Shown here: piece by piece, positions 1 to 64,000 of the stretch | Numbering within the stretch: the stretch's first letter is position 1 | Layout of the letters: each line of letters opens with the position of its first letter | Notes under the pieces: generated by a model | What the model saw: the letters and a program-made list of their open reading frames with translations, nothing else | Told to the model about the DNA's origin: nothing | Databases searched by the model: none | From: Patescibacteria group bacterium | Lineage (GTDB): Bacteria > Patescibacteriota > Microgenomatia > JAMCYU01 | Assembly: GCA_023473585.1 (NCBI GenBank) | Contig: JAMCYU010000004.1 | Location: 66,033-130,032, forward strand | Direction of reading: 5' to 3' | Length of the DNA: 64,000 nt | Program-made: the position numbers and the translations under genes

Positions 1-1
1 T

Positions 2-478
2 AAGCTCCGGGTCTTAACGCCAAAGTATATAGATGGAGAAGTAACTTATTATCCATTCATGGAAAAAGCACAAACTCTAGACAGGTTTTTCCAGAAACCA
101 TTTTTGCAACCGGAGATCGTAGTTGGTCAACTTCTCGAAGATCTTCGTGCTGCCCACACTTTGGGTGTTAACTATGGAGATCGTTGGCACCCAAACATAT
201 TGGTTGTTCCCAATATTGGCATAATGCATATAGATTTTGATATTGAGATATCTGGGTCATGCGCAAAAGAATTTGAGACTGCCCAAGTAGTTTATTACAC
301 AGTGCTTTCAGGTAAAAATAAGGTTATTTCTCTAATAAGTGATTTTTTAGCTTACAGATTGTGGTGCAACTCCAAACTGGTCGCACATTTCCTTGAGGCA
401 AAAATAGCCTTTTTCCAAGGGACAGATTATGGCGGGATAGAAGACTCTATTAGGGCTATTATTCAAAAGACACTCTAA
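2..478 (+). CDS. protein kinase-like fold phosphotransferase, 5'-truncated at window edge
   Basis: Frame stays open back to base 2, so the 59..478 ORF continues upstream. Motifs GDRWHPNILV and IDFD resemble a kinase catalytic loop and DFG-like motif. Confidence 0.4.
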   Translation, partial: KLRVLTPKYIDGEVTYYPFMEKAQTLDRFFQKPFLQPEIVVGQLLEDLRAAHTLGVNYGDRWHPNILVVPNIGIMHIDFDIEISGSCAKEFETAQVVYYTVLSGKNKVISLISDFLAYRLWCNSKLVAHFLEAKIAFFQGTDYGGIEDSIRAIIQKTL

Positions 479-539
479 AAAGAGTTTTGGGCAACGGAAC
501 TTGACATTGTATACCTATTAGGTATATATTCTTGGTTGT

Positions 540-1352
540 ATGTTAGCAGAAAAGAGGACTTTGGCGCTTTCATATCAGGAAATAACTCATCCCGAAATAT
601 CATCTATTCGTGTGTTCCCGACTCCTGAAGAAACAGCAAGAGGTGCAGCGGAAGAAATTGTCAGAGTGGTTCAAGCAAATCCATCCGCCGCTATAACTTA
701 TGCCACAGGAGATACGATGATTCCAGTTTATGCGCATTTGACCCAAGCGGTACAAGGAAGACAGGTCAGCTTTGCCGAAACTATAGGTTTTCACTTGGAT
801 GAGTATTATCCTACAGGACCGGAACCTGATAAGTACCCACATAGTTTTGTTAGTTATTTGAGACAACGAGTTTTTGGTCCGTTACAGATTGCAATGGCCA
901 ATGAGCTTAATGGTCTTGCTCCTGATCCCGAGGCGGAAGTGCGTCGATATGACGGTCTTCTGAGCGCTCAGCTCATTGACTTAGCAATTTTAGGGATCGG
1001 TCCATGGTCTGATACAAGACAAAGCGGTTGCCATATTGCCCTTAATGAATCGGGTACGCCGTTTAGCACTCGAACACACGTTGCCGAACTCAATGAAGTT
1101 ACGGTTTCGCGTGACAGACAAGAACGTGGTCAAGATACGCCCAGCCGGGCACTTACTCAAGGAATTGCTAATATATTAGAGGCAAAACAAATTTATCTTA
1201 TTGCTTATGGAGAGAATAAAGGCATGTCACTTCGGGAGGCCCTATATGGAGAAGTCGGTGTTCGACGACCGGCCTCCGCTCTTCGTGTGCAAGGACATAA
1301 AGTTAAAATGTTTATTGATCGGGCTGCCGCATCACAACTTAAGGAGAGTTAA
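540..1352 (+). CDS. nagB: glucosamine-6-phosphate deaminase
   Basis: 270 aa. GRQVSF...GFHLDEY, NGLAPDPEAE and GIGP...HIALNESG align to NagB motifs (GQVSF..NMDEY, NGNAPD, G.DGHIAFNEP). Confidence 0.75.
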   Translation: MLAEKRTLALSYQEITHPEISSIRVFPTPEETARGAAEEIVRVVQANPSAAITYATGDTMIPVYAHLTQAVQGRQVSFAETIGFHLDEYYPTGPEPDKYPHSFVSYLRQRVFGPLQIAMANELNGLAPDPEAEVRRYDGLLSAQLIDLAILGIGPWSDTRQSGCHIALNESGTPFSTRTHVAELNEVTVSRDRQERGQDTPSRALTQGIANILEAKQIYLIAYGENKGMSLREALYGEVGVRRPASALRVQGHKVKMFIDRAAASQLKES

Positions 1353-1363
1353 GACACGGACCA

Positions 1364-1657
1364 TTGGCCTTGGTGGAGAAAGGCACTCCTTGTCTTGTTT
1401 TTCTTCCTAACGATGAAACTTACGGCGCCAATTTGGCCGGAGCCATGGAAATGAAAGCCAGGGGCGGTTATGTCATCGGTATCTCGTATAAAAAACACGA
1501 ACTTTTCGATGATTTTCTGCCGGTTGATGACGCCAGTGAGGCAACGATTATTCCGAATATCATTACCGGTCAGACGCTTGCCTATTATCTAACCATGGAA
1601 AAAGGCCTTGATCCGGATAAACCCAGGAATTTGGCCAAAAGCGTCACCGTCAAATAA
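1364..1657 (+). pseudogene. glmS: 3' remnant of glmS (glutamine--fructose-6-phosphate aminotransferase C-terminal SIS region)
   Basis: 97 aa ending ...TLAYYLTMEKGLDPDKPRNLAKSVTVK, essentially identical in pattern to the GlmS C-terminus (..LQLLAYH..KG.DVDQPRNLAKSVTVE). No upstream in-frame start; stop 22 nt upstream in frame. Confidence 0.6.
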
Positions 1658-2095
1658 ATGATAAAGAAGATCGTCAACTTCAGCCTTACTTTCTTTATTC
1701 CTCTTTTGTATTTTTTGGGATTAATCGTGATTTTACAAACCATGAAAATAACCAATTTCCCCTTGGCGATTTTAGGATTAATAGTTACTTTTTTGGGTTT
1801 ATTTTTTTGGGGCTTGGGTTTTTATTTTTTAGGCCGGCCGTCTTTCGCGGTTTTACCGAAAGCCAAAAAACTGCAAACCAAGGGTCTTTATAAATATTTT
1901 CGCCATCCGATTTATCTTGGCATTACTTTAACTCTTTTGGGTTTATCCTTAAGCACGTCTTCGCTTTTGGGTTTTATCTACACCATAATCATTATTATCC
2001 CCTTAAATATTCTAAGAGCCAAAAGAGAAGAAAGAGTTTTAATCGCTAAATTCGGCCCAGAGTATTTAGAATATCAGGAAAAAACCCTAATTTAA
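1658..2095 (+). CDS. isoprenylcysteine carboxyl methyltransferase (ICMT)/phospholipid methyltransferase family membrane protein
   Basis: 145 aa, multiple TM segments, signature GLYKYFRHPIYLG (RHPxY motif). Confidence 0.6.
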   Translation: MIKKIVNFSLTFFIPLLYFLGLIVILQTMKITNFPLAILGLIVTFLGLFFWGLGFYFLGRPSFAVLPKAKKLQTKGLYKYFRHPIYLGITLTLLGLSLSTSSLLGFIYTIIIIIPLNILRAKREERVLIAKFGPEYLEYQEKTLI

Positions 2096-2104
2096 AATTA
2101 AGAC

Positions 2105-2133
2105 TTGACACGGTTTCTTTATTTTTATAACAT
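2105..2133 (+). promoter_or_regulatory. sigma70-like promoter for the metK leader
   Basis: TTGACA (2105-2110) followed by TATAAC/TAACAT-like -10 at 15-17 nt spacing. Confidence 0.3.
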
Positions 2134-2156
2134 CAATTTAATTGAATATTTATATC

Positions 2157-2210
2157 GAAGATAAATGAGCAAATATCTTCGATTAATTTCGCTTTGCTCA
2201 TTATCAAGAG
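2157..2210 (+). repeat. copy of dispersed 47-bp inverted-repeat module (family also at 37237-37367 and 39721-39779)
   Basis: gataaatgagcaaatatcttcgattaatttcgctttgctcattat is ~80% identical to unit gattaattcgtttcgctcattatatcaaagataaatgagtgaacttt. Arms ATAAATGAGCAAA and TTTGCTCATTAT are inverted complements. Confidence 0.5.
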
Positions 2211-2430
2211 CGGTAGGTAGTCCCTCCCAATCTTACTTTTCGCCTTATTAGATTTCTACTGCGGCTCAAAGAGCGATTTTGGAAGGGCGCGGGAACTAGC
2301 CCGTTAATCTACCCAGCAACCCGTAAAGACGGGTGCTAAATCTAGACCCCGGCGAGGGGAGAGATAGGGTTACCGCCATCAGGTAACAATCTTAACCAGA
2401 CAACTCTCTCCAGGGAGAGTTTTTTTATGT
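2197..2430 (+). ncRNA. putative SAM-I-type riboswitch in the metK 5' leader
   Basis: Immediately upstream of metK. CAUUAUCAAGAGCGG matches SAM-I P1/J1-2 consensus YUCUUAUCAAGAGNGG; CCCAGCAACC resembles CCCGGCAACC. Candidate P1 partner GAUAG lies inside GGGGAGAGAUAGGG (2351-2364), which can alternatively pair with CUCUCUCC of the terminator (antiterminator logic). Confidence 0.45.
2403..2426 (+). terminator. intrinsic terminator of riboswitch expression platform
   Basis: ACUCUC-UCCAGG-GAGAGU hairpin followed by UUUUUU, 22 nt before the metK ATG. SD AAAGGAGG lies between. Confidence 0.5.
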
Positions 2431-2448
2431 TTTAAAGGAGGTTTTTTT

Positions 2449-3555
2449 ATGACTTATCAATATTTTACTTCCGAGTCCGTAGCCGCCGGACATCCCGATA
2501 AAATTTGTGACCAGATTTCCGACAGTATTTTGGATGAGGCGATAAAAGTTGATCCCCAAAGCCGCGTCGCTTTGGAAACAATGGTGACCAAACAAAGAAT
2601 CGTTTTGGCCGGAGAGGTAACCTGTTTGGCTAAATTGGATTTTAAAAAAATTGCCAGAAAAAAGATTAAAGAGTTGGGCTACATCGATAAAATCTATCAA
2701 TTTACCGATCGATCCCCGATTTCCGTTTATATCCACAAACAATCGCCGGATATTGCCAGGGGCGTTGATGATGGTGGTGCCGGTGATCAGGGGATGATGT
2801 TCGGTTATGCCTGCAGGGAGACGCCGGAGCTGATGCCCCTGCCTATTACCTTGGCTCATCGGTTGGTGGAAAAAATGGATGAATTAAGAGAAAAAAAAGT
2901 GCTTGCCTATCTTCGGCCCGATGGTAAAAGCGAAGTTAAGGTTAAATATTTAAACGGCATCCCAAAATCTGTCGAACAAATAATTTTGGCGGTTCCCAAT
3001 CGTCCGGAAATTTCAAAAGAAAAACTGGCAAGAGATTTATTTATAAAGGTCATTAGTCCTGTACTCAAAAATTACGGTTACACGGTAACCCAAGATAAAG
3101 TGATTATTAACGGTACGGGAAGATGGGAAATCGGCGGACCGGTCTCCGATACCGGCGTCACGGGCAGAAAAATTGCGGTTGATACTTATGGCGGCATGGG
3201 AAGGCTTGGCGGCGGTTGTTTTTCCGGTAAAGATCCGACTAAGGTCGATCGTTCCGGTGCTTATGCGGCCAGGTTTATCGCTAAAAACATTGTCGCCAAA
3301 AATTTGGCTGATCGTTGTGAGGTTCAATTGGCCTACGTAATTGGCTATCAAAAACCGGTAACTTATGCGCTGGAAACCTTTGGAACCGAAAAAGTTAAAA
3401 TCAGCAAAATTAAAAAATTAAGCCTGGAAATCTTAGATCTTTCCGTATCGGGCATCGTCAATAATTTAAAATTGCGGCAGCCAATTTATGCGCAGAGCGC
3501 TTGTTACGGGCATTTTGGCCGGGATATTTTTCCTTGGGAAAAAATTGTTGTATAA
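2449..3555 (+). CDS. metK: S-adenosylmethionine synthetase
   Basis: 368 aa. N-terminus FTSESVAAGHPDKICDQISD and GGGCFSGKDPTKVDRSGAYAAR match bacterial MetK. Confidence 0.9.
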   Translation: MTYQYFTSESVAAGHPDKICDQISDSILDEAIKVDPQSRVALETMVTKQRIVLAGEVTCLAKLDFKKIARKKIKELGYIDKIYQFTDRSPISVYIHKQSPDIARGVDDGGAGDQGMMFGYACRETPELMPLPITLAHRLVEKMDELREKKVLAYLRPDGKSEVKVKYLNGIPKSVEQIILAVPNRPEISKEKLARDLFIKVISPVLKNYGYTVTQDKVIINGTGRWEIGGPVSDTGVTGRKIAVDTYGGMGRLGGGCFSGKDPTKVDRSGAYAARFIAKNIVAKNLADRCEVQLAYVIGYQKPVTYALETFGTEKVKISKIKKLSLEILDLSVSGIVNNLKLRQPIYAQSACYGHFGRDIFPWEKIVV

Positions 3556-3598
3556 TAATGAGTGAAACGAATTAATCAAAGATGAGGAGGTGATAATT

Positions 3599-3850
3599 AT
3601 GAGCGATAAAAAAATTGGCAAGATAACTCATTTTTACGATAAAATCGGAGTCGCGGTTGTTTCCTTGTTCGGAGGATTAAAGGTTGGTGACCAGATAAAA
3701 ATTTCCGGACACGATCAGGAATTTTCCCAAACTGTCTCGTCAATCCAAATAGAACACGAAAAAATTAACGAAGCCAAAAAGGGACAGATTGTCGGTTTAA
3801 AAGTCGAAAAGCCGGTTAAGGAAAGCGACGAAATTTTTAAAGTTGAATAG
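3599..3850 (+). CDS. hypothetical small protein, EF-Tu domain-2-like beta-barrel
   Basis: SD GAGGAGG at 3583-3589. GGLKVGDQIKI...IVGLKV pattern resembles the beta-barrel of translation GTPase domain II. Confidence 0.3.
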   Translation: MSDKKIGKITHFYDKIGVAVVSLFGGLKVGDQIKISGHDQEFSQTVSSIQIEHEKINEAKKGQIVGLKVEKPVKESDEIFKVE

Positions 3851-3944
3851 CTGTTTTTCCTGCTTTTTGGTCGTTTTAGGCGAAGGCCCCTCTTTTCCTC
3901 TTTTTAAGCTTGCTTATGGAAGTCAAAAAGACTAAAATCCTCTT

Positions 3945-4367
3945 ATGAAAATGGAAATTTCGGCCGGAGGTGTTATCTATACTCAAAAAGGCCCAAAAAA
4001 AATTAAAATTCTGCTTTTGCTGGATAAGAATAATCATTGGACATTCCCTAAGGGTTTAATTGAAAAGGGCGAAGAAAAGATCGAAGCGGCCAGAAGAGAA
4101 ACCAAAGAAGAGGTCGGACTGCAAAGATTAAAGATGAAGGTTGCTCTTTCGCCTATTAAATATTGGTATAAATGGAAAGAACAAATTGTCAGAAAAACCG
4201 TCTATTATTTTCTTTTTGAAGGAGACGAGACCGAAAAACTTAAACCTCAGGAAGAAGAAGGGATTAAAGAAGTCAAGTGGGTTTCTCTTGAGAAGACGTT
4301 TGAAATCATCGGTTATCCCAAAACAAACGAGCCGATTTTAAAAGAAGTTAAACAACAATTGCTTTAA
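3945..4367 (+). CDS. NUDIX hydrolase
   Basis: Nudix box GLIEKGEEKIEAARRETKEEVGL (Gx5Ex7REUxEExGU). Confidence 0.7.
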   Translation: MKMEISAGGVIYTQKGPKKIKILLLLDKNNHWTFPKGLIEKGEEKIEAARRETKEEVGLQRLKMKVALSPIKYWYKWKEQIVRKTVYYFLFEGDETEKLKPQEEEGIKEVKWVSLEKTFEIIGYPKTNEPILKEVKQQLL

Positions 4368-4372
4368 AATCT

Positions 4373-4747
4373 ATGGATTGGTTTTTTGCCTCAGACATTC
4401 AAGAGTCTATTAAAAAAATCGTGGCTTCGTTAATGATGGGTCATGTTGATCCCAAAAGAGTGATTTGTTTCCGAAGCCAGGGTTCCAAAGCTCACGCCAG
4501 GGCCAGGATTTGGAGTTTGCCGCGCGTTTGGCAAAAAGCTTTAAATCTGCCCGCCCACTACGTTTTGGAGGTTATTTCGGAAAAGTTTGATCATTTGTCC
4601 GACGATGACCAAAAGCGCATTCTTATTCATGAACTTTTGCATATTCCTAAAAACTTTTCCGGCTCGCTTCTTCTCCACCGGGGAAGAGGAAGAAGGATTG
4701 ACACGCACAAAGTAGAGCAACTTTTTCAGGAATATAAAAAAAGATGA
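4373..4747 (+). CDS. putative Zn-metallopeptidase-like protein (HExxH)
   Basis: LIHELLHIP contains HExxH; small soluble protein. Family assignment uncertain. Confidence 0.35.
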   Translation: MDWFFASDIQESIKKIVASLMMGHVDPKRVICFRSQGSKAHARARIWSLPRVWQKALNLPAHYVLEVISEKFDHLSDDDQKRILIHELLHIPKNFSGSLLLHRGRGRRIDTHKVEQLFQEYKKR

Positions 4748-5439
4748 TCACGATTCTTCACGGCGAAAATCATTTGGCTTCAAGAAACCAGCTCGAAGCT
4801 TTGAAAAAAGAACAAAAGAACGAGGAAATTCTTTCTTTGGACGGCAAAAAAATCACCCTAAATGATTTAATCCAGGCTCTTGAAGCGCCTTCATTACTAG
4901 CTTCCTCCCGACTGGTGGTTATCGAACGCTTCTTCTCTTTGAAAAAAAGCGAAGAAAAACAAAAGATGATCACCTATCTTGTCGAAAATCAAAAAAAGGT
5001 CAATTTGCTTCTTTGGGAAGATGAGGAAGTTGCCAAAACCACGCTTGCTCAATTTTCTGGCGCGAAAATCCTGCTTTTTAAGAATGAGGGCGTTATTTTT
5101 AAGTTTTTAGAATCTCTAAAACCAGGTTGCACAGAAGAAATGCTTGCCCTTCTTAAAAAAGCCTTAGATTCGGAAATTCCCGAAATAATTTTTTCTTTGC
5201 TTATCAGACAATTAAGGTTACTTTTGTTGATGACCACTGAAACAAAAGAAGAAGCAGAGGATCTTAAGCGTTTGGCAACATGGCAAAAGGAAAAATTGGC
5301 AAGGCAAGCCAAGGACTTTACCCAGAAACAATTAATAAGCTCTTACCATGAACTTTTGGAAATTGATTCTCAGCAAAAAACCGGCCAAAATGCCTTTGAT
5401 TTAAAGAAAACTCTTGAAATTTTTATCATGAACCTCTAA
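4744..5439 (+). CDS. holA: DNA polymerase III delta subunit-like (short)
   Basis: N-terminus ILHGEN..L....LDGKKITLNDLIQALEAPSLLASSRLVVIE resembles HolA (YLLYGEE...FD..E.SL.EL.EALETLPFFSDRRLVIL). ATGA overlap with the upstream gene. Confidence 0.45.
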   Translation: MITILHGENHLASRNQLEALKKEQKNEEILSLDGKKITLNDLIQALEAPSLLASSRLVVIERFFSLKKSEEKQKMITYLVENQKKVNLLLWEDEEVAKTTLAQFSGAKILLFKNEGVIFKFLESLKPGCTEEMLALLKKALDSEIPEIIFSLLIRQLRLLLLMTTETKEEAEDLKRLATWQKEKLARQAKDFTQKQLISSYHELLEIDSQQKTGQNAFDLKKTLEIFIMNL

Positions 5440-5449
5440 GATAAAAATA

Positions 5450-6835
5450 ATGGAAAAAATCGACCCTGCAATTTTTAAGGCCTATGACATCAGGGGCATT
5501 TACCCCGTCGCTTTGGACGAAGACTTGGCCTATAAAATCGGCCGCGTTTTTGCCCAAATGATTAAAAAAGAAAACCCCGGCAAAAAGATCGTCATTGTTC
5601 TGTCGCGCGATATGCGCTTATCTTCTCCTTCTTTGCACGAGCAAGTTCTCCAGGGTTTTGCCGACGAAGAGGTTGAGGTTATTGATATCGGCCTGGCCTC
5701 AACGCCGCTGTTTTATTTTGCCGTCGCGACTTTTAAAGCCGACGCCGGCATGCAGATTACCGCCTCTCATAATCCTAAAGCCTATAACGGTTTTAAAATG
5801 ACCCGCCAAAAGGCCAGTCCGGTTAACGGCGATAACGGTATTTACCAAATGCGCGACGCCATTTTATCTTCAAATTTTGAGAAATTAAATAAACCCTTAA
5901 AAGTTCAAGATCGGGAGATTCTGGCTCTTTACCTTGAGCACGCGAGACAATACGTCAAAGACAAAGGGATGACCAAAAAAATTATTATTGATTCAGCCAA
6001 TGCCATGGCCGGGATTGATTTGGCTTCATTTTTCCAAAGTTTTCCCAACATAGAAGTGACTTATCTTAACCAAAAACTTGACGGTTCTTTTCCCGCCCAT
6101 GAAGCCAACCCCTTAAAAGAAGAAACCCTAGAGACTTTGAAAAAACAGGTGCTTGAGAGAAAAGCCGATTTTGGGATCGCGACGGACGGGGATGGTGACC
6201 GATATATGTTTATTGACGAGAAGGGACAATATGTCCGGTCTGACCTTGTTAATGCTCTTCTGGCCAGAAAAACGGTTACCGAGGGCAAAGGAGAACCCAT
6301 ACTTTACGATTTAAGAAGCAGCAAGGTCGTTGCGGAGGAAGTGGAAAAATACGGCGGTAGGGCTTTAAAATGCCGGGTGGGTCACTCGTTTATTAAAAAA
6401 CAAATGCGGGAAGTTGACGCTTATTTTGCCGCCGAATTATCGGGGCACTTCTACTTGGAAGTCATGCCTGATTCCTATTTTGAGTTTCCCTTATTTGTGG
6501 TCGCGAAATTAATGGAAATTCTTGAAGAGGCAAAAAAACCATTATCGGAAATGATTAAGCCTTTGAGAAAATATTTCCACACCAATGAGTTTAATTTCAA
6601 AATTGAAGATAAAGAAAAGGCCATGGCGGCCTTTGAAAAAAAATATCAAGACGGTCAACAGTTTAAGCTGGACGGTTTATCAATCGAATACCCGAGCTGG
6701 TGGTTTAACGTCCGCATGTCTAACACGGAACCCTTATTAAGGTTTAATTTGGAAAGCGACACCGAAGAAGAAATGCAAAGAAAAAAAGAAGAAGTCAGCC
6801 AAATAATTTTATCTTTAGGCGGCGAAAAAGAGTAA
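5450..6835 (+). CDS. phosphomannomutase/phosphoglucomutase
   Basis: 461 aa. Active-site TASHNP motif; the whole protein is alpha-D-phosphohexomutase family-like. Confidence 0.75.
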   Translation: MEKIDPAIFKAYDIRGIYPVALDEDLAYKIGRVFAQMIKKENPGKKIVIVLSRDMRLSSPSLHEQVLQGFADEEVEVIDIGLASTPLFYFAVATFKADAGMQITASHNPKAYNGFKMTRQKASPVNGDNGIYQMRDAILSSNFEKLNKPLKVQDREILALYLEHARQYVKDKGMTKKIIIDSANAMAGIDLASFFQSFPNIEVTYLNQKLDGSFPAHEANPLKEETLETLKKQVLERKADFGIATDGDGDRYMFIDEKGQYVRSDLVNALLARKTVTEGKGEPILYDLRSSKVVAEEVEKYGGRALKCRVGHSFIKKQMREVDAYFAAELSGHFYLEVMPDSYFEFPLFVVAKLMEILEEAKKPLSEMIKPLRKYFHTNEFNFKIEDKEKAMAAFEKKYQDGQQFKLDGLSIEYPSWWFNVRMSNTEPLLRFNLESDTEEEMQRKKEEVSQIILSLGGEKE

Positions 6836-6841
6836 AAAACC

Positions 6842-7894
6842 ATGATTGACTTAAACGACGAAAAGTTGGTGTCAAGTCTGGATAAGGCGAGGATGCTTGA
6901 GTCCATCAGGTTGCTACCCGATCAGTGTCGTCAGGCTTGGGAAGAAACCAAAAAAATTCAAATACCCTCTTCTTATATGGCGCAAACCTCGCAAATTATC
7001 GTTTCCGGTATGGGTGGTTCCGCCCTTGGAGCCCACATTATTAAAAGTCTTTTTCACCAAGATTTATCTTTACCCGTCGAAATTATTAATGACTATCATC
7101 TGCCGGGATACGTTGATTCCCGAACCCTTCTCCTTCTTTCTTCCTACTCGGGTTCAACCGAAGAAACGCTTTCTACGGCTTTCGAGGGCCTAAAAAGACA
7201 AGCTAAAATTGTCGGGATTACCACCGGAGGTAAATTAGGCAGTTTTCTTGAGGAAAATCATTTTCCCGCTTATATTTTTAAACCTCAATTTAATCCCTGC
7301 GGCCAACCGAGAATCGGTTTAGGCTATTCTATTGTCGGCCAAATCGGTTTGTTAAGAAAAATCGGTCTCTTAAAACTAGACGAAAATGATTTTTATCAGA
7401 CGATTGACTCATTGAGCCGGGAAAGCGAAACTCTCAAGAAAGAAGCCAAAGCCATGGCGGCAAAAATACAGGATAAAATCGTTGAAGTTATTGGGGCGAG
7501 TCATTTATCCGGCAATGCCCACGTTTTGGCTAATCAATTAAATGAAAACAGCAAAAACTTCGCCGGGTTTTTCTTCTTGCCGGAGTTGAATCATCACCTG
7601 ATGGAAGGACTAAAAAATCCAAAACAGAATAAATTAATTTTTCTTTTTCTTAGGTCCTTATTTTATGATGAAAAAATTAAGTTGCGATTAAAATTAACAC
7701 AGGAAATCATTGCCAAAAACAATTTGCCGTTTTTAGAATTTGAGTCCCACGGTGAAAATAAATTGGCGGAAGTTTTTCAAACTCTGCTCTTCGGCAGTTT
7801 TTTAAGTTTCTATTTATCTATAATTTACAATCAGGATCCCTCGGTCATTCCCTGGGTTGATTATTTTAAGGAAAAACTGGCAAAAGCCTCTTGA
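6842..7894 (+). CDS. bifunctional phosphoglucose/phosphomannose isomerase (archaeal-type PGI/PMI, SIS domain)
   Basis: 350 aa. SIS motif VSGMGGSALGA and overall similarity to the PGI/PMI family. Confidence 0.55.
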   Translation: MIDLNDEKLVSSLDKARMLESIRLLPDQCRQAWEETKKIQIPSSYMAQTSQIIVSGMGGSALGAHIIKSLFHQDLSLPVEIINDYHLPGYVDSRTLLLLSSYSGSTEETLSTAFEGLKRQAKIVGITTGGKLGSFLEENHFPAYIFKPQFNPCGQPRIGLGYSIVGQIGLLRKIGLLKLDENDFYQTIDSLSRESETLKKEAKAMAAKIQDKIVEVIGASHLSGNAHVLANQLNENSKNFAGFFFLPELNHHLMEGLKNPKQNKLIFLFLRSLFYDEKIKLRLKLTQEIIAKNNLPFLEFESHGENKLAEVFQTLLFGSFLSFYLSIIYNQDPSVIPWVDYFKEKLAKAS

Positions 7895-7926
7895 ATCTTT
7901 CTCCTTTGTCTTGCTATACTGAAATT

Positions 7927-10230
7927 ATGGAAGGAAAATTTATCCTGTGGTTTAATGAGGTAGGAAAGGATGATATTCCTTTGGTGGGCGGTAAGGGAGC
8001 TAACTTAGGAGAAATGGCTAAATTTGGTATTCCCGTTCCCGCAGGCTTTATCGTTACGGCCCAGGCCTATTTTTATTTTTTGGAGAAAGCAAATTTACGC
8101 ACGAAAATTAAGAATTATCTTTCTTCTTTAAACCTTAATGAACCCGACTCCCTGGAACAGGTCTCTTCTCATATTAAAAGACTGATTTTAACTTCTCCGG
8201 TGCCTAGGGATTTAGCGCAAGCGATCTCTGAAAATTACGCCAAACTGGGAACCTTTTTAAAACCGGCTTTAGTCGCGGTCCGTTCTTCGGCCACCGCCGA
8301 AGATTTGCCGACCGCCTCTTTTGCCGGTCAACAGGAAACCTTCTTAAATATCTCCGGCGATGCTTCGGTCGTGGAAAAAGTACGCCAGTCCTGGGCCTCT
8401 CTTTTTACTCCCCGGGCGATTTTTTATCGCGAAGAGCAAAAATTTGATCATTTTAAAGTCGGAATTGCGATCCCTATACAGAAAATGATTCAATCGGAAA
8501 CTTCCGGCATCATGTTTACGATTGATCCTCTCTCTTCGGATAAATCAAAAATTATTATCGAAGCGATTTATGGCCTAGGCGAAATGATCGTTCAGGGACA
8601 AGTTATTCCCGACCGCTACGAGATTTCTAAAAAAGACCTTAAAATTTTAAAAAAAGATATCTCGACACAAGATAAAATGCTTGTTGGGCAAAAACATCAG
8701 AATAAGCTTTTGGAAGTGCCTAAAAAAAATAGGAGTTTACAAAAAATAAAAGATCGGGAAATTACAGAACTGGGTGTTTTGGGCAAAAAAATTGAGCGTC
8801 ATTATTTTTTCCCTCAAGACATTGAATGGGCCATTGAAAACGGGAAGATTTATATTGTCCAAACAAGACCCGTAACCACGATGGCCAGTGTTGCCAGGGG
8901 TAAAGAAGAAGCTAAAGATATTAAATTAATTAATCCAAAATTAAAACCGATTTTTACGGGCGTTGGCGCCTCACCGGGTATTGCTTCAGGGCCGGTTAGG
9001 GAAATTCATTCGCCCAAAGAAATAAATCGGGTTATTTTAGGTGATGTTTTGGTGACGGAAATGACTAATCCTGACTTTGTTCCGGCGATGAAAAAAGCCG
9101 TGGCCATTGTTACCGATCAGGGAGGCAGAACCGCCCACGCGGCCATTGTCAGCCGGGAACTGGGTATTCCTTGTGTGGTCGGCGCAAAAATCGCCACGAA
9201 GCTTCTTAAAACCGGTCAGGTGGTCACGGTCAACGGTGAAACAGGGGAAGTCTTCAGGGGCGGAATTTTGCAAAGTCAAAAAATCGCCCATGAATTTAAA
9301 AAACAAGATCAAATCTTAGCAAAAAAACACGAGATCCCCATAAAAACCGCCACGAAGATTTATCTTAACTTGGCGGAGGCAGAAAAAGTCAAAGATTTGG
9401 CGAAAATGCCGGTTGAGGGCGTGGGTTTATTGAGAGCCGAATTTGTCATGGCGCAAATCGGCATTCATCCGAAGAAAATTATTCATGATCAAAAACAAAA
9501 AATGTTTATTGAGAAACTCGCTTCTTTCCTCGCCACTTTCTGCGAGGCGTTCAGTCCTCGTCCTGTCGTTTATCGAACTTCTGATTTTAAAACCAACGAA
9601 TATCGCAATCTTACGGGCGGTCAAGATTTTGAACCCGAAGAACAAAATCCCATGATCGGTTATCGCGGCGCCTATCGCTACCGATCTGACCCGGCGGTTT
9701 TAGAATTGGAACTTGAAGCGATCAAAGAAGTTCGCAAGAAAAAAGGCTTTACCAATTTATGGTTAATGCTGCCCTTTGTCCGAACTCCGCAAGAACTTTT
9801 GGAAGTCAAAAAGATTATCGCCAGCGCCGGCCTTCTTCGGTCGCCTTCCTTTAAACTGTGGCTGATGGTGGAAATTCCCGCCAACGTGATTTTGTTGGAT
9901 AAGTTTATCGAAATGGGCATTGACGGAGTTTCGATCGGTTCTAATGATTTAACGATGTTAACCTTAGGGGTTGACCGAGACAACGCCGAACTGGCCCAGG
10001 CTTTTAACGAGCAGGACCCGGCCGTTCTTTGGGAACTAGAAAAAATTATTAAAACCTGTCATCAATATAAAATAACCTCGTCCATTTGTGGTCAGGCGCC
10101 GTCTGATTACCCTTCCTTGGTGGAAAAATTAGTACACTGGGGAATAACCAGCGTCTCGGTAAACCCCGATGCCGTAGAAAGAACCAGAGAAACGATTTAT
10201 GAAGAGGAGAAAAAATTGTGCCAAAAATAA
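7927..10230 (+). CDS. ppsA: phosphoenolpyruvate synthase (pyruvate, water dikinase)
   Basis: N-terminus LWFNEVGKDDIPLVGGKGANLGEM and phosphohistidine domain GGRTAHAAIVSRELGIPCVVG. TATACT -10 lies 6 nt before the ATG. Confidence 0.85.
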   Translation: MEGKFILWFNEVGKDDIPLVGGKGANLGEMAKFGIPVPAGFIVTAQAYFYFLEKANLRTKIKNYLSSLNLNEPDSLEQVSSHIKRLILTSPVPRDLAQAISENYAKLGTFLKPALVAVRSSATAEDLPTASFAGQQETFLNISGDASVVEKVRQSWASLFTPRAIFYREEQKFDHFKVGIAIPIQKMIQSETSGIMFTIDPLSSDKSKIIIEAIYGLGEMIVQGQVIPDRYEISKKDLKILKKDISTQDKMLVGQKHQNKLLEVPKKNRSLQKIKDREITELGVLGKKIERHYFFPQDIEWAIENGKIYIVQTRPVTTMASVARGKEEAKDIKLINPKLKPIFTGVGASPGIASGPVREIHSPKEINRVILGDVLVTEMTNPDFVPAMKKAVAIVTDQGGRTAHAAIVSRELGIPCVVGAKIATKLLKTGQVVTVNGETGEVFRGGILQSQKIAHEFKKQDQILAKKHEIPIKTATKIYLNLAEAEKVKDLAKMPVEGVGLLRAEFVMAQIGIHPKKIIHDQKQKMFIEKLASFLATFCEAFSPRPVVYRTSDFKTNEYRNLTGGQDFEPEEQNPMIGYRGAYRYRSDPAVLELELEAIKEVRKKKGFTNLWLMLPFVRTPQELLEVKKIIASAGLLRSPSFKLWLMVEIPANVILLDKFIEMGIDGVSIGSNDLTMLTLGVDRDNAELAQAFNEQDPAVLWELEKIIKTCHQYKITSSICGQAPSDYPSLVEKLVHWGITSVSVNPDAVERTRETIYEEEKKLCQK

Positions 10231-11483
10231 AAGAAATTAAAGCCCGGGAAATTTTAGATTCACGGGGAAATCCCACGATCGAAACCAAAATAACTCTCGA
10301 TAACGATATTTTGGGCATCGCTTCTGTTCCTTCCGGAGCCTCGTTAGGCAAGTATGAAGCGCTTGAACTTCGTGACGCTGACATGAACCGCTATTTTGGG
10401 TTGGGCGTTTTGAAAGCCGTAGGAAACGTTAACCAGGTCATTGGTCCAAAACTTCTTGGGTTTGATCCAACCAAACAGCAGGAAATTGACAGGTTAATGA
10501 TTGATCTTGACGGCACAGAAAATAAGAGTAAGCTTGGCGCTAACAGTCTCTTGTCGGTTTCTTTAGCCGTAGCTTCTGCTGCTTCTAAGTCTCAAAAATT
10601 ACCATTGTACCGGTATCTTAATTCTTTATATGGGGAGACATTGCCAACCACGATTGAAAAAATGCCTACCCCGACTTTTAATATCATTAACGGCGGAAAA
10701 CACGGAGCCGGTAATTTAGATTTTCAGGAATTTCATGTCGTCCCCGCAACAACGAAACCATATCATGAGGCACTCCGCATCGGCGAAGAAATCTACCAAA
10801 AACTAAAAGAGGTTTTAATTCACCGCAACGCCATTCGTTCCGTTGGCGACGAAGGAGGTTTTGCGCCAAATCTTTTTACCAATTTAGACACCCTGGAGAT
10901 CATTCTGGAAGCTGTCAAATTAACGCCCCATGTTTTCGGCCGAGATGTTTTTTTAGGACTTGACATCGCCGCTTCCAATTTCAAAAAGGCTGATGGTTAC
11001 CAAATTAAAGATAAACCGAATTCACTTTCAGCCAATGAGTTTATTGAGTATTTGATTAATCTTAATAAGGAATACCAGCTTTTGATTTTAGAAGATCCTT
11101 TAGACGAGGACGATTGGGAGGATTGGGCAAGACTGACTCAACTCTTGGGCAAAGGAACTTTAATTGTCGGCGACGATTTGTTGGCGACTAACCTTCTAAG
11201 ATTAAAGCAGGCCATCGATAAGCGTCTTTGCACCACCATTCTTATTAAACCTAACCAGGCAGGAACTTTATCGGAAACTCTGGAAGTCGTTAAAACCGCG
11301 CGTGCGGGAGGGTTTAAGGTTATTGTTTCTCATCGCTCCGGGGAAACCAACGATACTTTTATTGCCGATTTTGCCGTGGCGGTTGGTTCGGACTACGTCA
11401 AATTCGGGGCTCCGGCCAGAGGCGAAAGGGTCGCTAAATATAATCGGCTTTTGGAAATTGAGGAAGAATTAAATTTAAAATGA
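10218..11483 (+). CDS. eno: enolase
   Basis: MPKIKEIKAREILDSRGNPTIE... classic enolase N-terminus; GTG start overlapping the ppsA end. Confidence 0.95.
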   Translation: MPKIKEIKAREILDSRGNPTIETKITLDNDILGIASVPSGASLGKYEALELRDADMNRYFGLGVLKAVGNVNQVIGPKLLGFDPTKQQEIDRLMIDLDGTENKSKLGANSLLSVSLAVASAASKSQKLPLYRYLNSLYGETLPTTIEKMPTPTFNIINGGKHGAGNLDFQEFHVVPATTKPYHEALRIGEEIYQKLKEVLIHRNAIRSVGDEGGFAPNLFTNLDTLEIILEAVKLTPHVFGRDVFLGLDIAASNFKKADGYQIKDKPNSLSANEFIEYLINLNKEYQLLILEDPLDEDDWEDWARLTQLLGKGTLIVGDDLLATNLLRLKQAIDKRLCTTILIKPNQAGTLSETLEVVKTARAGGFKVIVSHRSGETNDTFIADFAVAVGSDYVKFGAPARGERVAKYNRLLEIEEELNLK

Positions 11484-13105
11484 CTAATCCTGTCGTGTTG
11501 ATTATTTTAGACGGTTGGGGGTTAGCGCCTGCCGGTCCGGGAAACGCTGTTTCTCAAGCCTCGGTGCCTAATTTTAACCGGTTTTGGGCCTCATATCCTC
11601 ATGCCAAATTAACCGCTTCGGGGGAACCCGTGGGTTTGCCTCATGGCGAACGAGGTAATTCCGAAACCGGTCATCTCAATTTAGGGGCCGGAAGAATTGT
11701 TTATCAGGACCTACCCCGCATTAATATGAGTATTGCCGACGGCTCCTTTTTCAAAAATCAAGCTTTTCTCGCCTGTTTTGAACATGTAAAGAAAAATAAT
11801 TCGGCTTTGCATCTTATGGGCCTCATCGGTCAAGGCGGCGTTCATTCGTCCAATGAACATCTTTATGCCCTTTTACGTTTAGCTAAAGAGGCTGGCCTTA
11901 AAAATCTTTTTCTGCAGCTTTTTACTGACGGAAGAGATTCACCGCCGACCTCGGCCAGACTCTACTTGAGTCAAATTGAGACCAGGCTTAAAGAAGAAGG
12001 CTTGGGGAGAATCGCTTCTTTGTGCGGCCGTTATTTTGCTTTGGATCGTGATAACCGTTGGGAACGAACCCAGAAAACCTATGAACTTTTGGTTGATGGT
12101 CTAGGGGAAAAAGCCTTTTCGGCTGAAGAAGCTGTTCAGGCGGCTTACGATCATGGCAAAACCGATGAATTTATCGAACCGACCTTAATCGTGGAAAAAA
12201 ACGGACAACCGTTAGGTCCCATCAAAGATCAAGACGCGGTTATCTTTTTTAATTATCGTATTGATCGGCCAAGACAATTAACCAAGGCTTTTATTTTACC
12301 GGATCTTGAGCATATCGCCATTACTAAGCCGACTTTTGACCCTTACGCGGAAAAATATTTTAAAAAAACCTATATTGAACCGTCTCGGTTAAGAAAAACT
12401 TTTCCCCGAAAAAAGGTCCTTTCTGATCTTTTCTTTGTGACGATGACTGAATACGAAAAGGGTTTACCTGCCAAGGTTGCTTTTCCACCGATTTCCGTCA
12501 ACATGACTTTATCCCGCGTTTTATCGGAACGTAATCTAAGACAGCTTCATATTACCGAAACCGAAAAAGAAAGATTTGTTACTTATTATTTTAATGGTCA
12601 AAGAGAAATACCGTATTCAGGAGAAGAGTGGAAAACCGTACCTTCACCTAAGGTTCCGACCTATGATTTGCAGCCGGCGATGTCGGCGACGGAAATTACC
12701 GAAATCGTCCTTGAGAAAATCAACCACAAATTTTATGATTTTATTTTGATTAATTTTGCGAATCCCGATATGGTTGGTCATACCGGCGTTATTCCGGCAG
12801 GAATTACCGCCTGCGAGGTCGTTGATACCTGTTTAGGCAAAATTGCCAACGCCGTGAATATTTCTAACGGAACTTGCATCGTTACGGCAGACCATGGTAA
12901 TGTAGAAGAAATGATTAATCCCTTAACGGGTGGAGTTGACACCGAGCATTCAAGTAATCCGGTTCCCTTCATCTTAATTAACCGAAAATATCAGGGAGAT
13001 TTACGGGAACTTTCAAGTGGTATCTTAGCGGATGTGGCACCGACTGTTTTAACAGCCTTACAAATTCCTAAGCCCAGCGAACTTTCCGGTCGCAGTTTAA
13101 TTTAA
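11480..13105 (+). CDS. gpmI: 2,3-bisphosphoglycerate-independent phosphoglycerate mutase
   Basis: VVLIILDGWG...NSETGHLNLGAGR typical of iPGM; ATGA overlap with eno. Confidence 0.9.
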   Translation: MTNPVVLIILDGWGLAPAGPGNAVSQASVPNFNRFWASYPHAKLTASGEPVGLPHGERGNSETGHLNLGAGRIVYQDLPRINMSIADGSFFKNQAFLACFEHVKKNNSALHLMGLIGQGGVHSSNEHLYALLRLAKEAGLKNLFLQLFTDGRDSPPTSARLYLSQIETRLKEEGLGRIASLCGRYFALDRDNRWERTQKTYELLVDGLGEKAFSAEEAVQAAYDHGKTDEFIEPTLIVEKNGQPLGPIKDQDAVIFFNYRIDRPRQLTKAFILPDLEHIAITKPTFDPYAEKYFKKTYIEPSRLRKTFPRKKVLSDLFFVTMTEYEKGLPAKVAFPPISVNMTLSRVLSERNLRQLHITETEKERFVTYYFNGQREIPYSGEEWKTVPSPKVPTYDLQPAMSATEITEIVLEKINHKFYDFILINFANPDMVGHTGVIPAGITACEVVDTCLGKIANAVNISNGTCIVTADHGNVEEMINPLTGGVDTEHSSNPVPFILINRKYQGDLRELSSGILADVAPTVLTALQIPKPSELSGRSLI

Positions 13106-13132
13106 TTAAAATAATCAAAGAGGAGGTTTCAA

Positions 13133-14236
13133 ATGAAAATTACACTCTCGGTCATCAAGGCAGATATCGGTTCCATCGGCGGTCATGAATGTCCCAGTCA
13201 GGCTGTTTATGAGACAGTCAAAGACTATATTGAAAAGAACAGTCAGGGGTTGCTGATTGATTATTTCCAAACTTTTTTAGGCGACGATATTGCTCTTTTA
13301 ATGACCCATACCAAAGGCGAGGGAAACTCTGATATTCATAAACTGGCCTGGGATAGTTTTAAGGCGGGGACGGAGGTCGCAAAAAAACAGGGTCTTTATG
13401 GAGCCGGACAAGATTTGCTGAAAGAATCTTTTTCGGGCAATGTTAAAGGGATGGGCCCGGGTGTTTGCGAAATGGAAATTGAAGAAAGACCTAACGAGCC
13501 TTTTGTTTTTTTCCAGGCCGATAAAACCGACCCGGGAGCTTTTAATCTGCCGCTTTATTTAAGTTTTGCTGATCCGATGTATTCGCCGGGGCTTTTTATT
13601 TCCAAATCAATGAGGAAGGGATTCGAGTTTACGGTCATGAACGTTTACCATACCGAAGGCGATAAAATTGTGACTTTAAAAGCACCGGAAGAACTTTACA
13701 GTATTGCTGTCTTACTAAGGGATTTAGAAACTTATGTTATTGAATCGGTGCACTCGCGCGACAACGGCGAAATTGCCGCCGTGGTTTCCACTTCAAGGCT
13801 TCATAATATCGCCGGAACTTATGTGGGAAAAGATGACCCCGTGGCTTTGGTTCGGGCGCAAAAATTATTTCCCGATACGGGTGAAATTCTTTCTCCTTAT
13901 GCCATCGGTTATTTTGTCGCCGGCGACAATCGGGGAAGCCACAATACGCCTTTAATGCCGATTAAAACCCGCTCGACGGTGGCTTATTTTGACGGGCCGG
14001 CCTGTGTTTCGGCATTGGGCTTTTGTGTCCATGAAGGAAAATTGACCGAACCCGTGGATCTTTTTGATCATCCGGTTTGGGAAAGAGTCCGCAGCAAAAT
14101 TTCCGACAAAGCCATCGAGCTTAGGAAACAGGGATTTTTTGGTGCGGCGATGCTGGGCATGAATGAGCTTGAATATACGGAAATCGTTGATCATATCAAA
14201 GAGCTCGACAGTCGTTTTAAAGTAAGAAATAAATGA
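13133..14236 (+). CDS. fbp: fructose-1,6-bisphosphate aldolase/phosphatase (archaeal-type bifunctional FBP A/P)
   Basis: MKITLSVIKADIGSIGGH N-terminus is the hallmark of the class V FBPase/aldolase family. SD GAGGAGG upstream. Confidence 0.7.
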   Translation: MKITLSVIKADIGSIGGHECPSQAVYETVKDYIEKNSQGLLIDYFQTFLGDDIALLMTHTKGEGNSDIHKLAWDSFKAGTEVAKKQGLYGAGQDLLKESFSGNVKGMGPGVCEMEIEERPNEPFVFFQADKTDPGAFNLPLYLSFADPMYSPGLFISKSMRKGFEFTVMNVYHTEGDKIVTLKAPEELYSIAVLLRDLETYVIESVHSRDNGEIAAVVSTSRLHNIAGTYVGKDDPVALVRAQKLFPDTGEILSPYAIGYFVAGDNRGSHNTPLMPIKTRSTVAYFDGPACVSALGFCVHEGKLTEPVDLFDHPVWERVRSKISDKAIELRKQGFFGAAMLGMNELEYTEIVDHIKELDSRFKVRNK

Positions 14237-15939
14237 TCCAGGTCGTTAAGAAACCAAAAAATCCGAAAATTGTTCCTAATCTTACTGATTATACAAAAGT
14301 CTATAGCCATTTTTTATGGAAGAATTATCAGCAAGAACTGAAATGGTTTGCCCCCGATAAAATTAACGCCGCCTACAACGCCGTTGACCGTCATTTGGGA
14401 ACCTGGAGAAAGAATAAAATTGCCCTCTATTGGGAAGGTGAAGACGGCAGCCAAAAAAAATACACTTTTGAAGAAATAGCCAATCTCTCTTCCCAGTATG
14501 GTCGTTTTTTAAAAAAACTCGGCGTTAGGCGTGGGGACAGAGTTTTTATTTTTCTGCCACGGGTTCCGGAACTTTACTTCTCTTTTTTGGGAATCTTAAA
14601 AATCGGGGCGATCGCCGGAGCTCTTTTTTCCGCTTTTAAAGAACAGGCTCTTTATGACCGCTTGGATAATAGCGGTGCCAGCATTTTAATTACCAACAGT
14701 AAGCTTAAAAACCGTGTTGAAAAAATCAGGCAGAAATTAAAAAATCTCAAACACATTCTGGTCATTGATGATCCCCAGTTTCAGGATAAATTTAAAAAAA
14801 CCTCGTCTAAACTTCGTGTTTTGGAAATGGATCCGCAGGATCCGGCTTTCATGCTTTACACTTCGGGAACAACGGGGAAACCGAAAGGTGTCGTTCATCG
14901 GCATTTAGCCATTCTTCAGGAACATCTTACGGCCAAATGGGTTTTAGATCTTAAAGATACCGATACTTATTGGTGTACGGCCGATCCGGGTTGGGTAACG
15001 GGAATTGCCTACGAAATTCTTGGTTCCTGGTCAAACGGCGTGGCGACCATCGTTTATGAAGGCCGCTTTGATCCTAAGCGTTGGTACCAAATCTTAGAGA
15101 AATACAAAGTGACTATCTGGTATACCGCTCCTACGGCCATCAGAATGCTCATGTCGGCCGGCAGTCATCTTTTTAAAAACCATAACTTAACAAGCTTAAG
15201 ACATTTAGCCTCGGTGGGTGAACCTTTAAATCCCGAAGCGATTAGGTGGGGTCTTAAAGTTTTTAATCTTCCGTTCCATGACAATTGGTGGCAAACGGAA
15301 ACGGGCGGCATTTGCATTGCCAATTATCCGTGTCTTGATATCAAACTTGGCTCTATGGGTAAGCCGGTGCCGGGCGTTGAGGCGGGAATTGTTGATGATC
15401 ATGGCAAAGAACTTCGTCTTGGCCAGGAAGGAAATTTAGCCTTAAGACCTGGGTGGGCTTCAATGATGATTAAAATTTGGCGCCGGCCGAAAAAATATAA
15501 AAGTTATTTTACTCACGGTTGGTATTTAAGCGGGGATCGGGCCTATAAAGATAAAGACGGTTATTTTTGGTTCATCGGCAGAGCCGACGACGTGATTAAA
15601 ACCGCAGGAGAGCGGGTTGGACCGTTTGAAGTTGAATCTTCCCTGGTCGAACATGACGCCGTTGTCGAGGCCGGCGTTATCGGCAAACCCGATAAAATCA
15701 GAGGTGAAATTATTAAGGCTTTTGTCGTTTTAAAAAAGGGTATTTCGCCTTCAGAAAAATTAAAAGAAGAGCTTTCTTTGTATGTGAAGACGCACTTGGC
15801 CGGTCATGCTTATCCTCGGGAAGTTGAATTTATTGATAAGCTCCCCAAAACCCGCTCGGGGAAAATCATGCGCCGCGTTCTTAAGGCGAAAGAGCTTGGT
15901 CTGCCGGTAGGCGACCTTTCGACTCTTGAAGAATATTAA
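14233..15939 (+). CDS. acs: acetyl-CoA synthetase (AMP-forming)
   Basis: MLYTSGTTGKPKGVVHRH AMP-binding motif; YWCTADPGWVTGIAYEILG resembles the ACS core. Confidence 0.7.
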   Translation: MIQVVKKPKNPKIVPNLTDYTKVYSHFLWKNYQQELKWFAPDKINAAYNAVDRHLGTWRKNKIALYWEGEDGSQKKYTFEEIANLSSQYGRFLKKLGVRRGDRVFIFLPRVPELYFSFLGILKIGAIAGALFSAFKEQALYDRLDNSGASILITNSKLKNRVEKIRQKLKNLKHILVIDDPQFQDKFKKTSSKLRVLEMDPQDPAFMLYTSGTTGKPKGVVHRHLAILQEHLTAKWVLDLKDTDTYWCTADPGWVTGIAYEILGSWSNGVATIVYEGRFDPKRWYQILEKYKVTIWYTAPTAIRMLMSAGSHLFKNHNLTSLRHLASVGEPLNPEAIRWGLKVFNLPFHDNWWQTETGGICIANYPCLDIKLGSMGKPVPGVEAGIVDDHGKELRLGQEGNLALRPGWASMMIKIWRRPKKYKSYFTHGWYLSGDRAYKDKDGYFWFIGRADDVIKTAGERVGPFEVESSLVEHDAVVEAGVIGKPDKIRGEIIKAFVVLKKGISPSEKLKEELSLYVKTHLAGHAYPREVEFIDKLPKTRSGKIMRRVLKAKELGLPVGDLSTLEEY

Positions 15940-15963
15940 TTTTTCTCCTAAAATAGATCAATT

Positions 15964-16584
15964 ATGCTGGAAACATTAGGGACTTTTGTTATCAATATCA
16001 TTTCCGACACCGGCTACCTGGGAATTTTTCTTCTTATGGCTCTTGAGTCGGCCTGCATCCCTATTCCTTCGGAGGCTACCATGCCTTTTTCGGGTTCACT
16101 GGTGGCCTTGGGCAGGTTCAATTTATGGATGGTCGTCCTAATCGGCGCTTTGGGCAATTTGGCCGGATCGCTTTTGGCTTATGCCGTGGGTTATTGGGGT
16201 CAGGATAAAATTGTGAGAATCTTGATTGTCAAATACGGCCGTTATTTTTTAATTTCCGAACACGAATATGATCGGGCGCAAAAATGGTTTTTAAAATACG
16301 GAGAGATCATTGTTTTTGCCAGCCGCATGCTGCCTGTCGTCCGGACCTTCATTTCCCTGCCGGCCGGTATCGCCAAGATGAATTTAACCAAATTCATTCT
16401 CTACACGACCATCGGTTCTTTTTTCTGGTCGCTGGTTTTAACCTCTGTCGGCATGATTTTAGGCCAAAATTGGCAGTCTTTGGAAGTCTATTTTCGGCAA
16501 TTTGATGTTTTGATTGTGGCAGGACTGACGGTTGGGGGGTTGTTTTATCTTTACCACAAATACAAGCAATTAAAAAAGCGTTAA
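15964..16584 (+). CDS. DedA family membrane protein
   Basis: 206 aa polytopic membrane protein with a DedA/VTT-like pattern. Confidence 0.6.
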   Translation: MLETLGTFVINIISDTGYLGIFLLMALESACIPIPSEATMPFSGSLVALGRFNLWMVVLIGALGNLAGSLLAYAVGYWGQDKIVRILIVKYGRYFLISEHEYDRAQKWFLKYGEIIVFASRMLPVVRTFISLPAGIAKMNLTKFILYTTIGSFFWSLVLTSVGMILGQNWQSLEVYFRQFDVLIVAGLTVGGLFYLYHKYKQLKKR

Positions 16585-16585
16585 A

Positions 16586-17230
16586 TTAATATTTACGAAT
16601 GACGCCGACGACTTTGCCCTGTATTTTTACCTCGGTAACATAAATAGGCGACATCTGCGAGTTGGCCGGCTGCAATCTGATTCGTCCCTCTTCAAAAAAG
16701 ATTCTTTTTAAAGTGGCCAAACCGTTTCTCAAAACGGCCACGACGATATCGCCGTTTTGAGCGTCTTCCTGATGCTGGATAACGACATAATCGCCGTCGA
16801 AAATACCCTCTTCGATTAAAGATTGGCCTTTAACCTGTAAAATATAAGACGGCTTTCCCGAAGAAAGCAAACTCGGGGCGACGGAAAAATAAAGATTGGG
16901 GTCAGTGTGGGGTTCCAGAGGCTCTCCGGCAGCAATAAAACCCAAAACCGGCAATTCGACCGCTACCTCTTCTTGAGTATTGTTTGGTTTGCCGGCTCGG
17001 CTTATCAGTTCAATGCCTCTTTTGGTCCCGGTCGTTAATTTAATAAAGCCCTTTCCTTCAAGACTTCTTAAATGTTCATAAATCGTGGCGACCGCCCGAA
17101 CCCCAACGGCATCAGCCATTTCCTGAAGTGTCGGAGCAAAACCGTATCTTTGAATAAATTGCCCAATAAAATCCAAAAGATGTCTTTCTTTACTGTATAA
17201 AATAGGAGGCATATACCTATAAAAAACCAT
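16586..17230 (-). CDS. lexA: LexA repressor
   Basis: N-terminal winged HTH and C-terminal S24 peptidase domain (AAG cleavage region, GQSLIEEGI, LATLKR). Confidence 0.75.
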   Translation of the reverse strand: MVFYRYMPPILYSKERHLLDFIGQFIQRYGFAPTLQEMADAVGVRAVATIYEHLRSLEGKGFIKLTTGTKRGIELISRAGKPNNTQEEVAVELPVLGFIAAGEPLEPHTDPNLYFSVAPSLLSSGKPSYILQVKGQSLIEEGIFDGDYVVIQHQEDAQNGDIVVAVLRNGLATLKRIFFEEGRIRLQPANSQMSPIYVTEVKIQGKVVGVIRKY

Positions 17231-17250
17231 AAAAAACCCGAAATGTCAAG

Positions 17251-17266
17251 ATCATCAAACTATGAT
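17251..17266. promoter_or_regulatory. candidate SOS operator palindrome ATCAT-N6-ATGAT
   Basis: Palindrome sits in the spacer between the uvrB -35 (ATGTCA, 17243-17248) and -10 (TAAAAT, 17266-17271), in the divergent lexA/uvrB intergenic region. Confidence 0.3.
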
Positions 17267-17277
17267 AAAATAGAACA

Positions 17278-19260
17278 ATGATGTTTAAGTTGCGTTCTTC
17301 TTTTAAGCCGATCGGCGACCAGCCGCAGGCCATTAAAGGCCTAATTGACGGCCTTAAGAAAGACTATTCTGATCAGGTTCTTCTGGGTGTGACCGGTTCC
17401 GGGAAAACCTTTACCTTGGCTAATGTCATCGCCCATCTTCAAAAACCGACTTTGGTTATTTCCCATAACAAAACTTTGGCCGCCCAGCTTTATCAGGAAT
17501 TTCGCGATTTCTTTCCCCAAAACGCCGTTTCTTATTTTGTTTCTTATTATGATTATTATCAACCGGAATCATATCTTCCCCAAACCGATACCTATATCGA
17601 AAAGGAAACGGAAATCAACGATTTAATCGATAAGCTAAGGCTTCAGGCAACGACGAATTTAATGACCAGAAAAGATACGATTATTGTGGCTTCGGTTTCA
17701 TGTATTTACAATATCGGCTCGCCGAAAGAATACGGTCATTTTGTTCTTAATCTTGAATTAGGCCAAAGTATCGAAAGAGAACAAATTTTAAAAAAATTGG
17801 TAAGGCTTCAATATGAAAGATCGGACTATGTCTTTATTCAGGGAACTTATCGTGTCAGAGGAGAAACTTTGGATATTTTTCCGGCTTACGAAGATTTTGC
17901 TTACCGTGTGGAATTGGAAAACGCCCGGGTTAAAATGATTTCTAAAATTGACCCTTTAAATAGTCAGAAACTTAAAAGTGCCAAGGCAGAAGTTAAAACT
18001 CTGGTTATCTATCCGGCCAAACATTATATGACTGACCCGGAAACAACGGAAAAATCTTTTGGTCAGATAAGGGAAGATTTAGAAAAACAGTTGCAAAAAT
18101 TTAAAAAAGAAAGAAAATTTTTAGAAGCCCAAAGGCTTAAAAGCCGGGTTAACTACGATTTGGAAATGATTAAGGAAGTGGGTTTCGTCAACGGCATTGA
18201 AAATTATTCAAGATATTTCGACGGTAGGCAAGCAGGAGATCCGCCCTTTACCCTTTTGGATTATTTTAACGAGCCTTATAAAAAAGACTGGTTATGCGTG
18301 ATTGATGAATCTCATATGACGGTGCCGCAACTTAACGGCATGTATCGTGGTGACCGCTCGCGCAAGGAAACCTTAATCAATTTTGGTTTTCGACTACCCG
18401 CGGCTTTGGATAACCGGCCCCTGAAATTTGACGAATTTACAAGACGTCTTCCTCAAACCATTTACGTTTCCGCCACCCCTTCTCCTTGGGAAATCAGCCG
18501 TTCTCAACAGGTTGTCGAACAACTGATAAGGCCGACCGGTCTTTTGGATCCGGAAATTATTCTTAAAGAAAGCCAGGGACAAATTGATGATTTAATCCAA
18601 AGAATTGACGAAAGAGTTAAAGCCGGTGAAAGAGTTTTGGTGACGACCTTAACAAAAAGAATGGCAGAGGATTTAGCTGCCTATCTGGAGGAAAGAGGCA
18701 CCAAAGTTCATTATCTTCATGCGGACGTTGAGACTTTGGACCGAACGGACATTCTTGATGACTTAAGAGAGGGAAAATATGATGTTTTGGTTGGTATCAA
18801 TCTCTTAAGAGAGGGTCTTGATTTACCGGAAGTTTCGCTGGTGGCCATTCTGGATGCTGATAAGGAAGGTTTTTTACGTTCGGAAACAAGCTTAATTCAA
18901 ACCATGGGCCGGGCGGCCCGTCATCTTCACGGACAAGTTGTCATGTACGCTGATAAAATTACCGGATCAATGCAACGGGCCATTGATGAGGTTGGGCGCC
19001 GGCGAAAAAAACAATTGGCTTATAATCTAAAATTTAAGATCACACCTGCGTCAATTAAAAAACCCATCAGGGAAAAATTAGTCAAAAGACCCAAAATAAA
19101 GGAAGAAAAGGAAAAACTTTCTAAAATTGAAGTTGACCAGCTGACGCCTGAAGATAAAAAGAGATTACTGGCAAGGTTAAATCGGCAAATGCGGGAGGCT
19201 TCAAAAAATTTAGATTTTGAACTGGCGGTAAAAATTAGAGATCAAATTAAGAAATTGTGA
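17278..19260 (+). CDS. uvrB: excinuclease ABC subunit B
   Basis: 660 aa; VTGSGKTF Walker A, helicase motifs, C-terminal UVR domain. Confidence 0.9.
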   Translation: MMFKLRSSFKPIGDQPQAIKGLIDGLKKDYSDQVLLGVTGSGKTFTLANVIAHLQKPTLVISHNKTLAAQLYQEFRDFFPQNAVSYFVSYYDYYQPESYLPQTDTYIEKETEINDLIDKLRLQATTNLMTRKDTIIVASVSCIYNIGSPKEYGHFVLNLELGQSIEREQILKKLVRLQYERSDYVFIQGTYRVRGETLDIFPAYEDFAYRVELENARVKMISKIDPLNSQKLKSAKAEVKTLVIYPAKHYMTDPETTEKSFGQIREDLEKQLQKFKKERKFLEAQRLKSRVNYDLEMIKEVGFVNGIENYSRYFDGRQAGDPPFTLLDYFNEPYKKDWLCVIDESHMTVPQLNGMYRGDRSRKETLINFGFRLPAALDNRPLKFDEFTRRLPQTIYVSATPSPWEISRSQQVVEQLIRPTGLLDPEIILKESQGQIDDLIQRIDERVKAGERVLVTTLTKRMAEDLAAYLEERGTKVHYLHADVETLDRTDILDDLREGKYDVLVGINLLREGLDLPEVSLVAILDADKEGFLRSETSLIQTMGRAARHLHGQVVMYADKITGSMQRAIDEVGRRRKKQLAYNLKFKITPASIKKPIREKLVKRPKIKEEKEKLSKIEVDQLTPEDKKRLLARLNRQMREASKNLDFELAVKIRDQIKKL

Positions 19261-19474
19261 TTTTATGCCAACGATTTCTTCTTGGTTCACTTTTTTCGAG
19301 TCCACCAGAATTCGGATTCTGAGAACAAAGACCGAGGCATTTATTTCTTAAAGCAGCGTTTTTATGACCTAAGCGATTTTCTGGGTCTTTGTGGCTCCAA
19401 TAATTATAAATTTGTGAACATTTTCGAGAGATAACACCGCCAAAATAACCTTGTTCACTCGTATTGTGACCCAT
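19247..19474 (-). CDS. hypothetical small Cys/His-containing protein
   Basis: 75 aa ORF antisense between uvrB and uvrA. Perfect SD AAGGAGG 5 nt upstream of the ATG on the minus strand. Confidence 0.35.
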   Translation of the reverse strand: MGHNTSEQGYFGGVISRKCSQIYNYWSHKDPENRLGHKNAALRNKCLGLCSQNPNSGGLEKSEPRRNRWHKITIS

Positions 19475-19573
19475 CTTTTCCTCCTTATGCAGTTTCTTAC
19501 TGACGGATTATACCACATAACCGTAAACCCTTTCTAATCTTTCTCTTTTCTGGTATAATTTTACGTCCTTTAT

Positions 19574-22489
19574 ATGCAAGATGAAATTATTATCCGGGGA
19601 GCCAGGGTTCATAATCTCAAAAACGTTGATGCAAAGATTCCCAAAAATAAACTCGTCGTTTTTACGGGTTTATCCGGCAGCGGCAAGTCTTCCATGGCTT
19701 TTGATACCATTTACGCCGAGGGACAAAGACGCTACGTTGAATCCCTTTCTGCTTATGCCCGGCAATTCTTAGGCGTTATGGATAAACCCGACGTTGATTC
19801 TATCGAGGGACTTTCTCCGGCCATTTCGATTGATCAAAAATCCGTCTCTCATAACCCGCGCTCCACGGTCGGAACCGTCACCGAAATTTATGATTATTTA
19901 AGGTTGCTTTTTGCCCGCATCGGTCATCCTCATTGTCCGAATTGCGGTCGGGAAATCAGCCAGCAGTCAAGTCAACAGGTTGTTGAACAAACCCTAAGTT
20001 TAACCACAAAAATTTTAGACTCAAAAAAACAAGTCCGACTAATGATTCTTTCGCCGGTGGTCAGGGATCGCAGGGGAGAATTTAAGGAACTTTTTAAAAA
20101 TCTTCAAAGCAAAGGTTTCCAAAAGATAAGAATTGACAAACAAACTTATTCCCTAACAGACGACCTTACCCTTATCAAAACCAATAAACACACGATCGAG
20201 GCGGTTATTGACCAGCTGACGATTGATAAAATCCTTCTGCGGCATCAGGATAAATTACTTAATCTTAAAACCCGGTTAAACGACAGTATTGAACAGGCGT
20301 TAAAATTAGCCGATGGCTTAGTTATCGTGGCTGAAGTTTTGGATGCTGATTTTAATTTTCCGGAAAAACCCCAAAAATTTGCCGATCATCTTTTTTCCGA
20401 ACATTTCTCCTGTCCTGTCTGTAACTTAAGTTTACCACCCCTTGAACCCCGAACTTTTTCTTTTAATTCGCCTTACGGCGCCTGTCCTCAATGCTCCGGA
20501 TTGGGAACTCTTTTGAAAGTTGATGAAACTTTAGTTTTAAATCCCAATTTATCCATTACCGAAGGCGGTCTTCTTCCTTTTGCGAAGGCTTTTTTCCATG
20601 AAACTTGGTTTTCCCGAATTATTTTAAACGTCTGTCAAAAACAAAACATCAACCCGCGTTTGCCGCTTTCTTCTTTATCGGCAGAACAAAAAAGAATTCT
20701 TCTTTACGGAACCGGGGAGGAAATCCATGTTGTTGAAGGAAAAAATCGTTTCGGCAGTTTAACTCATATCCATGAAACTTTTGCCGGGATTATCTTTGAA
20801 TTAGAAAGACACTATCGGGAAACCGAATCTGATTATGTGAGGCTTGAAATAGAAAAATACATGCGGCGGGAAATTTGTCCCGAATGCCGGGGCGGAAGAC
20901 TTAAAAAGGAAGTCCTGTCGATCACGATTAACGGGCAATCAATTATTGAAATCACCAATTTATCAATCAGGGAAGCTTTGTCCTGGATTAACAATCTAAG
21001 CCTTCATCTTTCCGTTAGGGAGCAAACCATTGCTCACTTGGTGATCAAGGAAATTAAAACCCGGCTTAGCTTTTTAAACTCGGTCGGTTTGGATTACTTA
21101 ACCGTCGATCGGGGAACCCAAACCCTAGCCGGTGGGGAAGCCCAAAGAATCAGACTGGCTTCTCAAATCGGTTCCGGACTTTCCGGTGTTTTATATGTTT
21201 TAGATGAGCCGTCCATTGGTTTGCATCCAAGGGACAATCACAAGCTCATTGAGACCTTAAGAAATCTTCGCGATTTAGGCAATACCGTTATCGTCGTCGA
21301 GCACGACCGGGAGATGATCGAATCCGCCGATTTTATTTTTGATTTTGGGCCGGGTGCCGGTGATCATGGCGGTCAAATTGTGGCGACGGGAACTTTAAAC
21401 CAGATAAAAAATCATCAAGATTCTTTAACGGGGGCGTATTTGGCGGAAAGGAAAAAGATTAAAGTCGAACCGTCTTCCGCTTCTTCCGCCGCTCATTTTT
21501 TAAAAATTAACGGCTGCCAACAGTTTAATCTTAAAAAGATTGATGTCTCTTTTCCTTTAGGCAAGTTTATTTGCGTTACCGGCGTTTCCGGTTCCGGCAA
21601 ATCAACCCTCATTGTGGAAACCCTTTATCACGCTTTAGCCCAAAAAATTAATCCCTACCATCGGGAAAAACCAGGCAAATTTGAAAGCCTTGAAGGTCTG
21701 GATTATGTCAATAAAATTATTTTGATTGATCAGTCGCCGATTGGCCGGACACCAAGATCAAATCCGGTAACTTATACCGGCGCTTTTAATTTTATCCGCG
21801 ATTTATTCGCTCAAACACCCGAAGCTAAAGTCCGCGGCTATAAAACCGGAAGATTTTCCTTTAATGTTAAGGGGGGAAGATGTGAAGCCTGTGAGGGCGA
21901 AGGTCAAATAAAAATCGAGATGCAATTTTTACCCGATGTTTATGTGGATTGCGAAGTCTGCCATGGTCAAAGATATAACCATGAAACTCTCGAAGTCACC
22001 TTTAAGGGCAAAAACATCGCCGAAATCTTAGACATGACCGTTGAGGAAGCTTTAGTTTTCTTTACCCATATCCCGACGCTTGTTGATAAACTGCAAACTT
22101 TAACCGATGTTGGTTTGTCTTACATGCATTTAGGGCAGCCGGCGCCAACTCTGTCAGGCGGGGAGGCGCAAAGAGTTAAATTGGCCAGTGAGCTTTCCAA
22201 GAGAGCCACGGGGAAGACTTTGTATATTTTAGACGAACCTACCACGGGACTTCATTTTGCCGATTTAGAAAAATTGCTCCTGGTTCTCAAACAATTAGTG
22301 CAAAAGGGCAATACGGTCGTTATCATCGAACATAATCTTGATGTCATCAAAAACGCCGATTATCTTATTGATTTAGGCCCCGAGGGCGGAGACAAAGGAG
22401 GATACTTAGTTGCCAGCGGGACACCTTACGAGGTATCCTTAAAAAGGAAAGAGTCTCAAACAGGCCAATTTCTGGCAAGAATACTTTAG
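19574..22489 (+). CDS. uvrA: excinuclease ABC subunit A
   Basis: 971 aa, two ABC ATPase modules, zinc-finger cysteines; N-terminus IIRGARVHNLKNVD typical. Confidence 0.95.
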   Translation: MQDEIIIRGARVHNLKNVDAKIPKNKLVVFTGLSGSGKSSMAFDTIYAEGQRRYVESLSAYARQFLGVMDKPDVDSIEGLSPAISIDQKSVSHNPRSTVGTVTEIYDYLRLLFARIGHPHCPNCGREISQQSSQQVVEQTLSLTTKILDSKKQVRLMILSPVVRDRRGEFKELFKNLQSKGFQKIRIDKQTYSLTDDLTLIKTNKHTIEAVIDQLTIDKILLRHQDKLLNLKTRLNDSIEQALKLADGLVIVAEVLDADFNFPEKPQKFADHLFSEHFSCPVCNLSLPPLEPRTFSFNSPYGACPQCSGLGTLLKVDETLVLNPNLSITEGGLLPFAKAFFHETWFSRIILNVCQKQNINPRLPLSSLSAEQKRILLYGTGEEIHVVEGKNRFGSLTHIHETFAGIIFELERHYRETESDYVRLEIEKYMRREICPECRGGRLKKEVLSITINGQSIIEITNLSIREALSWINNLSLHLSVREQTIAHLVIKEIKTRLSFLNSVGLDYLTVDRGTQTLAGGEAQRIRLASQIGSGLSGVLYVLDEPSIGLHPRDNHKLIETLRNLRDLGNTVIVVEHDREMIESADFIFDFGPGAGDHGGQIVATGTLNQIKNHQDSLTGAYLAERKKIKVEPSSASSAAHFLKINGCQQFNLKKIDVSFPLGKFICVTGVSGSGKSTLIVETLYHALAQKINPYHREKPGKFESLEGLDYVNKIILIDQSPIGRTPRSNPVTYTGAFNFIRDLFAQTPEAKVRGYKTGRFSFNVKGGRCEACEGEGQIKIEMQFLPDVYVDCEVCHGQRYNHETLEVTFKGKNIAEILDMTVEEALVFFTHIPTLVDKLQTLTDVGLSYMHLGQPAPTLSGGEAQRVKLASELSKRATGKTLYILDEPTTGLHFADLEKLLLVLKQLVQKGNTVVIIEHNLDVIKNADYLIDLGPEGGDKGGYLVASGTPYEVSLKRKESQTGQFLARIL

Positions 22490-22498
22490 TTTAAAAAA

Positions 22499-24298
22499 AT
22501 GATCAAGTTTTTTTTCGTCGTTTTCTCTTTTTTCTTTTCTTTTCTTTTCTTCTTTGCCAAAGACGCCCGGGCTTCTAATGAATTTTCTTCAGCTTATGAT
22601 CTGACTTTCGAGGTCAAAAATGACGCCAAAACTTTTGTTTTACAAAATATCCATTTAACAAATTTAACGACCAATTATTACGCTTCCGAATACACCCTGA
22701 TTTTGGGAACCGATAAAATTGAACAAATAGAAGCTTTTGACGGTCAAGGACCATTAAAAATCAAGGTGGAAAAAAATTTCGAGCAAACCAAAATTCATGT
22801 TCAATTTAACGAAAAAATTGTCGGTTTGGGGAAAATTTTAAACTGGACTTTAAAATACCAAAGTTTGGAAATTGCCAAAAAATTAGGCAGAATCTGGGAA
22901 ATTAACATTCCCAGATTGTCTGCCGAAGAGAACCCGACCTTCTATAACGTTTCTCTCCTCGTCCCTCCGGTTTTTAATGAGCCGGCCTATGTTTTCCCGC
23001 AGCCTAAAAATCGCTATTACTGGACGCTTCATGAGGGTTCAAAAGACGGGATCAGTCTGGCTTTCGGTGACTGGCAAGGATTTAAATTTGATCTTAATTA
23101 TCATCTTGAAAATAAGCAACTTCTTTCCGGAAAAACGGAAATTGCTTTACCGGCAGACACACCTTACCAAAAGATAATTCTTAAAAATATTAACCCCAAA
23201 CCTAAAAAAATCAGGGTTGATCATGATGGCAATTGGTTAGCCGAGTATTTTCTTTTACCCAAACAAAAACTTGACGTTAAGGTTTCCGGTTCGGTGAAGA
23301 TTTTTGCCCAAGAACAACCCGATTACCCGAAAGACGACGGCGCTTCTGTTTACCATAATTATTTAAAGACGGAAGAATTTTGGGAGCAAAATGAAAAGAT
23401 AAAAGAGCTTGCTAAGCAATTAAAAACGCCGCGCGAGATCTATGATTACGTTATTAAAACTCTAAATTATGATTACGAACGCGCTAATCAGGAAACCAAG
23501 CGTCTGGGAGCGGCGGCAATTTTAACCCAGCCTCAAAAGGCTATTTGTATGGAATTCACTGATCTTTTCATTGCTTTAGCCAGAAGTTCAAATCTTCCCG
23601 CGCGTGAAGTTGATGGTTTTGCTTACACCAGCAATTCAAAACTAAAACCTCTGTCTTTAGTCACCGATGTTTTACATTCCTGGCCGGAATATTGGGATAA
23701 AGATAAAAATCTTTGGGTGCAAATTGATCCGACCTGGGGGAAAACCAGCCAGATGAATTATTTTGACCGCTTTGATTTTAATCATTTTGCTTTTGTCATC
23801 AGGGGTTTAAGTTCTAAAGAACCCTATCCCGCCGGTTCCTATCGAAGCCAAAGTGGCGGTAAAGACGTCCTGGTTGAATTTAGCGATGATATCCCGCAAG
23901 AAACGACGCAAAACCCAAAGGTCGAAATCGTTTTCCCCAAAAAATATCTTGCCGGTTTGCCCTTAAAAGGCAAAGTTATTATTTCTAACCCGAACCGGAC
24001 CGCTCTTTATAATTTAAAACCAAGCCTTAATTCCTCGTTCCAAATCAAGAATCATGATCTTGAAATCCCCATTTTGCCGCCTCAAGCCGAAAAAATCATG
24101 GAGATAGAAATTCCTAATAACGATTTTTTCCTTAATGCTTTAGGCTTGGTAACTTTAAGCTTGGATGGCCGACCTTACACGGCCAGGATAAACATTATTT
24201 CTTTGCCATTATTAATCATCCCGCTCGTTATTTTAATCGTCAGCTTAGGTTTTCTCCTTTGTCATGTTGGGAAAAAAATATGGACCAGAATCTTTTGA
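22499..24298 (+). CDS. transglutaminase-like domain protein, signal peptide and C-terminal TM anchor
   Basis: Catalytic-core-like AICMEFTDLF (Cys), HSWPEYW (His), DPTW (Asp). Confidence 0.5.
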   Translation: MIKFFFVVFSFFFSFLFFFAKDARASNEFSSAYDLTFEVKNDAKTFVLQNIHLTNLTTNYYASEYTLILGTDKIEQIEAFDGQGPLKIKVEKNFEQTKIHVQFNEKIVGLGKILNWTLKYQSLEIAKKLGRIWEINIPRLSAEENPTFYNVSLLVPPVFNEPAYVFPQPKNRYYWTLHEGSKDGISLAFGDWQGFKFDLNYHLENKQLLSGKTEIALPADTPYQKIILKNINPKPKKIRVDHDGNWLAEYFLLPKQKLDVKVSGSVKIFAQEQPDYPKDDGASVYHNYLKTEEFWEQNEKIKELAKQLKTPREIYDYVIKTLNYDYERANQETKRLGAAAILTQPQKAICMEFTDLFIALARSSNLPAREVDGFAYTSNSKLKPLSLVTDVLHSWPEYWDKDKNLWVQIDPTWGKTSQMNYFDRFDFNHFAFVIRGLSSKEPYPAGSYRSQSGGKDVLVEFSDDIPQETTQNPKVEIVFPKKYLAGLPLKGKVIISNPNRTALYNLKPSLNSSFQIKNHDLEIPILPPQAEKIMEIEIPNNDFFLNALGLVTLSLDGRPYTARINIISLPLLIIPLVILIVSLGFLLCHVGKKIWTRIF

Positions 24299-25572
24299 AC
24301 GACCTAAAAGGTTTGCCACAAACGCCGGGGGTTTATTTGTTTGCCGACAAAGAAAACCAAATTCTTTATGTCGGCAAGGCTCTGAATCTTCAGCATAGAG
24401 TCCGAAGTTATAAAAACGTCCTTGACCCAAAAACAAAACTTTTGTTCAGTCAGGTTGCCAAAATCAACCATATCAAAGTCTTTTCGGAATTTGAAGCGCT
24501 TTTGCTGGAAAGCTCCTTAATCAAAAAATATCAACCCAAATATAATTTAAGATTAAAAGACGATAAAAGTTTTTTATACATCGCCGTAACGCCGGAAGAA
24601 TATCCTAAGGTTTTAAGCGTCAGAAAAAACGATTTGACCCAAACCAAATATCTCTTTGGCCCTTTTCCTTCTGCAAAAACCGTTAAAGAGGTTTTGTTTT
24701 TTTTAAGAAAGATTTTTCCTTACTGCAGCCAGAAAGGCAAAAACTTAAAACCGTGTTTTTGGCATCATCTAAAACTCTGCGACCCTTGCCCCGGTGAAAT
24801 TAATAAATTAATTGGGGAAGAAAAGAAAAAACAAAAACAAATTTATCTTCGCAATCTAAAAAATTTGGCGGCTGTTTTATCGGGTGAATCCAAGAACTTA
24901 ATCAAAAATTTAACCTCGCAAATGCAATTGGCAGCCAAACAACAAAATTTCGAACAGGCCTTAACATTGCGCGATCAAAGAGAAAAACTAAACTGGTTAA
25001 CCGGTTCTTATTATCGAACCGGTCTTTATTTGGAAAAACCCAATTTTTTTGAAGAAGAACAGCAAAATGAGTTAAAAACTCTGAAAAAATTATTGAAGTT
25101 GCCCTCGTTAAAAAAAATTGAGGGTTATGATCTTTCCAATCTTTCCGGTCTTTTTGCCTCCGGCTCAATGGTCGTCTTTGCTGATGGCATCATGGCTCCT
25201 GATCAATACCGGCGCTTTAAAATAAAAAGAATCGGTCAGCCTAACGACGTCGGCATGCTCACCGAGGTTTTAACCCGGCGGCTTAAGCATCAAGAATGGA
25301 CTTATCCAGATTTAATTATGGTTGACGGCGGTCAGACTCAAGTTTCCGCGGCCTTAAAAATCATTAATTTGGCCAATTTAGATATTCCGGTGATCGGCTT
25401 AGCTAAAAAAATGGAGCGGATTATCTATAAAGATGGTCTTCTTTGGCGAAAACTAAAATTGGACGAAACCGATGCCGGCCTTAACCTTTTAAAAAGAATC
25501 AGAGACGAATCGCACCGTTTTGCTTTAGCTTATCATTTTAAGCTAAGAGAGAAAACTTTGGGTTTGACATAA
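24280..25572 (+). CDS. uvrC: excinuclease ABC subunit C (short form lacking C-terminal HhH)
   Basis: N-terminal GIY-YIG domain (GVYLF...ILYVGKA), UVR motif, RNase H-like endonuclease region. Only ~431 aa. Confidence 0.7.
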   Translation: MDQNLLNDLKGLPQTPGVYLFADKENQILYVGKALNLQHRVRSYKNVLDPKTKLLFSQVAKINHIKVFSEFEALLLESSLIKKYQPKYNLRLKDDKSFLYIAVTPEEYPKVLSVRKNDLTQTKYLFGPFPSAKTVKEVLFFLRKIFPYCSQKGKNLKPCFWHHLKLCDPCPGEINKLIGEEKKKQKQIYLRNLKNLAAVLSGESKNLIKNLTSQMQLAAKQQNFEQALTLRDQREKLNWLTGSYYRTGLYLEKPNFFEEEQQNELKTLKKLLKLPSLKKIEGYDLSNLSGLFASGSMVVFADGIMAPDQYRRFKIKRIGQPNDVGMLTEVLTRRLKHQEWTYPDLIMVDGGQTQVSAALKIINLANLDIPVIGLAKKMERIIYKDGLLWRKLKLDETDAGLNLLKRIRDESHRFALAYHFKLREKTLGLT

Positions 25573-25602
25573 AATAGGATCTTTGTTAGCATTAAGGGGT
25601 TC

Positions 25603-26004
25603 ATGAAGACATTATTAAGGTTATTTCTCTACAGTACCTTTGCTCTGTGGCTGACCCAGGTTGTTTCCGGCGGCTTAAAAATAGCCGGCGGTTTAGAAAC
25701 GCAAATTATTGCCGGCGCCGCCTTAGCCTTTATTTATCTTTTCGTTAAACCCATCTTAAAACTCTTTTTTTTACCCATCAATCTTCTTTCTTTAGGACTC
25801 TTATCTTGGCTTATTAACGTGGCGATTTTATATGTGTTAACCCTGATGGTTCCCCAAATTACCATCTCGGCTTGGCAATTTTCTGGTTTATCTTATCAGG
25901 GATTTTCCCTCCCTTCTTATTATTTCAGCCAGACGACTTCTTTTGTGGCCTCCGCTCTTATCTTAAGCTTTTTTATTAATTTTTTAGTTTGGCTTTCTAA
26001 ATGA
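25603..26004 (+). CDS. DUF360/YvlD-like membrane protein (phage holin superfamily IV-like)
   Basis: 133 aa, four TM segments with a YvlD-like pattern. Confidence 0.4.
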   Translation: MKTLLRLFLYSTFALWLTQVVSGGLKIAGGLETQIIAGAALAFIYLFVKPILKLFFLPINLLSLGLLSWLINVAILYVLTLMVPQITISAWQFSGLSYQGFSLPSYYFSQTTSFVASALILSFFINFLVWLSK

Positions 26005-27011
26005 ATAATCAACCCAAAATTGTCTGCATCGGCGGCGGCACGGGAACTTTTGTTGTCCTAAGGGGCCTTAAATATCATCCTTATAAGCTTTCGGCCATTG
26101 TCAGCATGAGTGATTCCGGAGGCAGCAATAAAAGAATCAGAGACGAATTTGGTTTGTTGCCGACTTCTGATTTACGTCAATGTCTGGTGGCTCTTTCCGA
26201 GGAAAATGGCGGGGTAGGACTTTTAAGAAAATTGTTCATGTATCGCTTTGAAAAAGGCCAGGGTATTTCCGGAATGACTTTTGGGAATCTTTTCATGGCG
26301 GCGCTTGCTGATATTTTAGGCTCCCAGGAAGAAGCCATCAAGCAAACCGGCAAAGTTTTGCGGATTCACGGCACGGTGATTCCGGTCACCTTTACCAAGA
26401 CGAATTTATACGCTGAATACGAAAATGGTCAAGTTCTTAAAGAAGAGCATCTGATTGATGAACCGCCCCATGATGGCACTTTAAAAATTACCGATATCTA
26501 CCTTAAACCCAAGGCCAAAGCCAACCCCGAAGCGTTAAATGTGCTCAGGGAAGCCGACCTTATTGTTTTAGGTCCGGGCGATCTTTATACCAGTCTTTTA
26601 CCTAATTTATTAATTGGCGAAATTTCGAACTCTCTTAAAAAAGCTCGGGGCAAAATTGTTTACGTCATGAATTTAATGACAAAATACGGTCAAACCTATA
26701 ATTACTCGGCCATGGATCATTTAAGAGTCATTGAGCAATTGATCGGCAAATCTGTCAATTATATTATTTTGAATAACGGGCGTTTAAACGAAACGACTTT
26801 AAAGGTCTACGCGAAATATCACGAATCTCCGGTTTTAAACGACTTAAGCGAAAATGACTATTTTAAAATCATTAAAGCTGACGTTGCCAATCGAGGCACT
26901 TTTAAGAAGTCTAGGGCCGATGCCTTGGTTCGCAGTTTAATTCGTCATGACAGTAAAAAATTAGCCCAAACGCTTGTTGATATTATTTCATCAGAAAGAG
27001 GTAACTTATGA
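26001..27011 (+). CDS. gluconeogenesis factor YvcK/CofD-like (UPF0052)
   Basis: N-terminus IVCIGGGTGTFVVLRGLK is the family signature. Confidence 0.65.
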   Translation: MNNQPKIVCIGGGTGTFVVLRGLKYHPYKLSAIVSMSDSGGSNKRIRDEFGLLPTSDLRQCLVALSEENGGVGLLRKLFMYRFEKGQGISGMTFGNLFMAALADILGSQEEAIKQTGKVLRIHGTVIPVTFTKTNLYAEYENGQVLKEEHLIDEPPHDGTLKITDIYLKPKAKANPEALNVLREADLIVLGPGDLYTSLLPNLLIGEISNSLKKARGKIVYVMNLMTKYGQTYNYSAMDHLRVIEQLIGKSVNYIILNNGRLNETTLKVYAKYHESPVLNDLSENDYFKIIKADVANRGTFKKSRADALVRSLIRHDSKKLAQTLVDIISSERGNL

Positions 27012-27223
27012 ATAACATCCTGTTAATTATCCAAATTATTGTCTCTGTCCTTTTAATTGCCGCCATTTTATTACAAAATAGGGGACAAGGACTCTCGGCA
27101 AGTTTTGGCGGCAGCGGCGAATTTTACCGTTCTAAAAGAGGCCTGGAAAAAATTCTTTTTTGGTTGACGGTTATTTTGGTTGGTCTCTTCCTAATAACTT
27201 CTCTGGTTAATCTCGTGCTTTAG
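27008..27223 (+). CDS. secG: preprotein translocase subunit SecG
   Basis: 71 aa, two TM segments, LLQNRGQGLSASFGG motif. Confidence 0.65.
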   Translation: MNNILLIIQIIVSVLLIAAILLQNRGQGLSASFGGSGEFYRSKRGLEKILFWLTVILVGLFLITSLVNLVL

Positions 27224-27232
27224 AATGAGAAT

Positions 27233-28573
27233 ATGAAGTTTTTTGTTCGTTATTTACGTTTGTTCTCTTGGTTTGTACGGGCTTTTGTTACTAAACACCG
27301 AAGTCTTATCTCTTTTAGTTTTATCGCCGGTTTCTTAATCTTTTTACTTTTTGTGGAACTTTATCCGATTGTCATCAAACCCTTGTTTCACCAAAAAACC
27401 AAAGTTATTGCCGTTATCGGTAATTATACCCCAACAACCCTTCCCTCTTATCTTCAAAATCTTATCAGTTTTGGTCTAACTTCCATTGATCAATCAGGCG
27501 AAGCAACTTCGTCAATTGCCTTAAATTGGGAAATAAAAGACGACGGCAAAACTTATCTTTTTAAAATTAAAAACGATTTATTTTGGCACGATAAAACAAA
27601 GTTTAAAGCTTCTGACATTAATTATAATCTTAAAGATGTCACCTTTGAGTTTATCACTCAAGATCTTCTGAAGATTAGCTTAAAGGAGCCTTTTTCTCCT
27701 TTACCAACCATTCTTTCCCGTCCGATTTTTAAACGCGGCTTAGTCGGTTTGGGCCCTTATAAGGTCACGAAAATAAAACTTAAAGGCGATACTTTGCAAA
27801 ATATGTCCTTAACCCCCTTAACCGCGGATTTTCCTCCGCTTGAGTTTAAGTTTTATTCTACGGAAGCGGCGGCGATAACGGCTTTTAAACTTGGCGAAGT
27901 TAATATCCTCGATCGAGTCAGCGACGTCAATGGTTTTAAAAATTGGCCGAATTTAAAGATAAGCTCACAAATTTATGAGAATTACAATATTATTCTTTTT
28001 TTCAATACCCGGCTGCCGTTACTCCAAAAAAGAGCCGTTCGCCAAGGTTTGGCTTACGCCGTTCCCTCTTTTTCGCAAGAAACCTCCAACAGTCCTCTTA
28101 ATCCTCATTCCTGGGCGTATAATCCGAATGTCAAAAATTATTCGCAAAATCAGGAACTGTCTAAAAGTTTATTGATAAAAGAGGGGATCGCCACGGCCTC
28201 GGCTAACCTGACCATCTCAACTTTTACTTCCTTTTTGCCTTACGCTCAAAAAATTGCCCAGTCCTGGGATTCCCTGGGCCTAAAAACCAATATCAGGGTC
28301 GAAAATTCCGTTCCGGGAAGCTTTGACGTTTTACTCATGAGTCAGGAGATTCCGCCTGACCCCGACCAGTATCACCTCTGGCATTCAACCCAAACCACGA
28401 ATATCACCGGTTTTGGCAGTCCCAAGATTGATAAACTTTTAGAAGACGGGAGAAAAACGACCGATAAGGAAAAAAGAACGCTAATTTATAAGGATTTTCA
28501 GCGTTACTTGCTTGAAGAAGCTCCCGCGGTTTTCCTCTTCCATCCCAAGCTCTACACCATTGAAAGAAGTTAG
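27233..28573 (+). CDS. ABC transporter substrate-binding protein family 5-like (membrane anchored)
   Basis: N-terminal TM anchor; C-terminal region similar to SBP_bac_5. Confidence 0.45.
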   Translation: MKFFVRYLRLFSWFVRAFVTKHRSLISFSFIAGFLIFLLFVELYPIVIKPLFHQKTKVIAVIGNYTPTTLPSYLQNLISFGLTSIDQSGEATSSIALNWEIKDDGKTYLFKIKNDLFWHDKTKFKASDINYNLKDVTFEFITQDLLKISLKEPFSPLPTILSRPIFKRGLVGLGPYKVTKIKLKGDTLQNMSLTPLTADFPPLEFKFYSTEAAAITAFKLGEVNILDRVSDVNGFKNWPNLKISSQIYENYNIILFFNTRLPLLQKRAVRQGLAYAVPSFSQETSNSPLNPHSWAYNPNVKNYSQNQELSKSLLIKEGIATASANLTISTFTSFLPYAQKIAQSWDSLGLKTNIRVENSVPGSFDVLLMSQEIPPDPDQYHLWHSTQTTNITGFGSPKIDKLLEDGRKTTDKEKRTLIYKDFQRYLLEEAPAVFLFHPKLYTIERS

Positions 28574-28584
28574 AAAAGAGCGGT

Positions 28585-28613
28585 TTGTGAGCAAAACGTC
28601 TTTCTGATATAAT
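28585..28613 (+). promoter_or_regulatory. sigma70-like promoter of tRNA cluster
   Basis: TTGTGA, 17 nt spacer, TATAAT; 14 nt upstream of tRNA-Leu. Confidence 0.4.
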
Positions 28614-28626
28614 TCTTTTTGCCTTT

Positions 28627-28713
28627 GGGCAAGTGGCGAAACTGGCAGACGCGCAGGCTTCAGGAGCCTGTTCCCTTTAACAAGGAATGGAGGTTCGAGT
28701 CCTCTCTTGCCCA
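28627..28713 (+). tRNA. tRNA-Leu (CAG)
   Basis: Class II cloverleaf: acceptor GGGCAAG/CUUGCCC, anticodon loop UUCAGGA, long variable arm, T-loop UUCGAGU. Confidence 0.8.
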
Positions 28714-28718
28714 CTTAA

Positions 28719-28805
28719 GCCGAGGTGGTGAAATCGGTAGACACGCAGCCTTGAGGAGGCTGTACCCTTAAACAAGGTGTGCAGGTTCAAATCCTGTCCT
28801 CGGCA
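28719..28805 (+). tRNA. tRNA-Leu (GAG)
   Basis: Acceptor GCCGAGG/CCUCGGC, anticodon loop UUGAGGA, long variable arm. Confidence 0.8.
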
Positions 28806-28888
28806 CAGCATAAGTGGGAGTTCGTTTACCCCGCTGATTGCGGAGCAATTTTGCGGGGAGTCTCCCCGAGAGCACTTAAAATAGAGAA

Positions 28889-29066
28889 TGACCGCTTAGC
28901 TCAACGGTGGAGCGCGACATTTACACCGCGCCTGCACTGGCCGGTTAGTTCAGTTGGTAGAACGCCTCGTTTACATCGAGGAAGTCGGAGGTTCGAGTCC
29001 TCCATCGGCCACAGTTTCGGCGGGCAGGTCGAAGAGGTTGGTGGTTCGAATCCACCAGCGGTCACC
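28889..29066 (+). other. two tRNA-half-like segments flanking tRNA-Val (5' half 28889-28938, 3' half 29012-29066 ending in encoded CCA)
   Basis: GACCGCU (5') and AGCGGUC-A-CCA (3') are perfectly complementary acceptor-like strands. The 5' piece has a canonical D-arm, the 3' piece a canonical T-arm GGUGGUUCGAAUCCACC. No canonical anticodon arm can be assembled. Confidence 0.3.
28939..29011 (+). tRNA. tRNA-Val (UAC)
   Basis: Acceptor GGCCGGU/AUCGGCC, anticodon loop UUUACAU, T-loop UUCGAGU. Confidence 0.8.
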
Positions 29067-29072
29067 AGAAGC

Positions 29073-29933
29073 TTATATTTTCGTTTTTTTCCATCGGCGG
29101 TAAAGAATAACTCCACCCAAAACCGGCACCCAGATAACCCCATAAACCATAATCCAAATTCCCTTTTCGGCCAAACCTCTTCCGGTATTGATTAAGGATC
29201 TGACGGCTAATTTAAAGACGACGGCCGGTCTAAAAGCCTGGCTTGGAGCGTAGGGAAGAGCCATTTCGTCTGAAGATAAATAAATCGTGATTTTTGATAA
29301 ACTGGCGGTTTGTTCCAAATATTTTTGCCTGCCTTTTAAAGCATCAATTTGATCCTGAAGACCAATCAGCTCCCGTTGAACCGTTAAGAGGTCCTGAACT
29401 TGTGCCGCCTTGTTCATAATTTCTTCAAATTTACTTTTGGTCGCTTCCAAAGTTTTTAAACGGGCCTCCAAATCAACATATTGGTCGGTTACGTCTGTTC
29501 CCATAACATTTTCTGAAGTAACCTTAACGGCAAGTTTTCGGTATTCGTCAATCGTCCCTTTAACTTTATCGGCGGGTATTCTTACCACAACTGTGGCAAA
29601 AGGCGCTTCTTCGGGTTGGCTAATAGTGCTTGAAACCATAAAACCGCCGTTCGTTTTGGCCAGATCGATGATTTTGTCAGCAACTTCCTTGACTTTTAAA
29701 ACGACCAAAGACATTGAGGTTTCTTCAACGATAATTCTTTTAGCCTGGTTCGTCGGCGCCGATTCTTGCTGAAAAGAAAGACGCGAAGGAAGGGGAGCGG
29801 AAGAAAAAAATTCGGAATAATTGGTTACCCTAGATAAACCGAAAGGAGAAACGCCAAAATAGGGCCGTAAGATAAAATAAACCAGGGCTATAAGAAGAAG
29901 GGAAGAGAGTTTGTGATTTTTAATCCAATCCAT
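29073..29933 (-). CDS. DUF4349-like membrane-anchored coiled-coil protein
   Basis: Start assigned to the internal Met (MDWIKNHK...) because the longer ORF runs into tRNA-Phe. N- and C-terminal TM segments with a central coiled coil. Confidence 0.45.
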   Translation of the reverse strand: MDWIKNHKLSSLLLIALVYFILRPYFGVSPFGLSRVTNYSEFFSSAPLPSRLSFQQESAPTNQAKRIIVEETSMSLVVLKVKEVADKIIDLAKTNGGFMVSSTISQPEEAPFATVVVRIPADKVKGTIDEYRKLAVKVTSENVMGTDVTDQYVDLEARLKTLEATKSKFEEIMNKAAQVQDLLTVQRELIGLQDQIDALKGRQKYLEQTASLSKITIYLSSDEMALPYAPSQAFRPAVVFKLAVRSLINTGRGLAEKGIWIMVYGVIWVPVLGGVILYRRWKKTKI

Positions 29934-29968
29934 AACTTCATGATAAAATTGAATAAAGTGTTTGTCAA

Positions 29969-29997
29969 GTAAACCCAAATTTGGTAGAATAAGTCGT
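29969..29997 (+). promoter_or_regulatory. sigma70-like promoter upstream of tRNA-Phe
   Basis: TTGTCA, 17 nt spacer, extended -10 TGgTAGAAT. Confidence 0.4.
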
Positions 29998-30023
29998 GTA
30001 CTTCCAAAACAAAGTTTGTACAT

Positions 30024-30096
30024 GCCGAGGTAGCCAAGGCGGTCACGGCGCGTGTCTGAAAAACATGAGATGACAGTTCGATTCTGTCCCTCGGCA
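30024..30096 (+). tRNA. tRNA-Phe (GAA)
   Basis: Acceptor GCCGAGG/CCUCGGC, anticodon loop CUGAAAA, T-loop UUCGAUU. Confidence 0.75.
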
Positions 30097-30162
30097 CTAG
30101 AAATTTACTCAGGAAACGTCTTTTGCGAAAATTATTTTTCGCAAGTAAATTTCTAGTGTGAA
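30094..30162 (+). repeat. ~65-nt palindromic hairpin element (paralog at 39277-39337)
   Basis: CACTAGAAATTTACT...AGTAAATTTCTAGTG outer 15-bp inverted repeat with a nested CTTTTGCGAAAA/TTTTTCGCAAG inverted repeat; begins at the 3' end of tRNA-Phe. Confidence 0.5.
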
Positions 30163-30213
30163 CACGTTTTAAAAGAAGATGTTTACACTGAAAAATCGTT
30201 TAGATTTTTTAGT

Positions 30214-30284
30214 GCGGGTGTGGTTTAATGGTAAAATAACTCCCTTCCAAGGAGTTGACGGCAGTTCGATTCTGCTCACCCGCT
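30214..30284 (+). tRNA. tRNA-Gly (UCC)
   Basis: Acceptor GCGGGUG/CACCCGC, anticodon loop CUUCCAA. Confidence 0.8.
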
Positions 30285-30349
30285 CAAGTCGTTGAGCGAG
30301 GCTCGCTAAAGGCGGCCCGCTCCCGAGTCAAACTCGGTTCGTAAAAGTT

Positions 30350-30420
30350 TTCGGGATCGTCTAGCGGTAGGACAGCAGCCTTTGGAGCTGCGAACCTAGG
30401 TTCGAATCCTAGTCCCGAAG
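30350..30420 (+). tRNA. tRNA-Gln (UUG)
   Basis: U1-A72 start as in bacterial tRNA-Gln, D-loop AGCGGUA, anticodon loop CUUUGGA. Confidence 0.7.
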
Positions 30421-30454
30421 CCGATTCGACTCGCGAAAGAATCATATTAATTAT

Positions 30455-30540
30455 GCCGGGGTGGCGGAACTGGCAGACGCGCAGGACTTAAAATCCTGTG
30501 ATGCTAACACATCGTGAGGGTTCGAGTCCCTCTCTCGGCA
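30455..30540 (+). tRNA. tRNA-Leu (UAA)
   Basis: Class II; anticodon loop CUUAAAA, long variable arm, T-loop UUCGAGU. Confidence 0.75.
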
Positions 30541-30598
30541 CAAAGGATGTTAATAATTATCACTTGCTAAATAGCGTGAGGTAATATACACTTAAGAC

Positions 30599-31024
30599 GT
30601 GAAAGACCTTAAGGAAATAAGAAGTGTTATACCGCTAATCATATGGTGGTGTGAAGGGACAAAACCCAGACGTGATAAGAGGTGGAAAAACGCAGTCCTT
30701 TGCCCAATAGAGGTTAGCAACACTGATCCAAAAATTATTAAAATATTTAGAGATTATCTTGTACAAGAATTGGGGGTTTCAGAAAAAGGTATAAAGGGTC
30801 AACTGCAAGTTCATGAAGGAGATAATAAAAGTGAACTTGAGATTTATTGGTCAAAAATAACCGATATTCCATTGAGTCAATTCAATAAAACTATCATAAG
30901 AAAAATCGGAAATAAACCTGGAAAGAGTAAAGGAACTTTCAAATTAAGATTTTACAATAAAAGAGTATATAAAAAACTAGAAAGCTCTTTAACTAAATTT
31001 TTGAAGCTCTTTAACGGAGTGTAG
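30599..31024 (+). CDS. hypothetical protein embedded in tRNA cluster
   Basis: 141 aa ORF, GTG start 8 nt after a TATACA -10. Its stop codon lies inside the 5' end of tRNA-Pro. No recognisable domain. Confidence 0.3.
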   Translation: MKDLKEIRSVIPLIIWWCEGTKPRRDKRWKNAVLCPIEVSNTDPKIIKIFRDYLVQELGVSEKGIKGQLQVHEGDNKSELEIYWSKITDIPLSQFNKTIIRKIGNKPGKSKGTFKLRFYNKRVYKKLESSLTKFLKLFNGV

Positions 31025-31091
31025 CGCAGTTGGCTAGCGCGCCTCGTTTGGGACGAGGAGGTCCCCGGTTCAAGTCCGGGCACTCCGACCA
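31015..31091 (+). tRNA. tRNA-Pro (UGG), CCA encoded
   Basis: C1-G72 pair typical of bacterial tRNA-Pro, anticodon loop UUUGGGA, 3' end ...CACUCCG-A-CCA. Confidence 0.8.
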
Positions 31092-31140
31092 ACTTAAAAG
31101 TGAGGGTTTGGTTCATAGCAGAACAATTCACTAGGGTTAC

Positions 31141-31212
31141 GCGGGAGTAGTTCAGCAGTAGAACGTTTCCTTGCCAAGGAAAAGGTCGCGGGTGCGAATC
31201 CCGTCTCCCGCT
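31141..31212 (+). tRNA. tRNA-Gly (GCC)
   Basis: Acceptor GCGGGAG/CUCCCGC, anticodon loop UUGCCAA. Confidence 0.8.
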
Positions 31213-31278
31213 CAAGCGCCTTTGGCGACTTGAGCGAGGCTCGCCTCGCCTGAAAGGCGGGCGGCCCGCTCTATATTT

Positions 31279-31530
31279 ATGTTTATTGTTTACGTCCTTC
31301 AAAGTCTCAAAGATAACAAGACATACGTTGGATATACCGACAATTTTGAGAGACGATTCAAACAGCATAATTCAGGGAAATCAAAATCTACAAAAAATCG
31401 AGCGCCATTTAAATTACTCTTCGAAGAAGAATTTGAAAATTCAGTTGAAGCGAAAAAACGAGAGTTGTGGTGGAAAAGCGGAATTGGAAGAAAGAAACTG
31501 AAGGAGTATTTTGATAAGATCAAGAAATGA
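31279..31530 (+). CDS. GIY-YIG nuclease family small protein (YhbQ/UPF0213-like)
   Basis: 83 aa; IVYVLQSLKDNKTYVGYTDNFERRFKQHN matches the GIY-YIG (GIY...YVG..R...H) pattern. Follows tRNA-Gly and a GC-rich hairpin. Confidence 0.65.
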   Translation: MFIVYVLQSLKDNKTYVGYTDNFERRFKQHNSGKSKSTKNRAPFKLLFEEEFENSVEAKKRELWWKSGIGRKKLKEYFDKIKK

Positions 31531-31853
31531 CAGAAAAGATATGTTTTAAGCGAGGGCTCTTTGGAGCGCTTCCCGGATATTTTTGCCGCCAAACCAACCT
31601 TTAAGATATAAAATTGTGTGTTTGTTCCGATGCCAGTCCTGAAGATAATATTTATCAATACGTCCACCCCTTTTTAAGAAAATAGCGATTAGTTCATCGA
31701 TAGAGGATTTTGTATTTATACCTTATTATAACACACCCAAAATTTAATTTCTCCGAGAGCTTGATAAGCTTCTTGTAACTTGATAAAATAGTTTTAATTG
31801 CCTCGAGCAGACGCGTTACAACGCGATTTGGTATAATCAAATCGCTAGTTTTT

Positions 31854-31927
31854 GCTCTCGTAGCTCAATTGGATAGAGCAGAGGGTTTCTAACCTTCAGG
31901 TTGCGTGTTCGAATCACGCCGAGAGCG
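31854..31927 (+). tRNA. tRNA-Arg (UCU)
   Basis: Acceptor GCUCUCG/CGAGAGC, anticodon loop UUUCUAA. Preceded by extended -10 TGgTATAAT embedded in the 8-bp inverted repeat GCGATTTG...CAAATCGC. Confidence 0.75.
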
Positions 31928-32047
31928 CAAAAAGAAGCGCGCGGTTGGGGGGTTCGCTTGCCCCGTAGACGACTTTAAGGAGTTCTTCGGGGAGTCCCTC
32001 TGGAGGCGCACGATAAGTTGGGAAAAGACAGGTGTTTTATCCCATAT

Positions 32048-32120
32048 GGTGGATGTAGCTCACCAGTAGAGCGCCCGCCTGTGAAGCGGGAGGAAGCGGG
32101 AGCATCACCCGTCATCCACC
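32048..32120 (+). tRNA. tRNA-His (GUG) with encoded G-1; atypical D- and T-loops
   Basis: 8-bp acceptor including G-1:C73 (His hallmark) and anticodon loop CUGUGAA. D-loop ACCAGUA lacks G18G19; T-loop AGCAUCA lacks the UUC motif. Confidence 0.5.
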
Positions 32121-32153
32121 CATAAAGACTTAGGCCGTTACGACGACATATAG

Positions 32154-32182
32154 TTGACATATTTCCTCCTAATTGCTATCAT
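32154..32182 (+). promoter_or_regulatory. sigma70-like promoter
   Basis: TTGACA, 17 nt spacer, TATCAT. Confidence 0.35.
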
Positions 32183-32193
32183 TCAAACACTTT

Positions 32194-32439
32194 ATGATAA
32201 TCAGATATGAGGGAAGAGAAGTTTTTCACGAGACAACCGTTGGCGCGAAAGGCGCTTTACTTGGCGCCTTAATGGGTGGACCAAGAACGGTTAGTTTAAG
32301 GCTTGTGCCTGACCGCGACGAACCCTTAAACGATACTGTCGTTGTTAGTGCCAGTTATGGCTCTTACGAGGTAAGGGGATCAGATATAAACACGAATTCT
32401 ACCTGCCTCAGAAATCACGTAAGGTGGTCTTGTTATTAA
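32194..32439 (+). CDS. hypothetical small glycine-zipper protein (uncertain; may be non-coding)
   Basis: 81 aa ORF 11 nt after the -10, no SD. GAKGALLGALMGG motif. Local GC higher than surroundings. Confidence 0.25.
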   Translation: MIIRYEGREVFHETTVGAKGALLGALMGGPRTVSLRLVPDRDEPLNDTVVVSASYGSYEVRGSDINTNSTCLRNHVRWSCY

Positions 32440-32527
32440 GTTGTAACCCGCCTCTCTTCAAACCTTCGAAATAACATTCTCCCTGCAATAAGCAGAGCTT
32501 TTACTTCGTAATAAATTGCAGGGTTTC

Positions 32528-32610
32528 AACCCTAAAGGAGAACGTTTTCTTTGCTTCAATTCATCCTCGCAATAAATTGTGAGGTATTCTTGAAGCGCCG
32601 AATAAAAAAT
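32528..32610 (+). ncRNA. candidate structured RNA element (paralog at 47527-47619)
   Basis: CCCUAAAGG..GUUUUCUUUG-GCUUCAA-UUCAUCC-[hairpin CCUCGCAA/UUGUGAGG]-UAUUC-UUGAAGC-GCCGAAUAAAAAA. The second copy has a different but self-complementary inner hairpin and a compensatory outer-stem change. Confidence 0.35.
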
Positions 32611-32689
32611 CCTGTTTAAAGGCTATCTTTTAAGTTGGCGGTTGGGTTATAATAAATTCGTAGATCGTTTATAAGGCTTCTTCCACGAA

Positions 32690-33808
32690 TTAAGCGATGA
32701 AATATCCCCTTGTAAAAAGAGCCACCAACAGAAACTGCAGAATTAAGAAAACAATAATTGTCAGGTAAAATTGCCATTTTGTTTTTGTCAAAAGCCCCAT
32801 GGCGATAAAGGCCGGAAAAAGATGAAGAATATACCTGGGCATGCTTTGCAAGGTTCCGGTAAAAGTGGGAATCAGTAGCGAGACGATCATCCAGACCCCA
32901 TAGGAAACTCTGACCTTTTTAAGAACATAAAAACCTAAGAAGAAGTAAAAAAAAGTCGAACCTAATTCTAAAATGGCAGTAAAATAAGTAATGTTTTTAG
33001 AAGCGAAGATAATTATCTTTAAGTATCTAAAAAGAACCTGAAAGGGAGAAATAAAATTTGCCTGTCCCCAATGAATCATTGATTTTTGAAAAAGAAAGAA
33101 ATCGCCGAAGTTTATTTGCAAATATAACCCGTAGAGAATCATCCCTAAAGGAATCAGAAAAATAAAATAAACTTTTCTTTTGAAAAAATTTTCAAGTAAA
33201 TTGCCATGTTTGTCTTTATTTTGCCAATACCATTCCACCAGTAGGGCTACAATCAGGGAAAGACCCACAAGTCTGGCTAGTCCCGCCATTAAGCCAAAAA
33301 TACCCGCCAACGGCCACCGACTTTTCCTGGCACAGTAAAAACTCAGGGTGGCAAAAAGAAAATAGAGCGATTCGGTGTAAACCGCGCCATAAAAAAACGA
33401 TACCGGAAAAACCAAAAGCAAGATGAGTGTTCGCCAAGCGATTTTTTGATCAAAGTCGAAAAGAATAATTTTGTAAAAAACGAAAAGAGAAAGAAAAAAA
33501 ACAAAATTAGTTATCAGCAATCCGGAGGTGAGAAAAGAAAAAGACGTTAGTTTATGAAGAATTGAAACAAGAAATGGCAAGAGCGGAAAATAGGCAAAAT
33601 TCGGATAATGGTAACCATCACGGGCAATATTAAGATAATTCGCTCCGTCAAAATTAGCCCAAATTCCCAAGAAATAGTTTAAGGAATTAAGATAGTTCAA
33701 AGAAAACCCATGAGTCGGATTAAAACGAAGAATAAAAACCGCCAGCAGGGAAAAAAAGAAGATAAGAATCTTCCAGCCGATAAAAAAAGAGGCTATTCGT
33801 TTAAACAT
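32690..33808 (-). CDS. GT-C fold integral membrane glycosyltransferase (ArnT/PMT/DUF2029-like)
   Basis: 372 aa, >=10 TM segments. WANFDGANYLNIARDGY resembles the conserved periplasmic loop of GT-C mannosyl/arabinosyl transferases. Confidence 0.45.
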   Translation of the reverse strand: MFKRIASFFIGWKILIFFFSLLAVFILRFNPTHGFSLNYLNSLNYFLGIWANFDGANYLNIARDGYHYPNFAYFPLLPFLVSILHKLTSFSFLTSGLLITNFVFFLSLFVFYKIILFDFDQKIAWRTLILLLVFPVSFFYGAVYTESLYFLFATLSFYCARKSRWPLAGIFGLMAGLARLVGLSLIVALLVEWYWQNKDKHGNLLENFFKRKVYFIFLIPLGMILYGLYLQINFGDFFLFQKSMIHWGQANFISPFQVLFRYLKIIIFASKNITYFTAILELGSTFFYFFLGFYVLKKVRVSYGVWMIVSLLIPTFTGTLQSMPRYILHLFPAFIAMGLLTKTKWQFYLTIIVFLILQFLLVALFTRGYFIA

Positions 33809-33850
33809 TATTTAATAGTGTATAATGGCAGCAACAAATAAGTTTCTAAA

Positions 33851-34537
33851 ATGAAAAAACTTTCTAGTCTTTCGGTTGTCTATCCGGTTTTTAATGACAG
33901 TTACTCTCTTTCTCAATTGATTAAGAAAACCGTTGGGTTTCTGCCTTTTGTCGCCAACGAGTACGAAATCATTATAGTCAATGACGGCAGTGATGACAAG
34001 ACAACCAAAATCTTATTAAGCGAATTTGAGGAGAAAATTCCGTTTTTAAGCGTAATTAACCATAAGAAAAACTTGGGTTATGGAGCCGCTCTCGCAACGG
34101 GATTTGCAAAAGCGAAGTCTGATTTTATTTTTTATACCGACAGTGATGGTCAATATGATCCTCTGGAACTTAAGAAATTAGTCGCCAAATTTAATGATAA
34201 GGTCGATTTAGTTACCGGTTTTAAGCTTAATCGAGCCGACACATGGTTCAGAAGAATAATCGGATTTTTATATAATCATTTCGTTAAAATTCTCTTCAAT
34301 CTTAATGTCCGTGATGTTGATTGCGACTTTAGACTTTTCCGCCGAAGTCTTCTTCAGGGGCTGAACTTTAAAATCGCCAGCGGCGCCTTTGACGTTGATT
34401 TTATGAAAAAGCTGCAACAAAAGAAGGTTCGTTTCCGAGAAGTCCCCGTGCATCATTATAAAAGACAATACGGAAAATCGCAATTTTTTAGTTTCTTAAA
34501 TATTGCTAGAAGTTTGTTTGATTTAACAAAAATATGA
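33851..34537 (+). CDS. family 2 glycosyltransferase (polyprenyl-phosphate sugar synthase, ArnC/DPM1-like)
   Basis: GT2 motifs IIIVNDGSDD...YTDSDGQYD. Confidence 0.7.
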   Translation: MKKLSSLSVVYPVFNDSYSLSQLIKKTVGFLPFVANEYEIIIVNDGSDDKTTKILLSEFEEKIPFLSVINHKKNLGYGAALATGFAKAKSDFIFYTDSDGQYDPLELKKLVAKFNDKVDLVTGFKLNRADTWFRRIIGFLYNHFVKILFNLNVRDVDCDFRLFRRSLLQGLNFKIASGAFDVDFMKKLQQKKVRFREVPVHHYKRQYGKSQFFSFLNIARSLFDLTKI

Positions 34538-35640
34538 AACCCAAAATAAAAATACCCATTGTCAACTTGCAAAAAAATTATCAAGGTCTTCAAAAAGAAA
34601 TAAACCAAACCGTTCATAAAATTTTCCGGAAGGGTAATTTTATTCTCGGAGAAAATGTTTATTTTTTTGAAAAGGAATTCAGTCAATACCTGGGGGTAAA
34701 ATACGCCATCGGTGTGGCTTCGGGAACGGACGCTTTAATCTTAGCCTTCAAATCACTCGGAATCCGCTCAGAAGATGAGGTTATTATCCCTGCCAACAGT
34801 TACCCGACCGCTTTTGCGGTTGCTTCGGTAGCCACGCCAAAACTTGTCGATATTGATCCGCGGACTTTTAATATGGATGTTTCAAAGATAGAAAAAGCCA
34901 TCACCGTTAGGACCCGCGCCATTGTGCCCGTTCATCTTTTTGGTTTGGCCGCGGAAATGAAATCAATTCTCAAAGTGGCCAAAAAACACCATCTTTTTGT
35001 CATCGAAGACGTCGCCCAAGCCCACGGAGCCAGTTATGAGGGTAAAAAATTAGGCACTTTAGGAGATTTGGGTTGTTTCAGTTTTTATCCCACCAAAAAT
35101 TTAGGTTGTTGCGGCGACGGGGGAATGGTGGTCACCAATAATAAAAAATTGGCCGCATTAATTCGGCAGTTAAGAACCTATGGAGAAAAGAAACGTTATC
35201 AAAGCCTAAGGCCGGGAGTAAATAGTCGACTTGATGAACTCCAGGCTGGGATATTGCGCGTTAAACTTAAAAGACTCGATTCTTATAATCAATTACGACA
35301 AAAAGTTGCTTCCCATTATTTCTCCTGTCTTAAAAACGAGAAGATTATTCTTCCTCCCGAAAAATCTGACGGCAGCCACGTTTACCATCTTTTTACGATA
35401 CGCGCCAGGGAAAGAGACAGACTCAAAAGATATCTGAAAAAACATGGGGTCGAAACAAACATTCATTATCCATTACCTGTCCATCTTGTTAAAGCTTTTT
35501 CCTCTTTAAAATATAAAAAGGGAGATTTCCCGCAGGCCGAAAAGGCGTGCAAAGAAATACTTTCCCTTCCTTGCTATCCAGAACTCACCACCAGCCAAAT
35601 AACAAATATTTGCAATCTTATTAAATCTTCATTAAAATGA
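34534..35640 (+). CDS. DegT/DnrJ/EryC1/StrS family PLP-dependent sugar aminotransferase (ArnB-like)
   Basis: 368 aa, family-typical N-terminus and PLP-lysine region. ATGA overlap with the GT2 gene. Confidence 0.8.
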   Translation: MKPKIKIPIVNLQKNYQGLQKEINQTVHKIFRKGNFILGENVYFFEKEFSQYLGVKYAIGVASGTDALILAFKSLGIRSEDEVIIPANSYPTAFAVASVATPKLVDIDPRTFNMDVSKIEKAITVRTRAIVPVHLFGLAAEMKSILKVAKKHHLFVIEDVAQAHGASYEGKKLGTLGDLGCFSFYPTKNLGCCGDGGMVVTNNKKLAALIRQLRTYGEKKRYQSLRPGVNSRLDELQAGILRVKLKRLDSYNQLRQKVASHYFSCLKNEKIILPPEKSDGSHVYHLFTIRARERDRLKRYLKKHGVETNIHYPLPVHLVKAFSSLKYKKGDFPQAEKACKEILSLPCYPELTTSQITNICNLIKSSLK

Positions 35641-35644
35641 TTAC

Positions 35645-36205
35645 ATGAAAATCAATTTTCTTAGCGTTAACAATCAAGATGGTCTTATTGAAGGAATTAA
35701 GCTCTTTAAACTCAAAGTTAACCGCGATTCAAGAGGCATCCTCATGGAAACCTTTAAAACAAGCTGGCCAGAGGTTTTTGGTCCGGATCTTCCCTTCGGC
35801 CAAAGTTATTGTTCGGTAACCAACCCGGGTTTTGCCCGTGATGAGGATCGCTGGCATTATCACCCGACCAAACAAACGGATAGATTTGTTGTTGTCAAAG
35901 GAAGCGCCGTTTTCGCTATTTACGATTCGCGAAAGGATTCGAAAACTCGCGGACATTTAAATCTTTTTTTGATGGGGGATATAAATGGGGACAAAGGACA
36001 CTATCTTTTGGTTATTCCCCGTAATGTTCTGCACGGATTTTGCGTGGTAAGCAGGGAGCCTTGTTATCTTATCTCTTATATTTCCACCCTGTACGATCCC
36101 AATGAAGAGGGGAGAATTTCCTTTACGGAATCAGGCGTGGTCTTTCCTGACGGAACACCATTCTCTTGGAAACCGGTAAGAGAACAGTTTATCTCCCAAA
36201 AGTGA
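35645..36205 (+). CDS. RmlC-like cupin (dTDP-4-dehydrorhamnose 3,5-epimerase/sugar ketoisomerase family)
   Basis: 186 aa. [17 protein letters not shown]...HGF pattern typical of RmlC/FdtA cupins. Confidence 0.5.
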
Positions 36206-37232
36206 GAATATCTTCATCCGCAAGTTTATGATTAAGACCGACGTTTTGGCCTGGAAATTTCACCGATTGACCCCAGACTTTGGCCTCTTTAACTTGCAAT
36301 TCTTGAGAAATCTTAAAAACGGCGTCTTTAACGGTTTGCCCTTTTTTTAAGATTAACGGTTTGTCTTTATCGGCTTCACAACCTGGCGTTTTTAAATACA
36401 CTCTGATTAAATTTAATTCTTGCCAGATTTTTTCTTTTAGTTCTTCAACCCCTTGGCCTAAAAGTCCGGAAAGATAAAGAAAATCGGGGTTTTTTTCATA
36501 ATTATTCCGCTGATCTATTTTGTTGATAACGGTTAAAGCCGGCAGATAAACCCGGTTGCCTAAAAAGGCATCAATTAATTGGTTAACGTTTAGGTCTTCT
36601 TTCACCTGAATTTCCGCGTTGACCAAACGAAATTCCGAAGCTATGGCCAAAGCCAGACTGACGTTACTTCTTAAACCACCCTTGGCTTTCTTTTTGATCA
36701 GGACAAGCGGCGGCTTTTGATTAATTCTGACACCGGCGGCATAAAGCTCTGTTTCGATGCTTTTTAACTGTTCTTCACTTTTTTGAATGTCCAAAATTAA
36801 AAGCAAAAGATCGGCTGATCTGACCACGGAGAGAATCTCCCGGCCCCGTCCCTTGCCCTTGGCGGCGCCTCCGACCAAGCCCGGCAAATCCAAAATCTGG
36901 ATTTTCGCCCCCTTATAATCCATCATCCCCGGAATCACGGTTATGGTCGTAAAGGCATAAGGCGCCACCCTGGAATTGGCCTCGGTCAGAAGGTTTAAAA
37001 GCGTTGATTTACCCACCGAAGGATAACCGACCAAAACGACGGTCGCGTCACCCTGCTTGGCCACGGCAAAAGCCGCCCCACCGCCGCCTTTTTTACTTTG
37101 TTTTTCGGCCAGTTCGTCTTCGAGTCTGGCAATCCGCGCCCGCATTTTTCCCAGATAATGATCGGTTCCCTTATGATGAGGGGTTTTTCTGATCTCTTCT
37201 TCAATTTGGGCAATTCTTTCCTGAATTTCCAT
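36189..37232 (-). CDS. DRG-family Obg-like GTPase with C-terminal TGS domain (archaeal/eukaryotic-type)
   Basis: Near-colinear match to DRG1: [11 protein letters not shown]...[42 protein letters not shown]...YAFTT...PG...[13 protein letters not shown]...[10 protein letters not shown]. Confidence 0.8.
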
Positions 37233-37236
37233 AAGT

Positions 37237-37367
37237 TGATAAATTATTAATTCGTTTCGCTCATTATATCAAAGATAAATGAGTGAACTTTGATTAATTC
37301 GTTTCGCTCATTATATCAAAGATAAATGAGTGAACTTTGATTAATTCGTTTCGCTCATTATATCAAA
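37237..37367 (+). repeat. tandem array (~2.7 copies) of 47-bp inverted-repeat module
   Basis: Unit gattaattcgtttcgctcattatatcaaagataaatgagtgaacttt repeats exactly at 37292-37338 and 37339-37367, with a variant first copy. On the minus strand each unit reads TGaTATAAT (extended -10) facing the DRG gene. Confidence 0.85.
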
Positions 37368-37412
37368 AAAGCCTCTCTTGAAAAGAATCGATAATTAGCG
37401 TATAAAAGATTC

Positions 37413-38228
37413 ATGAGGAAAAAAACGAAAAACGCGAACTTTTCTTCTCAAGATTTAATCCGCATCCCGACGGAAAGTAACGAACTTTTGGAAAAAGTTC
37501 TTCAGGAAATAAACCGAAATGTTGAGGTTAAAACGCTTTGGCGGGTCATGAACGTTAACGCTATCGAACGCCTGCACATGACCGATCACGGCTCGGTCCA
37601 TTTTCAGATTGTGGCCAACAGCGGGCTTCGCTTATTGCGGCTTTTGGTTAAAAGAAAAATTGAAATGTCCGTGACCAAAAATTATAAACTTTCCCATAAA
37701 TACGCCGAACTTGTGGTTTTGCTGGCCAGTCTTTTTCATGATTTGGGCATGTCGATTAATCGGGAAGGCCATGAAGACTTTAGTTTGTTTTTGACGGAAA
37801 ATCTTCTTAAAGATTTTTTATCTTTTCTACCGACCGAGGAAAGAGTCATCATTAAATCAGAAGTTTTACACGCCATTATCAGCCACCGCAGTGACGGCCG
37901 GCCTATTACCGTTGAAGCGGGGATTATGAGAGTGGCCGACGCTTTGGATATGAGTCAGGGACGCTCCCGGATTCCTTTTGAGGCCGGAAATATCGACATT
38001 TACTCCATCTCCGCCTACGCCATCGATAACGTCGAAATCAAGGAGGGTAAGGAAAAACCGGTCCAGATTAATGTTTATATGAATAATTCCTCGGGTATTT
38101 TCCAGGTTGACCAGCTTTTGAAAAGCAAGTTGGAAAACTCGGGTATTTCGCAATATATTGGGATTAAAGCTTTTGTCGTCGGCGAAGCGGAGAAGAAATT
38201 AATCAACGAGTTTGATCTAACGCCCTAA
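37413..38228 (+). CDS. HD-domain phosphohydrolase-like protein
   Basis: H..H...HDLG...H pattern (HGSVHFQ, FHDLGMS). Confidence 0.4.
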   Translation: MRKKTKNANFSSQDLIRIPTESNELLEKVLQEINRNVEVKTLWRVMNVNAIERLHMTDHGSVHFQIVANSGLRLLRLLVKRKIEMSVTKNYKLSHKYAELVVLLASLFHDLGMSINREGHEDFSLFLTENLLKDFLSFLPTEERVIIKSEVLHAIISHRSDGRPITVEAGIMRVADALDMSQGRSRIPFEAGNIDIYSISAYAIDNVEIKEGKEKPVQINVYMNNSSGIFQVDQLLKSKLENSGISQYIGIKAFVVGEAEKKLINEFDLTP

Positions 38229-39155
38229 TTTATTTTTTAATCCTTCGTACATAACCTTAGTTAATTTTGCCAGGTCATACTTGGGTTTCCAGTTCCAGTC
38301 TTTTCTCGCTTTTCTATCATCAATCGAATTCGGCCAGGAATCGGCAATTTTCTGCCGGTCGTCAGGTTTATAATTATAAGTAAAATCAGGCGCCAATTTA
38401 ACAATTTCCCCAATTAATTCTCTTGGGGTAAAACTGATGGCGGCAAAATTATAACTGGTTCTTATAGTTATTTTCTTTGCCGGCGCTTCCATAAGTTTGA
38501 TGGTTCCGTCAATCGCGTCGTCAATATACATCATGGGCAAACGCGTGTTCTCTTTTAAAAAGACAGTGTAGTGTTTTTGCCGTATGGCTCCATAGAAAAT
38601 ATGAACGGCATATTCGGTTGTGCCGTCACCCGGAGGGGCTTTATAACCGATAAGCCCCGGGTAGCGAAGGCTGCGGACATCCAGCCCGTATTTTAAAAAA
38701 TAATATTGGCATAAGAGTTCACCGGCAACTTTATTGACTCCGTACATTGTCGTCGGTTCAAGAATCGTCGATTGAGGAGTATTGATTTTCGGCGTCGTCG
38801 AACCAAAAGCAGCGATAGAGCTTGGCCAGAAAACCTTTGCTTTATATTTGACTGCCAAATCAAGAATATTTTTAAGACCACCCAAATTGACATCCCAGGC
38901 AAGTTGAGGATTTTTTTCACTGCCAACCGATAACAAACCGGCAAGGTGGTAAATCTCGTTTATCTTGTGTTTTTTAATGATTTTATCTAAGGAAAGGAGA
39001 TCGGTGACATCGCCATTTTCAACAATTGTCTGAGAATCTCTTGTGGCTTTATGAGCAAGGGTAACGATATTTTTTGCAGAATACTTTTTAGTTAAAGCTT
39101 CGACCAGGTCCGTACCAACTAATCCAAACGCGCCGGTAACCAGTATCTTTTTCAT
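38217..39155 (-). CDS. NAD-dependent epimerase/dehydratase (extended SDR; L-threonine dehydrogenase/GalE-like)
   Basis: N-terminal Rossmann VTGAFGLVG and catalytic YGVNK (YxxxK). Confidence 0.6.
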   Translation of the reverse strand: MKKILVTGAFGLVGTDLVEALTKKYSAKNIVTLAHKATRDSQTIVENGDVTDLLSLDKIIKKHKINEIYHLAGLLSVGSEKNPQLAWDVNLGGLKNILDLAVKYKAKVFWPSSIAAFGSTTPKINTPQSTILEPTTMYGVNKVAGELLCQYYFLKYGLDVRSLRYPGLIGYKAPPGDGTTEYAVHIFYGAIRQKHYTVFLKENTRLPMMYIDDAIDGTIKLMEAPAKKITIRTSYNFAAISFTPRELIGEIVKLAPDFTYNYKPDDRQKIADSWPNSIDDRKARKDWNWKPKYDLAKLTKVMYEGLKNKLGR

Positions 39156-39201
39156 CGGTTCATTTTAACGCATATTAATTCGGATTACTTACGATATTTT
39201 G

Positions 39202-39274
39202 TGAGCGACCAGGGGCTCGAACCCTGAACCTATTCCTTAAGAGGGAATTGCTCTACCAATTGAGCTAGTCGCCC
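39202..39274 (-). tRNA. tRNA-Lys (CUU)
   Basis: Reverse complement gives acceptor GGGCGAC/GUCGCUC, anticodon loop CUCUUAA, T-loop UUCGAGC. Confidence 0.8.
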
Positions 39275-39276
39275 TA

Positions 39277-39337
39277 AAAATTTGCTTGCAAAAAATCCTT
39301 TTTGCAAAAGTCGTTTCGCGAGTAAATTTTCAGGGTA
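39277..39337 (-). repeat. ~62-nt palindromic hairpin element (paralog of 30094-30162)
   Basis: Minus strand CCTGAAAATTTACTCGCGAAACGACTTTTGCAAAAAGGATTTTTTGCAAGCAAATTTTTAGG is ~80% identical to the 30.1 kb element. Overlaps the GIY-YIG stop codon and abuts the 5' end of tRNA-Lys. Confidence 0.5.
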
Positions 39338-39596
39338 AACCCTTCTTTTTATTTAAAATTAGTTTAATTTTATAATCCCTAGCCCATTTTTTAATAGCGC
39401 TTTCTCTTTTTCGTGCCTCTGATTGATTATTATATTCTTCAAAATATTTGAGTGTTACTGGTCTCTTTGGTCTAAGTGATTTTGCGCCTTTAATATTATC
39501 ATTATTATGTTCTATTATCCTTCTTTTGATATCGGTCGTTATTCCTGTGTAAAGGGACCCATCACTACATTCTACAATATAAACATACCACTTCAT
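39330..39596 (-). CDS. GIY-YIG nuclease family small protein (YhbQ/UPF0213-like)
   Basis: 88 aa; YVYIVECSDGSLYTGITTDIKRRIIEHN is a GIY-YIG motif. No SD; the ATG is 6 nt after a hairpin. Confidence 0.7.
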   Translation of the reverse strand: MKWYVYIVECSDGSLYTGITTDIKRRIIEHNNDNIKGAKSLRPKRPVTLKYFEEYNNQSEARKRESAIKKWARDYKIKLILNKKKGLP

Positions 39597-39602
39597 CGTG
39601 TT

Positions 39603-39635
39603 CGCACTGTAAAATCGTCAAAATTTTACAGTGCG
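39603..39635 (-). promoter_or_regulatory. perfect 13-bp stem hairpin overlapping the tRNA-Arg 3' end and preceding the GIY-YIG start
   Basis: CGCACUGUAAAAU-uuugacg-AUUUUACAGUGCG; no U-tract follows. Confidence 0.45.
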
Positions 39636-39705
39636 CCCCTGGCAGGAATCGAACCCGCATTACTGGTTCCGAAGACCAGAGCTTTATCCGTTAAGCTACA
39701 GGGGC
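39634..39705 (-). tRNA. tRNA-Arg (UCG)
   Basis: Acceptor GCCCCUG/CAGGGGC, anticodon loop CUUCGGA, T-loop UUCGAUU. Confidence 0.8.
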
Positions 39706-39720
39706 TTAACTTATTTTGTA

Positions 39721-39779
39721 AAAAATGAGCAAAATTATTGATATTTCTTTGATTAATTCGTTTCGCTCATTATATCAAA
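39721..39779 (+). repeat. partial copy (~1.3 units) of the 47-bp inverted-repeat module
   Basis: gattaattcgtttcgctcattatatcaaa (39751-39779) is identical to the 37.3 kb unit; preceded by the aaaaatgagcaaaa arm. Minus-strand TGaTATAAT faces tRNA-Arg. Confidence 0.6.
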
Positions 39780-40386
39780 TTTGTTCTTTTTTTGCTTCGC
39801 CGATGGTCGAAACTTCGCCGTGGCCGGGGTAGAGAATGGTTGCTTTGGGTAATTTAAATATTTTGTTTAAAGATTGATCCAGATCTTTTTTGGAGCTATA
39901 AGAAAAATCCGTGCGGCCCAAACCGTTGGCAAATAACGTATCACCGGAAAAAATAACCCCTTGACCCAAAAGACTGATCCCGCCTGGCGTATGGCCGGGC
40001 GTTTCCATAACTTTTAAAACCTCTTGCCCGAACTTAATTTTTTCTTTCTCTTTTAAAAAACGGTCAGCCGAAGGAGCCGGATCAACGCTAATGCCTAAAA
40101 AATATTGGGCGCTTTTTTGCGCCTGTTTTAATAAAAAGAGATCTTTTGCATGAATCAAAAAGGGGATTTGGTAGGCTAATTTAAGCTCCAAAGCCGCCAG
40201 GACATGATCAAAATGAGCGTGAGTTGCCAAAAGGGCCGTGGGTTTGAGCTTAAGGTCGGCAATTTTAGCCTCGATATAAGCGGCCGCCTCGCCCGGATCA
40301 ATAATCAAGGTTTCTTTGGTTTTTTCGTCCCAGACAAGATAACAATTCGTTGCCAACTGTCCAACGCTCAGTCTTTGCACCTTCAT
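39775..40386 (-). CDS. MBL-fold metallo-hydrolase (glyoxalase II-like)
   Basis: THAHFDH zinc motif; 203 aa. Confidence 0.7.
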   Translation of the reverse strand: MKVQRLSVGQLATNCYLVWDEKTKETLIIDPGEAAAYIEAKIADLKLKPTALLATHAHFDHVLAALELKLAYQIPFLIHAKDLFLLKQAQKSAQYFLGISVDPAPSADRFLKEKEKIKFGQEVLKVMETPGHTPGGISLLGQGVIFSGDTLFANGLGRTDFSYSSKKDLDQSLNKIFKLPKATILYPGHGEVSTIGEAKKEQI

Positions 40387-40465
40387 GATTTGATTTTAGC
40401 ATATTGACAATCTTTAGGGAATCTTGACTTGACACTTTTAAAAAGTTATGTAAGTATAGGGACAC

Positions 40466-41059
40466 ATGAAAAAAGTGCTACTCGTAGTTCTTTGGTTTCC
40501 GCTCACCATGGCAACTTTAAGCGGCGCCCTCTTGACTCTTTATTTCTTCGATAATGTCAGGGCCGGAGATTTGCTTTTTGCTAAACAAGCTAAGGAGTTG
40601 GCTTTGAAAAATCAATACGAGTTTTATGCCGCCCTCCCTCAAGTCTTGGGCTCATTGACAACCGTCGTTGAGGCGGCTGACGCCCGGCCGGAATTGATTC
40701 GACAATATCTTACTAAATACAATTCGCCGCTCTTACCCTACGCTGATTTAATCGTCAAGTTATCTGATCAGTATAATTTGGATTTCCGTCTGATCGTTTC
40801 CATCGCTCAATGCGAATCAAATGTTTGTAAAAGAATACCGGAAGGATCCTATAATTGTTGGGGGTTTGAAAATGGCGCAACCCATTTTCAATCCTTCGAA
40901 CAGGCTTTGGAACAAGTCGCCAAAACTTTAAAAGAAGGTTACATCGATCAGGGATTAACTACTCCGGACTTAATAATGCCCAAATATGCTCCACCGTCAG
41001 TGGCCAAAGGCGGCCCCTGGGCCAAATGCGTTAACCAATTTATGGAAGAACTTAAATAA
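40466..41059 (+). CDS. secreted GH73-like glucosaminidase-domain protein (putative peptidoglycan hydrolase), paralog 1
   Basis: Signal peptide; IAQCESN..NCWGFENG resembles the glucosaminidase ESGWG...NN.FG core. Paralogous to 41291..41833. Confidence 0.4.
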   Translation: MKKVLLVVLWFPLTMATLSGALLTLYFFDNVRAGDLLFAKQAKELALKNQYEFYAALPQVLGSLTTVVEAADARPELIRQYLTKYNSPLLPYADLIVKLSDQYNLDFRLIVSIAQCESNVCKRIPEGSYNCWGFENGATHFQSFEQALEQVAKTLKEGYIDQGLTTPDLIMPKYAPPSVAKGGPWAKCVNQFMEELK

Positions 41060-41077
41060 AGATTTCCTCCCCGAAAC

Positions 41078-41106
41078 TTGACAAGCCTATAATATTATGA
41101 TATAAT
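41078..41106 (+). promoter_or_regulatory. consensus sigma70 promoter
   Basis: TTGACA, 17 nt spacer, TATAAT (perfect consensus). Confidence 0.5.
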
Positions 41107-41112
41107 CCCCGC

Positions 41113-41290
41113 CAGATCCTGAGGTACGGAGGTATTTCACTTCCTACTTTAGGATTTTTTTATGGGCTTGTTAATGAGCCGGTAGGCAAGTTTTTACAAG
41201 CCCAAATCCTGCCAAAGCGCCCCTCGGAGGCAAGGACATAAGACTTTGCGACGAGGCAAGCGGAGGCGGATAGGAAGAGAGGTCAAGCTT
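41113..41290 (+). promoter_or_regulatory. ~180-nt structured 5' leader of the second GH73-like gene
   Basis: Long hairpin GAUCCUGAGGUA...UACUUUAGGAU followed by U7 (41124-41160); 7-codon uORF MGLLMSR (41162-41185); 8-bp stem GGGCUUGU/ACAAGCCC; three GGCAAG repeats; SD GAAGAGAGG before the ATG. Confidence 0.3.
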
Positions 41291-41833
41291 ATGAAAAAAC
41301 AGATCTGGTTGGCAGTTTTCGTTTTAACTGCCCTAATGATTCTTATCTCTCCCTCCTTTGTTATGGCTTCGGAGGGTAAAGAAGCCGCCAGCTCGGCTGA
41401 TATCTTTGTGGGTCAAGCGCCAAATCCTAATGTTGATAGATTGCGCCGGTTTTTGGCCTATTACGATTCGCCTTTGGCAAACTATGCGCCGGTTTTTGTT
41501 GAAAAGGCTTCTCGGTATAACTTAGACTGGAAATTGATTCCGGCCATTACGGGTGTGGAATCGACCTTCGGCAAGGCCATTCCTTTTAACTCCTATAACG
41601 CCTATGGCTGGGCTAACGGGGAATACTCTTTTAAGTCCTGGGAAGAATCAATTGAGGTTGTTTCAAAAACCTTAAGAGAAAACTATGCCAATAGGGGTGC
41701 TGATACCGTTGAAAAAATAGCGCCGATTTATGCTCCTCCTTCCCAAACCTGGGCCGGCAAGGTTTTGTATTTTATGGACAAAATTGAAAATTTTGCTCCT
41801 AACAAAACGATTGCTTTGGAACTTTCACTATAA
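41291..41833 (+). CDS. secreted GH73-like glucosaminidase-domain protein, paralog 2
   Basis: Signal peptide MKKQIWLAVFVLTALMILIS; ITGVEST..NAYGWANG core; conserved YAPPS near the C-terminus shared with paralog 1. Confidence 0.4.
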   Translation: MKKQIWLAVFVLTALMILISPSFVMASEGKEAASSADIFVGQAPNPNVDRLRRFLAYYDSPLANYAPVFVEKASRYNLDWKLIPAITGVESTFGKAIPFNSYNAYGWANGEYSFKSWEESIEVVSKTLRENYANRGADTVEKIAPIYAPPSQTWAGKVLYFMDKIENFAPNKTIALELSL

Positions 41834-41851
41834 TATAATGGCGTAAACCAT

Positions 41852-41933
41852 GCCGCGATGGCGGAATTGGCATACGCATACGGCTTAGGACCGTATCCCG
41901 CAAGGGTTGGGGGTTCAAGTCCCTCTCGCGGCA
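41852..41933 (+). tRNA. tRNA-Leu (UAG)
   Basis: Class II; acceptor GCCGCGA/UCGCGGC, anticodon loop CUUAGGA; TATAAT upstream. Confidence 0.75.
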
Positions 41934-41943
41934 CTTGCTCTTT

Positions 41944-43458
41944 ATGACAAATTTAACACCAGCAGCGCAGGAATTGATTGCCGCTGTTTCGAAAAATTAT
42001 CAAGAAAAACAATCTTGGGAAAGAGAAGCCAAGATTCATAGTCAGGAAACAATTTCTTTTTTTGCTTTTCTTTATGAGAAGCTAAGAAATTTTGTGGACT
42101 ATCAGGAAGAACATCTTTTGCGCCGTCGTGCCATTACCAGAGCCTTAAGCCGGCGCCTCATCTTTCCTCAGCCAAGCGAAGAAACGGCCAGAGCTTTAAT
42201 TTTAGAGCTTATCAGGGCCCGCTATTTTCCCAATAATAAAATTCCTGAAAATAAAATCTTGGCAGTTTCTCAAATCATTGATAAGTTTTCCGGTCTTATT
42301 AAGGTCCTTCCTGAAATAAAAGAACTCTTAATCGGTTTTGCGGCGAGAGAAATTGAGGAAATTTTAACGCTCGATCATGAAACCGCCCTGCTTTTATTTG
42401 CCCAGAAGGTCTTTAAAGAAAGACTTTTGGTTAAAGACGACGCGATTCTTTTTATTGCCCTGGAGGAGGCTCTATCCCGCGCTGATGAAACGACAATCCG
42501 CTACCATTTAATCAAGTTCTCTTTGCCCAACTGGGATAACGCCGAACGCCTTGAAAAAATTAATCAGGAAATCACTCATAGACTCGCTTCCCCGGATAAA
42601 GAACCTCTGGCAAGACGCGTCAGAAAAGAAATCGCTCCCTATGTTATTTTGCGTGACTTAATCAATCAAAATGAGGCTGATTTAACCAGTATTTTTGCCA
42701 ATCCTGATCTTTTGGATAAAGTTGTCACTCAAGTGGCCTCAAACCGCTACCGTCAAGCCGCCACTAATTTACGGACGGCCGCCATTCAGAGTTTTATTTA
42801 TATCTTTTTAACGAAAATGGTTTTTGCTTTTATTATCGAGGTTCCTTATGATCTTTATATTTTACGCCGGTTTAATTTATTGCCTTTGGTTGTCAATTTG
42901 CTTTTCCCGCCGGCTTTTATGGTGATGACGACCCAAACCGTGACGATCCCTGGTTTTGGCAATACCCAAAAAATCATGAGAGAACTTAAATCGGCGATTT
43001 ATTTTCAACCGGGATTAACCATACCCAGGATTAATCTTGATCTTTTAAGCCGGGTCAGACCCTTTTTAGATCTGACTTTCAGGCTTTTTTATCTCTTAAC
43101 GTTTGTCCTGGTTTTCGGTTCCGTCGTTTATATCTTAAAGAAACTTGAATTTAGTTTAGCCTCGATGGCCGTTTTCTTCTTTTTTGTTTCCACCGTTGCC
43201 TTTTTTGCTTTTAGAATTCGCCGCAACTTCGGTGATTTAACGATTGCCGAAGAAAAAGAAGGACTTTTGAGCGGACTTTTCAATTTTATCTCTTATCCTT
43301 TTATACGACTGGGTCTGGTCTTTTCCAAAGCTCTCTCCCGGTTTAACATTTTTATCTTAATTTTGGATCTTTTAATTGAAACACCTTTAAAAATGGTTTT
43401 TGAATTAATTGAGGAATGGTTTGCTTTTATTAGAAGAAAACAAGAGGAGATTCTTTAA
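41944..43458 (+). CDS. hypothetical membrane protein (N-terminal soluble domain, C-terminal multi-TM)
   Basis: ~505 aa, no recognisable motif. Confidence 0.4.
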   Translation: MTNLTPAAQELIAAVSKNYQEKQSWEREAKIHSQETISFFAFLYEKLRNFVDYQEEHLLRRRAITRALSRRLIFPQPSEETARALILELIRARYFPNNKIPENKILAVSQIIDKFSGLIKVLPEIKELLIGFAAREIEEILTLDHETALLLFAQKVFKERLLVKDDAILFIALEEALSRADETTIRYHLIKFSLPNWDNAERLEKINQEITHRLASPDKEPLARRVRKEIAPYVILRDLINQNEADLTSIFANPDLLDKVVTQVASNRYRQAATNLRTAAIQSFIYIFLTKMVFAFIIEVPYDLYILRRFNLLPLVVNLLFPPAFMVMTTQTVTIPGFGNTQKIMRELKSAIYFQPGLTIPRINLDLLSRVRPFLDLTFRLFYLLTFVLVFGSVVYILKKLEFSLASMAVFFFFVSTVAFFAFRIRRNFGDLTIAEEKEGLLSGLFNFISYPFIRLGLVFSKALSRFNIFILILDLLIETPLKMVFELIEEWFAFIRRKQEEIL

Positions 43459-43462
43459 AGAA

Positions 43463-44512
43463 ATGAAAAAATTTATTCTTTTTATTTTTATTATTTTTGT
43501 CGCTTCAATTATCTTTATTGCCAGATTAACTCGACAGGGAACTTCTGCTCTTAAAACGGAAAAAGTGCAAAGGGGAACAATTACGAAAAGCGTGTCTGCT
43601 TCCGGAGAAATAACCTCGGAAGAAATTGCCGAATTGAAATTTCAAACCTCAGGGCAACTTGCCTGGGTTGGGGTTAAAGAAGGTGAACAAGTCCAGGCTT
43701 AGCAAGCCCTTGCCCAACTTGACACCAGAGAACTTCAGAAAACTTTAGAAAAATACTTAAGGGATTATGCCAAACAAAGAAACGATTTCGAGGAGATGAA
43801 TCGGGAAACCTATCGCGGACAAACACCCTCAACCGCTCTCACTAATACCGTGAGGCGAATTTTAGAAAAAAACCAGTGGGACATGGATAAAGCGGTTTTG
43901 GATGTTGAATTAAAGGATATCGCCTTAAAATATGCCACTTTGGTAACGCCCATCTCGGGCATCGTCACGCAAGTGGAAACACCTCTCGCGGGAATAAATA
44001 TTACCCCGTCAACGGCCGTTTTTAAAGTCTCTAATCCCGAAAAAATGATTTTTAAGGCTAATCTCGACGAGACCGATATTGCCGGCGTTGTCCCCGGTCT
44101 TAAAGCCCAAGTGACACTCGATGCCTATCCTGAAGAAAAATTTGCCGGAGAAATAACTAAAATTGCTTTCCAGGCAATCACAACTTCGGGCGGCGGAACG
44201 GCTTTTCCCACCGAAATAACTTTGCCGCAAAATGAGAATTTTAAATTTAAATTAGGGATGAACGGTGATGCCGAAATTATCTTGCAAACAAAAGATGATG
44301 TCCTTAAGGTCTCTTCGGAAGTTTTAATGAAAAGTGACGATAAAAATTACGTTTGGTTAGTTGTCGGTAAAAAAGCCAAAAAACAGGAAGTTCAAACCGG
44401 CATCGAGGGAGAAGAAGCCGTCGAAATTACCAGTGGCTTAAAAGAGAATGATATTGTTATTAAGTCGGGAACCTCCAAAATCAAAGAAGGTCAAAAAATT
44501 GACAGCCAATGA
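43463..44512 (+). pseudogene. HlyD/MacA-family periplasmic adaptor subunit interrupted by an in-frame TAG at 43700-43702
   Basis: ORFs 43409..43702 and 43796..44512 share a frame. Sequence ...VGVKEGEQVQA*QALAQLDTRELQ spans the stop and fits the adaptor pattern V.EG..V..G..LA.LD. N-terminal TM anchor; beta-barrel/MP domains downstream. Confidence 0.55.
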
Positions 44513-45186
44513 CAGATGACAAACTTCTCCTGCGGATTCAAAATGTAAGCAAGATCTTTCGATTAGACGGTCTTGAGGTTAAAGATCTTAATAATGTTTC
44601 CTTAGAAATAAAAAAAGGTGAATTTGTTTCGATTATGGGGCCCTCCGGTTGCGGTAAGTCAACTTTAATGTATTTACTGGGCTGTCTTGATAAACCAACC
44701 TCCGGAAAAATAATTCTTGAGGACAAAGACTTTTCTTCACTCTCGGAAATCGAACTGGCTAAAATCAGAAATCAAAAAATCGGTTTTGTTTTTCAAATGT
44801 TTAATCTTTTACCCAGAACTTCAGCCTTAACTAATGTTGAGTTGCCTCTTGTTTATTCTAATTTAAATTCCGAAACCAGGCATCAAAAAGCTAAAGAAGC
44901 GTTAGAAAGAGTTGGTCTGGGAAATAGAATCTCGCATTTCCCAAATCAGCTCTCCGGAGGACAGCAGCAAAGAATTGCGATTGCCAGGGCCTTAATTAAT
45001 CATCCCTCTTTAATTTTAGCTGATGAACCGACAGGGAATATCGATTCTAAAGCCGGTAAGGAAATTATGGATTTATTGAAAAATCTTAACAAACAAGGCA
45101 ATACCATTATTTTGGTTACTCATGATATCGAAATCGCTAATTATGCCCAAAGAATAATCTCAATGCGCGATGGACGAATTGTTTGA
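44509..45186 (+). CDS. ABC transporter ATP-binding protein (MacB/LolD-like)
   Basis: Walker A GPSGCGKST, signature LSGGQQQRIAIARAL, Walker B ILADEPTGNID. Confidence 0.85.
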   Translation: MTDDKLLLRIQNVSKIFRLDGLEVKDLNNVSLEIKKGEFVSIMGPSGCGKSTLMYLLGCLDKPTSGKIILEDKDFSSLSEIELAKIRNQKIGFVFQMFNLLPRTSALTNVELPLVYSNLNSETRHQKAKEALERVGLGNRISHFPNQLSGGQQQRIAIARALINHPSLILADEPTGNIDSKAGKEIMDLLKNLNKQGNTIILVTHDIEIANYAQRIISMRDGRIV

Positions 45187-46378
45187 AATTATTAAAATAG
45201 CTTTTACCGCTTTAAGAGCCAATAAAATGCGCTCTCTTTTAACGATGCTGGGCGTTATTATTGGGGTTTCTTCAGTCATCCTTCTGGTTTCTATCGGCAG
45301 CGGCTTACAGGGCTATATTACGAAACAACTTGAGGATTTGGGGGCAAAAAACATTATGCTGATGCCGGGAAATATCGGCTTAGGACAAGGCGGCAGCGGC
45401 GGAGGGGTTCCCGGAGCCGGCATGATGGCTTCAAAATTTGACATGGAACAGGTAAAGGCTTTGGAAAAAGCCGATCTGGTCAGTCTCGTTATGCCCTACA
45501 CGGAAAACAACAGCACTTTGCGTTTTGGCAAAAATTCCCATATTACGCAAATCGCCGGCGTCAGCGTCGATTATCCGGAAATTAGAAACCAGAAAATTGC
45601 CGCCGGGCGCTTTTTTAATCACAATGAACAAAATTCGGCTAAAAAAGTCGTGGTTTTGGGAAAAACCGTGGCGGAAAAATTATTTGCGGAAGAAAACCCC
45701 GTCAATAAAAAAATTACGATTGGGGATGGCCGTTATACTGTCTTGGGGATCTTGGAAGAAAAGGGAGGAATGAGCGGTGTTGATATGGACGATCAGGCGT
45801 TTATTCCCGCCACGACCGCCCTTCGCGAATTCGACATGGAGCATTTTATCGCCATCTGGGTTCAGGCAAAATCACAAGAAAATATGGAAGAAACGAAAAC
45901 CCAAGTTAAAAAAATTATGCTGAAGTTTCTTAAAGATGATGAGTTTTCCGTTTTAGACACGAAAAGTCTTTTAAATACGATTGCCACGATTCTTAGTGCC
46001 TTAACTTTAGCTTTAGGTGGAATTGCCGCTATTTCTCTTTTAGTCGGCGGCATTGGCATCGCCAACATCATGCTTGTTTCCGTAACCGAAAGAACCAGAG
46101 AAGTTGGTTTAAGAAAAGCCGTCGGCGCCACGCCACGATTAATTTTATTACAATTCTTAATTGAGGCCATGATTCTTTCCATAACGGGCGGTCTTATCGG
46201 CATTATTATTGGGGGAGGGGGCAGCTTTCTTTTAAGTAAATTTATCCCCAGCGCCGTCACTTTTTGGTCTATTTTAATCGCTTTTGTCGTTTCCGCCTTA
46301 GTCGGTATTGTTTTTGGCTTAGCGCCGGCCATGCGAGCGTCTCGGCTGACACCAGTTGACGCTTTAAGATACGAGTGA
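45170..46378 (+). CDS. ABC transporter permease (MacB/FtsX-like)
   Basis: 402 aa. N-terminal TM, large periplasmic domain, C-terminal FtsX-like 3-TM bundle. Confidence 0.8.
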   Translation: MDELFEIIKIAFTALRANKMRSLLTMLGVIIGVSSVILLVSIGSGLQGYITKQLEDLGAKNIMLMPGNIGLGQGGSGGGVPGAGMMASKFDMEQVKALEKADLVSLVMPYTENNSTLRFGKNSHITQIAGVSVDYPEIRNQKIAAGRFFNHNEQNSAKKVVVLGKTVAEKLFAEENPVNKKITIGDGRYTVLGILEEKGGMSGVDMDDQAFIPATTALREFDMEHFIAIWVQAKSQENMEETKTQVKKIMLKFLKDDEFSVLDTKSLLNTIATILSALTLALGGIAAISLLVGGIGIANIMLVSVTERTREVGLRKAVGATPRLILLQFLIEAMILSITGGLIGIIIGGGGSFLLSKFIPSAVTFWSILIAFVVSALVGIVFGLAPAMRASRLTPVDALRYE

Positions 46379-46392
46379 TAGACTAAAAATTA

Positions 46393-47175
46393 ATGAGAAA
46401 AGTTCTGCCCGTTTTCGTCTTGGTTTTCCTTCTCTTTTTCCCTTTTGTGACTTCTTCGGTTTTTGCTGATTTTGATAAAACCTACCAGACTTATATTTCT
46501 CAATATGACGAGTACCGGATAAGTTTGACTAATTTTTTAACGAGCAAAAATCGTTATCTCACGTACAAAACCTTGACGGCTCAAACCGAAGCTCTAACGG
46601 CCACCAAGGTTTTTCTTGAGGACCGCGACCAAACCCTAATTAATTTCATGACCATGATTTTGGAGAAAAATCCTTCGGAAAGTTTTAAAAAATTAATAAG
46701 TGATGAAATTGTCTTTTTTTCAGATCATAAAAAATTAGTTACCGCCGTCGCTTCTTTGGAAGACAGCGTTCAGGTTTCCGAAACTTTTACTAACCGTTTT
46801 CCCACCACTGAAGTTTTATTAAGGCAAACAATCGCCAATGTCTTGCTTTCTAAAGTAAAAAGTTTCGACGAACAAATCGTCGATCTTATGGCGCGCTTTG
46901 AAGAAAAAATTAATTTTCTTAAAAGTCAGGGAAAAGACGTTTCCACCCTGGAACGCTGGCTTTTAGAAACAAAAAACAAACAATTATTAGCTCACGAAAA
47001 ACTAACCACAGCTCAATTGATGGCTGATCAATTTCAAACAAATAATAACCCCGCGAAGATCTCTGAAGATTTCAGAAAGGTTCAGGTTTTGATTTTTGAA
47101 GCCAATCAATATCTTAAGGAATCAACGGCTTATCTTCGGGAAATAAAGGAAGAACTCAAATATGGAAATTATTGA
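46393..47175 (+). CDS. hypothetical secreted protein
   Basis: Signal peptide MRKVLPVFVLVFLLFFPFVTSSVFA. Confidence 0.4.
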   Translation: MRKVLPVFVLVFLLFFPFVTSSVFADFDKTYQTYISQYDEYRISLTNFLTSKNRYLTYKTLTAQTEALTATKVFLEDRDQTLINFMTMILEKNPSESFKKLISDEIVFFSDHKKLVTAVASLEDSVQVSETFTNRFPTTEVLLRQTIANVLLSKVKSFDEQIVDLMARFEEKINFLKSQGKDVSTLERWLLETKNKQLLAHEKLTTAQLMADQFQTNNNPAKISEDFRKVQVLIFEANQYLKESTAYLREIKEELKYGNY

Positions 47176-47536
47176 AAATAACATTCCTGGTCCGGAGGTA
47201 AATAATTCAGAAAAAATAAGATTAGATTTACATCCCGATCGGAAAAAAATCTTTATATTTTTAGGCTTAATTATCCTTATCGGCCTAATCGCCATCGGCA
47301 GCATCGCTCTTTTTTTTGTGAAAAAACCCGCGACGGAAATTTCTTCTTCGCCTAATCCTTCCGTTGAGGCAACACCAAGTGCTAAAAGAAATCTCTCGGC
47401 GATTGCGACCGACGCGGCTTTTTTAAAACTTGAGGAAGATCTTAATAATTTGGAAAAAAATATTGGCACCGTTGATCTGACGGAACCAAAACTGACGCTG
47501 CCGATTTTGGAAATGAAAATTAGTTTCGAAAAATAA
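47162..47536 (+). CDS. hypothetical single-pass membrane protein
   Basis: 124 aa with central TM IFIFLGLIILIGLIAIGSIALFFV. Confidence 0.35.
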   Translation: MEIIENNIPGPEVNNSEKIRLDLHPDRKKIFIFLGLIILIGLIAIGSIALFFVKKPATEISSSPNPSVEATPSAKRNLSAIATDAAFLKLEEDLNNLEKNIGTVDLTEPKLTLPILEMKISFEK

Positions 47537-47619
47537 CATTCACCCTTAAGGCTAAATGTTTTCTTTGTTTCAACTCATCCCCGCCAGAGGCGGGGTATTC
47601 TTGAAACGCCAAATAAAAA
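47527..47619 (+). ncRNA. candidate structured RNA element (paralog of 32528-32610)
   Basis: UUCGAAAAAUAACAUUCACCCUUAAGG..GUUUUCUUUG-GUUUCAA-CUCAUCC-[CCCCGCC-AGA-GGCGGGG]-UAUUC-UUGAAAC-GCCAAAUAAAAAG. Lies immediately upstream of the rarA -10. Confidence 0.35.
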
Positions 47620-47641
47620 GAGAAGTGTTATACTTGTCTCC

Positions 47642-48793
47642 ATGTTAACGCCGTTAGCAGACAGGCTACGACCTAAAACTTTAGCTGACTTTGTCGGACA
47701 AGAACATTTAATTGGTCCACATGGCCTTCTTCGAAAAATGATTGATAGCGACCAGTTGGTTTCGATGATTTTTTGGGGACCTCCGGGTTCTGGTAAAACT
47801 ACTTTAGCGCAAATTATCGCTAATGCGACAAAAAATCATTTTGTTATGTTCTCGGCCGTCACTAATAATTTGGCGGATCTAAGAAAGATTGTCGAAGAAA
47901 CGAAAGAGAGATTAGACCAAAACCTACAAAAAACGGTTCTTTTTGTTGATGAAATTCATCGTTTTTCCAAGGCCCAACAGGATGCTTTTTTGCCGATTGT
48001 CGAAAAAGGAACGATTATTTTAATCGGCGCAACCACGGAGAATCCTTCTTTTGAAGTGATCGGCCCGCTTTTATCAAGATGTAAGGTTTTGTTATTAAAT
48101 CAGTTAAACAACCAAGATTTGAGTATTATTTGTGAACGAGGACTAAAAGAACTCAAAATTAGCCTCAAAGACGATGCTAAAAACTTTTTGATCGAATTTG
48201 CCAATGGCGACGCCAGGGTTGTTCTTAATACCCTGGAAATTGCTAAAATCATTTCCCGTCAAAAAAAGATTAATTTATTAACCGTTCAGGAAGCATTACA
48301 GTCAAAACTTCTTTATGATCGTTTGGGAGAGGAACATTACAACACGATCAGTGCTTTTATTAAAAGCATGAGAGCCGGTAATGTTGATGCCAGCCTTTAT
48401 TATCTGGCCAGAATGGTCGAGGCCGGTGAGGACCCGCTGTTTATTGCCCGAAGAATGGTAGTTTTTGCCTCCGAAGATGTGGCTTCTCCTACGGCCTTAG
48501 TTGTCGCCAATGCCGTCTTTGCGGCCTGTCAGCAAATTGGCTATCCGGAATGTCAGGAGAATCTGGCGGCCGGAACCGTTTATCTTGCCAAAGCTTCCAA
48601 AGACCGTTCCTCTTATAACGCTTACATGCAAGCTTTAAGTGATGTCAAAAGATACGGTAATCTTCCCATTCCTCTTAATCTTAGAAATGCCCCAACCAAG
48701 CTCATGAAGGAAATTGGGTATGGTAAGGGTTATGAACAATACACCAAAGAAGATTTATTTCCCGAGAAATTAAGGGGTAGGAAATACTTTTAA
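47642..48793 (+). CDS. rarA: replication-associated recombination protein A (AAA+ ATPase)
   Basis: Walker [16 protein letters not shown], conserved RarA/MgsA C-terminal region. Confidence 0.85.
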
Positions 48794-48813
48794 AAAATGT
48801 TATAATTCCCCCC

Positions 48814-49689
48814 ATGACTATTGCCGTCAATAAGTTAGCCAACGGGACTATTGAATTAACGATCACCATTCCCTGGTCGGAGATTAAATCTGCCTATGAT
48901 TTGGTCGTTGATGATCTGATTAAAGAGACTGAATTACCGGGCTTTCGAAAAGGAAAAGCCCCGCGAAACCTCGTGGAAGAAAAAATGGACAAGAGCAAAG
49001 TTTATGAGGAAGTTTTGAAAAAAATCGTGCCGCAATATTACGCGACGGCCATTAAACAAGAAAATCTTGCCCCCATTGTTTCCCCGCAAATAGAAATAAT
49101 CGCCGCCAAAGAAAAAACCGACTGGCAATTTCGGGCCAAAACCTGTGAAAAACCAGAAGTTAAGTTGGGAAATTATCAGGAAGCGATCGCTTCTCTTAAA
49201 AAAGAAAAACAAACGAAAATCTGGGTCTCGGGCAAAGAAGAAAAACCGGAGAAACCCGCCGCTTTGACTCTCGATGAAATCGTTAAGGCCCTGCTTTCGG
49301 TTTGTCAGGTTCAAGTACCCGACCTTTTGATCGAAGACGAAGTCAATCGCATGCTTTCAAGACTGGTTGATCAAACGCAAAAACTTGGCCTAACCATTGA
49401 ACAATACTTGGTTTCGCAAAATAAAACCTCGGAGAGTCTTCGCGAAGAATATAAATTTCAAGCGCAACAGACTTTAGCTCTAGAGTTTATTTTGGAAGCG
49501 ATTGCCGATCAGGAAAAAGTTGAAGTCAACGATGCGGAAATTGAAAAAATTATTCAGGAAGTTAAAGACCCGAGAGAACAGGCCGCCTTAAAATCACAAA
49601 AATATTATTTAGCCACAATTTTGCGTCGACAAAAAACGCTGGAGAAATTAAGCGGCTCCCTTGACACTGCCTCTAAACCCATAGTATAA
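48814..49689 (+). CDS. tig: trigger factor (short form, no recognisable PPIase domain)
   Basis: Ribosome-binding signature GFRKGKAP near the N-terminus; 291 aa. Confidence 0.65.
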   Translation: MTIAVNKLANGTIELTITIPWSEIKSAYDLVVDDLIKETELPGFRKGKAPRNLVEEKMDKSKVYEEVLKKIVPQYYATAIKQENLAPIVSPQIEIIAAKEKTDWQFRAKTCEKPEVKLGNYQEAIASLKKEKQTKIWVSGKEEKPEKPAALTLDEIVKALLSVCQVQVPDLLIEDEVNRMLSRLVDQTQKLGLTIEQYLVSQNKTSESLREEYKFQAQQTLALEFILEAIADQEKVEVNDAEIEKIIQEVKDPREQAALKSQKYYLATILRRQKTLEKLSGSLDTASKPIV

Positions 49690-49700
49690 TACGGCCGTTT

Positions 49701-50288
49701 ATGGCTACGCCAAAGAAAAAACAGACCATCGGCAATAAAGATTCTGCTCTTGAGCAATTGCGTGATTTGGGTACGGATGTCGTCAAAAGTGCGCAAAGTG
49801 ACCTCGTGGCCGGCGTGGCCGGTGGTATTCTCAACGATTTGTTTGCCCCAAAAAGTCAAGACTTAAAACCGAATCAGGAAGTTTTTGTCTCTTCAGAAAC
49901 AACTTTGCGACCAAGACAACCGGAGGGACAAAGACCGGAGTTTGTTTTATTTACCGCCCAAGAAGCTAATTTGGCCCATGAAGTTGAGGCCGTCAGAACC
50001 GAACTGAAAAGAACCGTTGAGGAATTAAAGGCATTAAATACGGCCGTCATTGAAGTTGAGAAGGCTGTAGCTTTAACTCCTGTTAAAGCCGGCAAATATC
50101 ATCTGTCCTTTTTCGGAAAGCTCCAAGCCATTTTAAGACTTTTCCGTCAGCAGGTTTCCGAATCCCGAGTTTGGTTGGAAGAGACCTTTGCGAAAAAAAG
50201 AAAGAAACAATATTGGTCCATGTTTAAAAAACACGGCACGACTTTCGGTTTATCTTCAGAAAGAGCTCTGGCCAGTCAAGCTGGTTAA
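49701..50288 (+). CDS. hypothetical protein
   Basis: 195 aa, higher GC than neighbours, no recognisable motifs. Confidence 0.3.
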   Translation: MATPKKKQTIGNKDSALEQLRDLGTDVVKSAQSDLVAGVAGGILNDLFAPKSQDLKPNQEVFVSSETTLRPRQPEGQRPEFVLFTAQEANLAHEVEAVRTELKRTVEELKALNTAVIEVEKAVALTPVKAGKYHLSFFGKLQAILRLFRQQVSESRVWLEETFAKKRKKQYWSMFKKHGTTFGLSSERALASQAG

Positions 50289-50334
50289 CTCTCCTTGAAT
50301 AAATCTTTCTTTTCGGATAAAATTGTCTTATTAA

Positions 50335-50408
50335 GGGCGCATAGCTCAGTTGGCTAGAGCGTTGCATTGACATTGCAGAGGTCTCAGGTTCGAGTCCTGA
50401 TGCGCCCA
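50335..50408 (+). tRNA. tRNA-Val (GAC)
   Basis: Acceptor GGGCGCA/UGCGCCC, anticodon loop UUGACAU, T-loop UUCGAGU. Confidence 0.8.
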
Positions 50409-50411
50409 CTC

Positions 50412-52163
50412 ATGGATAATGATGATTTGAAAAAAATAAGACATTCCTGCGAGCACGTCTTAACTCAGGCCATGCTCAAACTTTACCCAAAGATTAAGAT
50501 GGCTATGGGGCCGGCGACGGAAAACGGTTTTTATTTTGATTTTGACAGTCAAAAGATAAAAATTAACGAAGACGATTTAACGAGAATTGAAGAAGAGATG
50601 AGAAAAATCGCCAAAGCCGATCTTCCCATCAGACAGGAAAAAGTCACAGTTACCAAAGCCAGACAACTTTTTAAGGGAAATCCTTACAAACAAGAATGGC
50701 TTGATGAAATTGATAAAAGAAACGAAGAAGTCAGTCTTTACTGGACAGGTCAAGAATTTGTTGATCTTTGTTCGGGTCCTCATGTGTCTTCAACCGGAAA
50801 GATCGGTTATTTTAAACTCCTCTCCGTAGCCGGAGCTTATTGGCGCGGCGACGAAAAAAACAAAATGCTGACCCGTATTTATGGCACCAGTTTCGCAACT
50901 AAGGAGGAACTCGATTGTTATCTTTGGCAAATTGAAGAGGCGAAAAAAAGAGATCATCGCAAATTGGGCAAAGAATTGGGTTTGTTTATTCTCACCGACG
51001 AAGTTGGTCCGGGACTGATTATTTGGACGCCTAAAGGAGCCACTTTAAGAAGGGAAGTTGAAAATTTCATTATTGAAGAACAAACCAAAAGAGGTTATCA
51101 GCATGTCTATACACCGCATATCGGTAAAAAATCCTTATGGGTTACCTCGGGCCATTGGGATTTGTATCGAGACAAGATGTATGCCCCTATGAAAATTGAC
51201 AACGAAGATTATTTAGTGAAACCCATGAATTGTCCGATGCACATGATGGTTTATAAAAGCCAACTGCGAAGTTATAAAGACCTACCCGTGCGCCTTGCCG
51301 AAAATGCCACGGTTTATCGTTACGAACAAACCGGAGAACTTTCCGGCATGGTCAGAGTTCGCTATATCACTCAGGACGATGCCCATCTTTTTTGCCGGGA
51401 AGATCAGGTTATTCAAGAGTTCGTCGGTGTCGTTGATTACATTATGTTTCTTTTGAAAACATTTCAAATTAATGACTTTTACTTAAGACTCTCTTTAAGA
51501 GATCCCAAAAATAAAGACAAATATCTGGGAAATGACGAGATTTGGCAAGAAGCCGAAACGAAAATCGAAGAGGCGGTTAAAAAAACAGGTTTAACCCCCA
51601 AAAAAGCCGAAGGAGAAGCGGCTTTTTACGGACCAAAACTGGATGTCATGGTTAAAGATTCCTTGGGCCGGGAGTGGCAGTGCGGCACGGTTCAGGTTGA
51701 TTTTATGCTGCCCGAAAGGTTTAATCTTGAGTATGTTGATAGGGATGGTCAGAAGAAAAGACCGGTTTTAATTCATCGGGCCCCCCTGGGAGCCCTAGAG
51801 AGATGGGTTGGCCTTTTGATTGAACACTACGCCGGTAATTTCCCCCTTTGGCTTTCTCCAGTGCAGGTTACCATTATTCCCATTGCCGAAAGACATGCAG
51901 ATTACGCCTCTGAGGTTAAAAAACTTCTTGCCGAACAAAAAATTCGCGTGGAAATTGACGACCGCAACGAAACAATGCAGGCTAAAGTGAGGGAAGCGAC
52001 TTTACAAAAAGTTCCGTATATGGTAATAATAGGGGATAAGGAAGCGAAAAACAAAACGATTGCGGTCCGAACCAGAAAGGGCCAGGACCAAGGAGAGACA
52101 GAATTAAATAAATTTATCTTAAAAATCGCGGAGGAAATAAAATCCAAAAGTATTACCGACTAA
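50412..52163 (+). CDS. thrS: threonine--tRNA ligase (lacking N-terminal TGS domain)
   Basis: Begins at the second (editing) domain ...IRHSCEHVL; class II core; ~584 aa. Confidence 0.85.
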   Translation: MDNDDLKKIRHSCEHVLTQAMLKLYPKIKMAMGPATENGFYFDFDSQKIKINEDDLTRIEEEMRKIAKADLPIRQEKVTVTKARQLFKGNPYKQEWLDEIDKRNEEVSLYWTGQEFVDLCSGPHVSSTGKIGYFKLLSVAGAYWRGDEKNKMLTRIYGTSFATKEELDCYLWQIEEAKKRDHRKLGKELGLFILTDEVGPGLIIWTPKGATLRREVENFIIEEQTKRGYQHVYTPHIGKKSLWVTSGHWDLYRDKMYAPMKIDNEDYLVKPMNCPMHMMVYKSQLRSYKDLPVRLAENATVYRYEQTGELSGMVRVRYITQDDAHLFCREDQVIQEFVGVVDYIMFLLKTFQINDFYLRLSLRDPKNKDKYLGNDEIWQEAETKIEEAVKKTGLTPKKAEGEAAFYGPKLDVMVKDSLGREWQCGTVQVDFMLPERFNLEYVDRDGQKKRPVLIHRAPLGALERWVGLLIEHYAGNFPLWLSPVQVTIIPIAERHADYASEVKKLLAEQKIRVEIDDRNETMQAKVREATLQKVPYMVIIGDKEAKNKTIAVRTRKGQDQGETELNKFILKIAEEIKSKSITD

Positions 52164-52171
52164 ATCAATAT

Positions 52172-52690
52172 ATCTTATCACCGAAGTTACGCGTTTTGGA
52201 CGAAAAGGGTAAGCAAATCGGTGTTTTGACTAAAGACGAAGCCCTACAAAAGGCCAGAGACTTAGAACTTGATTTGGTGGAGTTTGCTCCTAACGCCCAA
52301 CCGCCGGTGGCTAAAATTATTGATTTTAAAAAATTTCGGTACCTGGAAAATAAAAGGGATCAAGAAATAAAGAAAAAAACCCATGAGGTTGAAGTTAAAG
52401 AAATCAGATTAAGACCGTTTATAGGCAACCACGATTTTGAAGTCAGGGTTAAACAAGCCGAAGGGTTTATTAAGGAAGGAAATCGTCTCAAAGTTGTCGT
52501 TAAATTTCAGGGAAGAGAATTCACCAAAAAAGAATTCGGGTTTAATATTATTAAAAAATTTACGGAGGCATTGGCCAAAGTGGCCGAACCTCAAGGGTTA
52601 GTTCATTTTGAGGGACGGGCTTTAATCTCGCACTTTGCACCGGTGAAACAAGCATATGCCAAAAATGAAGACGAAAAAAGTCGTCAGTAA
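52172..52690 (+). CDS. infC: translation initiation factor IF-3
   Basis: LDLVEFAPNAQPPVAKIIDFKKFRYLENK and the C-terminal domain match IF-3. First in-frame canonical start is TTG at 52196, but homology (..LRVLDEKGKQIGV) extends upstream, consistent with a rare AUU/AUC-type start. Confidence 0.75.
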   Translation: MLSPKLRVLDEKGKQIGVLTKDEALQKARDLELDLVEFAPNAQPPVAKIIDFKKFRYLENKRDQEIKKKTHEVEVKEIRLRPFIGNHDFEVRVKQAEGFIKEGNRLKVVVKFQGREFTKKEFGFNIIKKFTEALAKVAEPQGLVHFEGRALISHFAPVKQAYAKNEDEKSRQ

Positions 52691-52856
52691 AAGATTTAAA
52701 ATTACCAAAAACGGGAAAATCATTCGCGGCCGACAAATGGGTCGGCATTTAAGAATTAACAAAAATAAAACCCATCAGCGCCGTTTAAAAGAACCGGGGA
52801 AAGTTGCCGGCAAATTAGCTAAATCCGTCAGAAGATTTTTACCGTATGGGCAATAA
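52656..52856 (+). CDS. rpmI: 50S ribosomal protein L35
   Basis: MPKMKTKKVVSKRFKITKNGKI... Confidence 0.85.
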   Translation: MPKMKTKKVVSKRFKITKNGKIIRGRQMGRHLRINKNKTHQRRLKEPGKVAGKLAKSVRRFLPYGQ

Positions 52857-53008
52857 ATCAAATATTAATTATCGGCAAACTAATTCCAGCCGATCGGCTA
52901 ATAAATCGGCAGTAAGTTTTGGCCATTTCCAAAGAATGGCGCCTTTTACCAAGGTCAAGGATTTTTTTACCAAATTTAATCTTAAGAATAAAGGAGGCTT
53001 CTAAACCT

Positions 53009-53356
53009 ATGGCACGAGTAAAAAGAGGCACGATCAGCCGCCAACGTCATAAAAAGATTTTTGAGCTTAATAAGGGTTACCGGATGACCCGCCGAAGACT
53101 GATTAAGGTCGCTTCGGAATCGGCTCTCCATGCGGGAGAGTATGCTTTTGCCGGCCGAAAAAATAAAAAAAGAGACCTTCGCCGTTTGTTTATAACCAGA
53201 ATTAACGGCGCTTGCGAAAATCTTGGCCTTTCTTACAGTCAATTCATCGCCGGTTTAAAAAAGGCAAAGATTACTCTTGACCGAAAAATTTTAGCCGAAT
53301 TAGTAAGTTCTGATTTTGAGACTTTTAAAAAGGTGGTCGAAAAGGCCAGGGCTTAA
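53009..53356 (+). CDS. rplT: 50S ribosomal protein L20
   Basis: MARVKRGTISRQRHKKI...; SD AAGGAGG. Confidence 0.9.
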   Translation: MARVKRGTISRQRHKKIFELNKGYRMTRRRLIKVASESALHAGEYAFAGRKNKKRDLRRLFITRINGACENLGLSYSQFIAGLKKAKITLDRKILAELVSSDFETFKKVVEKARA

Positions 53357-53383
53357 AAATTTTGGCCCTCCTTCGACCACTTA

Positions 53384-53410
53384 ACCTACGTTAGACGAAC
53401 GTAGGTTTTT
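53384..53410 (+). terminator. intrinsic terminator after rplT
   Basis: CCUACGUU-agacg-AACGUAGG followed by UUUUUU. Confidence 0.6.
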
Positions 53411-53429
53411 TGTTGTAAAATAGTAAAGT

Positions 53430-54455
53430 ATGGAAGAAAAATTAATGGCTCTTAAAAACGAGGCAATCGCCATCATCTGGCAAACCAAAGATTTGGCTGA
53501 CTTGGAAAATTTACGAATAAAATACTTTGGAAAAAACGGTGAGTTAACCAACACCCTTAGAGAGTTGCCTAAACTTGAAATTACCGAACGCCGGCGCTTG
53601 GGGGTTTTGGCCAATGACGTTAAAACCGCAATCGAACACGCCATAACTGAAACTAAGGAAAAAATTTTAGGAGAAGAAAAGAAAGAGGAATGGTTTGACG
53701 TCACTAAACCCGGCTTCAAATTTCCCTTGGGCCATCTTCATCTTATTTCCCAAACGATTGCGGAAATTGACCTCATTTTTGCAAAAATCGGCTTTACCAG
53801 AGTGGCTTATCCTGAGGTCGAATGGGACTGGTACGCTTTTGAGGGTTTAAATATGAGCCAAAACCATCCGGCCAGGGACGAATGGGAAACTTTTTTTATT
53901 GAAAATTTGTTTCATCAAAAATACGGCGTCGGTCTTTTAACGCCTCACACGTCTTCGGGGCAACTTCGGGAAATGGAGAGAAAGAAAAAACCACCGATAA
54001 GGATGCTCAATATCGCCAAATGTTACCGACGACAATCGGATGTTTCTCATGCCCCCATGTTTTATCAGTTTGAGGGTTTAGTTGTTGATCAAAACATTAA
54101 TATCACCCATCTTAAGGGAACCTTGGATTATTTTGTCAAAGAATTTTTTGGAAAGACTAGGAAAACGAGGATTCGTCCCTTTCATTTTCAATTTACCGAA
54201 CCTTCTTTTGAAGTTGACGTCACCTGTATGGTTTGTCAGGGAAAGGGTTGCCGAGCCTGTAAAGAGGGTTGGATGGAAATAGGGGGCGCGGGAATGGTTC
54301 ATCCGACGGTTTTGCGAAACGGCGGTTTTAATCCCAAACTTTATAGCGGTTTTGCTTTCGGTTGGGGAGTCGAAAGGGTTCTGATGATGAAATACGGCAT
54401 TCCCGATATCAGACTTTTATTTAACGGCGACTTACGATTTTTAAACCAATTTTAA
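53430..54455 (+). CDS. pheS: phenylalanine--tRNA ligase alpha subunit
   Basis: Class II motifs; C-terminus GFAFGWGVERVLMMKYGIPDIRLLFNGDLRFLNQF. Confidence 0.9.
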   Translation: MEEKLMALKNEAIAIIWQTKDLADLENLRIKYFGKNGELTNTLRELPKLEITERRRLGVLANDVKTAIEHAITETKEKILGEEKKEEWFDVTKPGFKFPLGHLHLISQTIAEIDLIFAKIGFTRVAYPEVEWDWYAFEGLNMSQNHPARDEWETFFIENLFHQKYGVGLLTPHTSSGQLREMERKKKPPIRMLNIAKCYRRQSDVSHAPMFYQFEGLVVDQNINITHLKGTLDYFVKEFFGKTRKTRIRPFHFQFTEPSFEVDVTCMVCQGKGCRACKEGWMEIGGAGMVHPTVLRNGGFNPKLYSGFAFGWGVERVLMMKYGIPDIRLLFNGDLRFLNQF

Positions 54456-54458
54456 GAT

Positions 54459-56474
54459 ATGAATATTTTGATCAGTGACTCATGGTTAAGGGATTTTCTT
54501 AAAACTAAAGCTACGGCTTACGAAATCGGGCAGTCTCTGTCTTTATGCAGTCAATCGGTCGAAAGAATTAAAAAAGTTGGTCATGATTTTCTTTATGATA
54601 TTGAAATCACGACCAACCGGCCGGATTGTTTTTCCGTTTATGGTCTGGCCAGAGAATTGGCGGCCATCCTCCCAAGATTTAACTTTCCGGCAAAATTCAA
54701 CGCAGGGGAAGTAGCTAAAATTCAAGAACCTGAAGGAAAAAATGCTTTGCCCCTGGAGGTTAAAATTACCGACCCAAATTTATGTCCGAGATTTACGGCT
54801 CTCATTTTTGAAATCCCAAAACTTGGCCCCTCACCAAAGATTGTCCAGGAAAGGTTAGAAAAAGCGGGCATAAGAGCCCTAAATAATGTCGTCGACATCT
54901 CCAATTATCTGATGATTGAACTTGGCCAGCCAATGCATACTTTTGATTACGACAAAATTAAAGGGGCTAAAATGACTCTTCGCTCAACCCAAAAGGAAGA
55001 AAAAATTACAACTTTGGATAAACAAACAAGAATCCTGCCTAAGGAAACAATCATTATTGAAGACGGGGAAGAAAGAATTATCGACCTTTGCGGGATTATG
55101 GGAGCTTATAATTCCGCGGTTGATGAAAAAACCCGAAGGGTTCTTCTCTTTGTGCAAACTTATGATCCCGCCAGAATCCGCCGCACCTGTCAACTTTTAG
55201 GTTTCCGAACCGAAGCCGCCTCAAGGTTTGAAAAAGGAGTTGATCCTGAAAGTGTTCCTTTAGCTATTGGCAAAGCCCTAAAGATGTTTGAGGAAAATTG
55301 CCAGGCTAAAATCGTGAGCCGCTTAATTGATCTTTATCCTAAAAAGCAAAAAGTGAAAAAAGTTCGGCTGGACCTGACTTTACTTGCAAGAATCATGGGT
55401 CTAGAAATTCCTAAAAAGGAAATTACGGAAATCCTCGAATCTTTAGGCTTTCTCCTCAAAATGAATGATCCCTCACTTATAACGGCGACGGTTCCTCACT
55501 GGCGCTATCAGGATATTTCCATTCCCGAGGACTTAATTGAGGAAGTTGCCAGAATTTACGGTTACAACCGACTCCCGAATACTCCTTTGCCGGTTCTTGC
55601 TGACAACGAAAGCCAGGAAAAATTTTTCTGGGAGGGAAGCATCAAAACAGCTTTGAAGTATTGGGGGTTTACCGAAATTACCAATTATTCCCTAATCGAT
55701 GAGAACTCGTTAAAAAAAGTTAATCTTGAACCTTGTGATTATTTGAAAATTGCCAATCCCTTAACCGAAGACCTCCTCTATTTAAGACCAAGTCTTCTGC
55801 CCTCGCTTCTGCGGATTATTTCTCAAAATCAAGCTAATTTTTCGGCCATGAGAATTTTTGAAATCGCTAATGTTTATCTGCCACAAGGAGAAAATCATTT
55901 ACCGGATGAAATTAAAATGTTTTCAGGGCTTTATACCGGTCATGATTTTTTTGCTCTTAAAGGACTTCTTGAAAATCTTTTGGAGAATTTAGGGATAACC
56001 GATTATCAATTTGCAACTTCGTTGCCAACGACGAGCATTTTTAATTCCCAAAAAACAGCCGAAATCTTAATCAAAGGCAAGTCAATCGGCCTTTTGGGAG
56101 AGATTAACCAAAAAATCTCACATTCTTTTTCTGTAACTTCAAAATTAATCGGTTTTGATATCGAACTTGAGTCTTTAATAAAAAACGCGACAAAAATAAA
56201 AAAATATCAACCGCTTATTTCTTTTCCTCCCATTATCGAGGATCTTTCTTTTGTCATTAAAAATAAAATTGAGGTGGCCAAAATAATCGTGGCCATTAAG
56301 TCCGTTGATAGATTAATTACCCAGGTTGATTTCCTGGGCAGTTTTGAAGACACCCAAACGTTTCGAATCAGTTATCAATCAAGAACCAAAACCTTACAAA
56401 GCCAGGAAGCAGAAAAAATAAGAAACAAAATTATAAACGAAATCAAACAAAAATTCGGCGCTTATCTTAAATAA
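54459..56474 (+). CDS. pheT: phenylalanine--tRNA ligase beta subunit
   Basis: N-terminus MNILISDSWLRDFL like the E. coli PheT start; B3/4 and B5 domains; 671 aa. Confidence 0.85.
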   Translation: MNILISDSWLRDFLKTKATAYEIGQSLSLCSQSVERIKKVGHDFLYDIEITTNRPDCFSVYGLARELAAILPRFNFPAKFNAGEVAKIQEPEGKNALPLEVKITDPNLCPRFTALIFEIPKLGPSPKIVQERLEKAGIRALNNVVDISNYLMIELGQPMHTFDYDKIKGAKMTLRSTQKEEKITTLDKQTRILPKETIIIEDGEERIIDLCGIMGAYNSAVDEKTRRVLLFVQTYDPARIRRTCQLLGFRTEAASRFEKGVDPESVPLAIGKALKMFEENCQAKIVSRLIDLYPKKQKVKKVRLDLTLLARIMGLEIPKKEITEILESLGFLLKMNDPSLITATVPHWRYQDISIPEDLIEEVARIYGYNRLPNTPLPVLADNESQEKFFWEGSIKTALKYWGFTEITNYSLIDENSLKKVNLEPCDYLKIANPLTEDLLYLRPSLLPSLLRIISQNQANFSAMRIFEIANVYLPQGENHLPDEIKMFSGLYTGHDFFALKGLLENLLENLGITDYQFATSLPTTSIFNSQKTAEILIKGKSIGLLGEINQKISHSFSVTSKLIGFDIELESLIKNATKIKKYQPLISFPPIIEDLSFVIKNKIEVAKIIVAIKSVDRLITQVDFLGSFEDTQTFRISYQSRTKTLQSQEAEKIRNKIINEIKQKFGAYLK

Positions 56475-56840
56475 TTAATAATTGGCGATTTTGGAACGCT
56501 GTTTTTCCGTTTGCCCCCTAACAAAAGAGGCAATCTCACTTAAAAGTCTTCCTTCCCGATTTTCCAATTCCCGAAAATCCTGATTATTATCTAAACCCCT
56601 GAAGATTCTTGAAGCTCTCTTGGTGCTGCCCTCGGCGATTTTTCTTTGGGCACGATAATAACCTCTTAAAAGCCGTAGCTCTCTTGGATCAAAATTTGAA
56701 AGCTGGCAATAGCCAATCACTTCGGCCCACCCGGGAATAAAACCGTTCTTTTTGTACGGGGGAAGTTCACAAAATTTTCTTTCGGTATCGGGCAAAGGTA
56801 TGGTGGTGTTTTTTAATCGATCCTGCGCTTCAAGTGTCAT
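56475..56840 (-). CDS. hypothetical protein
   Basis: 121 aa ORF downstream of the PBP gene on the minus strand. Confidence 0.3.
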   Translation of the reverse strand: MTLEAQDRLKNTTIPLPDTERKFCELPPYKKNGFIPGWAEVIGYCQLSNFDPRELRLLRGYYRAQRKIAEGSTKRASRIFRGLDNNQDFRELENREGRLLSEIASFVRGQTEKQRSKIANY

Positions 56841-56902
56841 GGTTTTAACTTGAACTTATTCTAACACAAAAGTCAAACGCTTGACGATTTTAGGGTAAGG
56901 AG

Positions 56903-59554
56903 TTAAAGCGGGGACGGCGTCGGCGCCGGGGTGGGGACAGGGGTCGGCGTCGGCGCCGCCCAATCCCAGGGAACAAAAACACCAAATTTAATTTCCGCAT
57001 CAGAAGCGTTGCCTTTGGAATCCTGGGCTTTAATTTTAAGAGTGTGTGTTCCTTTAGCCATGTTTATTCTTTCGGAAAATTTATTGGTGGAAAGCGTCCG
57101 ATTGACTAAACCATCAATAATTATTTCCAGTTTGACAATTTCTCCAACCGCCGAATAAGCTTCGGTTTCAACCAAGACATCATTGTCGTTTATCTGCGAC
57201 CGATCGCCGGGACTCTTAATTTTGACAATGGCTCGATCAAGTTTATCCTGCGAAGTTTCTTTCGGGGGATGATATTTGCTGTCGGTATTTGAAGCTAACC
57301 AAGCGTCAATGCCCTCCTGCCAGCGATTTTTCCCGTCGGTTGAGACCGGGTCCTGTTCAGTTAAGACAATAAAGTCTTTCTCCTCGTATTCTCCCATGGC
57401 AATTTCACTTTGATTAGCTAATTTACCATTATTTTTGGAAATTTTAAGTTTTTGATAAATTGCGGCTGGCTGTGTCGGTTCGGTACCGGAGATAAAATAT
57501 TCACTTCTGGTCGGAAAACCCTCTTTAGGCAACCCTCCACCAAAAGCATCGATCGTTGAGGCAACAACATTTGCGGGAACGATAGGTGGCTCGTCCGGTT
57601 TATCTTTTAAAATAAAGCGCATAATTTTATTCCAAATTGGCGCGGCGCCGGTAACCCCGGAAGCCAAAGAAGGATGCATGGCCGAATTATCGTTATTGCC
57701 AACCCACACGCCAACCACAAAACTGGGAGTAAAACCAACAGTCCAATTGTCTTTTTTATCATCGGTCGTTCCGGTCTTGACCGAGACGGTTTTCCCCGGC
57801 ACAACCAACCAGGAACTTGGACCAAAAATTTCTTTTCTGGCTTCATTGTCTAAAAGAATATGAGAAATTAAAAAAGAGACTTCCGGTGACAAAACTTTTT
57901 GTCCGGAGGTCGGTTTCGTTTCGAAAAGAGTTTTACCGCGCGAATCCTGAACTTTAAGAATAGAGGTCGGTTCATGCCGAACGCCGCTTTGGCCAAAAAC
58001 GCCGAAAGCGCTGGTTAGATCTAAAAGCTTAACTTCGCCGCCACCAAGGGTTAAAGCCAAACCGAAACGGCTCAAGTTTTCATTCGTCGGCTGAAGCGTT
58101 GTCAACCCCATATCATAAGCGGTCACTAAAGCTTCTTTAACCCCGACCATCGCCAACATCTTAACGGCCGCAATGTTAATTGAATTAGCCAAAGCAAATC
58201 TGACCTGAACCGGACCTCTGAATTTCCCGTCATAATTTTTAGGAATATAGTCGGGCTTATTCTCGCCACCAGGGAAATGAGTTTCCGTATCCATTAAAAG
58301 CGTGGCCGGTGTGTATCCTTTCTGAAAAGCGGTCGCGTAAATAATCGGTTTAATCGCCGAGCCCGGCTGGCGCAATCCCTGGGTCACGACGTTAAATTTA
58401 AAACCAGAAGAATCCGTCGCATTATAGTCCTTAGAACCAACCATCGCCAAAATCTGACCGGTTTTAGGATCCAAAACCGCGGCGGCGCCGTTGGTGACCT
58501 TAAGACTTTTAAGTTTCCCAATCTCTTCCTTGACGATTTTTTCCGCCTCTTCCTGAATCTTCCAATCTAGTGTCGTTGTGACTTTAAGACCGCCCTGTTC
58601 GATCATCTTCTCGCCGAATTGGGCAATCAATTTTTCCTTAACGTACATGACAAAATGAGGCGCCCGAAAATTGGTATCGGTTTCAGAAAACTTAACGTTA
58701 GTAATGTCTTTTTTGGCCTGTTCTTCCTGATCTTTTGAGATATAACCGTCCTCACGCATTCTTCGCAAAACCTGTCCGGTCCGCCAAATATAGGCCTTAG
58801 GATCCGAACCGAAAAGGGGAGAGTATTTGGTCGGCGCGTTCGGCAGTCCGGCCAAAATGACCGACTCTAAAAAACTTAAATCTTTGGTGTGTTTGCCAAA
58901 ATAGGTTTGGGAGGCTGTCTCGACCCCCCAAGCCGTCCCGCCATAGGGAGCCTCGTTTAAATACATCTGCAAAATCTCGTCTTTGGAATATTTTCTTTCA
59001 ATCTGAATCGCCAAAATAAACTCTTTAATTTTCCGAGGCAAGGTCCGTTCGCTTGTTAACAAGACGTTTTTCACCAGCTGTTGAGTTAAGGTCGAACCGC
59101 CCTGAAGGTTTCTAAAAACAAAGATGTTAACCAAGGCCCTCCCCATACCGCTAAAGGAAAAACCCTGATGTTTATAAAATTCTTTATCCTCAATGGCCAC
59201 GGTCGCCTGACGCAAAGATTGGGGCATATCGGCAAAAGAAACCGGAACCCGATTTTGATCCCCGTAAATGTCGTATAAAACCTCGCCGTTTTTGTCGGTA
59301 ATAACCGTTGATAAACCTTCAACCCGATGAACCTTATCCGGACGGGGCAAATCTTTACTGTACCAGGCAAAAAGGAAAACCACGAAAAAAACTAAAGCCA
59401 AACTTCCCAAAAGAACCAGGGTGCTTAACTGCGACCAGCGCTTGATCCGTTCCAGTCTTGAAGAAGAACCGAAATGGGAGCGTTTCCAGCGTTTTTCCTG
59501 AAAAACATCAAGCATATCTTCACTTGGAGAAATTTTGGTTTCGATTTTCTCCAT
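56903..59554 (-). CDS. class A penicillin-binding protein (PBP1A-like) with C-terminal Ig-like/Pro-Thr-rich extension
   Basis: GT51 motifs EDKEFYKHQGF and GGSTLTQQ; transpeptidase SAIKP, SIN, KTGTT; C-terminal TPTPVPTPAPTPSP. Confidence 0.85.
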   Translation of the reverse strand: MEKIETKISPSEDMLDVFQEKRWKRSHFGSSSRLERIKRWSQLSTLVLLGSLALVFFVVFLFAWYSKDLPRPDKVHRVEGLSTVITDKNGEVLYDIYGDQNRVPVSFADMPQSLRQATVAIEDKEFYKHQGFSFSGMGRALVNIFVFRNLQGGSTLTQQLVKNVLLTSERTLPRKIKEFILAIQIERKYSKDEILQMYLNEAPYGGTAWGVETASQTYFGKHTKDLSFLESVILAGLPNAPTKYSPLFGSDPKAYIWRTGQVLRRMREDGYISKDQEEQAKKDITNVKFSETDTNFRAPHFVMYVKEKLIAQFGEKMIEQGGLKVTTTLDWKIQEEAEKIVKEEIGKLKSLKVTNGAAAVLDPKTGQILAMVGSKDYNATDSSGFKFNVVTQGLRQPGSAIKPIIYATAFQKGYTPATLLMDTETHFPGGENKPDYIPKNYDGKFRGPVQVRFALANSINIAAVKMLAMVGVKEALVTAYDMGLTTLQPTNENLSRFGLALTLGGGEVKLLDLTSAFGVFGQSGVRHEPTSILKVQDSRGKTLFETKPTSGQKVLSPEVSFLISHILLDNEARKEIFGPSSWLVVPGKTVSVKTGTTDDKKDNWTVGFTPSFVVGVWVGNNDNSAMHPSLASGVTGAAPIWNKIMRFILKDKPDEPPIVPANVVASTIDAFGGGLPKEGFPTRSEYFISGTEPTQPAAIYQKLKISKNNGKLANQSEIAMGEYEEKDFIVLTEQDPVSTDGKNRWQEGIDAWLASNTDSKYHPPKETSQDKLDRAIVKIKSPGDRSQINDNDVLVETEAYSAVGEIVKLEIIIDGLVNRTLSTNKFSERINMAKGTHTLKIKAQDSKGNASDAEIKFGVFVPWDWAAPTPTPVPTPAPTPSPL

Positions 59555-59583
59555 TCTTTAAGTTTATCAGAACAAGGCTCTAT

Positions 59584-59612
59584 TTGACAAGTCAAAAAGC
59601 AATCGGTATAAT
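59584..59612 (+). promoter_or_regulatory. consensus sigma70 promoter
   Basis: TTGACA, 17 nt spacer, TATAAT. Confidence 0.5.
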
Positions 59613-59619
59613 TAAACCC

Positions 59620-59703
59620 ATGTTGTCAACCACCCAAACTCTTTTTTGGTTTTATTATACCTTCCAAAAAGGGAGGTTGGTTGACGTGGTTATAGAACAC
59701 TAA
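59620..59703 (+). CDS. putative leaderless leader peptide (27 aa, aromatic-rich) of a racemase-tyrS attenuator
   Basis: ATG 7 nt after the -10. Encodes MLSTTQTLFWFYYTFQKGRLVDVVIEH. Codons 17-22 form the hairpin ACCUUCC-AAAAA-GGGAGG. Confidence 0.35.
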   Translation: MLSTTQTLFWFYYTFQKGRLVDVVIEH

Positions 59704-59728
59704 ACATTAATCATTAAATTAAAACCAG

Positions 59729-59752
59729 CCTCCCAAAAAGGGAGGTTTTTTT
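59729..59752 (+). terminator. intrinsic terminator (attenuator) upstream of the racemase gene
   Basis: CCUCCC-AAAAA-GGGAGG followed by UUUUUUU. The 5' arm can alternatively pair with GGGAGG at 59671-59676. Confidence 0.6.
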
Positions 59753-59769
59753 GTGGAAAAAGGAGAATT

Positions 59770-60468
59770 ATGAAAACAGCTGGAATTATCGGTGGTTTTG
59801 GACCGGAGACAACGACTAAGTTTCAACTAGAAATAGTTGAGATTTTTCGTGCTTTAAAGATCAAAGAAAGACCAGCTCTTCTAATTTGGCAAACACCTAT
59901 CCCCGTAAAAATTGAACAAAGAATGATTCTTCAGGGCCAGGGAATCTCAAAATTTTTACCTTTTTTAATTGACGGGGCTCAAAAATTAGAAAATGGTGGG
60001 GCTGATTTTTTGGTTCTACCGTGCAATACGTTGCACATCTTAATTGATGACTTACGGAAATCAATTAATCTTCCGCTTATAAACCTTATTGAAGAAACGG
60101 CCAAAGACCTGGTTCGCAAAAAAATTAAAAGCATCGGGATCCTTGGAAGCCAAGAAACAATCAAAAGCCGTCTGCATCAGCAATTATTATCTAGAAAAGG
60201 AATCATTCCCATCTTGCCAAACGAAAACGAACAAAAGTTAATTAATAAAGTCATTAGCCAAATCCTGACTAATAAAAACTTAAGCGAAACCGAAAAGACC
60301 TTAAGAAGAGTAGTTAAAAACCTAGAGGCTAGGGGAACGAAAAACATTCTCCTGGCCTGCACCGATTTACAACTTGTTTTCCCCAAAATAAAAGGCATTG
60401 AAATCCACGATACATTGTCGATTTTAGCCCAAGCAACCGCAAGAGAAATTCTTAAAAAGAAGCTTTAA
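59770..60468 (+). CDS. aspartate/glutamate racemase family protein (aspartate racemase-like)
   Basis: 232 aa with the two catalytic Cys motifs LPCNTLH and LACTDL. SD AAAAAGGAG. Confidence 0.7.
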   Translation: MKTAGIIGGFGPETTTKFQLEIVEIFRALKIKERPALLIWQTPIPVKIEQRMILQGQGISKFLPFLIDGAQKLENGGADFLVLPCNTLHILIDDLRKSINLPLINLIEETAKDLVRKKIKSIGILGSQETIKSRLHQQLLSRKGIIPILPNENEQKLINKVISQILTNKNLSETEKTLRRVVKNLEARGTKNILLACTDLQLVFPKIKGIEIHDTLSILAQATAREILKKKL

Positions 60469-60490
60469 TTTAAAAGGAGTTTGATTTATA

Positions 60491-61726
60491 ATGAATTTAT
60501 CTATGGACAACATTGACGAACTTTTAACCAGGGGGGTAGAGAAAATATACCCTTCCAAAGAAGCTCTTGAAACCGTTTTGAGAACCGGGAAAAAATTGCG
60601 GATCTATCAGGGCTTTGACCCAACCGCCCCGGAATTACATCTCGGCCACATGATCGGTTTAAGAAAACTTCGCCAATGGCAAGACCTGGGACACGAAGTT
60701 ATCTTCTTAATCGGTGACTTTACCGGGATGATTGGCGACCCGTCCGGAAAAGATAAAACCCGTATCCCCCTAACCCGTGAACAGGTTTTATTAAATGCCA
60801 AAACCTATCAAGAACAAGCGAGAAGAGTTCTGCGTTTTAGCGGAGAAAATCCGGTCCAACTTAAATTTAACAGCACCTGGTTGGGCAAATTATCGGCAGA
60901 AGAACTTTTAAGATTAACCTCAAACTTAACCTATCAACAGGTTATTGAAAGAGATATGTTCCAAAAGCGGCTTGAGAAAAAGATGGATATTTCGCTCGTT
61001 GAATTTTTCTATCCCTTCATGCAGGGATACGATTCGGTCGCTATGGATATTGACGTGGAAGTTGGAGGCAGCGATCAATTATTTAACATGATGACCGGAC
61101 GAGACCTGATGCGTAAATTAAAAAAGAAAGAAAAATTCGTGATGACAACGCCTCTTTTGACGGATTCTTCCGGCCGTAAAATTGGCAAAACCACAGGCAA
61201 TATTATTACCCTAACGGCGCCTGCCAATGACTTTTACGGCCTGATTATGAGTTTGGGAGATGACGTGATCGTCAGGTGTTTTGAATACTTAACGGATTTA
61301 CCCTTGGATGAAGTCAATGAAATTAGGGAAAAAATCAAAAAGGGCGAAAACCCTATGGTTTACAAGAAAAAGCTCGCCCGCAAACTCACGGCCATGCTAA
61401 ATAGCGAGGCATCGGCCGAAGAAGCAGAAAAGGAATTCGAAAGAGTCCACCAGAAAGGGCAGATTCCAGAACAAGTCTCCATATTTAAACTCTCAAACAA
61501 GATAACTGACTTTTATGATTTGTTAGTTAAAAGTCAGATAGCGAGTTCTAGGGGAGAAGCTAAAAGACTTATCGAACAAAGGGCAATTAAAGTTAACGGT
61601 AAAACTGTTAAAAACAGTTGGGATTATAAAATCTCACAGGGGACAATTATGGAGAATTCTCAACCTATTACCGGAGGGATCACTATCCAGAAGGGACCCA
61701 CAAAATTTATTAAAATAGAATCTTAA
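60491..61726 (+). CDS. tyrS: tyrosine--tRNA ligase
   Basis: HLGH (HIGH) motif, KIGKT (KMSKS-like), C-terminal S4 domain. Confidence 0.9.
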   Translation: MNLSMDNIDELLTRGVEKIYPSKEALETVLRTGKKLRIYQGFDPTAPELHLGHMIGLRKLRQWQDLGHEVIFLIGDFTGMIGDPSGKDKTRIPLTREQVLLNAKTYQEQARRVLRFSGENPVQLKFNSTWLGKLSAEELLRLTSNLTYQQVIERDMFQKRLEKKMDISLVEFFYPFMQGYDSVAMDIDVEVGGSDQLFNMMTGRDLMRKLKKKEKFVMTTPLLTDSSGRKIGKTTGNIITLTAPANDFYGLIMSLGDDVIVRCFEYLTDLPLDEVNEIREKIKKGENPMVYKKKLARKLTAMLNSEASAEEAEKEFERVHQKGQIPEQVSIFKLSNKITDFYDLLVKSQIASSRGEAKRLIEQRAIKVNGKTVKNSWDYKISQGTIMENSQPITGGITIQKGPTKFIKIES

Positions 61727-61728
61727 CG

Positions 61729-61833
61729 ATGAATAAATTCAGAAAATATCACTGGGTTTGGACAATCATTGTTATTTTTGCCTCGCTGGCTTTAATCTTA
61801 ACCTCCTTTTTACCTTTGCTAACCTTGCGTTAA
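61729..61833 (+). CDS. hypothetical 34-aa single-TM peptide
   Basis: MNKFRKYHWVWTIIVIFASLALILTSFLPLLTLR. Starts 2 nt after the tyrS stop; no SD. Confidence 0.25.
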   Translation: MNKFRKYHWVWTIIVIFASLALILTSFLPLLTLR

Positions 61834-61855
61834 AACCTTGTGCTATACTAGCCTC

Positions 61856-63886
61856 ATGGAGCTCGCAACGCCCGTTCAAAACGTCTACATGGTCGGTCCG
61901 ACTTACGCAAAAAGACTGGAAAAATTAGGTCTTAAAACCGTCGAGGATTTGCTGTTTCATTTTCCCCACCGCTACGAAGACTATTCTTTAATTTCCAAAA
62001 TTAACCAGATTAAACCCGGAGAAACAGTTACCATTCAGGGAATCGTTAACGAAATTAAAAATGAATACACGAAAAACGGCAAAAAAATCCAAAAAGCCTT
62101 AGTTTCTGACGGGACAAAAATTTTAGAAGTTACCTGGTTTAATCAGCCTTTTTTGATAAGAACGATTAAAGTGGGGGAGACCTACAATTTTTCCGGCAAA
62201 GTCAATTGGTTCGGCCATAAAGTAAGCTTAATCAGCCCCGAATACGAACAGGTCTCGGGTCAAAGATATGAAACTTTGGGCTCAATTCATACCGGCAGAC
62301 TCGTTCCCATCTATTCGGAAACTTACGGCGTTACCTCCAAATGGTTGCGTTCAAGAATTGCCCCCCTTTTAAATGAATACCTGCCTTTATTTACCGAATA
62401 TCTGCCGGATAAGGTTATCAGTAAAAATCAACTTTTGGCTTACCAAAAAGCGATTAGGCAAATTCATTTCCCCGATAATCAATATTTCGCGGATGCGGCT
62501 AAAAAGAGACTGGCTTTTGACGAATTATTTCTTATTCAACTGGCCTCTCTTAAAAGAAAAAAAAGGCAAGAAAAAGAAAAAGTTAAATATCAATTTAAAA
62601 TAGACCCGTACCAAACCTCAATCGAAACCTTTATCAAAAAATTACCGTTTGTCTTAACTAGAGCGCAACAAAGAGTCGTACGGGAGATATTTCATGATCT
62701 TGCTCAACCCAAACCTATGAATCGTCTGCTTGAGGGCGACGTCGGTTCCGGAAAAACGGTGGTCGCCGCAATCAGCATGTATTTTTCTTATCTTAACGGC
62801 TGTCAGTCCCTTTTGCTGGCACCGACCGAAATTTTAGCCAACCAGCATTTTAAGACCCTGAAAGACCTGCTTTCTCCTTTCGGCGTGAAAGTTAATTTGC
62901 GAAGCGGAAGCTTCAAAAAAGAGGAAGAATTTGATATTTTAGTCGGGACTCACGCTCTTTTATCGGAAAAAATTAAGATTCAGAAATTAGGCCTGGTTGT
63001 TGTTGACGAACAACACCGCTTCGGGGTTGAGCAAAGAAAACAAATTCGAGAGAAAGGAGTTAATCCGCATCTTTTGTCGATGACCGCCACCCCTATTCCC
63101 CGAACCGTAGCCTTGACTTTATACGGCGATCTTGATCTGTCTTTTTTAGACGAAATGCCCAAGGGTCGAATGAAGGTCAAAACCTGGGTTGTCCCCTCAT
63201 TAAAAAGAGAGGCGGCTTATGCCTGGATAAAAAAACGGGTAAAAGGAACCAAAGAACAGGCTTTTATTATCTGCCCCCTAATTGAAGAGTCGGAAACTTT
63301 AGTTTCCGTTAGGGCGGCCACTCAGGAATTTGAAAGTCTGCAAAAGAAAATTTTTCCGGATCTTCGCTTGGGCCTTCTTCATGGCCGGATGAAAGCTCGG
63401 GATAAAGATTTGGAAATTGAACGCTTTCGGTCGGGCAAATTGGATATTTTGGTTGCCACGCCGGTCGTTGAGGTCGGGATTGATATTCCCCAGGCAACCA
63501 TCATGATGATTGAGGGAGCGGAAAGATTCGGCTTGGCGCAACTGCATCAATTAAGAGGTCGGGTCGGCCGGGCAAATCTTGTCTCTTATTGTCTTCTTTT
63601 TAGTGAATCCGAGCAAAATCAAAGACTTAAGGCCATGGAAAAAATCCATATCGGCGCCAATTTGGCCGAAGTCGACCTGCAGATGCGCGGTCCGGGTGAA
63701 GTTTTAGGAACCAAACAACACGGCATCCCTGATTTGAGAGTTGCCTCCTTAACCGATAAGCTTTTGATTACCGAAACGAGGTTGGCCGCTCAAGAAACCA
63801 TCAATGAAGATTTGTCTTTGAAGAAATTTCCCCTCTTGAAAGAAAAGCTTGAAAGATTTACAATAAAAGCGGTTTCATCTGATTAG
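61856..63886 (+). CDS. recG: ATP-dependent DNA helicase RecG
   Basis: N-terminus MELATPVQNVYMVGPTYAKRLEKLGLKTVEDLLFHFPHRYED; helicase motifs GDVGSGKT, DEQHRFG. Confidence 0.9.
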   Translation: MELATPVQNVYMVGPTYAKRLEKLGLKTVEDLLFHFPHRYEDYSLISKINQIKPGETVTIQGIVNEIKNEYTKNGKKIQKALVSDGTKILEVTWFNQPFLIRTIKVGETYNFSGKVNWFGHKVSLISPEYEQVSGQRYETLGSIHTGRLVPIYSETYGVTSKWLRSRIAPLLNEYLPLFTEYLPDKVISKNQLLAYQKAIRQIHFPDNQYFADAAKKRLAFDELFLIQLASLKRKKRQEKEKVKYQFKIDPYQTSIETFIKKLPFVLTRAQQRVVREIFHDLAQPKPMNRLLEGDVGSGKTVVAAISMYFSYLNGCQSLLLAPTEILANQHFKTLKDLLSPFGVKVNLRSGSFKKEEEFDILVGTHALLSEKIKIQKLGLVVVDEQHRFGVEQRKQIREKGVNPHLLSMTATPIPRTVALTLYGDLDLSFLDEMPKGRMKVKTWVVPSLKREAAYAWIKKRVKGTKEQAFIICPLIEESETLVSVRAATQEFESLQKKIFPDLRLGLLHGRMKARDKDLEIERFRSGKLDILVATPVVEVGIDIPQATIMMIEGAERFGLAQLHQLRGRVGRANLVSYCLLFSESEQNQRLKAMEKIHIGANLAEVDLQMRGPGEVLGTKQHGIPDLRVASLTDKLLITETRLAAQETINEDLSLKKFPLLKEKLERFTIKAVSSD

Positions 63887-63900
63887 AAAAGCAAGATTTT

Positions 63901-64000
63901 ATGACACCACTACCAAAAAGACGTTTATCAACAGCCAGATCAAGCAAAAGAACCAGGGCTCTTAAGTTAGCTCGTACTTCTTTGGTGACTTGTCCTCATT
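63901..64000 (+). CDS. rpmF: 50S ribosomal protein L32, 3'-truncated at window edge
   Basis: MTPLPKRRLSTARSSKRTRALKLARTSLVTCPH resembles the L32 N-terminus (basic region followed by the C-x2-C zinc-ribbon start). Confidence 0.55.
   Translation, partial: MTPLPKRRLSTARSSKRTRALKLARTSLVTCPH

Follow-up and report, generated by a model that had tools for sequence, protein, structure and literature searches.

The window, i.e., the whole 64-kb stretch of Patescibacterial DNA that was analyzed, contains 15 tRNA genes and two small genes, g1 and g2, each located downstream of a tRNA gene (Table 1). The spacer of 65 nt between tRNA-Gly(GCC) and g1 is GC-rich and structured. Its first element, the extended hairpin hp1, is a single helix in which the CGCTC at the end of the tRNA and an AT/GC hairpin (31214-31231) are joined by the complementary GAGCG (31232-31236). 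In the second, hp2, the 3' strand repeats the 3' end of the tRNA (CCCGCTC), and hp2 therefore resembles a tRNA acceptor stem. Thus, the order of tRNA-Gly(GCC), GC-rich hairpin and g1 described in the first-pass annotation was recovered with all of its elements in place.

Table 1. Features of the g1 and g2 loci in the window.
Feature	Position	Strand	Support
tRNA-Gly(UCC), bears an ORF-less module copy	30214..30285	+	ARAGORN, Rfam
Solo module: short hp1 (CGCTC-AAGTCGTT-GAGCG) and hp2 (30294-30322)	30281..30322	+	covariance model R1, 39.8 bits, E=1.1e-7
ORF141, second nuclease-type gene of the same tRNA array	30599..31024	+	
tRNA-Gly(GCC), host tRNA of the g1 cassette	31141..31213	+	ARAGORN; Rfam tRNA model, 68.6 bits
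Last 5 nt of tRNA-Gly(GCC), CGCTC	31209-31213	+	
hp1, extended hairpin	31209..31236	+	folding, -18.7 kcal/mol, ends closed
hp2, GC-rich hairpin GAGCG-A-GGCTCGCC...GGCGGCC-CGCTC	31232..31271	+	covariance model R1, 41 bits, E=4.8e-8
g1, 83-aa GIY-YIG nuclease, catalytic domain alone, UPF0213/SLX1-like branch	31279..31530	+	PF01541
tRNA-Lys(CUU), conserved downstream partner of g2	39201..39274	-	ARAGORN
g2 3' module: GGGTTTACCC over the last codons, TGA stop, imperfect palindrome	39272..39342	-	
g2, 88-aa YhbQ/UPF0213-type GIY-YIG nuclease	39330..39596	-	PF01541
g2 5' module	39597..39635	-	inverted-repeat search
tRNA-Arg(UCG), host tRNA upstream of g2	39633..39705	-	ARAGORN, Rfam

The 5' module of g2 consists of a perfect 13-bp hairpin (39635-39603), the mini-palindrome GTG-CGAA-CAC and a spacer of 6 nt. 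As annotated before and confirmed by the inverted-repeat search, the hairpin takes in the last 2–3 nt of tRNA-Arg(UCG) and stops 6 nt before the ATG of g2. An equivalent hairpin with a GCGTAAACGC- or GTGTAAACAC-type element was present in 8 of 10 distinct g2 relatives. The module is not indispensable, since the g2 homologues in loci L161 and L162 begin 2 nt past the tRNA and do without the hairpin. The palindrome and tRNA-Lys gene annotated behind g2 are both present, but the palindrome, given as 62 nt, measured about 64 nt (39335-39272) and is imperfect (-13.5 kcal/mol). To its 3' arm, tRNA-Lys contributes the initial 3 nt (GGG). The sequence GGGTTTACCC was kept in g2 relatives in two reading frames (C-termini ...GLP and ...GFTL before the stop) and also past the stop codon; with one exact copy in the window, a dispersed genomic repeat was ruled out.

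Judged by the family models, both proteins are members of the GIY-YIG superfamily PF01541, as g1 (E=2.7e-16, 60.1 bits) and g2 (E=1.3e-19, 70.7 bits) scored above the cut-off of 22.6 bits and the motif residues are kept. Invariant residues were Y5, Y16, G18, R26, H30, N31 and E62 in the g1 family (22 homologues), and Y6, Y16, G18, R25, R26, H30, N31 and E65 in the homologue alignment of the g2 family. The two proteins share 35% identity (E=4e-11), and no further GIY-YIG copy was found in the window. The nearest PDB sequences to g1 were 1ZG2 (BH0048) and 1YWL (EF2693), which were matched by the family profiles of g1 (E=5.1e-11 and 8e-11, respectively) and g2 (E=3.4e-19 and 6.7e-18). Similarity to these solved members, a length within about 80–110 aa and the lack of any other domain place g1 and g2 clearly, by sequence, with UPF0213/YhbQ/YazA and the SLX1 nuclease domain. 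The group I intron endonuclease model TIGR01453 gave 23.7 and 15.3 bits, below its cut-off of 56. Both proteins end with the catalytic domain, and a C-terminal DNA-binding domain of the Seg or I-TevI type is missing. A word-limited search of a collection of 5.8 billion sequences matched 107 proteins to g1. A phage origin is disfavoured, since phage records yielded weak matches alone (11 records, identity ≤44%).

Neither g1 nor g2 carries a Shine-Dalgarno sequence, from which structure-dependent translation had been suggested. This suggestion was not borne out: the missing Shine-Dalgarno sequence is not distinctive because just 13 of the 53 genes of the window have one, and many look leaderless, 12 of 53 having a -10-like box some 6 nt ahead of their ATG. 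A credible promoter was found in neither the g1 nor the g2 spacer. The sole candidate in the g1 spacer, a weak 9/12 match, is buried inside hp2; a promoter of its own is thus disfavoured for g1. Promoter-like sites are present upstream of the tRNA arrays. Judging from this arrangement, co-transcription of g1 and g2 with the tRNAs is plausible.

The conservation of the tRNA linkage was analyzed in locus sets gathered through protein homology. Among 71 full-length homologues of the g1 family, 57 (80%) have a same-strand tRNA gene ending at most 350 nt upstream (median 73 nt), as compared to a positional expectation of 3.5% and to 7% for control ORFs of the same tRNA-rich loci. The upstream tRNAs were Gly-UCC (34), Gly-GCC (10), Gly-CCC (3) and Met (7), the Met tRNA hosts representing one clade of the family. 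The 11 close homologues of g2 are all flanked by tRNA-Arg(UCG) on one side and tRNA-Lys(CUU) on the other, and their wider surroundings comprise at least four different gene contexts. In addition, related arrays contain further GIY-YIG paralogues behind tRNA-Arg(UCU) and tRNA-Pro. The linkage proposed from the two copies in the window thus extended to the Patescibacterial homologues; the unlinked copies were distant YhbQ-like relatives of other bacteria, of which 2 of 68 assessable ones have an upstream tRNA.

The hairpins of the g1 spacer were conserved as well. All 46 distinct related loci have a closed extended hp1, with a mean of 13.8 bp. In the alignment of the hp2 family, 99.1% of the cells were paired and 6 of 13 pairs showed changes on both sides; such changes affected 44 cells as compared to 9 in shuffles, and 0 of 500 shuffles scored as high. 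The dinucleotide following CCGC was the same in the tRNA and in hp2 at 40 of 49 loci (permutation mean 26, maximum 35). Moreover, a comparison of Gly-type with Met-type cassettes shows three-way covariation of the tRNA end, its complement and its copy, and the X / X' / X-copy architecture is common to the g1 and g2 families. The spacer stems contained 22 G.T mismatches versus 1 A.C mismatch. This tolerance of G.U, but not of A.C, points to a structure in the sense transcript, and a symmetric double-stranded DNA palindrome or cruciform is disfavoured as the selected form.

No match for hp1 or hp2 was found in Rfam 15; tRNA models alone matched 31100-31900, even at E values up to 10. Since hp2 was absent from all 8 other tRNA-Gly genes without g1, and since a search of 70.8 kb of other Patescibacterial loci gave 0 matches, hp2 is part of the cassette and not of tRNA-Gly genes in general; this ruled out a general tRNA-Gly trailer and a dispersed REP-like repeat. 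In the window, hp2 looks terminator-like. A canonical intrinsic terminator was rejected because the T-run behind hp2 is not conserved. A comparable hairpin was not found at the right end of the g1 cassettes.

The tRNA array of g1 has other occupants. The module behind tRNA-Gly(UCC) has no GIY-YIG ORF and is followed by tRNA-Gln; it is probably the remnant of a g1 cassette. ORF141 fills another spacer of the array, its 3' end overlapping the start of tRNA-Pro(UGG). It is a member of a conserved family not modelled in Pfam, and a LAGLIDADG-like fold is a candidate for it.

Signs of mobility were obtained by comparing related loci. Between loci L057 and L061, similarity is confined to 336 bp with 94.6% identity (from -85 to +17 relative to the ORF), and not even tblastx revealed a relationship of the flanks. 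The shared segment encodes the GIY-YIG ORF alone, without an integrase or a recombinase, and a 190-nt insert between the tRNA and the cassette in L057 had no match in Rfam. In a second pair, L012 and L014, hp1, hp2 and the start of the ORF are identical, but the hosts are tRNA-Gly(UCC) and tRNA-Gly(GCC), respectively, and the breakpoint falls exactly at CCCGCTC, the 3' end of the tRNA. These alignments show that the g1 cassette moved between unrelated genomic contexts. In 6 of 58 g1 loci (0.065 expected), 11 nt of the tRNA 3' end recur at most 40 nt past the stop codon, and a 7-mer copy was found in 6 of 55 loci (0.36 expected). Such flanking direct repeats occur in about 10% of the g1 loci and are absent or decayed elsewhere. 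Truncated, frameshifted or fragmentary ORFs were present in 11 of 80 loci, one of them within a complete genome, whereas the differences between close ORF pairs were mostly synonymous (9:1, 7:1 and 11:2). By these counts, the ORF is under purifying selection, yet decay is frequent. Sporadic distribution, horizontal transfer and decay, traits of homing endonucleases, were thus all found for g1. Among the loci compared, no close relative yielded an allele lacking the cassette. The earlier suggestion of a selfish element at tRNA loci gained comparative support from the exact 3'-end junction, the near-identical cassettes in unrelated contexts, the tRNA 3'-end direct repeats, the pseudogenes and the ORF-less remnant. 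For g2, no empty site and no transfer event were found, and its position between the same two tRNAs would fit vertical inheritance equally well.

On balance, though not by far, we consider it probable that two related families of horizontally mobile cassettes of about 340 bp, residing directly 3' of particular tRNA genes of Patescibacteria, have g1 and g2 as their proteins. Each cassette would combine a structured 5' module with an ORF of about 80–90 aa for a bare GIY-YIG catalytic domain (UPF0213/SLX1-like). In the module, a hairpin pairing with the last tRNA nucleotides would be followed by an element that repeats the tRNA 3' end. The cassette would have no promoter of its own and would be transcribed by read-through from the tRNA promoter. 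The hairpins would work in the sense RNA, where processing by RNase Z and RNase P could free an mRNA with hairpin-protected ends, and the acceptor-stem-like hp2 may be an additional processing or attenuation signal. For the short leader without a Shine-Dalgarno sequence, translation could proceed as on the numerous leaderless-type mRNAs of this genome. The nuclease may spread the cassette as free-standing homing endonucleases do, by breaking the unoccupied tRNA flank, and the conserved tRNA gene, plus the downstream tRNA 3'-end copy in some loci, may provide the homology for repair. This explanation draws throughout on comparative sequence analysis, and the mechanism of cleavage and transfer is putative. 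The absence of a DNA-binding domain, which is the source of specificity in known GIY-YIG homing endonucleases, argues against it.

Alternatively, g1 and g2 may be vertically inherited housekeeping nucleases, e.g., for repair or for resolving structures at strongly transcribed tRNA loci, that became fixed in tRNA operons, the hairpins being processing or regulatory signals of a normal tRNA-mRNA operon. The strong purifying selection on the ORFs with invariant catalytic residues, the identity of 60–85% across deep lineages and the sense-strand RNA type of the hairpin mismatches are in line with such a host function. So are the constant order tRNA-Arg(UCG)-g2-tRNA-Lys(CUU) in 11 of 11 close homologues and the array order Leu-Pro-Gly-g1-Arg-His, which was found again in several Microgenomates-type loci. 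However, 11 of 80 loci, including one in a complete genome, contain pseudogenes or fragments, a 95%-identical cassette sits in unrelated contexts, one cassette stands behind different tRNA-Gly isoacceptors, and some cassettes are flanked by directly repeated tRNA 3' ends. The mere 107 proteins matching g1 in the word-limited search and the relatives in other phyla without tRNA linkage also speak against a host function, which we regard as unlikely although it deserves to be taken seriously.

The junction exactly 3' of CCCGCTC and the three-way covariation of tRNA end, complement and copy between Gly-type and Met-type cassettes could also indicate a nucleic-acid-guided mini-transposon. Here, the cis-encoded hairpin, which carries both the complement and the copy of the tRNA 3' end, would steer the small nuclease to CCCGC-NN at tRNA 3' ends, following a logic like that of IS200/IS605 but with a GIY-YIG enzyme. 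A nuclease reduced to its domain needs specificity from outside, and the X / X' / X-copy plan recurs in two families that are just 35% identical. GIY-YIG enzymes, however, hydrolyse DNA, and to our knowledge strand transfer by them is not known; at the right end of the g1 cassettes no comparable hairpin was found, and RNA folding explains the covariation equally well. The near absence of A.C mismatches opposes a symmetric DNA cruciform, but not a hairpin of the top strand. Taken together, guidance by the hairpin is considered improbable.

Even less credence is given to a type III-like toxin-antitoxin pair with an RNA antitoxin, or to a defence module, in which the structured upstream repeats would neutralise or regulate a toxic nuclease. 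Some loci do carry 2–4 hp2 copies in tandem before the ORF, hp2 is terminator-like in the window, and g1 weakly matches the candidate defence family PDC-S14 (E=5.5e-4). Most loci, however, have a single hp2, the T-run behind it is not conserved, and such systems are not marked by tight, tRNA-specific placement. PADLOC made no significant assignment (g1 a weak partial match with E=5.5e-4, g2 none), and a defence system was not supported. Finally, small ORFs might passively persist in the spacers of a tRNA-rich window, so that their adjacency would be meaningless, but the linkage of 80% versus 3.5–7% in controls from the same tRNA-rich loci, the specific tRNA identity, the constant strand and the conserved spacing and module leave chance with practically no weight.

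Several known systems share traits with the cassettes. SegB of the phages T4 and T6 is a free-standing GIY-YIG homing endonuclease located within the phage tRNA gene cluster; its cleavage is proven, and it is inherited preferentially along with the flanking tRNA region (PMC2330249; PMC13096335). Likewise, g1 and g2 are non-intronic GIY-YIG genes among tRNA genes, but they are chromosomal genes of Patescibacteria and their cleavage is putative. As a member of the GIY-YIG homing-endonuclease family, SegB is expected to be larger and to bind DNA through a distinct region; g1 and g2, in contrast, consist of the bare catalytic domain (83–88 aa) of another branch (UPF0213/SLX1-like). We know of no hairpin copying a tRNA end for SegB. 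The UPF0213 proteins have the same size as g1 and g2 and no extra domain, but their members outside Patescibacteria are not linked to tRNA genes. SLX1 is a structure-specific nuclease acting together with SLX4; for g1 and g2, no SLX4-like partner is evident here.

Phages and genomic islands that integrate at tRNA 3' ends resemble the cassettes in their exact 3'-end insertion, which leaves the tRNA intact, and in the direct repeat of the tRNA 3' end on the far side, present in some g1 loci. They differ in that a cassette of about 340 bp has no integrase, encodes GIY-YIG as its sole protein and shows the repeats in about 10% of the loci. With IS200/IS605 elements, the cassettes share a hairpin next to a short target-complementary sequence and insertion 3' of a fixed short sequence, but they lack an HUH transposase, a matching right-end hairpin was not found, and their mechanism is putative. 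Organelle transcripts are punctuated by tRNAs and by tRNA-like 't-elements'. Similarly, g1 and g2 mRNAs lie between tRNAs, and the acceptor-stem-like hp2 (5'-GCG(A)GG...CCCGC-U) at the mRNA border suggests release by tRNA-processing enzymes; in contrast to organelles, the genes lie on a bacterial chromosome, hp2 has no T-loop-like loop and the processing is putative. A prior description of tRNA-linked GIY-YIG cassettes was not found in the literature searched, and from their sequences the g1 and g2 loci look like small mobile tRNA-targeting cassettes not described before.

Introns and homing endonucleases are abundant in the rRNA and tRNA genes of Patescibacteria. Several kinds of selfish nuclease genes (GIY-YIG and LAGLIDADG-like) apparently reside in the tRNA arrays of these ultra-small genomes. 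Moreover, hp2 is a candidate structured RNA outside Rfam, and g1 may provide a case of a bacterial mRNA freed from a tRNA precursor by tRNA-like punctuation. It is doubtful that the cassettes represent a novel class of autonomous mobile elements of minimal size, in which a GIY-YIG nuclease of about 80 aa without a DNA-binding domain is targeted to tRNA 3' ends by a hairpin of its own cassette; if guidance by the hairpin were true, the cassettes would exemplify nucleic-acid-guided targeting with the smallest nuclease module known and provide the first function for the widespread UPF0213/YhbQ family. UPF0213/YhbQ/YazA proteins have solved structures, are related to eukaryotic SLX1 and have no known function; a functional study of the bacterial UPF0213/YhbQ family was not found in the literature searched. 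For one branch of this family, the genomic location is now sharply defined, a cis element is conserved and there are signs of mobility; together, these provide candidate substrates, namely the tRNA 3' flank and the hairpins hp1 and hp2.

A single array holds 11 of the tRNA genes of the window (15 by ARAGORN, 14 by Rfam), and g1, the GIY-YIG nuclease gene behind tRNA-Gly(GCC), lies within it. Together with g2, the GIY-YIG gene behind tRNA-Arg(UCG), g1 matched PF01541 far over threshold; the two proteins share 35% identity, and no further GIY-YIG ORF was found in the window. The window has a GC content of 41%. Matches to its proteins lie on a 198-kb contig from a Patescibacteria group MAG, and the relatives carry the labels Roizman-, Gottesman-, Blackburn- and Daviesbacteria. 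Profiles of both gene families matched the solved UPF0213 proteins BH0048 (1ZG2) and EF2693 (1YWL), and more weakly SLX1, and the catalytic residues were invariant in each family (22-sequence alignment each). Scores of g1 and g2 against the group I intron endonuclease model were far below the cut-off. Since the profile matches and this low score point the same way, both proteins consist of the catalytic domain alone and belong to the YhbQ/SLX1-like branch.

Features of the tRNA-linked nuclease genes (window positions, or locus positions for numbered homologue loci from other genomes)
Feature	Position	Strand	Remarks
tRNA array	28627-32121
Promoter-like sites upstream of tRNA arrays	28585-28613; 29962-29990; 31761-31789
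tRNA-Phe trailer, long hairpin	30095-30166	+	arms 30095-30116 and 30137-30158; stem takes in last 3 nt of tRNA
tRNA-Gly(UCC)	30214-30285
ORF-less hp1/hp2 module	30281-30322 (hp2 30294-30322)	+	directly past tRNA-Gly(UCC); tRNA-Gln next
ORF141	30599-31024	+	between tRNA-Leu(UAA) and tRNA-Pro(UGG)
g1	31279-31530	+	83 aa; start 65 nt past tRNA-Gly(GCC)
Spacer, g1 to tRNA-Arg(UCU)	31531-31853	+	323 nt; no credible ORF
Degenerate hp2-like stretch	~31548-31575		AAGCGAGGGCTC...GAGCGCTT
Terminator-like hairpin	31823-31845
Spacer after tRNA-Arg(UCU)	31929-32048		GC-rich; without ORF
g2	39596-39330	-	88 aa; start 36 nt past tRNA-Arg(UCG); tRNA-Lys(CUU) next
g1 sub-branch, short spacer	L031 3240-3330; L073 2570-2720; L075 2385-2475
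Insert, tRNA-Gly(UCC) to g1 cassette	L057 2726-2915		~190 nt

A search of species-representative genomes with the g1-family alignment yielded 80 loci, nearly all from Patescibacteria of many classes; the others were single Melainabacteria, Omnitrophica and Elusimicrobiota MAGs. A same-strand tRNA ended at most 350 nt upstream of the ATG in 57 of 71 full-length matches and within 150 nt in 46 (median distance 73 nt), compared to a positional expectation of 3.5% for the same loci and 7% for control ORFs of at least 100 aa in these loci, which are tRNA-rich themselves. The tRNAs were Gly-UCC (34), Gly-GCC (10), Gly-CCC (3), Met-CAU (7) and others (3), and most Met-linked genes grouped in a single region of the protein tree. 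For g2, the six metagenomic relatives closest to it were examined together with four more homologues that were looked up one by one; with the window, all 11 close homologues had the order tRNA-Arg(UCG), g2, tRNA-Lys(CUU), across at least four different protein-gene neighbourhoods. Among distant g2 relatives (46-59% identical, from bacteria of widely varied GC content), 68 had upstream sequence long enough for a call, and 2 of these had an upstream tRNA. Since linkage is this rare among them, it is, as judged from these homologues, derived in the Patescibacterial lineages and does not characterise the YhbQ family overall. The check proposed in the first-pass annotation, whether other GIY-YIG copies adjoin tRNA genes, came out positive for the Patescibacterial homologues of both types, and negative for distant relatives. 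In the spacers of related arrays, further paralogues lie behind tRNA-Arg(UCU) and tRNA-Pro, and just before tRNA-Met, tRNA-Leu and tRNA-Gly.

In the g1 family, tRNA and ORF are separated by a bipartite element of two hairpins. The first, hp1, is one continuous helix of the last 5 nt of the tRNA, a variable, mostly AT-rich hairpin and the complement of those 5 nt (CGCTC with GAGCG; CGCAA with TTGCG in the Met type). In all 46 distinct loci its ends were closed, and it averaged 13.8 bp. The second, hp2, reads GAGCG-A-GGCTCGCC-(variable apex)-GGCGGCC-CGCTC and was placed by a covariance model 33-60 nt upstream of the ATG in most loci, some of which had no detected upstream tRNA; no Rfam family matched it. 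Among 54 distinct sequences, 99.1% of cells were paired, in an alignment that was fitted to the model and so favours structure (slid-partner controls fell to 39-48%). Six of 13 pairs were changed on both sides, and 44 double-change cells were observed versus 9 in shuffles (0/500 reached 44). The 3' strand of hp2 repeats the tRNA 3' end: the dinucleotide after CCGC was the same in both in 40/49 loci (permutation mean 26, maximum 35), and is complemented by the 5' dinucleotide of hp2. Written as 5'-GCG(A)GG...CCCGC-U, hp2 resembles in sequence the acceptor stem of the upstream tRNA, discriminator base included. Stem mismatches in hp1 and hp2 were 22 G.T versus one A.C, counts that are not phylogenetically independent. 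Since transitions are expected to give both equally, the sense strand appears to be the one under selection, the selected form apparently being the transcript or possibly top-strand ssDNA; a symmetric DNA cruciform is disfavoured by the same counts.

As a property of tRNA-Gly itself, hp2 was rejected: in the fetched loci it was absent at 8/8 other tRNA-Gly genes without a following g1, and its model had no match in 70.8 kb of other Patescibacterial loci, g1-less tRNA-Gly(UCC) included. The exception is the window's tRNA-Gly(UCC), where a short hp1 and hp2 without an ORF are probably the remnant of a g1 cassette (hairpin module plus ORF, ~340 bp) after ORF loss.

Several variants were observed. 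Tandem hp2 in two to four copies precedes the ORF in seven loci (L021, L027, L033, L040, L049, L050, L062), with entire 121-nt units repeated in L021. In a small sub-branch, the ORF starts 1-11 nt past the tRNA (Leu-UAG, Pro-GGG, Leu-UAA), and a GCGAGGCTCG core is positioned downstream of the ORF instead, embedded in tRNA-3'-half-like sequence (GGTTC-insert-(G/A)AATC...); in L073 the last 12 nt of this region copy the 3' end of the upstream tRNA-Pro. Isolated GCGAGGCTCG cores away from GIY-YIG genes (L014 3438, L071 4661, L061 5111, L012 4804(-), L046 6029) have another two-hairpin context, CCCGCC-loop-GGCGAGGCTCGCC-loop-GGCGG. The Gly isoacceptors of the window array are swapped relative to L019, L023, L030, L035 and L036: in the window, Gly(UCC) with solo hp2 comes after Phe and Gly(GCC) with g1 after Leu-Pro, versus Phe-Gly(GCC)-g1 and Leu-Pro-Gly(UCC)-g1-Arg-His. 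Co-conversion of tRNA and cassette might account for this. The spacer behind the window's g1 also holds the hp2-like stretch, the third promoter-like site and the terminator-like hairpin; L010 and L023 have an extra GIY-YIG gene behind tRNA-Arg(UCU).

The g2 family repeats this logic in miniature. On the 5' side, a hairpin with the tRNA-Arg 3' end is followed by a short palindromic element (GCG-TAAA-CGC or GTG-TAAA-CAC; GTG-CGAA-CAC in the window) and the ATG, as found in 8/10 distinct relatives; the perfect 13-bp hairpin reported earlier at 39603-39635 is indeed present. The 3' side mirrors this with GGG-TTTA-CCC(TG) and a hairpin whose 3' arm is the tRNA-Lys 5' end (GGG). Since GGGTTTACCC occurs in two reading frames (C-termini ...GLP* and ...GFTL*) or past the stop codon, it is a nucleic-acid signal and not a coding constraint. 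The window's tRNA-Phe trailer hairpin is followed by GTGTGAACACG, similar to GTGCGAACACG just upstream of the g2 ATG, and by no ORF; it could be what is left of another cassette, or trailers may in general be built this way.

Mobility was indicated by locus comparisons. L057 (Parcubacteria group MAG) and L061 (Sungiibacteriota), 6.2-kb loci, have 336 bp in common at 94.6% identity, from 85 nt upstream of the ATG to 17 nt past the stop codon; outside it no match was found, even by tblastx, and their tRNA-Gly genes differ in anticodon. This shows transfer of the cassette between unrelated contexts. The hp1, hp2 and ORF start are 100% identical between L012, where they follow tRNA-Gly(UCC), and L014, where they follow tRNA-Gly(GCC); the bodies of the two tRNA genes differ throughout, with identity starting exactly past CCCGCTC. 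L001 and L004 are 89% identical from hp2 to +37, with different hp1 sequences. The tRNA 3' end recurred as an 11-nt copy (up to one mismatch) 5-39 nt past the stop codon in 6/58 loci (0.065 expected), and a 7-mer of it past the stop codon in 6/55 (0.36 expected). In L057, 18 nt of the locus's own tRNA 3' end are repeated upstream of hp1, ~190 nt beyond the true tRNA; this direct repeat, CGATTCTCCCATCCCGCA, bounds the insert, which had no match in Rfam. The repeat suggests that the same site received a second insertion. Eleven of 80 g1 loci were decayed (in-frame stops, frameshifts, truncations or fragments), one on the complete Roizmanbacteria chromosome CP066689.1. Differences between close g1 pairs were mostly synonymous (9:1, 7:1, 11:2, 18:8), which argues that the protein is kept functional while the cassette persists.

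With respect to expression, the g1 spacer holds a weak promoter match alone, inside hp2. The missing SD had been taken as a special translation sign, a view that did not hold, since an SD match (at least 4 nt) was present in only 13/53 window genes. A TAnAAT-type box ends ~6 nt upstream of the ATG in 12/53, which suggests that this organism commonly uses leaderless mRNAs. An mRNA cut from a tRNA precursor, with a 5' hairpin or a short post-hp2 leader, would fit these habits.

The best-supported reading, and a moderately probable one, is that these are miniature selfish cassettes that live as parasites in the flank 3' of certain tRNA genes. They would be expressed by read-through, and the transcript would be matured by the tRNA-processing machinery, aided by the hairpin module. 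Spread would occur when the nuclease stimulates recombination, for which the conserved tRNA gene would supply both the landing site and the homology. That a host nuclease has been domesticated within a genuine tRNA operon is a less probable explanation; it is strongest for g2, for which neither a transfer event nor an empty site comparable to the g1 evidence was found. A hairpin-guided mini-transposon is improbable, and the readings overlap, as RNA-level hairpins and DNA-level mobility are compatible. The chances of a toxin or defence module are slim, and chance adjacency is practically negligible.

The selfish-cassette reading has a parallel in phage T4/T6 SegB, a GIY-YIG homing endonuclease within a phage tRNA cluster (PMC2330249; PMC13096335). 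By analogy, SegB is the nearest precedent of the tRNA-linked g1 and g2 cassettes. I-TevI/Seg-type enzymes have a DNA-binding domain, whereas the g1 and g2 proteins lack one; from its family, the SegB protein is expected to be larger and to bind DNA through a separate region. Integrase-borne islands are likewise inserted at the tRNA 3' end with a flanking repeat, but g1 cassettes carry no integrase. A survey of Patescibacteria tRNA introns covers intron-borne HNH and LAGLIDADG genes, with no mention of free-standing genes in tRNA flanks (PMC13011429), and the literature search turned up neither an account of these cassettes nor a function assigned to UPF0213.

The g1 array also holds ORF141, a second, putative nuclease-type gene with a possible LAGLIDADG-like fold. 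Its family (131 homologues) is conserved and has no Pfam model. The gene end coincides with the first bases of tRNA-Pro(UGG) in the window and in 4/4 fetched homologue loci, which represent three distinct homologues. Thus, one tRNA array appears, from sequence, to host two kinds of homing-endonuclease-like genes, which supports the view of such arrays as a habitat of selfish nuclease genes.

Follow-up and report, generated by a model that had tools for sequence, protein, structure and literature searches.

Two structured repeats in a Patescibacteria genome are very probably gene-less derivatives of IS200/IS605-family insertion sequences

Two look-alike elements in the window

The window, the whole 64-kb stretch of DNA that was analysed, contains two look-alike elements, copy A at positions 32471-32601 and copy B at positions 47533-47612, whose hallmarks are shared on the plus strand. 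Copy A lies downstream of a tRNA-His gene. Copy B overlaps the end of a 124-aa ORF (47162-47536, plus strand; present stop codon 47534-47536) and is followed by rarA, for which an exact-sequence look-up of the window gene returned no record. At 131 and 80 nt, neither copy has coding space for a gene. Comparison of 32465-32608 (A) with 47524-47619 (B) on the plus strand identified a common 5' segment, the linker GTTTTCTTTG, an outer stem YTTCAA/TTGAAR, a 5x5 internal loop TTCAT/TATTC, a variable hairpin closed by CC/GG, and the tail CGCCRAATAAAAA. Exactly two occurrences in the window were counted for the core GTTTTCTTTG-YTTCAAYTCATCC, and likewise for the tail GTATTCTTGAARCGCCRAATAAAAA, where shuffled sequences predict none. 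Relative to shuffles, the folds of A and B have z scores of -3.1 and -4.7 on the plus strand and -3.9 and -4.4 on the minus strand, the two strands being equally good. The two-copy structured element of the original prediction is thereby borne out, with both copies on the plus strand where they had been placed. The outer stem shows the proposed compensatory change from C:G in A to U:A in B, and the inner hairpins differ in sequence with complementarity kept.

The ~350 nt from tRNA-His to copy A (32122-32470) hold only a mechanical 88-aa TTG ORF at 32173-32439. This stretch is conserved in two relatives (88% in L160, 74% in L159), has no Rfam match at E values up to 10, and may encode a small protein or an RNA of unrecognised type. 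Further upstream, ARAGORN reports a tRNA-Pro (TGG) at 31015-31091 that is below the Rfam tRNA gathering score (15 versus 14 tRNAs in the window).

Family distribution and covariation

An exact-pattern scan (TTCAAYTCATCC-N(8-34)-GTATTCTTGAA) of one genome per species yielded 27 loci, 26 of which are real and one a chance match inside a gene. Almost all of the genome loci are from Microgenomates (Curtiss-, Woese-, Gottesman- and Levybacteria), and the same scan of metagenomes yielded at least 120 stretches. We built a covariance model, R1, from ten copies with the structure specified by hand, as RNAalifold on a MAFFT alignment overlooked stem P1 through misregistration. R1 matched 31 copies in the genome loci and 88 + 42 among the metagenome matches listed, at least 154 non-redundant copies in these two sets. 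Within the window it matched A (105 bits) and B (68 bits) and nothing else. Further copies, which the original prediction had called for, thus number more than 150 in genomes and metagenomes of Microgenomates, a group of the CPR. Copy numbers per genome are low (2-6 seen), with up to five in a single genome among the exact-pattern loci. Near-identical copies occur in the same genome, four in JACPEV01 and four in DATDRP01, the latter with a further near-identical copy in MGHG01 (L007); because same-genome copies are near-identical while the genomes differ, the spread appears to be recent.

The canonical element is ~115 nt long. It begins with 5' AUAAC or AUGAC, followed by a stem P1 that encloses two hairpins, the GC-rich P1a and the small P1b; a linker then leads to stem P2, which has an invariant internal loop and the hairpin P2b, and the tail ends in AUAA. 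Copy A fits this layout save for ~25 extra nt in the P1a loop, and B is without P1a. The ~50-nt hairpin-rich insertion that had been described in the 32.5 kb copy therefore shrinks to this ~25-nt surplus in the loop of the 5' hairpin of a near-consensus copy. It is B, whose 5' hairpin is gone entirely, that is the aberrant one.

In the first copy set, 90.3% of the stem cells are paired as compared to 40-52% with slid partners, 26 of the 30 pairs have changed on both sides, and none of 500 shuffles reaches the observed values. Both P1 and P1a covary. When copies outside the exact-pattern selection are included, the outer stem runs through the series UUCAA/UUGAA, CUCAA/UUGAG and CUAGC/GCUAG. The abundance of further copies and of compensatory changes supports the earlier view that this is a conserved structured element and neither a chance repeat nor a leftover of duplicated gene ends.

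Strong covariation and stable folds would also be expected of structured non-coding RNAs of a new class, either cis-regulatory elements or sRNAs, with several paralogous copies per genome, and the absence of a match to known RNA families agrees with such a class. No Rfam family was matched: Rfam 15, at gathering and at permissive thresholds (E up to 10), gave chance-level hits only in the window, 18 family loci and 6 loci of autonomous insertion sequences (ISs). The base pairs argue differently. G-U and A-C occur in the stem cells at the same level (19 versus 20) and almost all pairs are Watson-Crick, which points to a constraint on DNA rather than on RNA. In full-text literature the exact core sequences returned chance primer matches only, and searches on CPR repeats, RAYT or IS200 found nothing specific to CPR.

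Empty sites and genomic neighbours

Both window copies are clean insertions, and close relatives (86-93% identical) have empty sites of the pattern ...AATAA/AAA... where the window has ...AATAA, the element, AATAA/AAA.... At the A locus, the BLAST blocks of L160 (93% nt identity) and L159 (86%) join window position 32474 to 32601 with a 5-nt overlap, AATAA. The empty site reads CCTTCGA-AATAA-AAACTCC and the filled site CCTTCGA-AATAA-CATTC...GCGCCG-AATAA-AAAATCC, an insertion of 131 nt. At the B locus, the downstream rarA is 91% identical and fully syntenic in L028, a 788-kb contig that has no B (...GAAAAATAA/AAAGGG...). The junction there is ...TTTCGAAAAATAA/AAAGGGAAGTGCTATACTTG..., and in the window the same ...TTTCGAAAAATAA is followed by the inserted CATTCACCC...ACGCCAAATAA and then by AAAGAGAAGTGTTATACTTG..., a clean 80-nt insertion. 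L029, whose rarA homolog is 98% identical, keeps the first ~29 nt of B and has lost 51 nt, indicating that this locus is decaying. The copies are flanked by a direct repeat of 5-6 nt (AATAA for A, AAATAA for B), within which the position of the junction is ambiguous; from the repeats of A and B alone, a target-site duplication is equally possible.

An indel lies immediately beside the A insertion. L160 (6122-7620) and L159 (6128-7606) carry a 1.5-kb two-gene ABC transporter module (ABC_tran and BPD_transp_1) between a membrane glycosyltransferase-like gene and the A site; the corresponding window positions, 32606-32690, are without it.

The placement of two direct copies 15 kb apart, one after tRNA-His and the other overlapping a stop codon, would fit a duplicated gene 3' end with intergenic remnants, or integrase att sites that flank a 15-kb island. 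Each copy, however, is an independent and precise insertion of 80 or 131 nt relative to syntenic relatives, the genes between the copies are housekeeping genes that are syntenic in relatives and include no integrase, and the family occurs at unrelated loci in many genomes. We give this explanation almost no weight. Integron attC sites were considered and rejected. They resemble the element as single-stranded DNA hairpins that are conserved in structure and variable in sequence and that start at or near the stop codon of a cassette, but the element has two separate hairpin domains, no R''/R' core pair (RYYYAAC/GTTRRRY), no cassette array and no integrase, and its neighbours are housekeeping genes.

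Among 234 ORFs neighbouring the copies we found no enrichment of any gene family; the neighbours are ordinary housekeeping and envelope genes. Three of the 234 contain a Y1_Tnp domain, and these lead to the relatives carrying tnpA and tnpB that are described below. Orientation is nearly random: the upstream gene is on the same strand in 35 cases and on the opposite strand in 46, and the downstream gene in 49 and 32, respectively. The copies lie in tandem-sense (22), tandem-antisense (16), divergent (13) and convergent (6) settings, and some lie beside rRNA operons on the opposite strand. Similarity among copies of the same genome begins exactly at the element, and there is thus no shared promoter. 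We also rejected the element itself as a promoter (TTGAAG as -35 and the AUAA tail as -10), the spacing being wrong and variable.

One copy near an rRNA operon lies in a Curtissbacteria MAG (L003) whose 23S rRNA gene (4332-7956) is 3625 nt long as compared to a model of 2925 positions, from which one or more insertions or introns follow. The gap from 23S to 5S is ~2.9 kb, and the element copy is located in that spacer on the opposite strand.

Ends of IS200/IS605 insertion sequences

Both halves of the element match the ends of full-length ISs. Read on the opposite strand, its most conserved part (TTCAATTCATCC-hairpin-GGTWTTCTTGAA) is the left end (LE) of full-length ISs that carry tnpA and tnpB, tnpA (in a partial record) or tnpB alone, and the other half matches the right end (RE) of full-length ISs, which terminates in ...AGGATGTCAT. 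The IS605 group has both tnpA and tnpB, and the IS1341 group has tnpB only. In L152, read on the minus strand, TTTTAT directly precedes an LE of CAAAAACATTCAAGAAAA-CCCCTTTCTTTAAGACGGGG-ATGAATTGAA..., which is followed after ~60 nt by tnpA (Y1_Tnp, E = 2.5e-42) and a 445-aa tnpB with OrfB_IS605, HTH_OrfB_IS605 and Cas12f1-like TNB domains; this LE is the reverse complement of the P2 domain of the family. L105 has the same LE followed by tnpA (Y1_Tnp, 1.6e-26), and its contig ends within tnpA, so that a tnpB may follow. In L115, L044 and L017 the same LE is followed directly by a tnpB homolog, and matches to the family that are without P1 are left ends of such tnpB-only ISs. The motif TTCAAGAA(A/T)ACC-hairpin-GGATGAATTGAA is invariant in the LE of these five autonomous ISs and in the reverse complements of A and B (alignment read without the row for L010). 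TTAT flanks the LE of L105 as well as that of L152.

The right ends agree in the same way. L044 and L115 resemble each other up to the RE terminus ...GATA-CTCCGCCC-TTTA-GGGCGTGAG-AGGATGTCAT and no further. Reverse-complemented, P1 ends ...GAAA-CCCCGCC-TTTTAA-GGCGGGG-AGGATGTCAT in copies of the TGA class, which begin with AUGA, and ...AGAATGTTAT in window copy A. No tnpA or tnpB was found within the 64-kb window.

The low-GC subfamily, L017, L044, L081 and L115 (GC 0.26-0.29), has the same left-end core attached to tnpB-only ISs. One contig of this subfamily is binned as Nanoarchaeota, which reflects either misbinning or an exchange of the IS lineage between CPR bacteria and DPANN archaea. Four Ga0256914 contigs (L103, L106, L112 and L053) have a common sequence to ~45 nt past the left-end core, where the contigs end, and differ in their other flanks; such ends are typical of assembly collapse at a multi-copy full-length IS.

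The top strand of the IS corresponds to the minus strand of the window, on which copy A (32471-32601) reads as a complete, gene-less, 131-nt element of IS200/IS605 type, similar to a PATE. PATEs (palindrome-associated transposable elements) are gene-less derivatives of IS200/IS605 that consist of LE and RE and are found in haloarchaea and also, for example, in Geobacillus stearothermophilus (PMC10055086). The LE of A (32553-32601, minus strand) is what had been described as an outer stem, internal loop, inner hairpin and tail. On the top strand it reads T-CGGCGCTTCAAGAATA-CC(hairpin)GG-ATGAATTGAAGC, with a subterminal hairpin, IP_L, at 32565-32584 and 17 nt from the flanking TTAT to the hairpin foot. 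The RE of A (32471-32546, minus strand) aligns with the RE of the tnpB-carrying ISs L044 and L115 and of other PATEs. Its subterminal hairpin, IP_R (CCCTGCAAT...ATTGCAGGG), at 32481-32523 holds the ~25-nt loop surplus, and its terminus is ...GGAGAATGTTAT, the reverse complement of ATAACATTCTCC. The target tetranucleotide, TTAT on the top strand and ATAA on the plus strand, is at 32602-32605, directly 5' of the LE, and one occurrence of it is kept in the empty sites of relatives.

Abutting the right end of A is an LE-like stretch at 32446-32470, minus strand (CTCTCTTCAAACCTTCGAAAT; compare ATTCTTGAAGCGCCGAAT). It had been taken for a degenerate upstream partial copy carried by A; the sequence is indeed present, but it is also found in L160 and L159, which have the empty site, and is therefore flank and lies outside A. 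It is possibly a relic of an older copy of the element.

Copy B (47533-47612, minus strand) is a degenerate 80-nt copy with an intact LE (47567-47612), whose hairpin IP_L is at 47579-47595 (CCCCGCC AGA GGCGGGG), and a right-end remnant at 47533-47566 (ATAACATTCACCCTTAAGGCTAAATGTTTTCTTT) from which IP_R has been deleted. The terminus TTAT of the remnant (the reverse complement of 47533-47536) is kept. From the empty-site comparison, the target tetranucleotide of B (ATAA on the plus strand) is at 47613-47616 and holds the original stop codon of the upstream gene, TAA at 47614-47616. Copy A looks intact, and B, without the right hairpin, is probably immobile.

We conclude with high confidence that A and B are non-autonomous, gene-less derivatives of the IS200/IS605 family, PATEs in which an LE is fused to an RE. 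Besides the match of both halves to IS ends, which is decisive, three features lead to this assignment: the absence of terminal inverted repeats, the position 3' of TTAT, and a spacing like that of IS608. The termini differ (CATTCTCC... versus ...GCGCCGAATAA), and the two hairpin domains, both supported by covariation, are subterminal and in direct orientation on the same strand. The distance from hairpin to end is 17-18 nt at the LE (window A, L152) and 8-12 nt at the RE (window A, L044), and the 4-mer most often found at a fixed distance across the family is ATAA, TTAT on the top strand. The two ends of TGA-class copies are different, ATGA versus ATAA, which excludes a simple target-site duplication and, together with the autonomous ISs, supports the reading without duplication. 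For the same reason, and for want of inverted terminal repeats, we rejected a MITE with a simple target-site duplication.

The elements thus share with IS200/IS605 ISs the same-strand subterminal hairpins and the lack of terminal inverted repeats, and relatives with identical ends encode a Y1_Tnp tnpA and an OrfB_IS605 tnpB. Unlike those ISs, the window copies are free of genes; the end sequences are specific to CPR/DPANN lineages, are known here from sequence, and have no published description that we found. The lineage in CPR/DPANN genomes appears, possibly, to be undescribed so far. Like PATEs, the copies are short (80-175 nt), consist of two IS ends only, are present in multiple copies, and presumably depend on a TnpA encoded at another locus for mobilisation in trans (PMC10055086). 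They differ from PATEs in that the RE part comprises only ~50-60 nt, so that a full omega-RNA is probably not encoded, and in that the copies per genome are few.

The assignment of both halves to IS ends bears on the proposal, made for the two window copies, of a functional RNA motif of riboswitch or sRNA type. That proposal is contradicted by the presence/absence polymorphism at both loci, the decay of B in the 98% relative, the lack of any gene association or orientation preference, and the identity of the two halves with the left and right ends of IS200/IS605-family ISs carrying tnpA and/or tnpB; G-U pairs, as noted, do not exceed A-C. Against an RNA class also stand the unrelated neighbours, copies antisense inside operons and beside rRNA operons, and the absence of conserved promoter-like sequence upstream of the element. 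A new RNA class is accordingly highly improbable, and the elements are ordinary mobile DNA of a known kind and not a new regulatory RNA.

In IS608, TnpA recognises subterminal hairpins in single-stranded DNA (PMC3201880). The left cleavage site, TTAC, is 19 nt 5' of the left hairpin and outside the IS, the right site is 10 nt 3' of the right hairpin, and both are read through base pairing with the four bases 5' of each hairpin (PMC3201880). After excision, the single-stranded circle is integrated 3' of TTAC, and DNA is neither gained nor lost (PMC3201880). The elements described here have TTAT in place of TTAC as the conserved tetranucleotide abutting the LE, and 17-18 and 8-12 nt in place of 19 and 10 nt between hairpins and cleavage sites (PMC3201880). 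The guide-position bases AAAA/AATA face TTAT, which parallels AAAG and TTAC in IS608. In a noisy regular-expression count the variant tails GTAA and ATAG are not consistently matched by guide changes, and the pairing of guide and cleavage site is no more than suggestive.

On the minus strand a copy is laid out as 5'-TTAT, the LE (17 nt, a GC-rich hairpin and GGATGAATTGAA), a short linker, and the RE (a hairpin and ~10 nt ending in ...GAATGTTAT). By analogy with IS608, a full-length relative would provide a Y1 HUH transposase (TnpA) in trans. The enzyme would bind both subterminal hairpins while the DNA is single-stranded, cleave at the neighbouring tetranucleotides and excise a single-stranded circle with the predicted RE-LE junction ...GAATGTTAT/TCGGCGCTTCAAG..., and the circle would reinsert 3' of another TTAT without target duplication. 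Such single-strand 'peel and paste' chemistry and mobilisation in trans are inferred from the IS608 model. The conserved hairpins are most likely single-stranded DNA handles that are gripped by the transposase. Structure would be kept while sequence is free because the IS200/IS605 transposase recognises hairpins in single-stranded DNA (PMC3201880), and the stems could change as long as pairing lasts. The bases flanking the hairpins are invariant and may be guide and contact positions. A bias towards the lagging-strand template is expected for the IS200/IS605 family; GC skew is flat across the window, which holds two copies only.

A Y1 enzyme of another type was weighed as the mobilising protein. 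A 219-aa RAYT-like Y1 protein is conserved across Microgenomates and could mobilise REP/REPIN-like repeats, to which the element is similar as a small extragenic palindrome linked to a Y1 HUH enzyme and in the Watson-Crick-only covariation of its stems. One such gene is located 1.6 kb from a truncated copy (L013), and homologs are 72-81% identical across Curtiss-, Davies- and Levybacteria, as fits a domesticated single-copy gene. REPs are tagged by GTAG or CGTC and lie in inverted orientation on either side of their RAYT gene, whereas the element has two different ends in direct orientation. The Microgenomates gene is always bracketed by its own 11-bp inverted repeat (GGGACGGTCCT/AGGACCGTCCC), which has no relation to the element and does not occur in the window, and no good copy of the element is found within 10 kb of eight such genes; the element ends match canonical tnpA/tnpB ISs instead. 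Mobilisation by the RAYT-like protein has a very low probability, and IS200/IS605 TnpA is the preferred source of mobility.

The RAYT-like Y1_Tnp gene (motif YIYLNPVKA; L013:4605-5357 and L031-L038 around 9946-10698) is found in varied genomic contexts, also in further Microgenomates. In one lineage of Curtissbacteria the genes for S7 and EF-G, in the ribosomal cluster, flank it on either side, and it looks like a domesticated or very conservative Y1 unit.

The family also carries a stop codon at one end. On the plus strand, the 5' UAA, UGA or UAG corresponds to the reverse-complemented terminus of the right end (TTAT, TCAT), and the AUAA tail is the target. The 5' stop is subfamily-specific and paired within P1, and it therefore belongs to the element. 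Since TTAT corresponds to ATAA on the opposite strand, and the RE termini TTAT and TCAT to ATAA and ATGA, insertion at a TAA swaps in another in-frame stop and would be neutral, which explains why copy B abuts the end of a gene. Seven of the 35 co-directional upstream ORFs, among them the 124-aa ORF that precedes B, terminate exactly within the element, as insertion at a TAA supplies the element's own stop in frame. On the right-target reading adopted here, the RE terminus provides the stop codon of the 124-aa ORF (47534-47536); the junction is ambiguous within the 6-nt repeat AAATAA.

A PATE might also have been co-opted, either as a gene-end module (a stop codon plus an intrinsic terminator, formed on the plus strand by a GC hairpin and a downstream UUUUCUU) or as a source of omega-RNA or guides for TnpB in trans. 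Most copies do have a GC-rich hairpin followed by GGUUUUCUU on the plus strand, the upstream ORFs that stop exactly in the element agree with such a module, and PATEs are reported often to encode omega-RNAs (PMC10055086). However, upstream genes are more often on the opposite strand (46 versus 35), divergent sites outnumber convergent ones (13 versus 6), B is undergoing deletion in a near-identical relative, and only the last ~50 nt of the IS right end are kept, probably too little for the omega-RNA scaffold of TnpB. Co-option is improbable, and both the orientation statistics and B's decay speak against selection for either secondary role, plus-strand terminator or minus-strand omega-RNA fragment. 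A broader scenario is somewhat less doubtful, if still speculative: a single IS200/IS605 lineage, with a left end kept base for base (TTCAAGAAWACC...GGATGAATTGAA), may have colonised the small genomes of CPR bacteria (Microgenomates) and, provided that the Nanoarchaeota MAG is correctly binned, those of DPANN archaea; its stop-mimicking RE could land in frame on TAA stops, perhaps as an adaptation to near-absent intergenic space, and some copies may have been co-opted as terminators or as guide sources for TnpB.

By all the usual tests (covariation, stable fold, multiple copies) the elements qualify as structured RNA, and they risk being mistaken for a new class of CPR ncRNA. Their recognition as IS200/IS605 ends prevents such misannotation, and the covariance model is ready for masking. 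The copies can serve as markers of recent insertion for strain typing, with both A and B missing from relatives at 86-93% and half of B gone from one at 98%. The TnpB nucleases of the full-length relatives, with TTAT as a likely transposon-adjacent motif, are of possible interest for the mining of compact RNA-guided nucleases. Apart from these points of annotation, typing and TnpB, this is mobile DNA of an ordinary sort.

The IS200/IS605 assignment has further support from L096, where an IS200-type tnpA is bracketed by hairpins CCACGGCTTTAGCCGTGG and adjoined by a mini-element with CCACGGGTTTACCCGTGG, which has the same loop and differs by one compensatory pair. The mini-element resides within a minus-strand region (L096:330-1342) that encodes an ORF with an rve (integrase core) domain and a 129-aa upstream ORF, beside the IS200-type tnpA, and the arrangement looks like nested mobile elements.

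Follow-up and report, generated by a model that had tools for sequence, protein, structure and literature searches.

A very small repeat of a Microgenomates genome that probably inserts 3' of the -10 box and restores it

Several families of short bacterial repeats resemble the one that we describe here. Elements of the IS200/IS605 family insert their left end 3' of an element-specific tetra- or pentanucleotide and do so without target duplication (PMC5027513). Correia elements (CREE) of Neisseria are 104-157 bp long and have 26-bp terminal inverted repeats of the TATAG[CT]GGATTAA... type, a TA target duplication, and IHF and RNase III sites (PMC2649163). Putative mobile promoters (PMPs) are stretches of near-identical promoter-region DNA upstream of non-homologous genes in one genome; they form an operational class, set at ≥50 nt with ≥80% identity, and not a mechanism, and tRNA genes lie outside the definition (PMC3488235).

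Our repeat comes from a Candidate Phyla Radiation (CPR) bacterium of the Microgenomates group, whose nearest named homologues are Gottesmanbacteria proteins at ~67% identity. We analysed a stretch of 64,000 nt, which we call the window, together with 25 fetched loci that are cited below by number where they need to be told apart. The description that fits the repeat best is that of a miniature insertion element, restricted to one lineage, by which a -10 box is targeted and then regenerated; as such it falls within the known class of small non-autonomous bacterial repeats. With IS200/IS605 elements and their miniature derivatives (PATEs) it shares insertion 3' of a short specific target, in one orientation and without a long target duplication (PMC5027513), the lack of true terminal inverted repeats, and a right end that resembles the target; it also has inverted repeats that could form hairpins. 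On the 3'-of-target rule that serves as the criterion for PATEs, a pre-existing ATAAT lies directly 5' of the insertion at three comparable empty sites and a fourth site fits the geometry; a 3-bp target duplication is also compatible with the junctions, where AAT is ambiguous. In contrast to IS200/IS605, the unit here is only 47-62 nt long, its target is a 5-6-nt -10-like box, and it has two interleaved stems instead of separate left-end and right-end hairpins, with the right arm of the first repeat being internal. A PATE would also be expected to have a TnpA (Y1 HUH) gene in the same genome and insertions with a strand bias relative to replication. We saw no TnpA gene among the scanned ORFs of the window or in what Pfam lists for the fetched loci.

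Like REP and REPIN sequences, which RAYT transposases mobilise, the repeat is short, extragenic, hairpin-forming, non-autonomous and lineage-restricted, and can be compared with their range of singles, inverted pairs and tandem clusters (PMC3116915, PMC3337134). A REPIN replicates as a long hairpin of two inverted REPs; here the arms GATAWAATGAGYRAA are inverted and pairing, but the left copy of the -10 belongs to the target at metK and tRNA-Arg. The differences are that no copy here has the conserved 5' GTAG head of the REP, an imperfect palindrome of 20-40 nt, that the repeat is AT-rich whereas REPs are GC-rich, that its unit is asymmetric with a tail of 15-19 nt beyond the 3' arm, and that it lies in promoters whereas REPs are mostly downstream of genes. 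In addition, a RAYT gene usually has REPs on its flanks and a genome has tens to hundreds of them, but we saw no RAYT in the window and the copy number looks low, at four loci per 64 kb. With Correia elements the repeat has in common a small intergenic insertion, strain-variable presence and ends that create -10 sequences near genes (PMC2649163), but there is no sequence similarity and the element here targets, then replaces, an existing -10 box. We rejected a Correia element because both sequence and architecture are unrelated. As compared with PMPs, the ungapped block common to the GTPase and tRNA-Arg copies is ~31 nt, reaching about 45-56 nt only with gaps, and the insertion site and boundaries are resolved here.

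The window has a single strong tandem array according to Tandem Repeats Finder, at 37246-37367, with a 47-bp period, 2.6 copies, 100% matches and a score of 244. The 47-mer had 2 matches in the window at ≤1 mismatch, against 0 expected from shuffles. An initial annotation, made from the sequence alone, had placed a 47-bp head-to-tail array of 2.7 copies at 37237-37367; the array is real within the narrower bounds just given. The phase that was claimed for the unit is wrong, and the biologically meaningful one runs GAG...TATAAT on the minus strand.

This array occupies a 180-nt divergent intergenic region. Downstream of it is a DRG-type GTPase gene (36189..37232, minus strand; MMR_HSR1, MMR_HSR1_Xtn and TGS domains by Pfam), and on the other side is an HD-domain gene (37413-38228, plus strand) that has its own promoter, TTGAAA-17-TATAAA, 6 nt before the ATG. 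Along the minus strand, the GTPase promoter has a native extended -10 box, TGATATAAT (37357..37365), that L006, L007 and L025 also have at their empty sites. The element inserted at this box, which is the first of three -10 boxes in tandem. Next comes a complete 47-nt unit, GAGCGAAACGAATTAATCAAAGTTCACTCATTTATCTTTGATATAAT (37310..37356), which is absent from L006 and L025, and then a second complete 47-nt unit that is 100% identical to the first (37263..37309). A remnant of a third unit, GAGCGAAACGAATTAATAAT (37243..37262), equals the full unit minus a 27-nt internal deletion. After it comes, exactly, the native 5' leader of the GTPase gene, TTATCAACTT (37233..37242), which lies outside the element and runs into the ATG; it is identical at the empty site of L025, where it stands directly after TGATATAAT, and its counterpart in L006 is CTATCAACTT. 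In this way three extended -10 boxes, 47 bp apart, precede the GTPase gene. The description of this region as a triple tandem promoter stands as far as the sequence goes, while promoter activity itself is only predicted.

A second copy is found between the stop codon of an MBL-fold gene (39775-40386) and tRNA-Arg. The 29-nt identical piece with a variant arm that had been noted at 39721-39779 is there, as a 28-29-nt block identical to the array unit, GATTAATTCGTTTCGCTCATTATATCAA. The insertion target is again a native extended -10, TGATATAAT (39769..39777, minus strand), which overlaps the MBL-fold stop codon; the box also occurs in L006, 13 nt from the tRNA. The element copy that follows is a long form, GAGCGAAACGAATTAATCAAAGAAATATCAATAATTTTGCTCATT (39724..39768, minus strand), and is absent in L006. 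It passes into a diverged tail (39706-39723) that reaches tRNA-Arg, and the terminal -10 box is missing.

The copy described earlier at 2157-2210 is also genuine, with an nhmmer E-value of 2e-14 at 2149-2209. It is a 52-nt member of a divergent subfamily, GAGCAAAGCGAAATTAATCGAAGATATTTGCTCATTTATCTTCGATATAAAT (2148..2199, minus strand), in the metK leader just 5' of a SAM-I riboswitch, and corresponds to a clean 52-nt gap against L009. The target, CTTGATAAT (2200..2208, minus strand), is on the antisense strand of the leader, and the empty site of L009 reads gaatATTATCAAGAGCGG. On the plus strand the target reads ATTATCAAG, which the riboswitch alignment puts at the 5' edge of P1.

The initial annotation missed a fourth locus, a partial copy that consists of the 5' arm and core only, TATAATAAT then GAGTGAAACGAATTAATCAAAG (3551..3581, plus strand). 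It lies after metK, with its TATAAT overlapping the metK stop codon, and immediately precedes the Shine-Dalgarno sequence and start codon of a small gene (3599-3850) that resembles EF-Tu domain 2. The right half of the unit, GATTAATTCGTTTCGCTCAT, has 5 matches in the window at ≤3 mismatches (0.01 expected), namely three in the array, one at 39751-39770 and one on the other strand at 3558-3577. The arm AATGAG[TC][GA]AA occurs 10 times in the 64 kb, each time within one of the four element loci. With nhmmer we found no further copies in the window beyond these four loci, and no diverged copies in all 25 fetched loci beyond those listed here.

Aligning the copies gave a unit that reads, on the minus strand, 5'-GAGYRAAACGAATTAATCRAAG-(0-14 nt)-TTYRCTCATT-TATCTTYGATATAA(A)T-3', whose end can also be written TATCTTYGATATAAT and whose variable segment of 0-14 nt is, for example, ATATCAATAATT. 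Its size ranges from 47 to 62 nt. It directly adjoins, on the 3' side, a pre-existing (T)ATAAT hexamer, in most cases a native promoter's extended -10 box; its orientation to the box is constant, and the junctions are ambiguous by ≤3 nt (AAT). The two -10 copies that flank a unit behave differently. The left one equals the native empty-site sequence (CTTGATAAT at metK and AAATTTGATATAAT at tRNA-Arg) and has an upstream context that differs from locus to locus. The right one does not vary (ATCTTYGATATAAT; ATCTTYGATATAA(A)T), and since its Y covaries with an R inside the unit we assign the 3' box to the element.

There are two interleaved inverted repeats in the unit. The first, S1, is ATCRAAGATA/TATCTTYGAT, and the second, S2, is (AAT)GAGYRAAA/TTTYRCTC(ATT) and uses the last three bases of the target. 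Their partners pair in 94.5% of cells; with the partners shifted by 1-3 columns the figure is 37-52%. At four pairs both bases change, and most of this compensatory signal comes from the one divergent (metK) copy. We also considered a classical MITE and rejected it: the 5' end is GAGYRAAA and its partner TTTYRCTC is internal, 15-19 nt short of the 3' end, so there are no terminal inverted repeats. Nor did a check for target-site duplications, which had been put forward with MITE-like behaviour in mind, give one of fixed length and arbitrary sequence; the metK flanks share only AAT, and the longer flanking TGATATAAT is constant in sequence, its right copy covarying with the element inside.

The -10 box that the element targets appears to be the usual one of this genome. 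The motif TGNTATAAT has 11 sites in the window and all 11 are within the 7.7% that is intergenic; at ten of them a gene or tRNA on the same strand starts 8-140 nt downstream. Seven of the sites are free of the element, among them those at the start of two tRNA clusters and those before several genes that appear to be leaderless. On this evidence TGNTATAAT is the predicted native promoter signature of the genome. TGATATAAT is present on the minus strand of every unit, and the claim that an extended -10 faces the DRG gene and tRNA-Arg is well founded as a matter of sequence, since it matches the native signature. We infer promoter activity for the boxes on the same grounds.

We retrieved orthologous loci through protein homologues and compared filled with empty sites. 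The GTPase promoter is empty in L006 and L007 (90% amino-acid identity) and in L025 (87%), where it is a plain ...ACATCTTTGATATAAT(C/T)TATCAACTTATG. In L008 (97%) it has a single unit, cut short at the 3' end. A stretch of 19 nt upstream of the box is also missing at this site in the filled lineages, an extra event that the insertion model does not explain. The tRNA-Arg promoter is empty in L006, with TTTGATATAAT 13 nt from the tRNA, and the window has ~50 extra nt directly after the same TATAAT. In the metK leader, a global alignment with L009 is ~95% identical except for two clean gaps, one of which is the 52-nt element. On the minus strand this insertion is exactly 3' of cTTGATAAT and both junctions share only AAT.

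The metK filled/empty pair allowed us to rule out three other models of the insertion. These were one with a TA or TAA duplication (Tc1/IS630-like), a phase with a TTGAT target (ISDra2-like), and a symmetric REPIN with the left -10 inside the element.

A fourth comparison was made with a related copy at a non-orthologous locus of another organism, L002. Here we predicted beforehand that removing the 61-nt unit would leave a leaderless TATAAT-N7-ATG promoter, and this is the geometry that L016 (92% amino-acid identity; TATAAT-taagcct-ATG) and L012 (83%; TATACT-ttagacc-ATG) have. For the other such copy, in L001, comparison with L023 gave no orthologous empty site. Because there are clean empty sites in close relatives at four loci, we consider the repeat to be an insertion and not a conserved operator or RNA gene. 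Its copy number also differs between strains.

The element appears to be confined to a narrow group. We know of about seven distinct copies. There is none in 42 kb of syntenic DNA of a relative whose GTPase and MetK proteins are 90% and 93% identical, and none in ~29 kb from relatives of the L002 organism. Seven assemblies from separate projects have the filled L002 site in identical form. Two different element patterns had 0 matches in 185,579 species-representative genomes (GTDB), and two patterns had 0 matches in IMG/VR; a pattern scan of JGI metagenomes returned 3 contigs, representing 2 further loci. The intergenic region had no BLASTN match to plasmids. Exact-protein look-ups for more strains, with the GIY-YIG and EF-Tu-D2 proteins, returned the same strain only.

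Taking these results together, we think it probable that the repeat is a family of very small non-autonomous insertion elements, within a narrow Microgenomates (Candidate Phyla Radiation) clade, that land 3' of (T)ATAAT and restore the -10 box. The suggestion of a mobile or duplicated promoter cassette in the initial annotation was thus essentially right, given the presence and absence at orthologous sites and the native signature TGATATAAT in each unit. We propose that the 3' end of the unit copies the genome consensus extended -10, TTTGATATAAT. Insertion would move the native -10 ~50 nt upstream and place an equivalent -10 in front of the original leader, so it would be tolerated even at essential promoters. 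Since the target would be re-created at the end of the element, further head-to-tail units could follow. The comparison suggests that the 37.3-kb array is made up of the native -10, two complete units and one internally deleted unit, and the extra units may have arisen by re-insertion or, just as well, by slippage of one flanking 9-bp TGATATAAT repeat against another. In a genome that is ~92% genic, promoters would be safe landing sites for such an element since the -10 box is re-created.

How the element might move is more tentative. By analogy with IS200/IS605 'peel-and-paste' or with REP/RAYT logic, the inverted repeats could be a structure that is recognised on single-stranded DNA by a trans-acting enzyme, a possibility that we regard as open to considerable doubt. 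We found no transposase, recombinase or HUH protein among the scanned ORFs of the window, the flanking genes or the Pfam listings of the fetched loci, and because there is no transposase in the window or these loci we do not claim membership of IS200/IS605 or REP. A bolder proposal, which is speculative and which we would not expect to hold in full, is that no mobile repeat had been recognised before in CPR/Microgenomates bacteria and that this one represents a new kind of mini-transposon, of the single-strand (HUH) type. Such an element would target the -10 hexamer, carry a replacement extended -10, heal its own insertion site and multiply promoters in tandem, and the pairing of target AAT with the internal ATT would be a transposon-directed choice of target as in IS608.

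If the model of an insertion element that restores the -10 box is right, a selfish element colonises tiny, dense CPR genomes through the only safe sites, the promoters, by repairing them. It would also be a natural route to promoter duplication and copy-number tuning, which here would have put three -10 boxes before the gene of a ribosome-associated GTPase. The finding would lend sequence-level support to the extended -10 (TGnTATAAT), often with a leaderless start, as the promoter type of the lineage. For annotation, such repeats should not be taken for operators or small RNAs, and they break short-read assemblies.

A serious rival, which on balance we hold unlikely, is that promoters are propagated without a dedicated transposase. 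In that case a promoter-plus-leader segment, perhaps from the 3.55-kb gene, would have been copied between promoters by homologous or microhomology-mediated recombination or by gene conversion seeded on the shared TTTGATATAAT box, with tandem units made by slippage. In the element-free relative L009 (11108-11138) the 3.55-kb site reads TATAAT|GAATTAATTGAAG|ATGAGGAGG, and the leader GAATTAATTGAAG resembles the element core CGAATTAATCAAAG. A core-like sequence thus already follows TATAAT there, and the element core may derive from that leader or recombine with it; the element may have originated at the L009 leader, or this leader may be what is left of an older, decayed insertion or have come about by recombination. 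Conversion is also suggested by the 5' arm GAGCGAAAC, which is identical in two window copies whose 3' arms differ, and there are microhomology-type indels at many junctions. The lack of a transposase among the scanned ORFs and fetched loci fits as well, as does the fact that putative mobile promoters, whose mechanism is unknown, are common in prokaryotes (PMC3488235). However, two of the insertions lie off functional promoters, one in the antisense metK leader and one, in L002, that is antisense to a palindromic -10, and share only the short ATAAT with the element. The constant position 3' of ATAAT and constant orientation also speak against this rival, and plain recombination does not explain conserved inverted repeats with compensatory changes.

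The reading of the repeat as a promoter-operator, in which a dimeric transcription factor would occupy the palindrome, block the -10 and so control the flanked genes together, is improbable. The palindromic arms do overlap the -10 box and the arm motif is exclusive to the element loci. Against this, the flanked genes are functionally unrelated (the GTPase, tRNA-Arg, the antisense metK leader, a YkuK-like gene and an AbiE-type module), and the same genes are without the site in relatives with 83-93% identical proteins. The orientation relative to genes is mixed and the copy number varies between strains. We therefore set the operator claim of the initial annotation aside.

The same annotation offered a small hairpin RNA as an alternative, and we judge a structured RNA of any kind, whether a small RNA, a leader hairpin or a terminator or processing signal, to be very improbable. 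Some changes in the inverted repeats are compensatory, and some copies would be transcribed in 5' leaders (metK and tRNA-Arg). However, no Rfam match was better than E = 0.1 and all were far below the gathering score; no family reached that score in the window, and on the array there was only sub-threshold noise. Single-strand hairpins are modest, at -4 to -11 kcal/mol, with z-scores from about 0 to -3 that are mostly not significant. Judged by wobble or mismatch positions, one copy would be encoded on the plus strand and another on the minus strand; which strand is transcribed also changes from locus to locus, and the element is absent at orthologous sites.

Finally, the array is almost certainly not an assembly artefact or a chance low-complexity repeat: the Logan unitig from SRR10267473 does stop within it, which is what a de Bruijn assembler should give for a genuine tandem repeat that exceeds its k-mer, but contig JAMCSI010000012.1 of an independent NCBI assembly (GCA_023380895.1) has the same 180-nt intergenic region with an identical 2.6-copy array, shuffles give no expected matches, and copies occur in several unrelated samples.

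We made several further observations on the features around the copies. A stand-alone 88-aa ORF with a GIY-YIG nuclease domain lies between tRNA-Arg and tRNA-Lys (39330-39596, minus strand). This ORF, which is beside the 39.7-kb copy, is also present in a relative without the element. L006 has two small GIY-YIG genes (7238-7513 and 19452-19712), and there is no co-variation with the repeat element.

Starts that look leaderless, 6-8 nt after a TATAAT-type box and without a Shine-Dalgarno sequence, occur in the window at 37401-37415 and 48798-48816, and also in L001 (800-817) and L016 (583-599). Examples are TATAAA-agattc-ATG and TGTTATAAT-tcccccc-ATG. This suggests that leaderless mRNAs may be frequent in the lineage, beside genes with a clear GGAGG.

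Two other predicted promoters are followed by conserved DNA. At 31725-31733 on the minus strand there is a perfect extended -10, TGTTATAAT, and the next ~50 nt are conserved at the nucleotide level in two relatives (L006 16679 and L008 11272). Down to about 31300 this region has no convincing ORF, no tRNA and no Rfam match at E ≤ 1, and it is a candidate for an unannotated non-coding RNA. At 41080-41245, a -35 and an extended -10 (TTGACA-N14-TGATATAAT) precede a glucosaminidase-like ORF, with a leader of 140 nt (ccccgccagatcctgaggtacggagg...) in between. This leader, which has no Rfam match, is also conserved in L006 (about 5810, minus strand) and could be a cis-regulatory RNA.

A YknX/HlyD-like membrane-fusion gene at 43409-44512 is split into two ORFs (97 + 238 aa) in the window, as against an intact gene of 349 aa in L006 (2468-3517), and is partly uncalled in GCA_023380895.1. 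The gene in the window may be a pseudogene or frameshifted.

The SAM-I riboswitch of the metK leader (2096-2448) scores 19.5 bits in the window, compared with 42.8 bits (E = 8e-9) in L009 (9823-9925). The low score is due to a second, unrelated insertion of 71 nt (about 2217-2287), which interrupts P2 and has the look of a partial second copy of the aptamer's 5' half; the element lies at the 5' edge of P1 and does not disturb UAUC/GAUA. Further upstream, the ORF at 1364-1657 is a duplicate of the C-terminal 97 aa of GlmS and is 89% identical to residues 499-595 of the GlmS of the relative. In that relative (L009 7547-9772) glmS abuts a PEMT-like gene. This strain (L011 1-6065) has ~3.6 kb of extra genes (methyltransferase, aminotransferase and NagB-like) between the full glmS and the fragment at 1364-1657. 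These genes look like an island that entered at the glmS 3' end.
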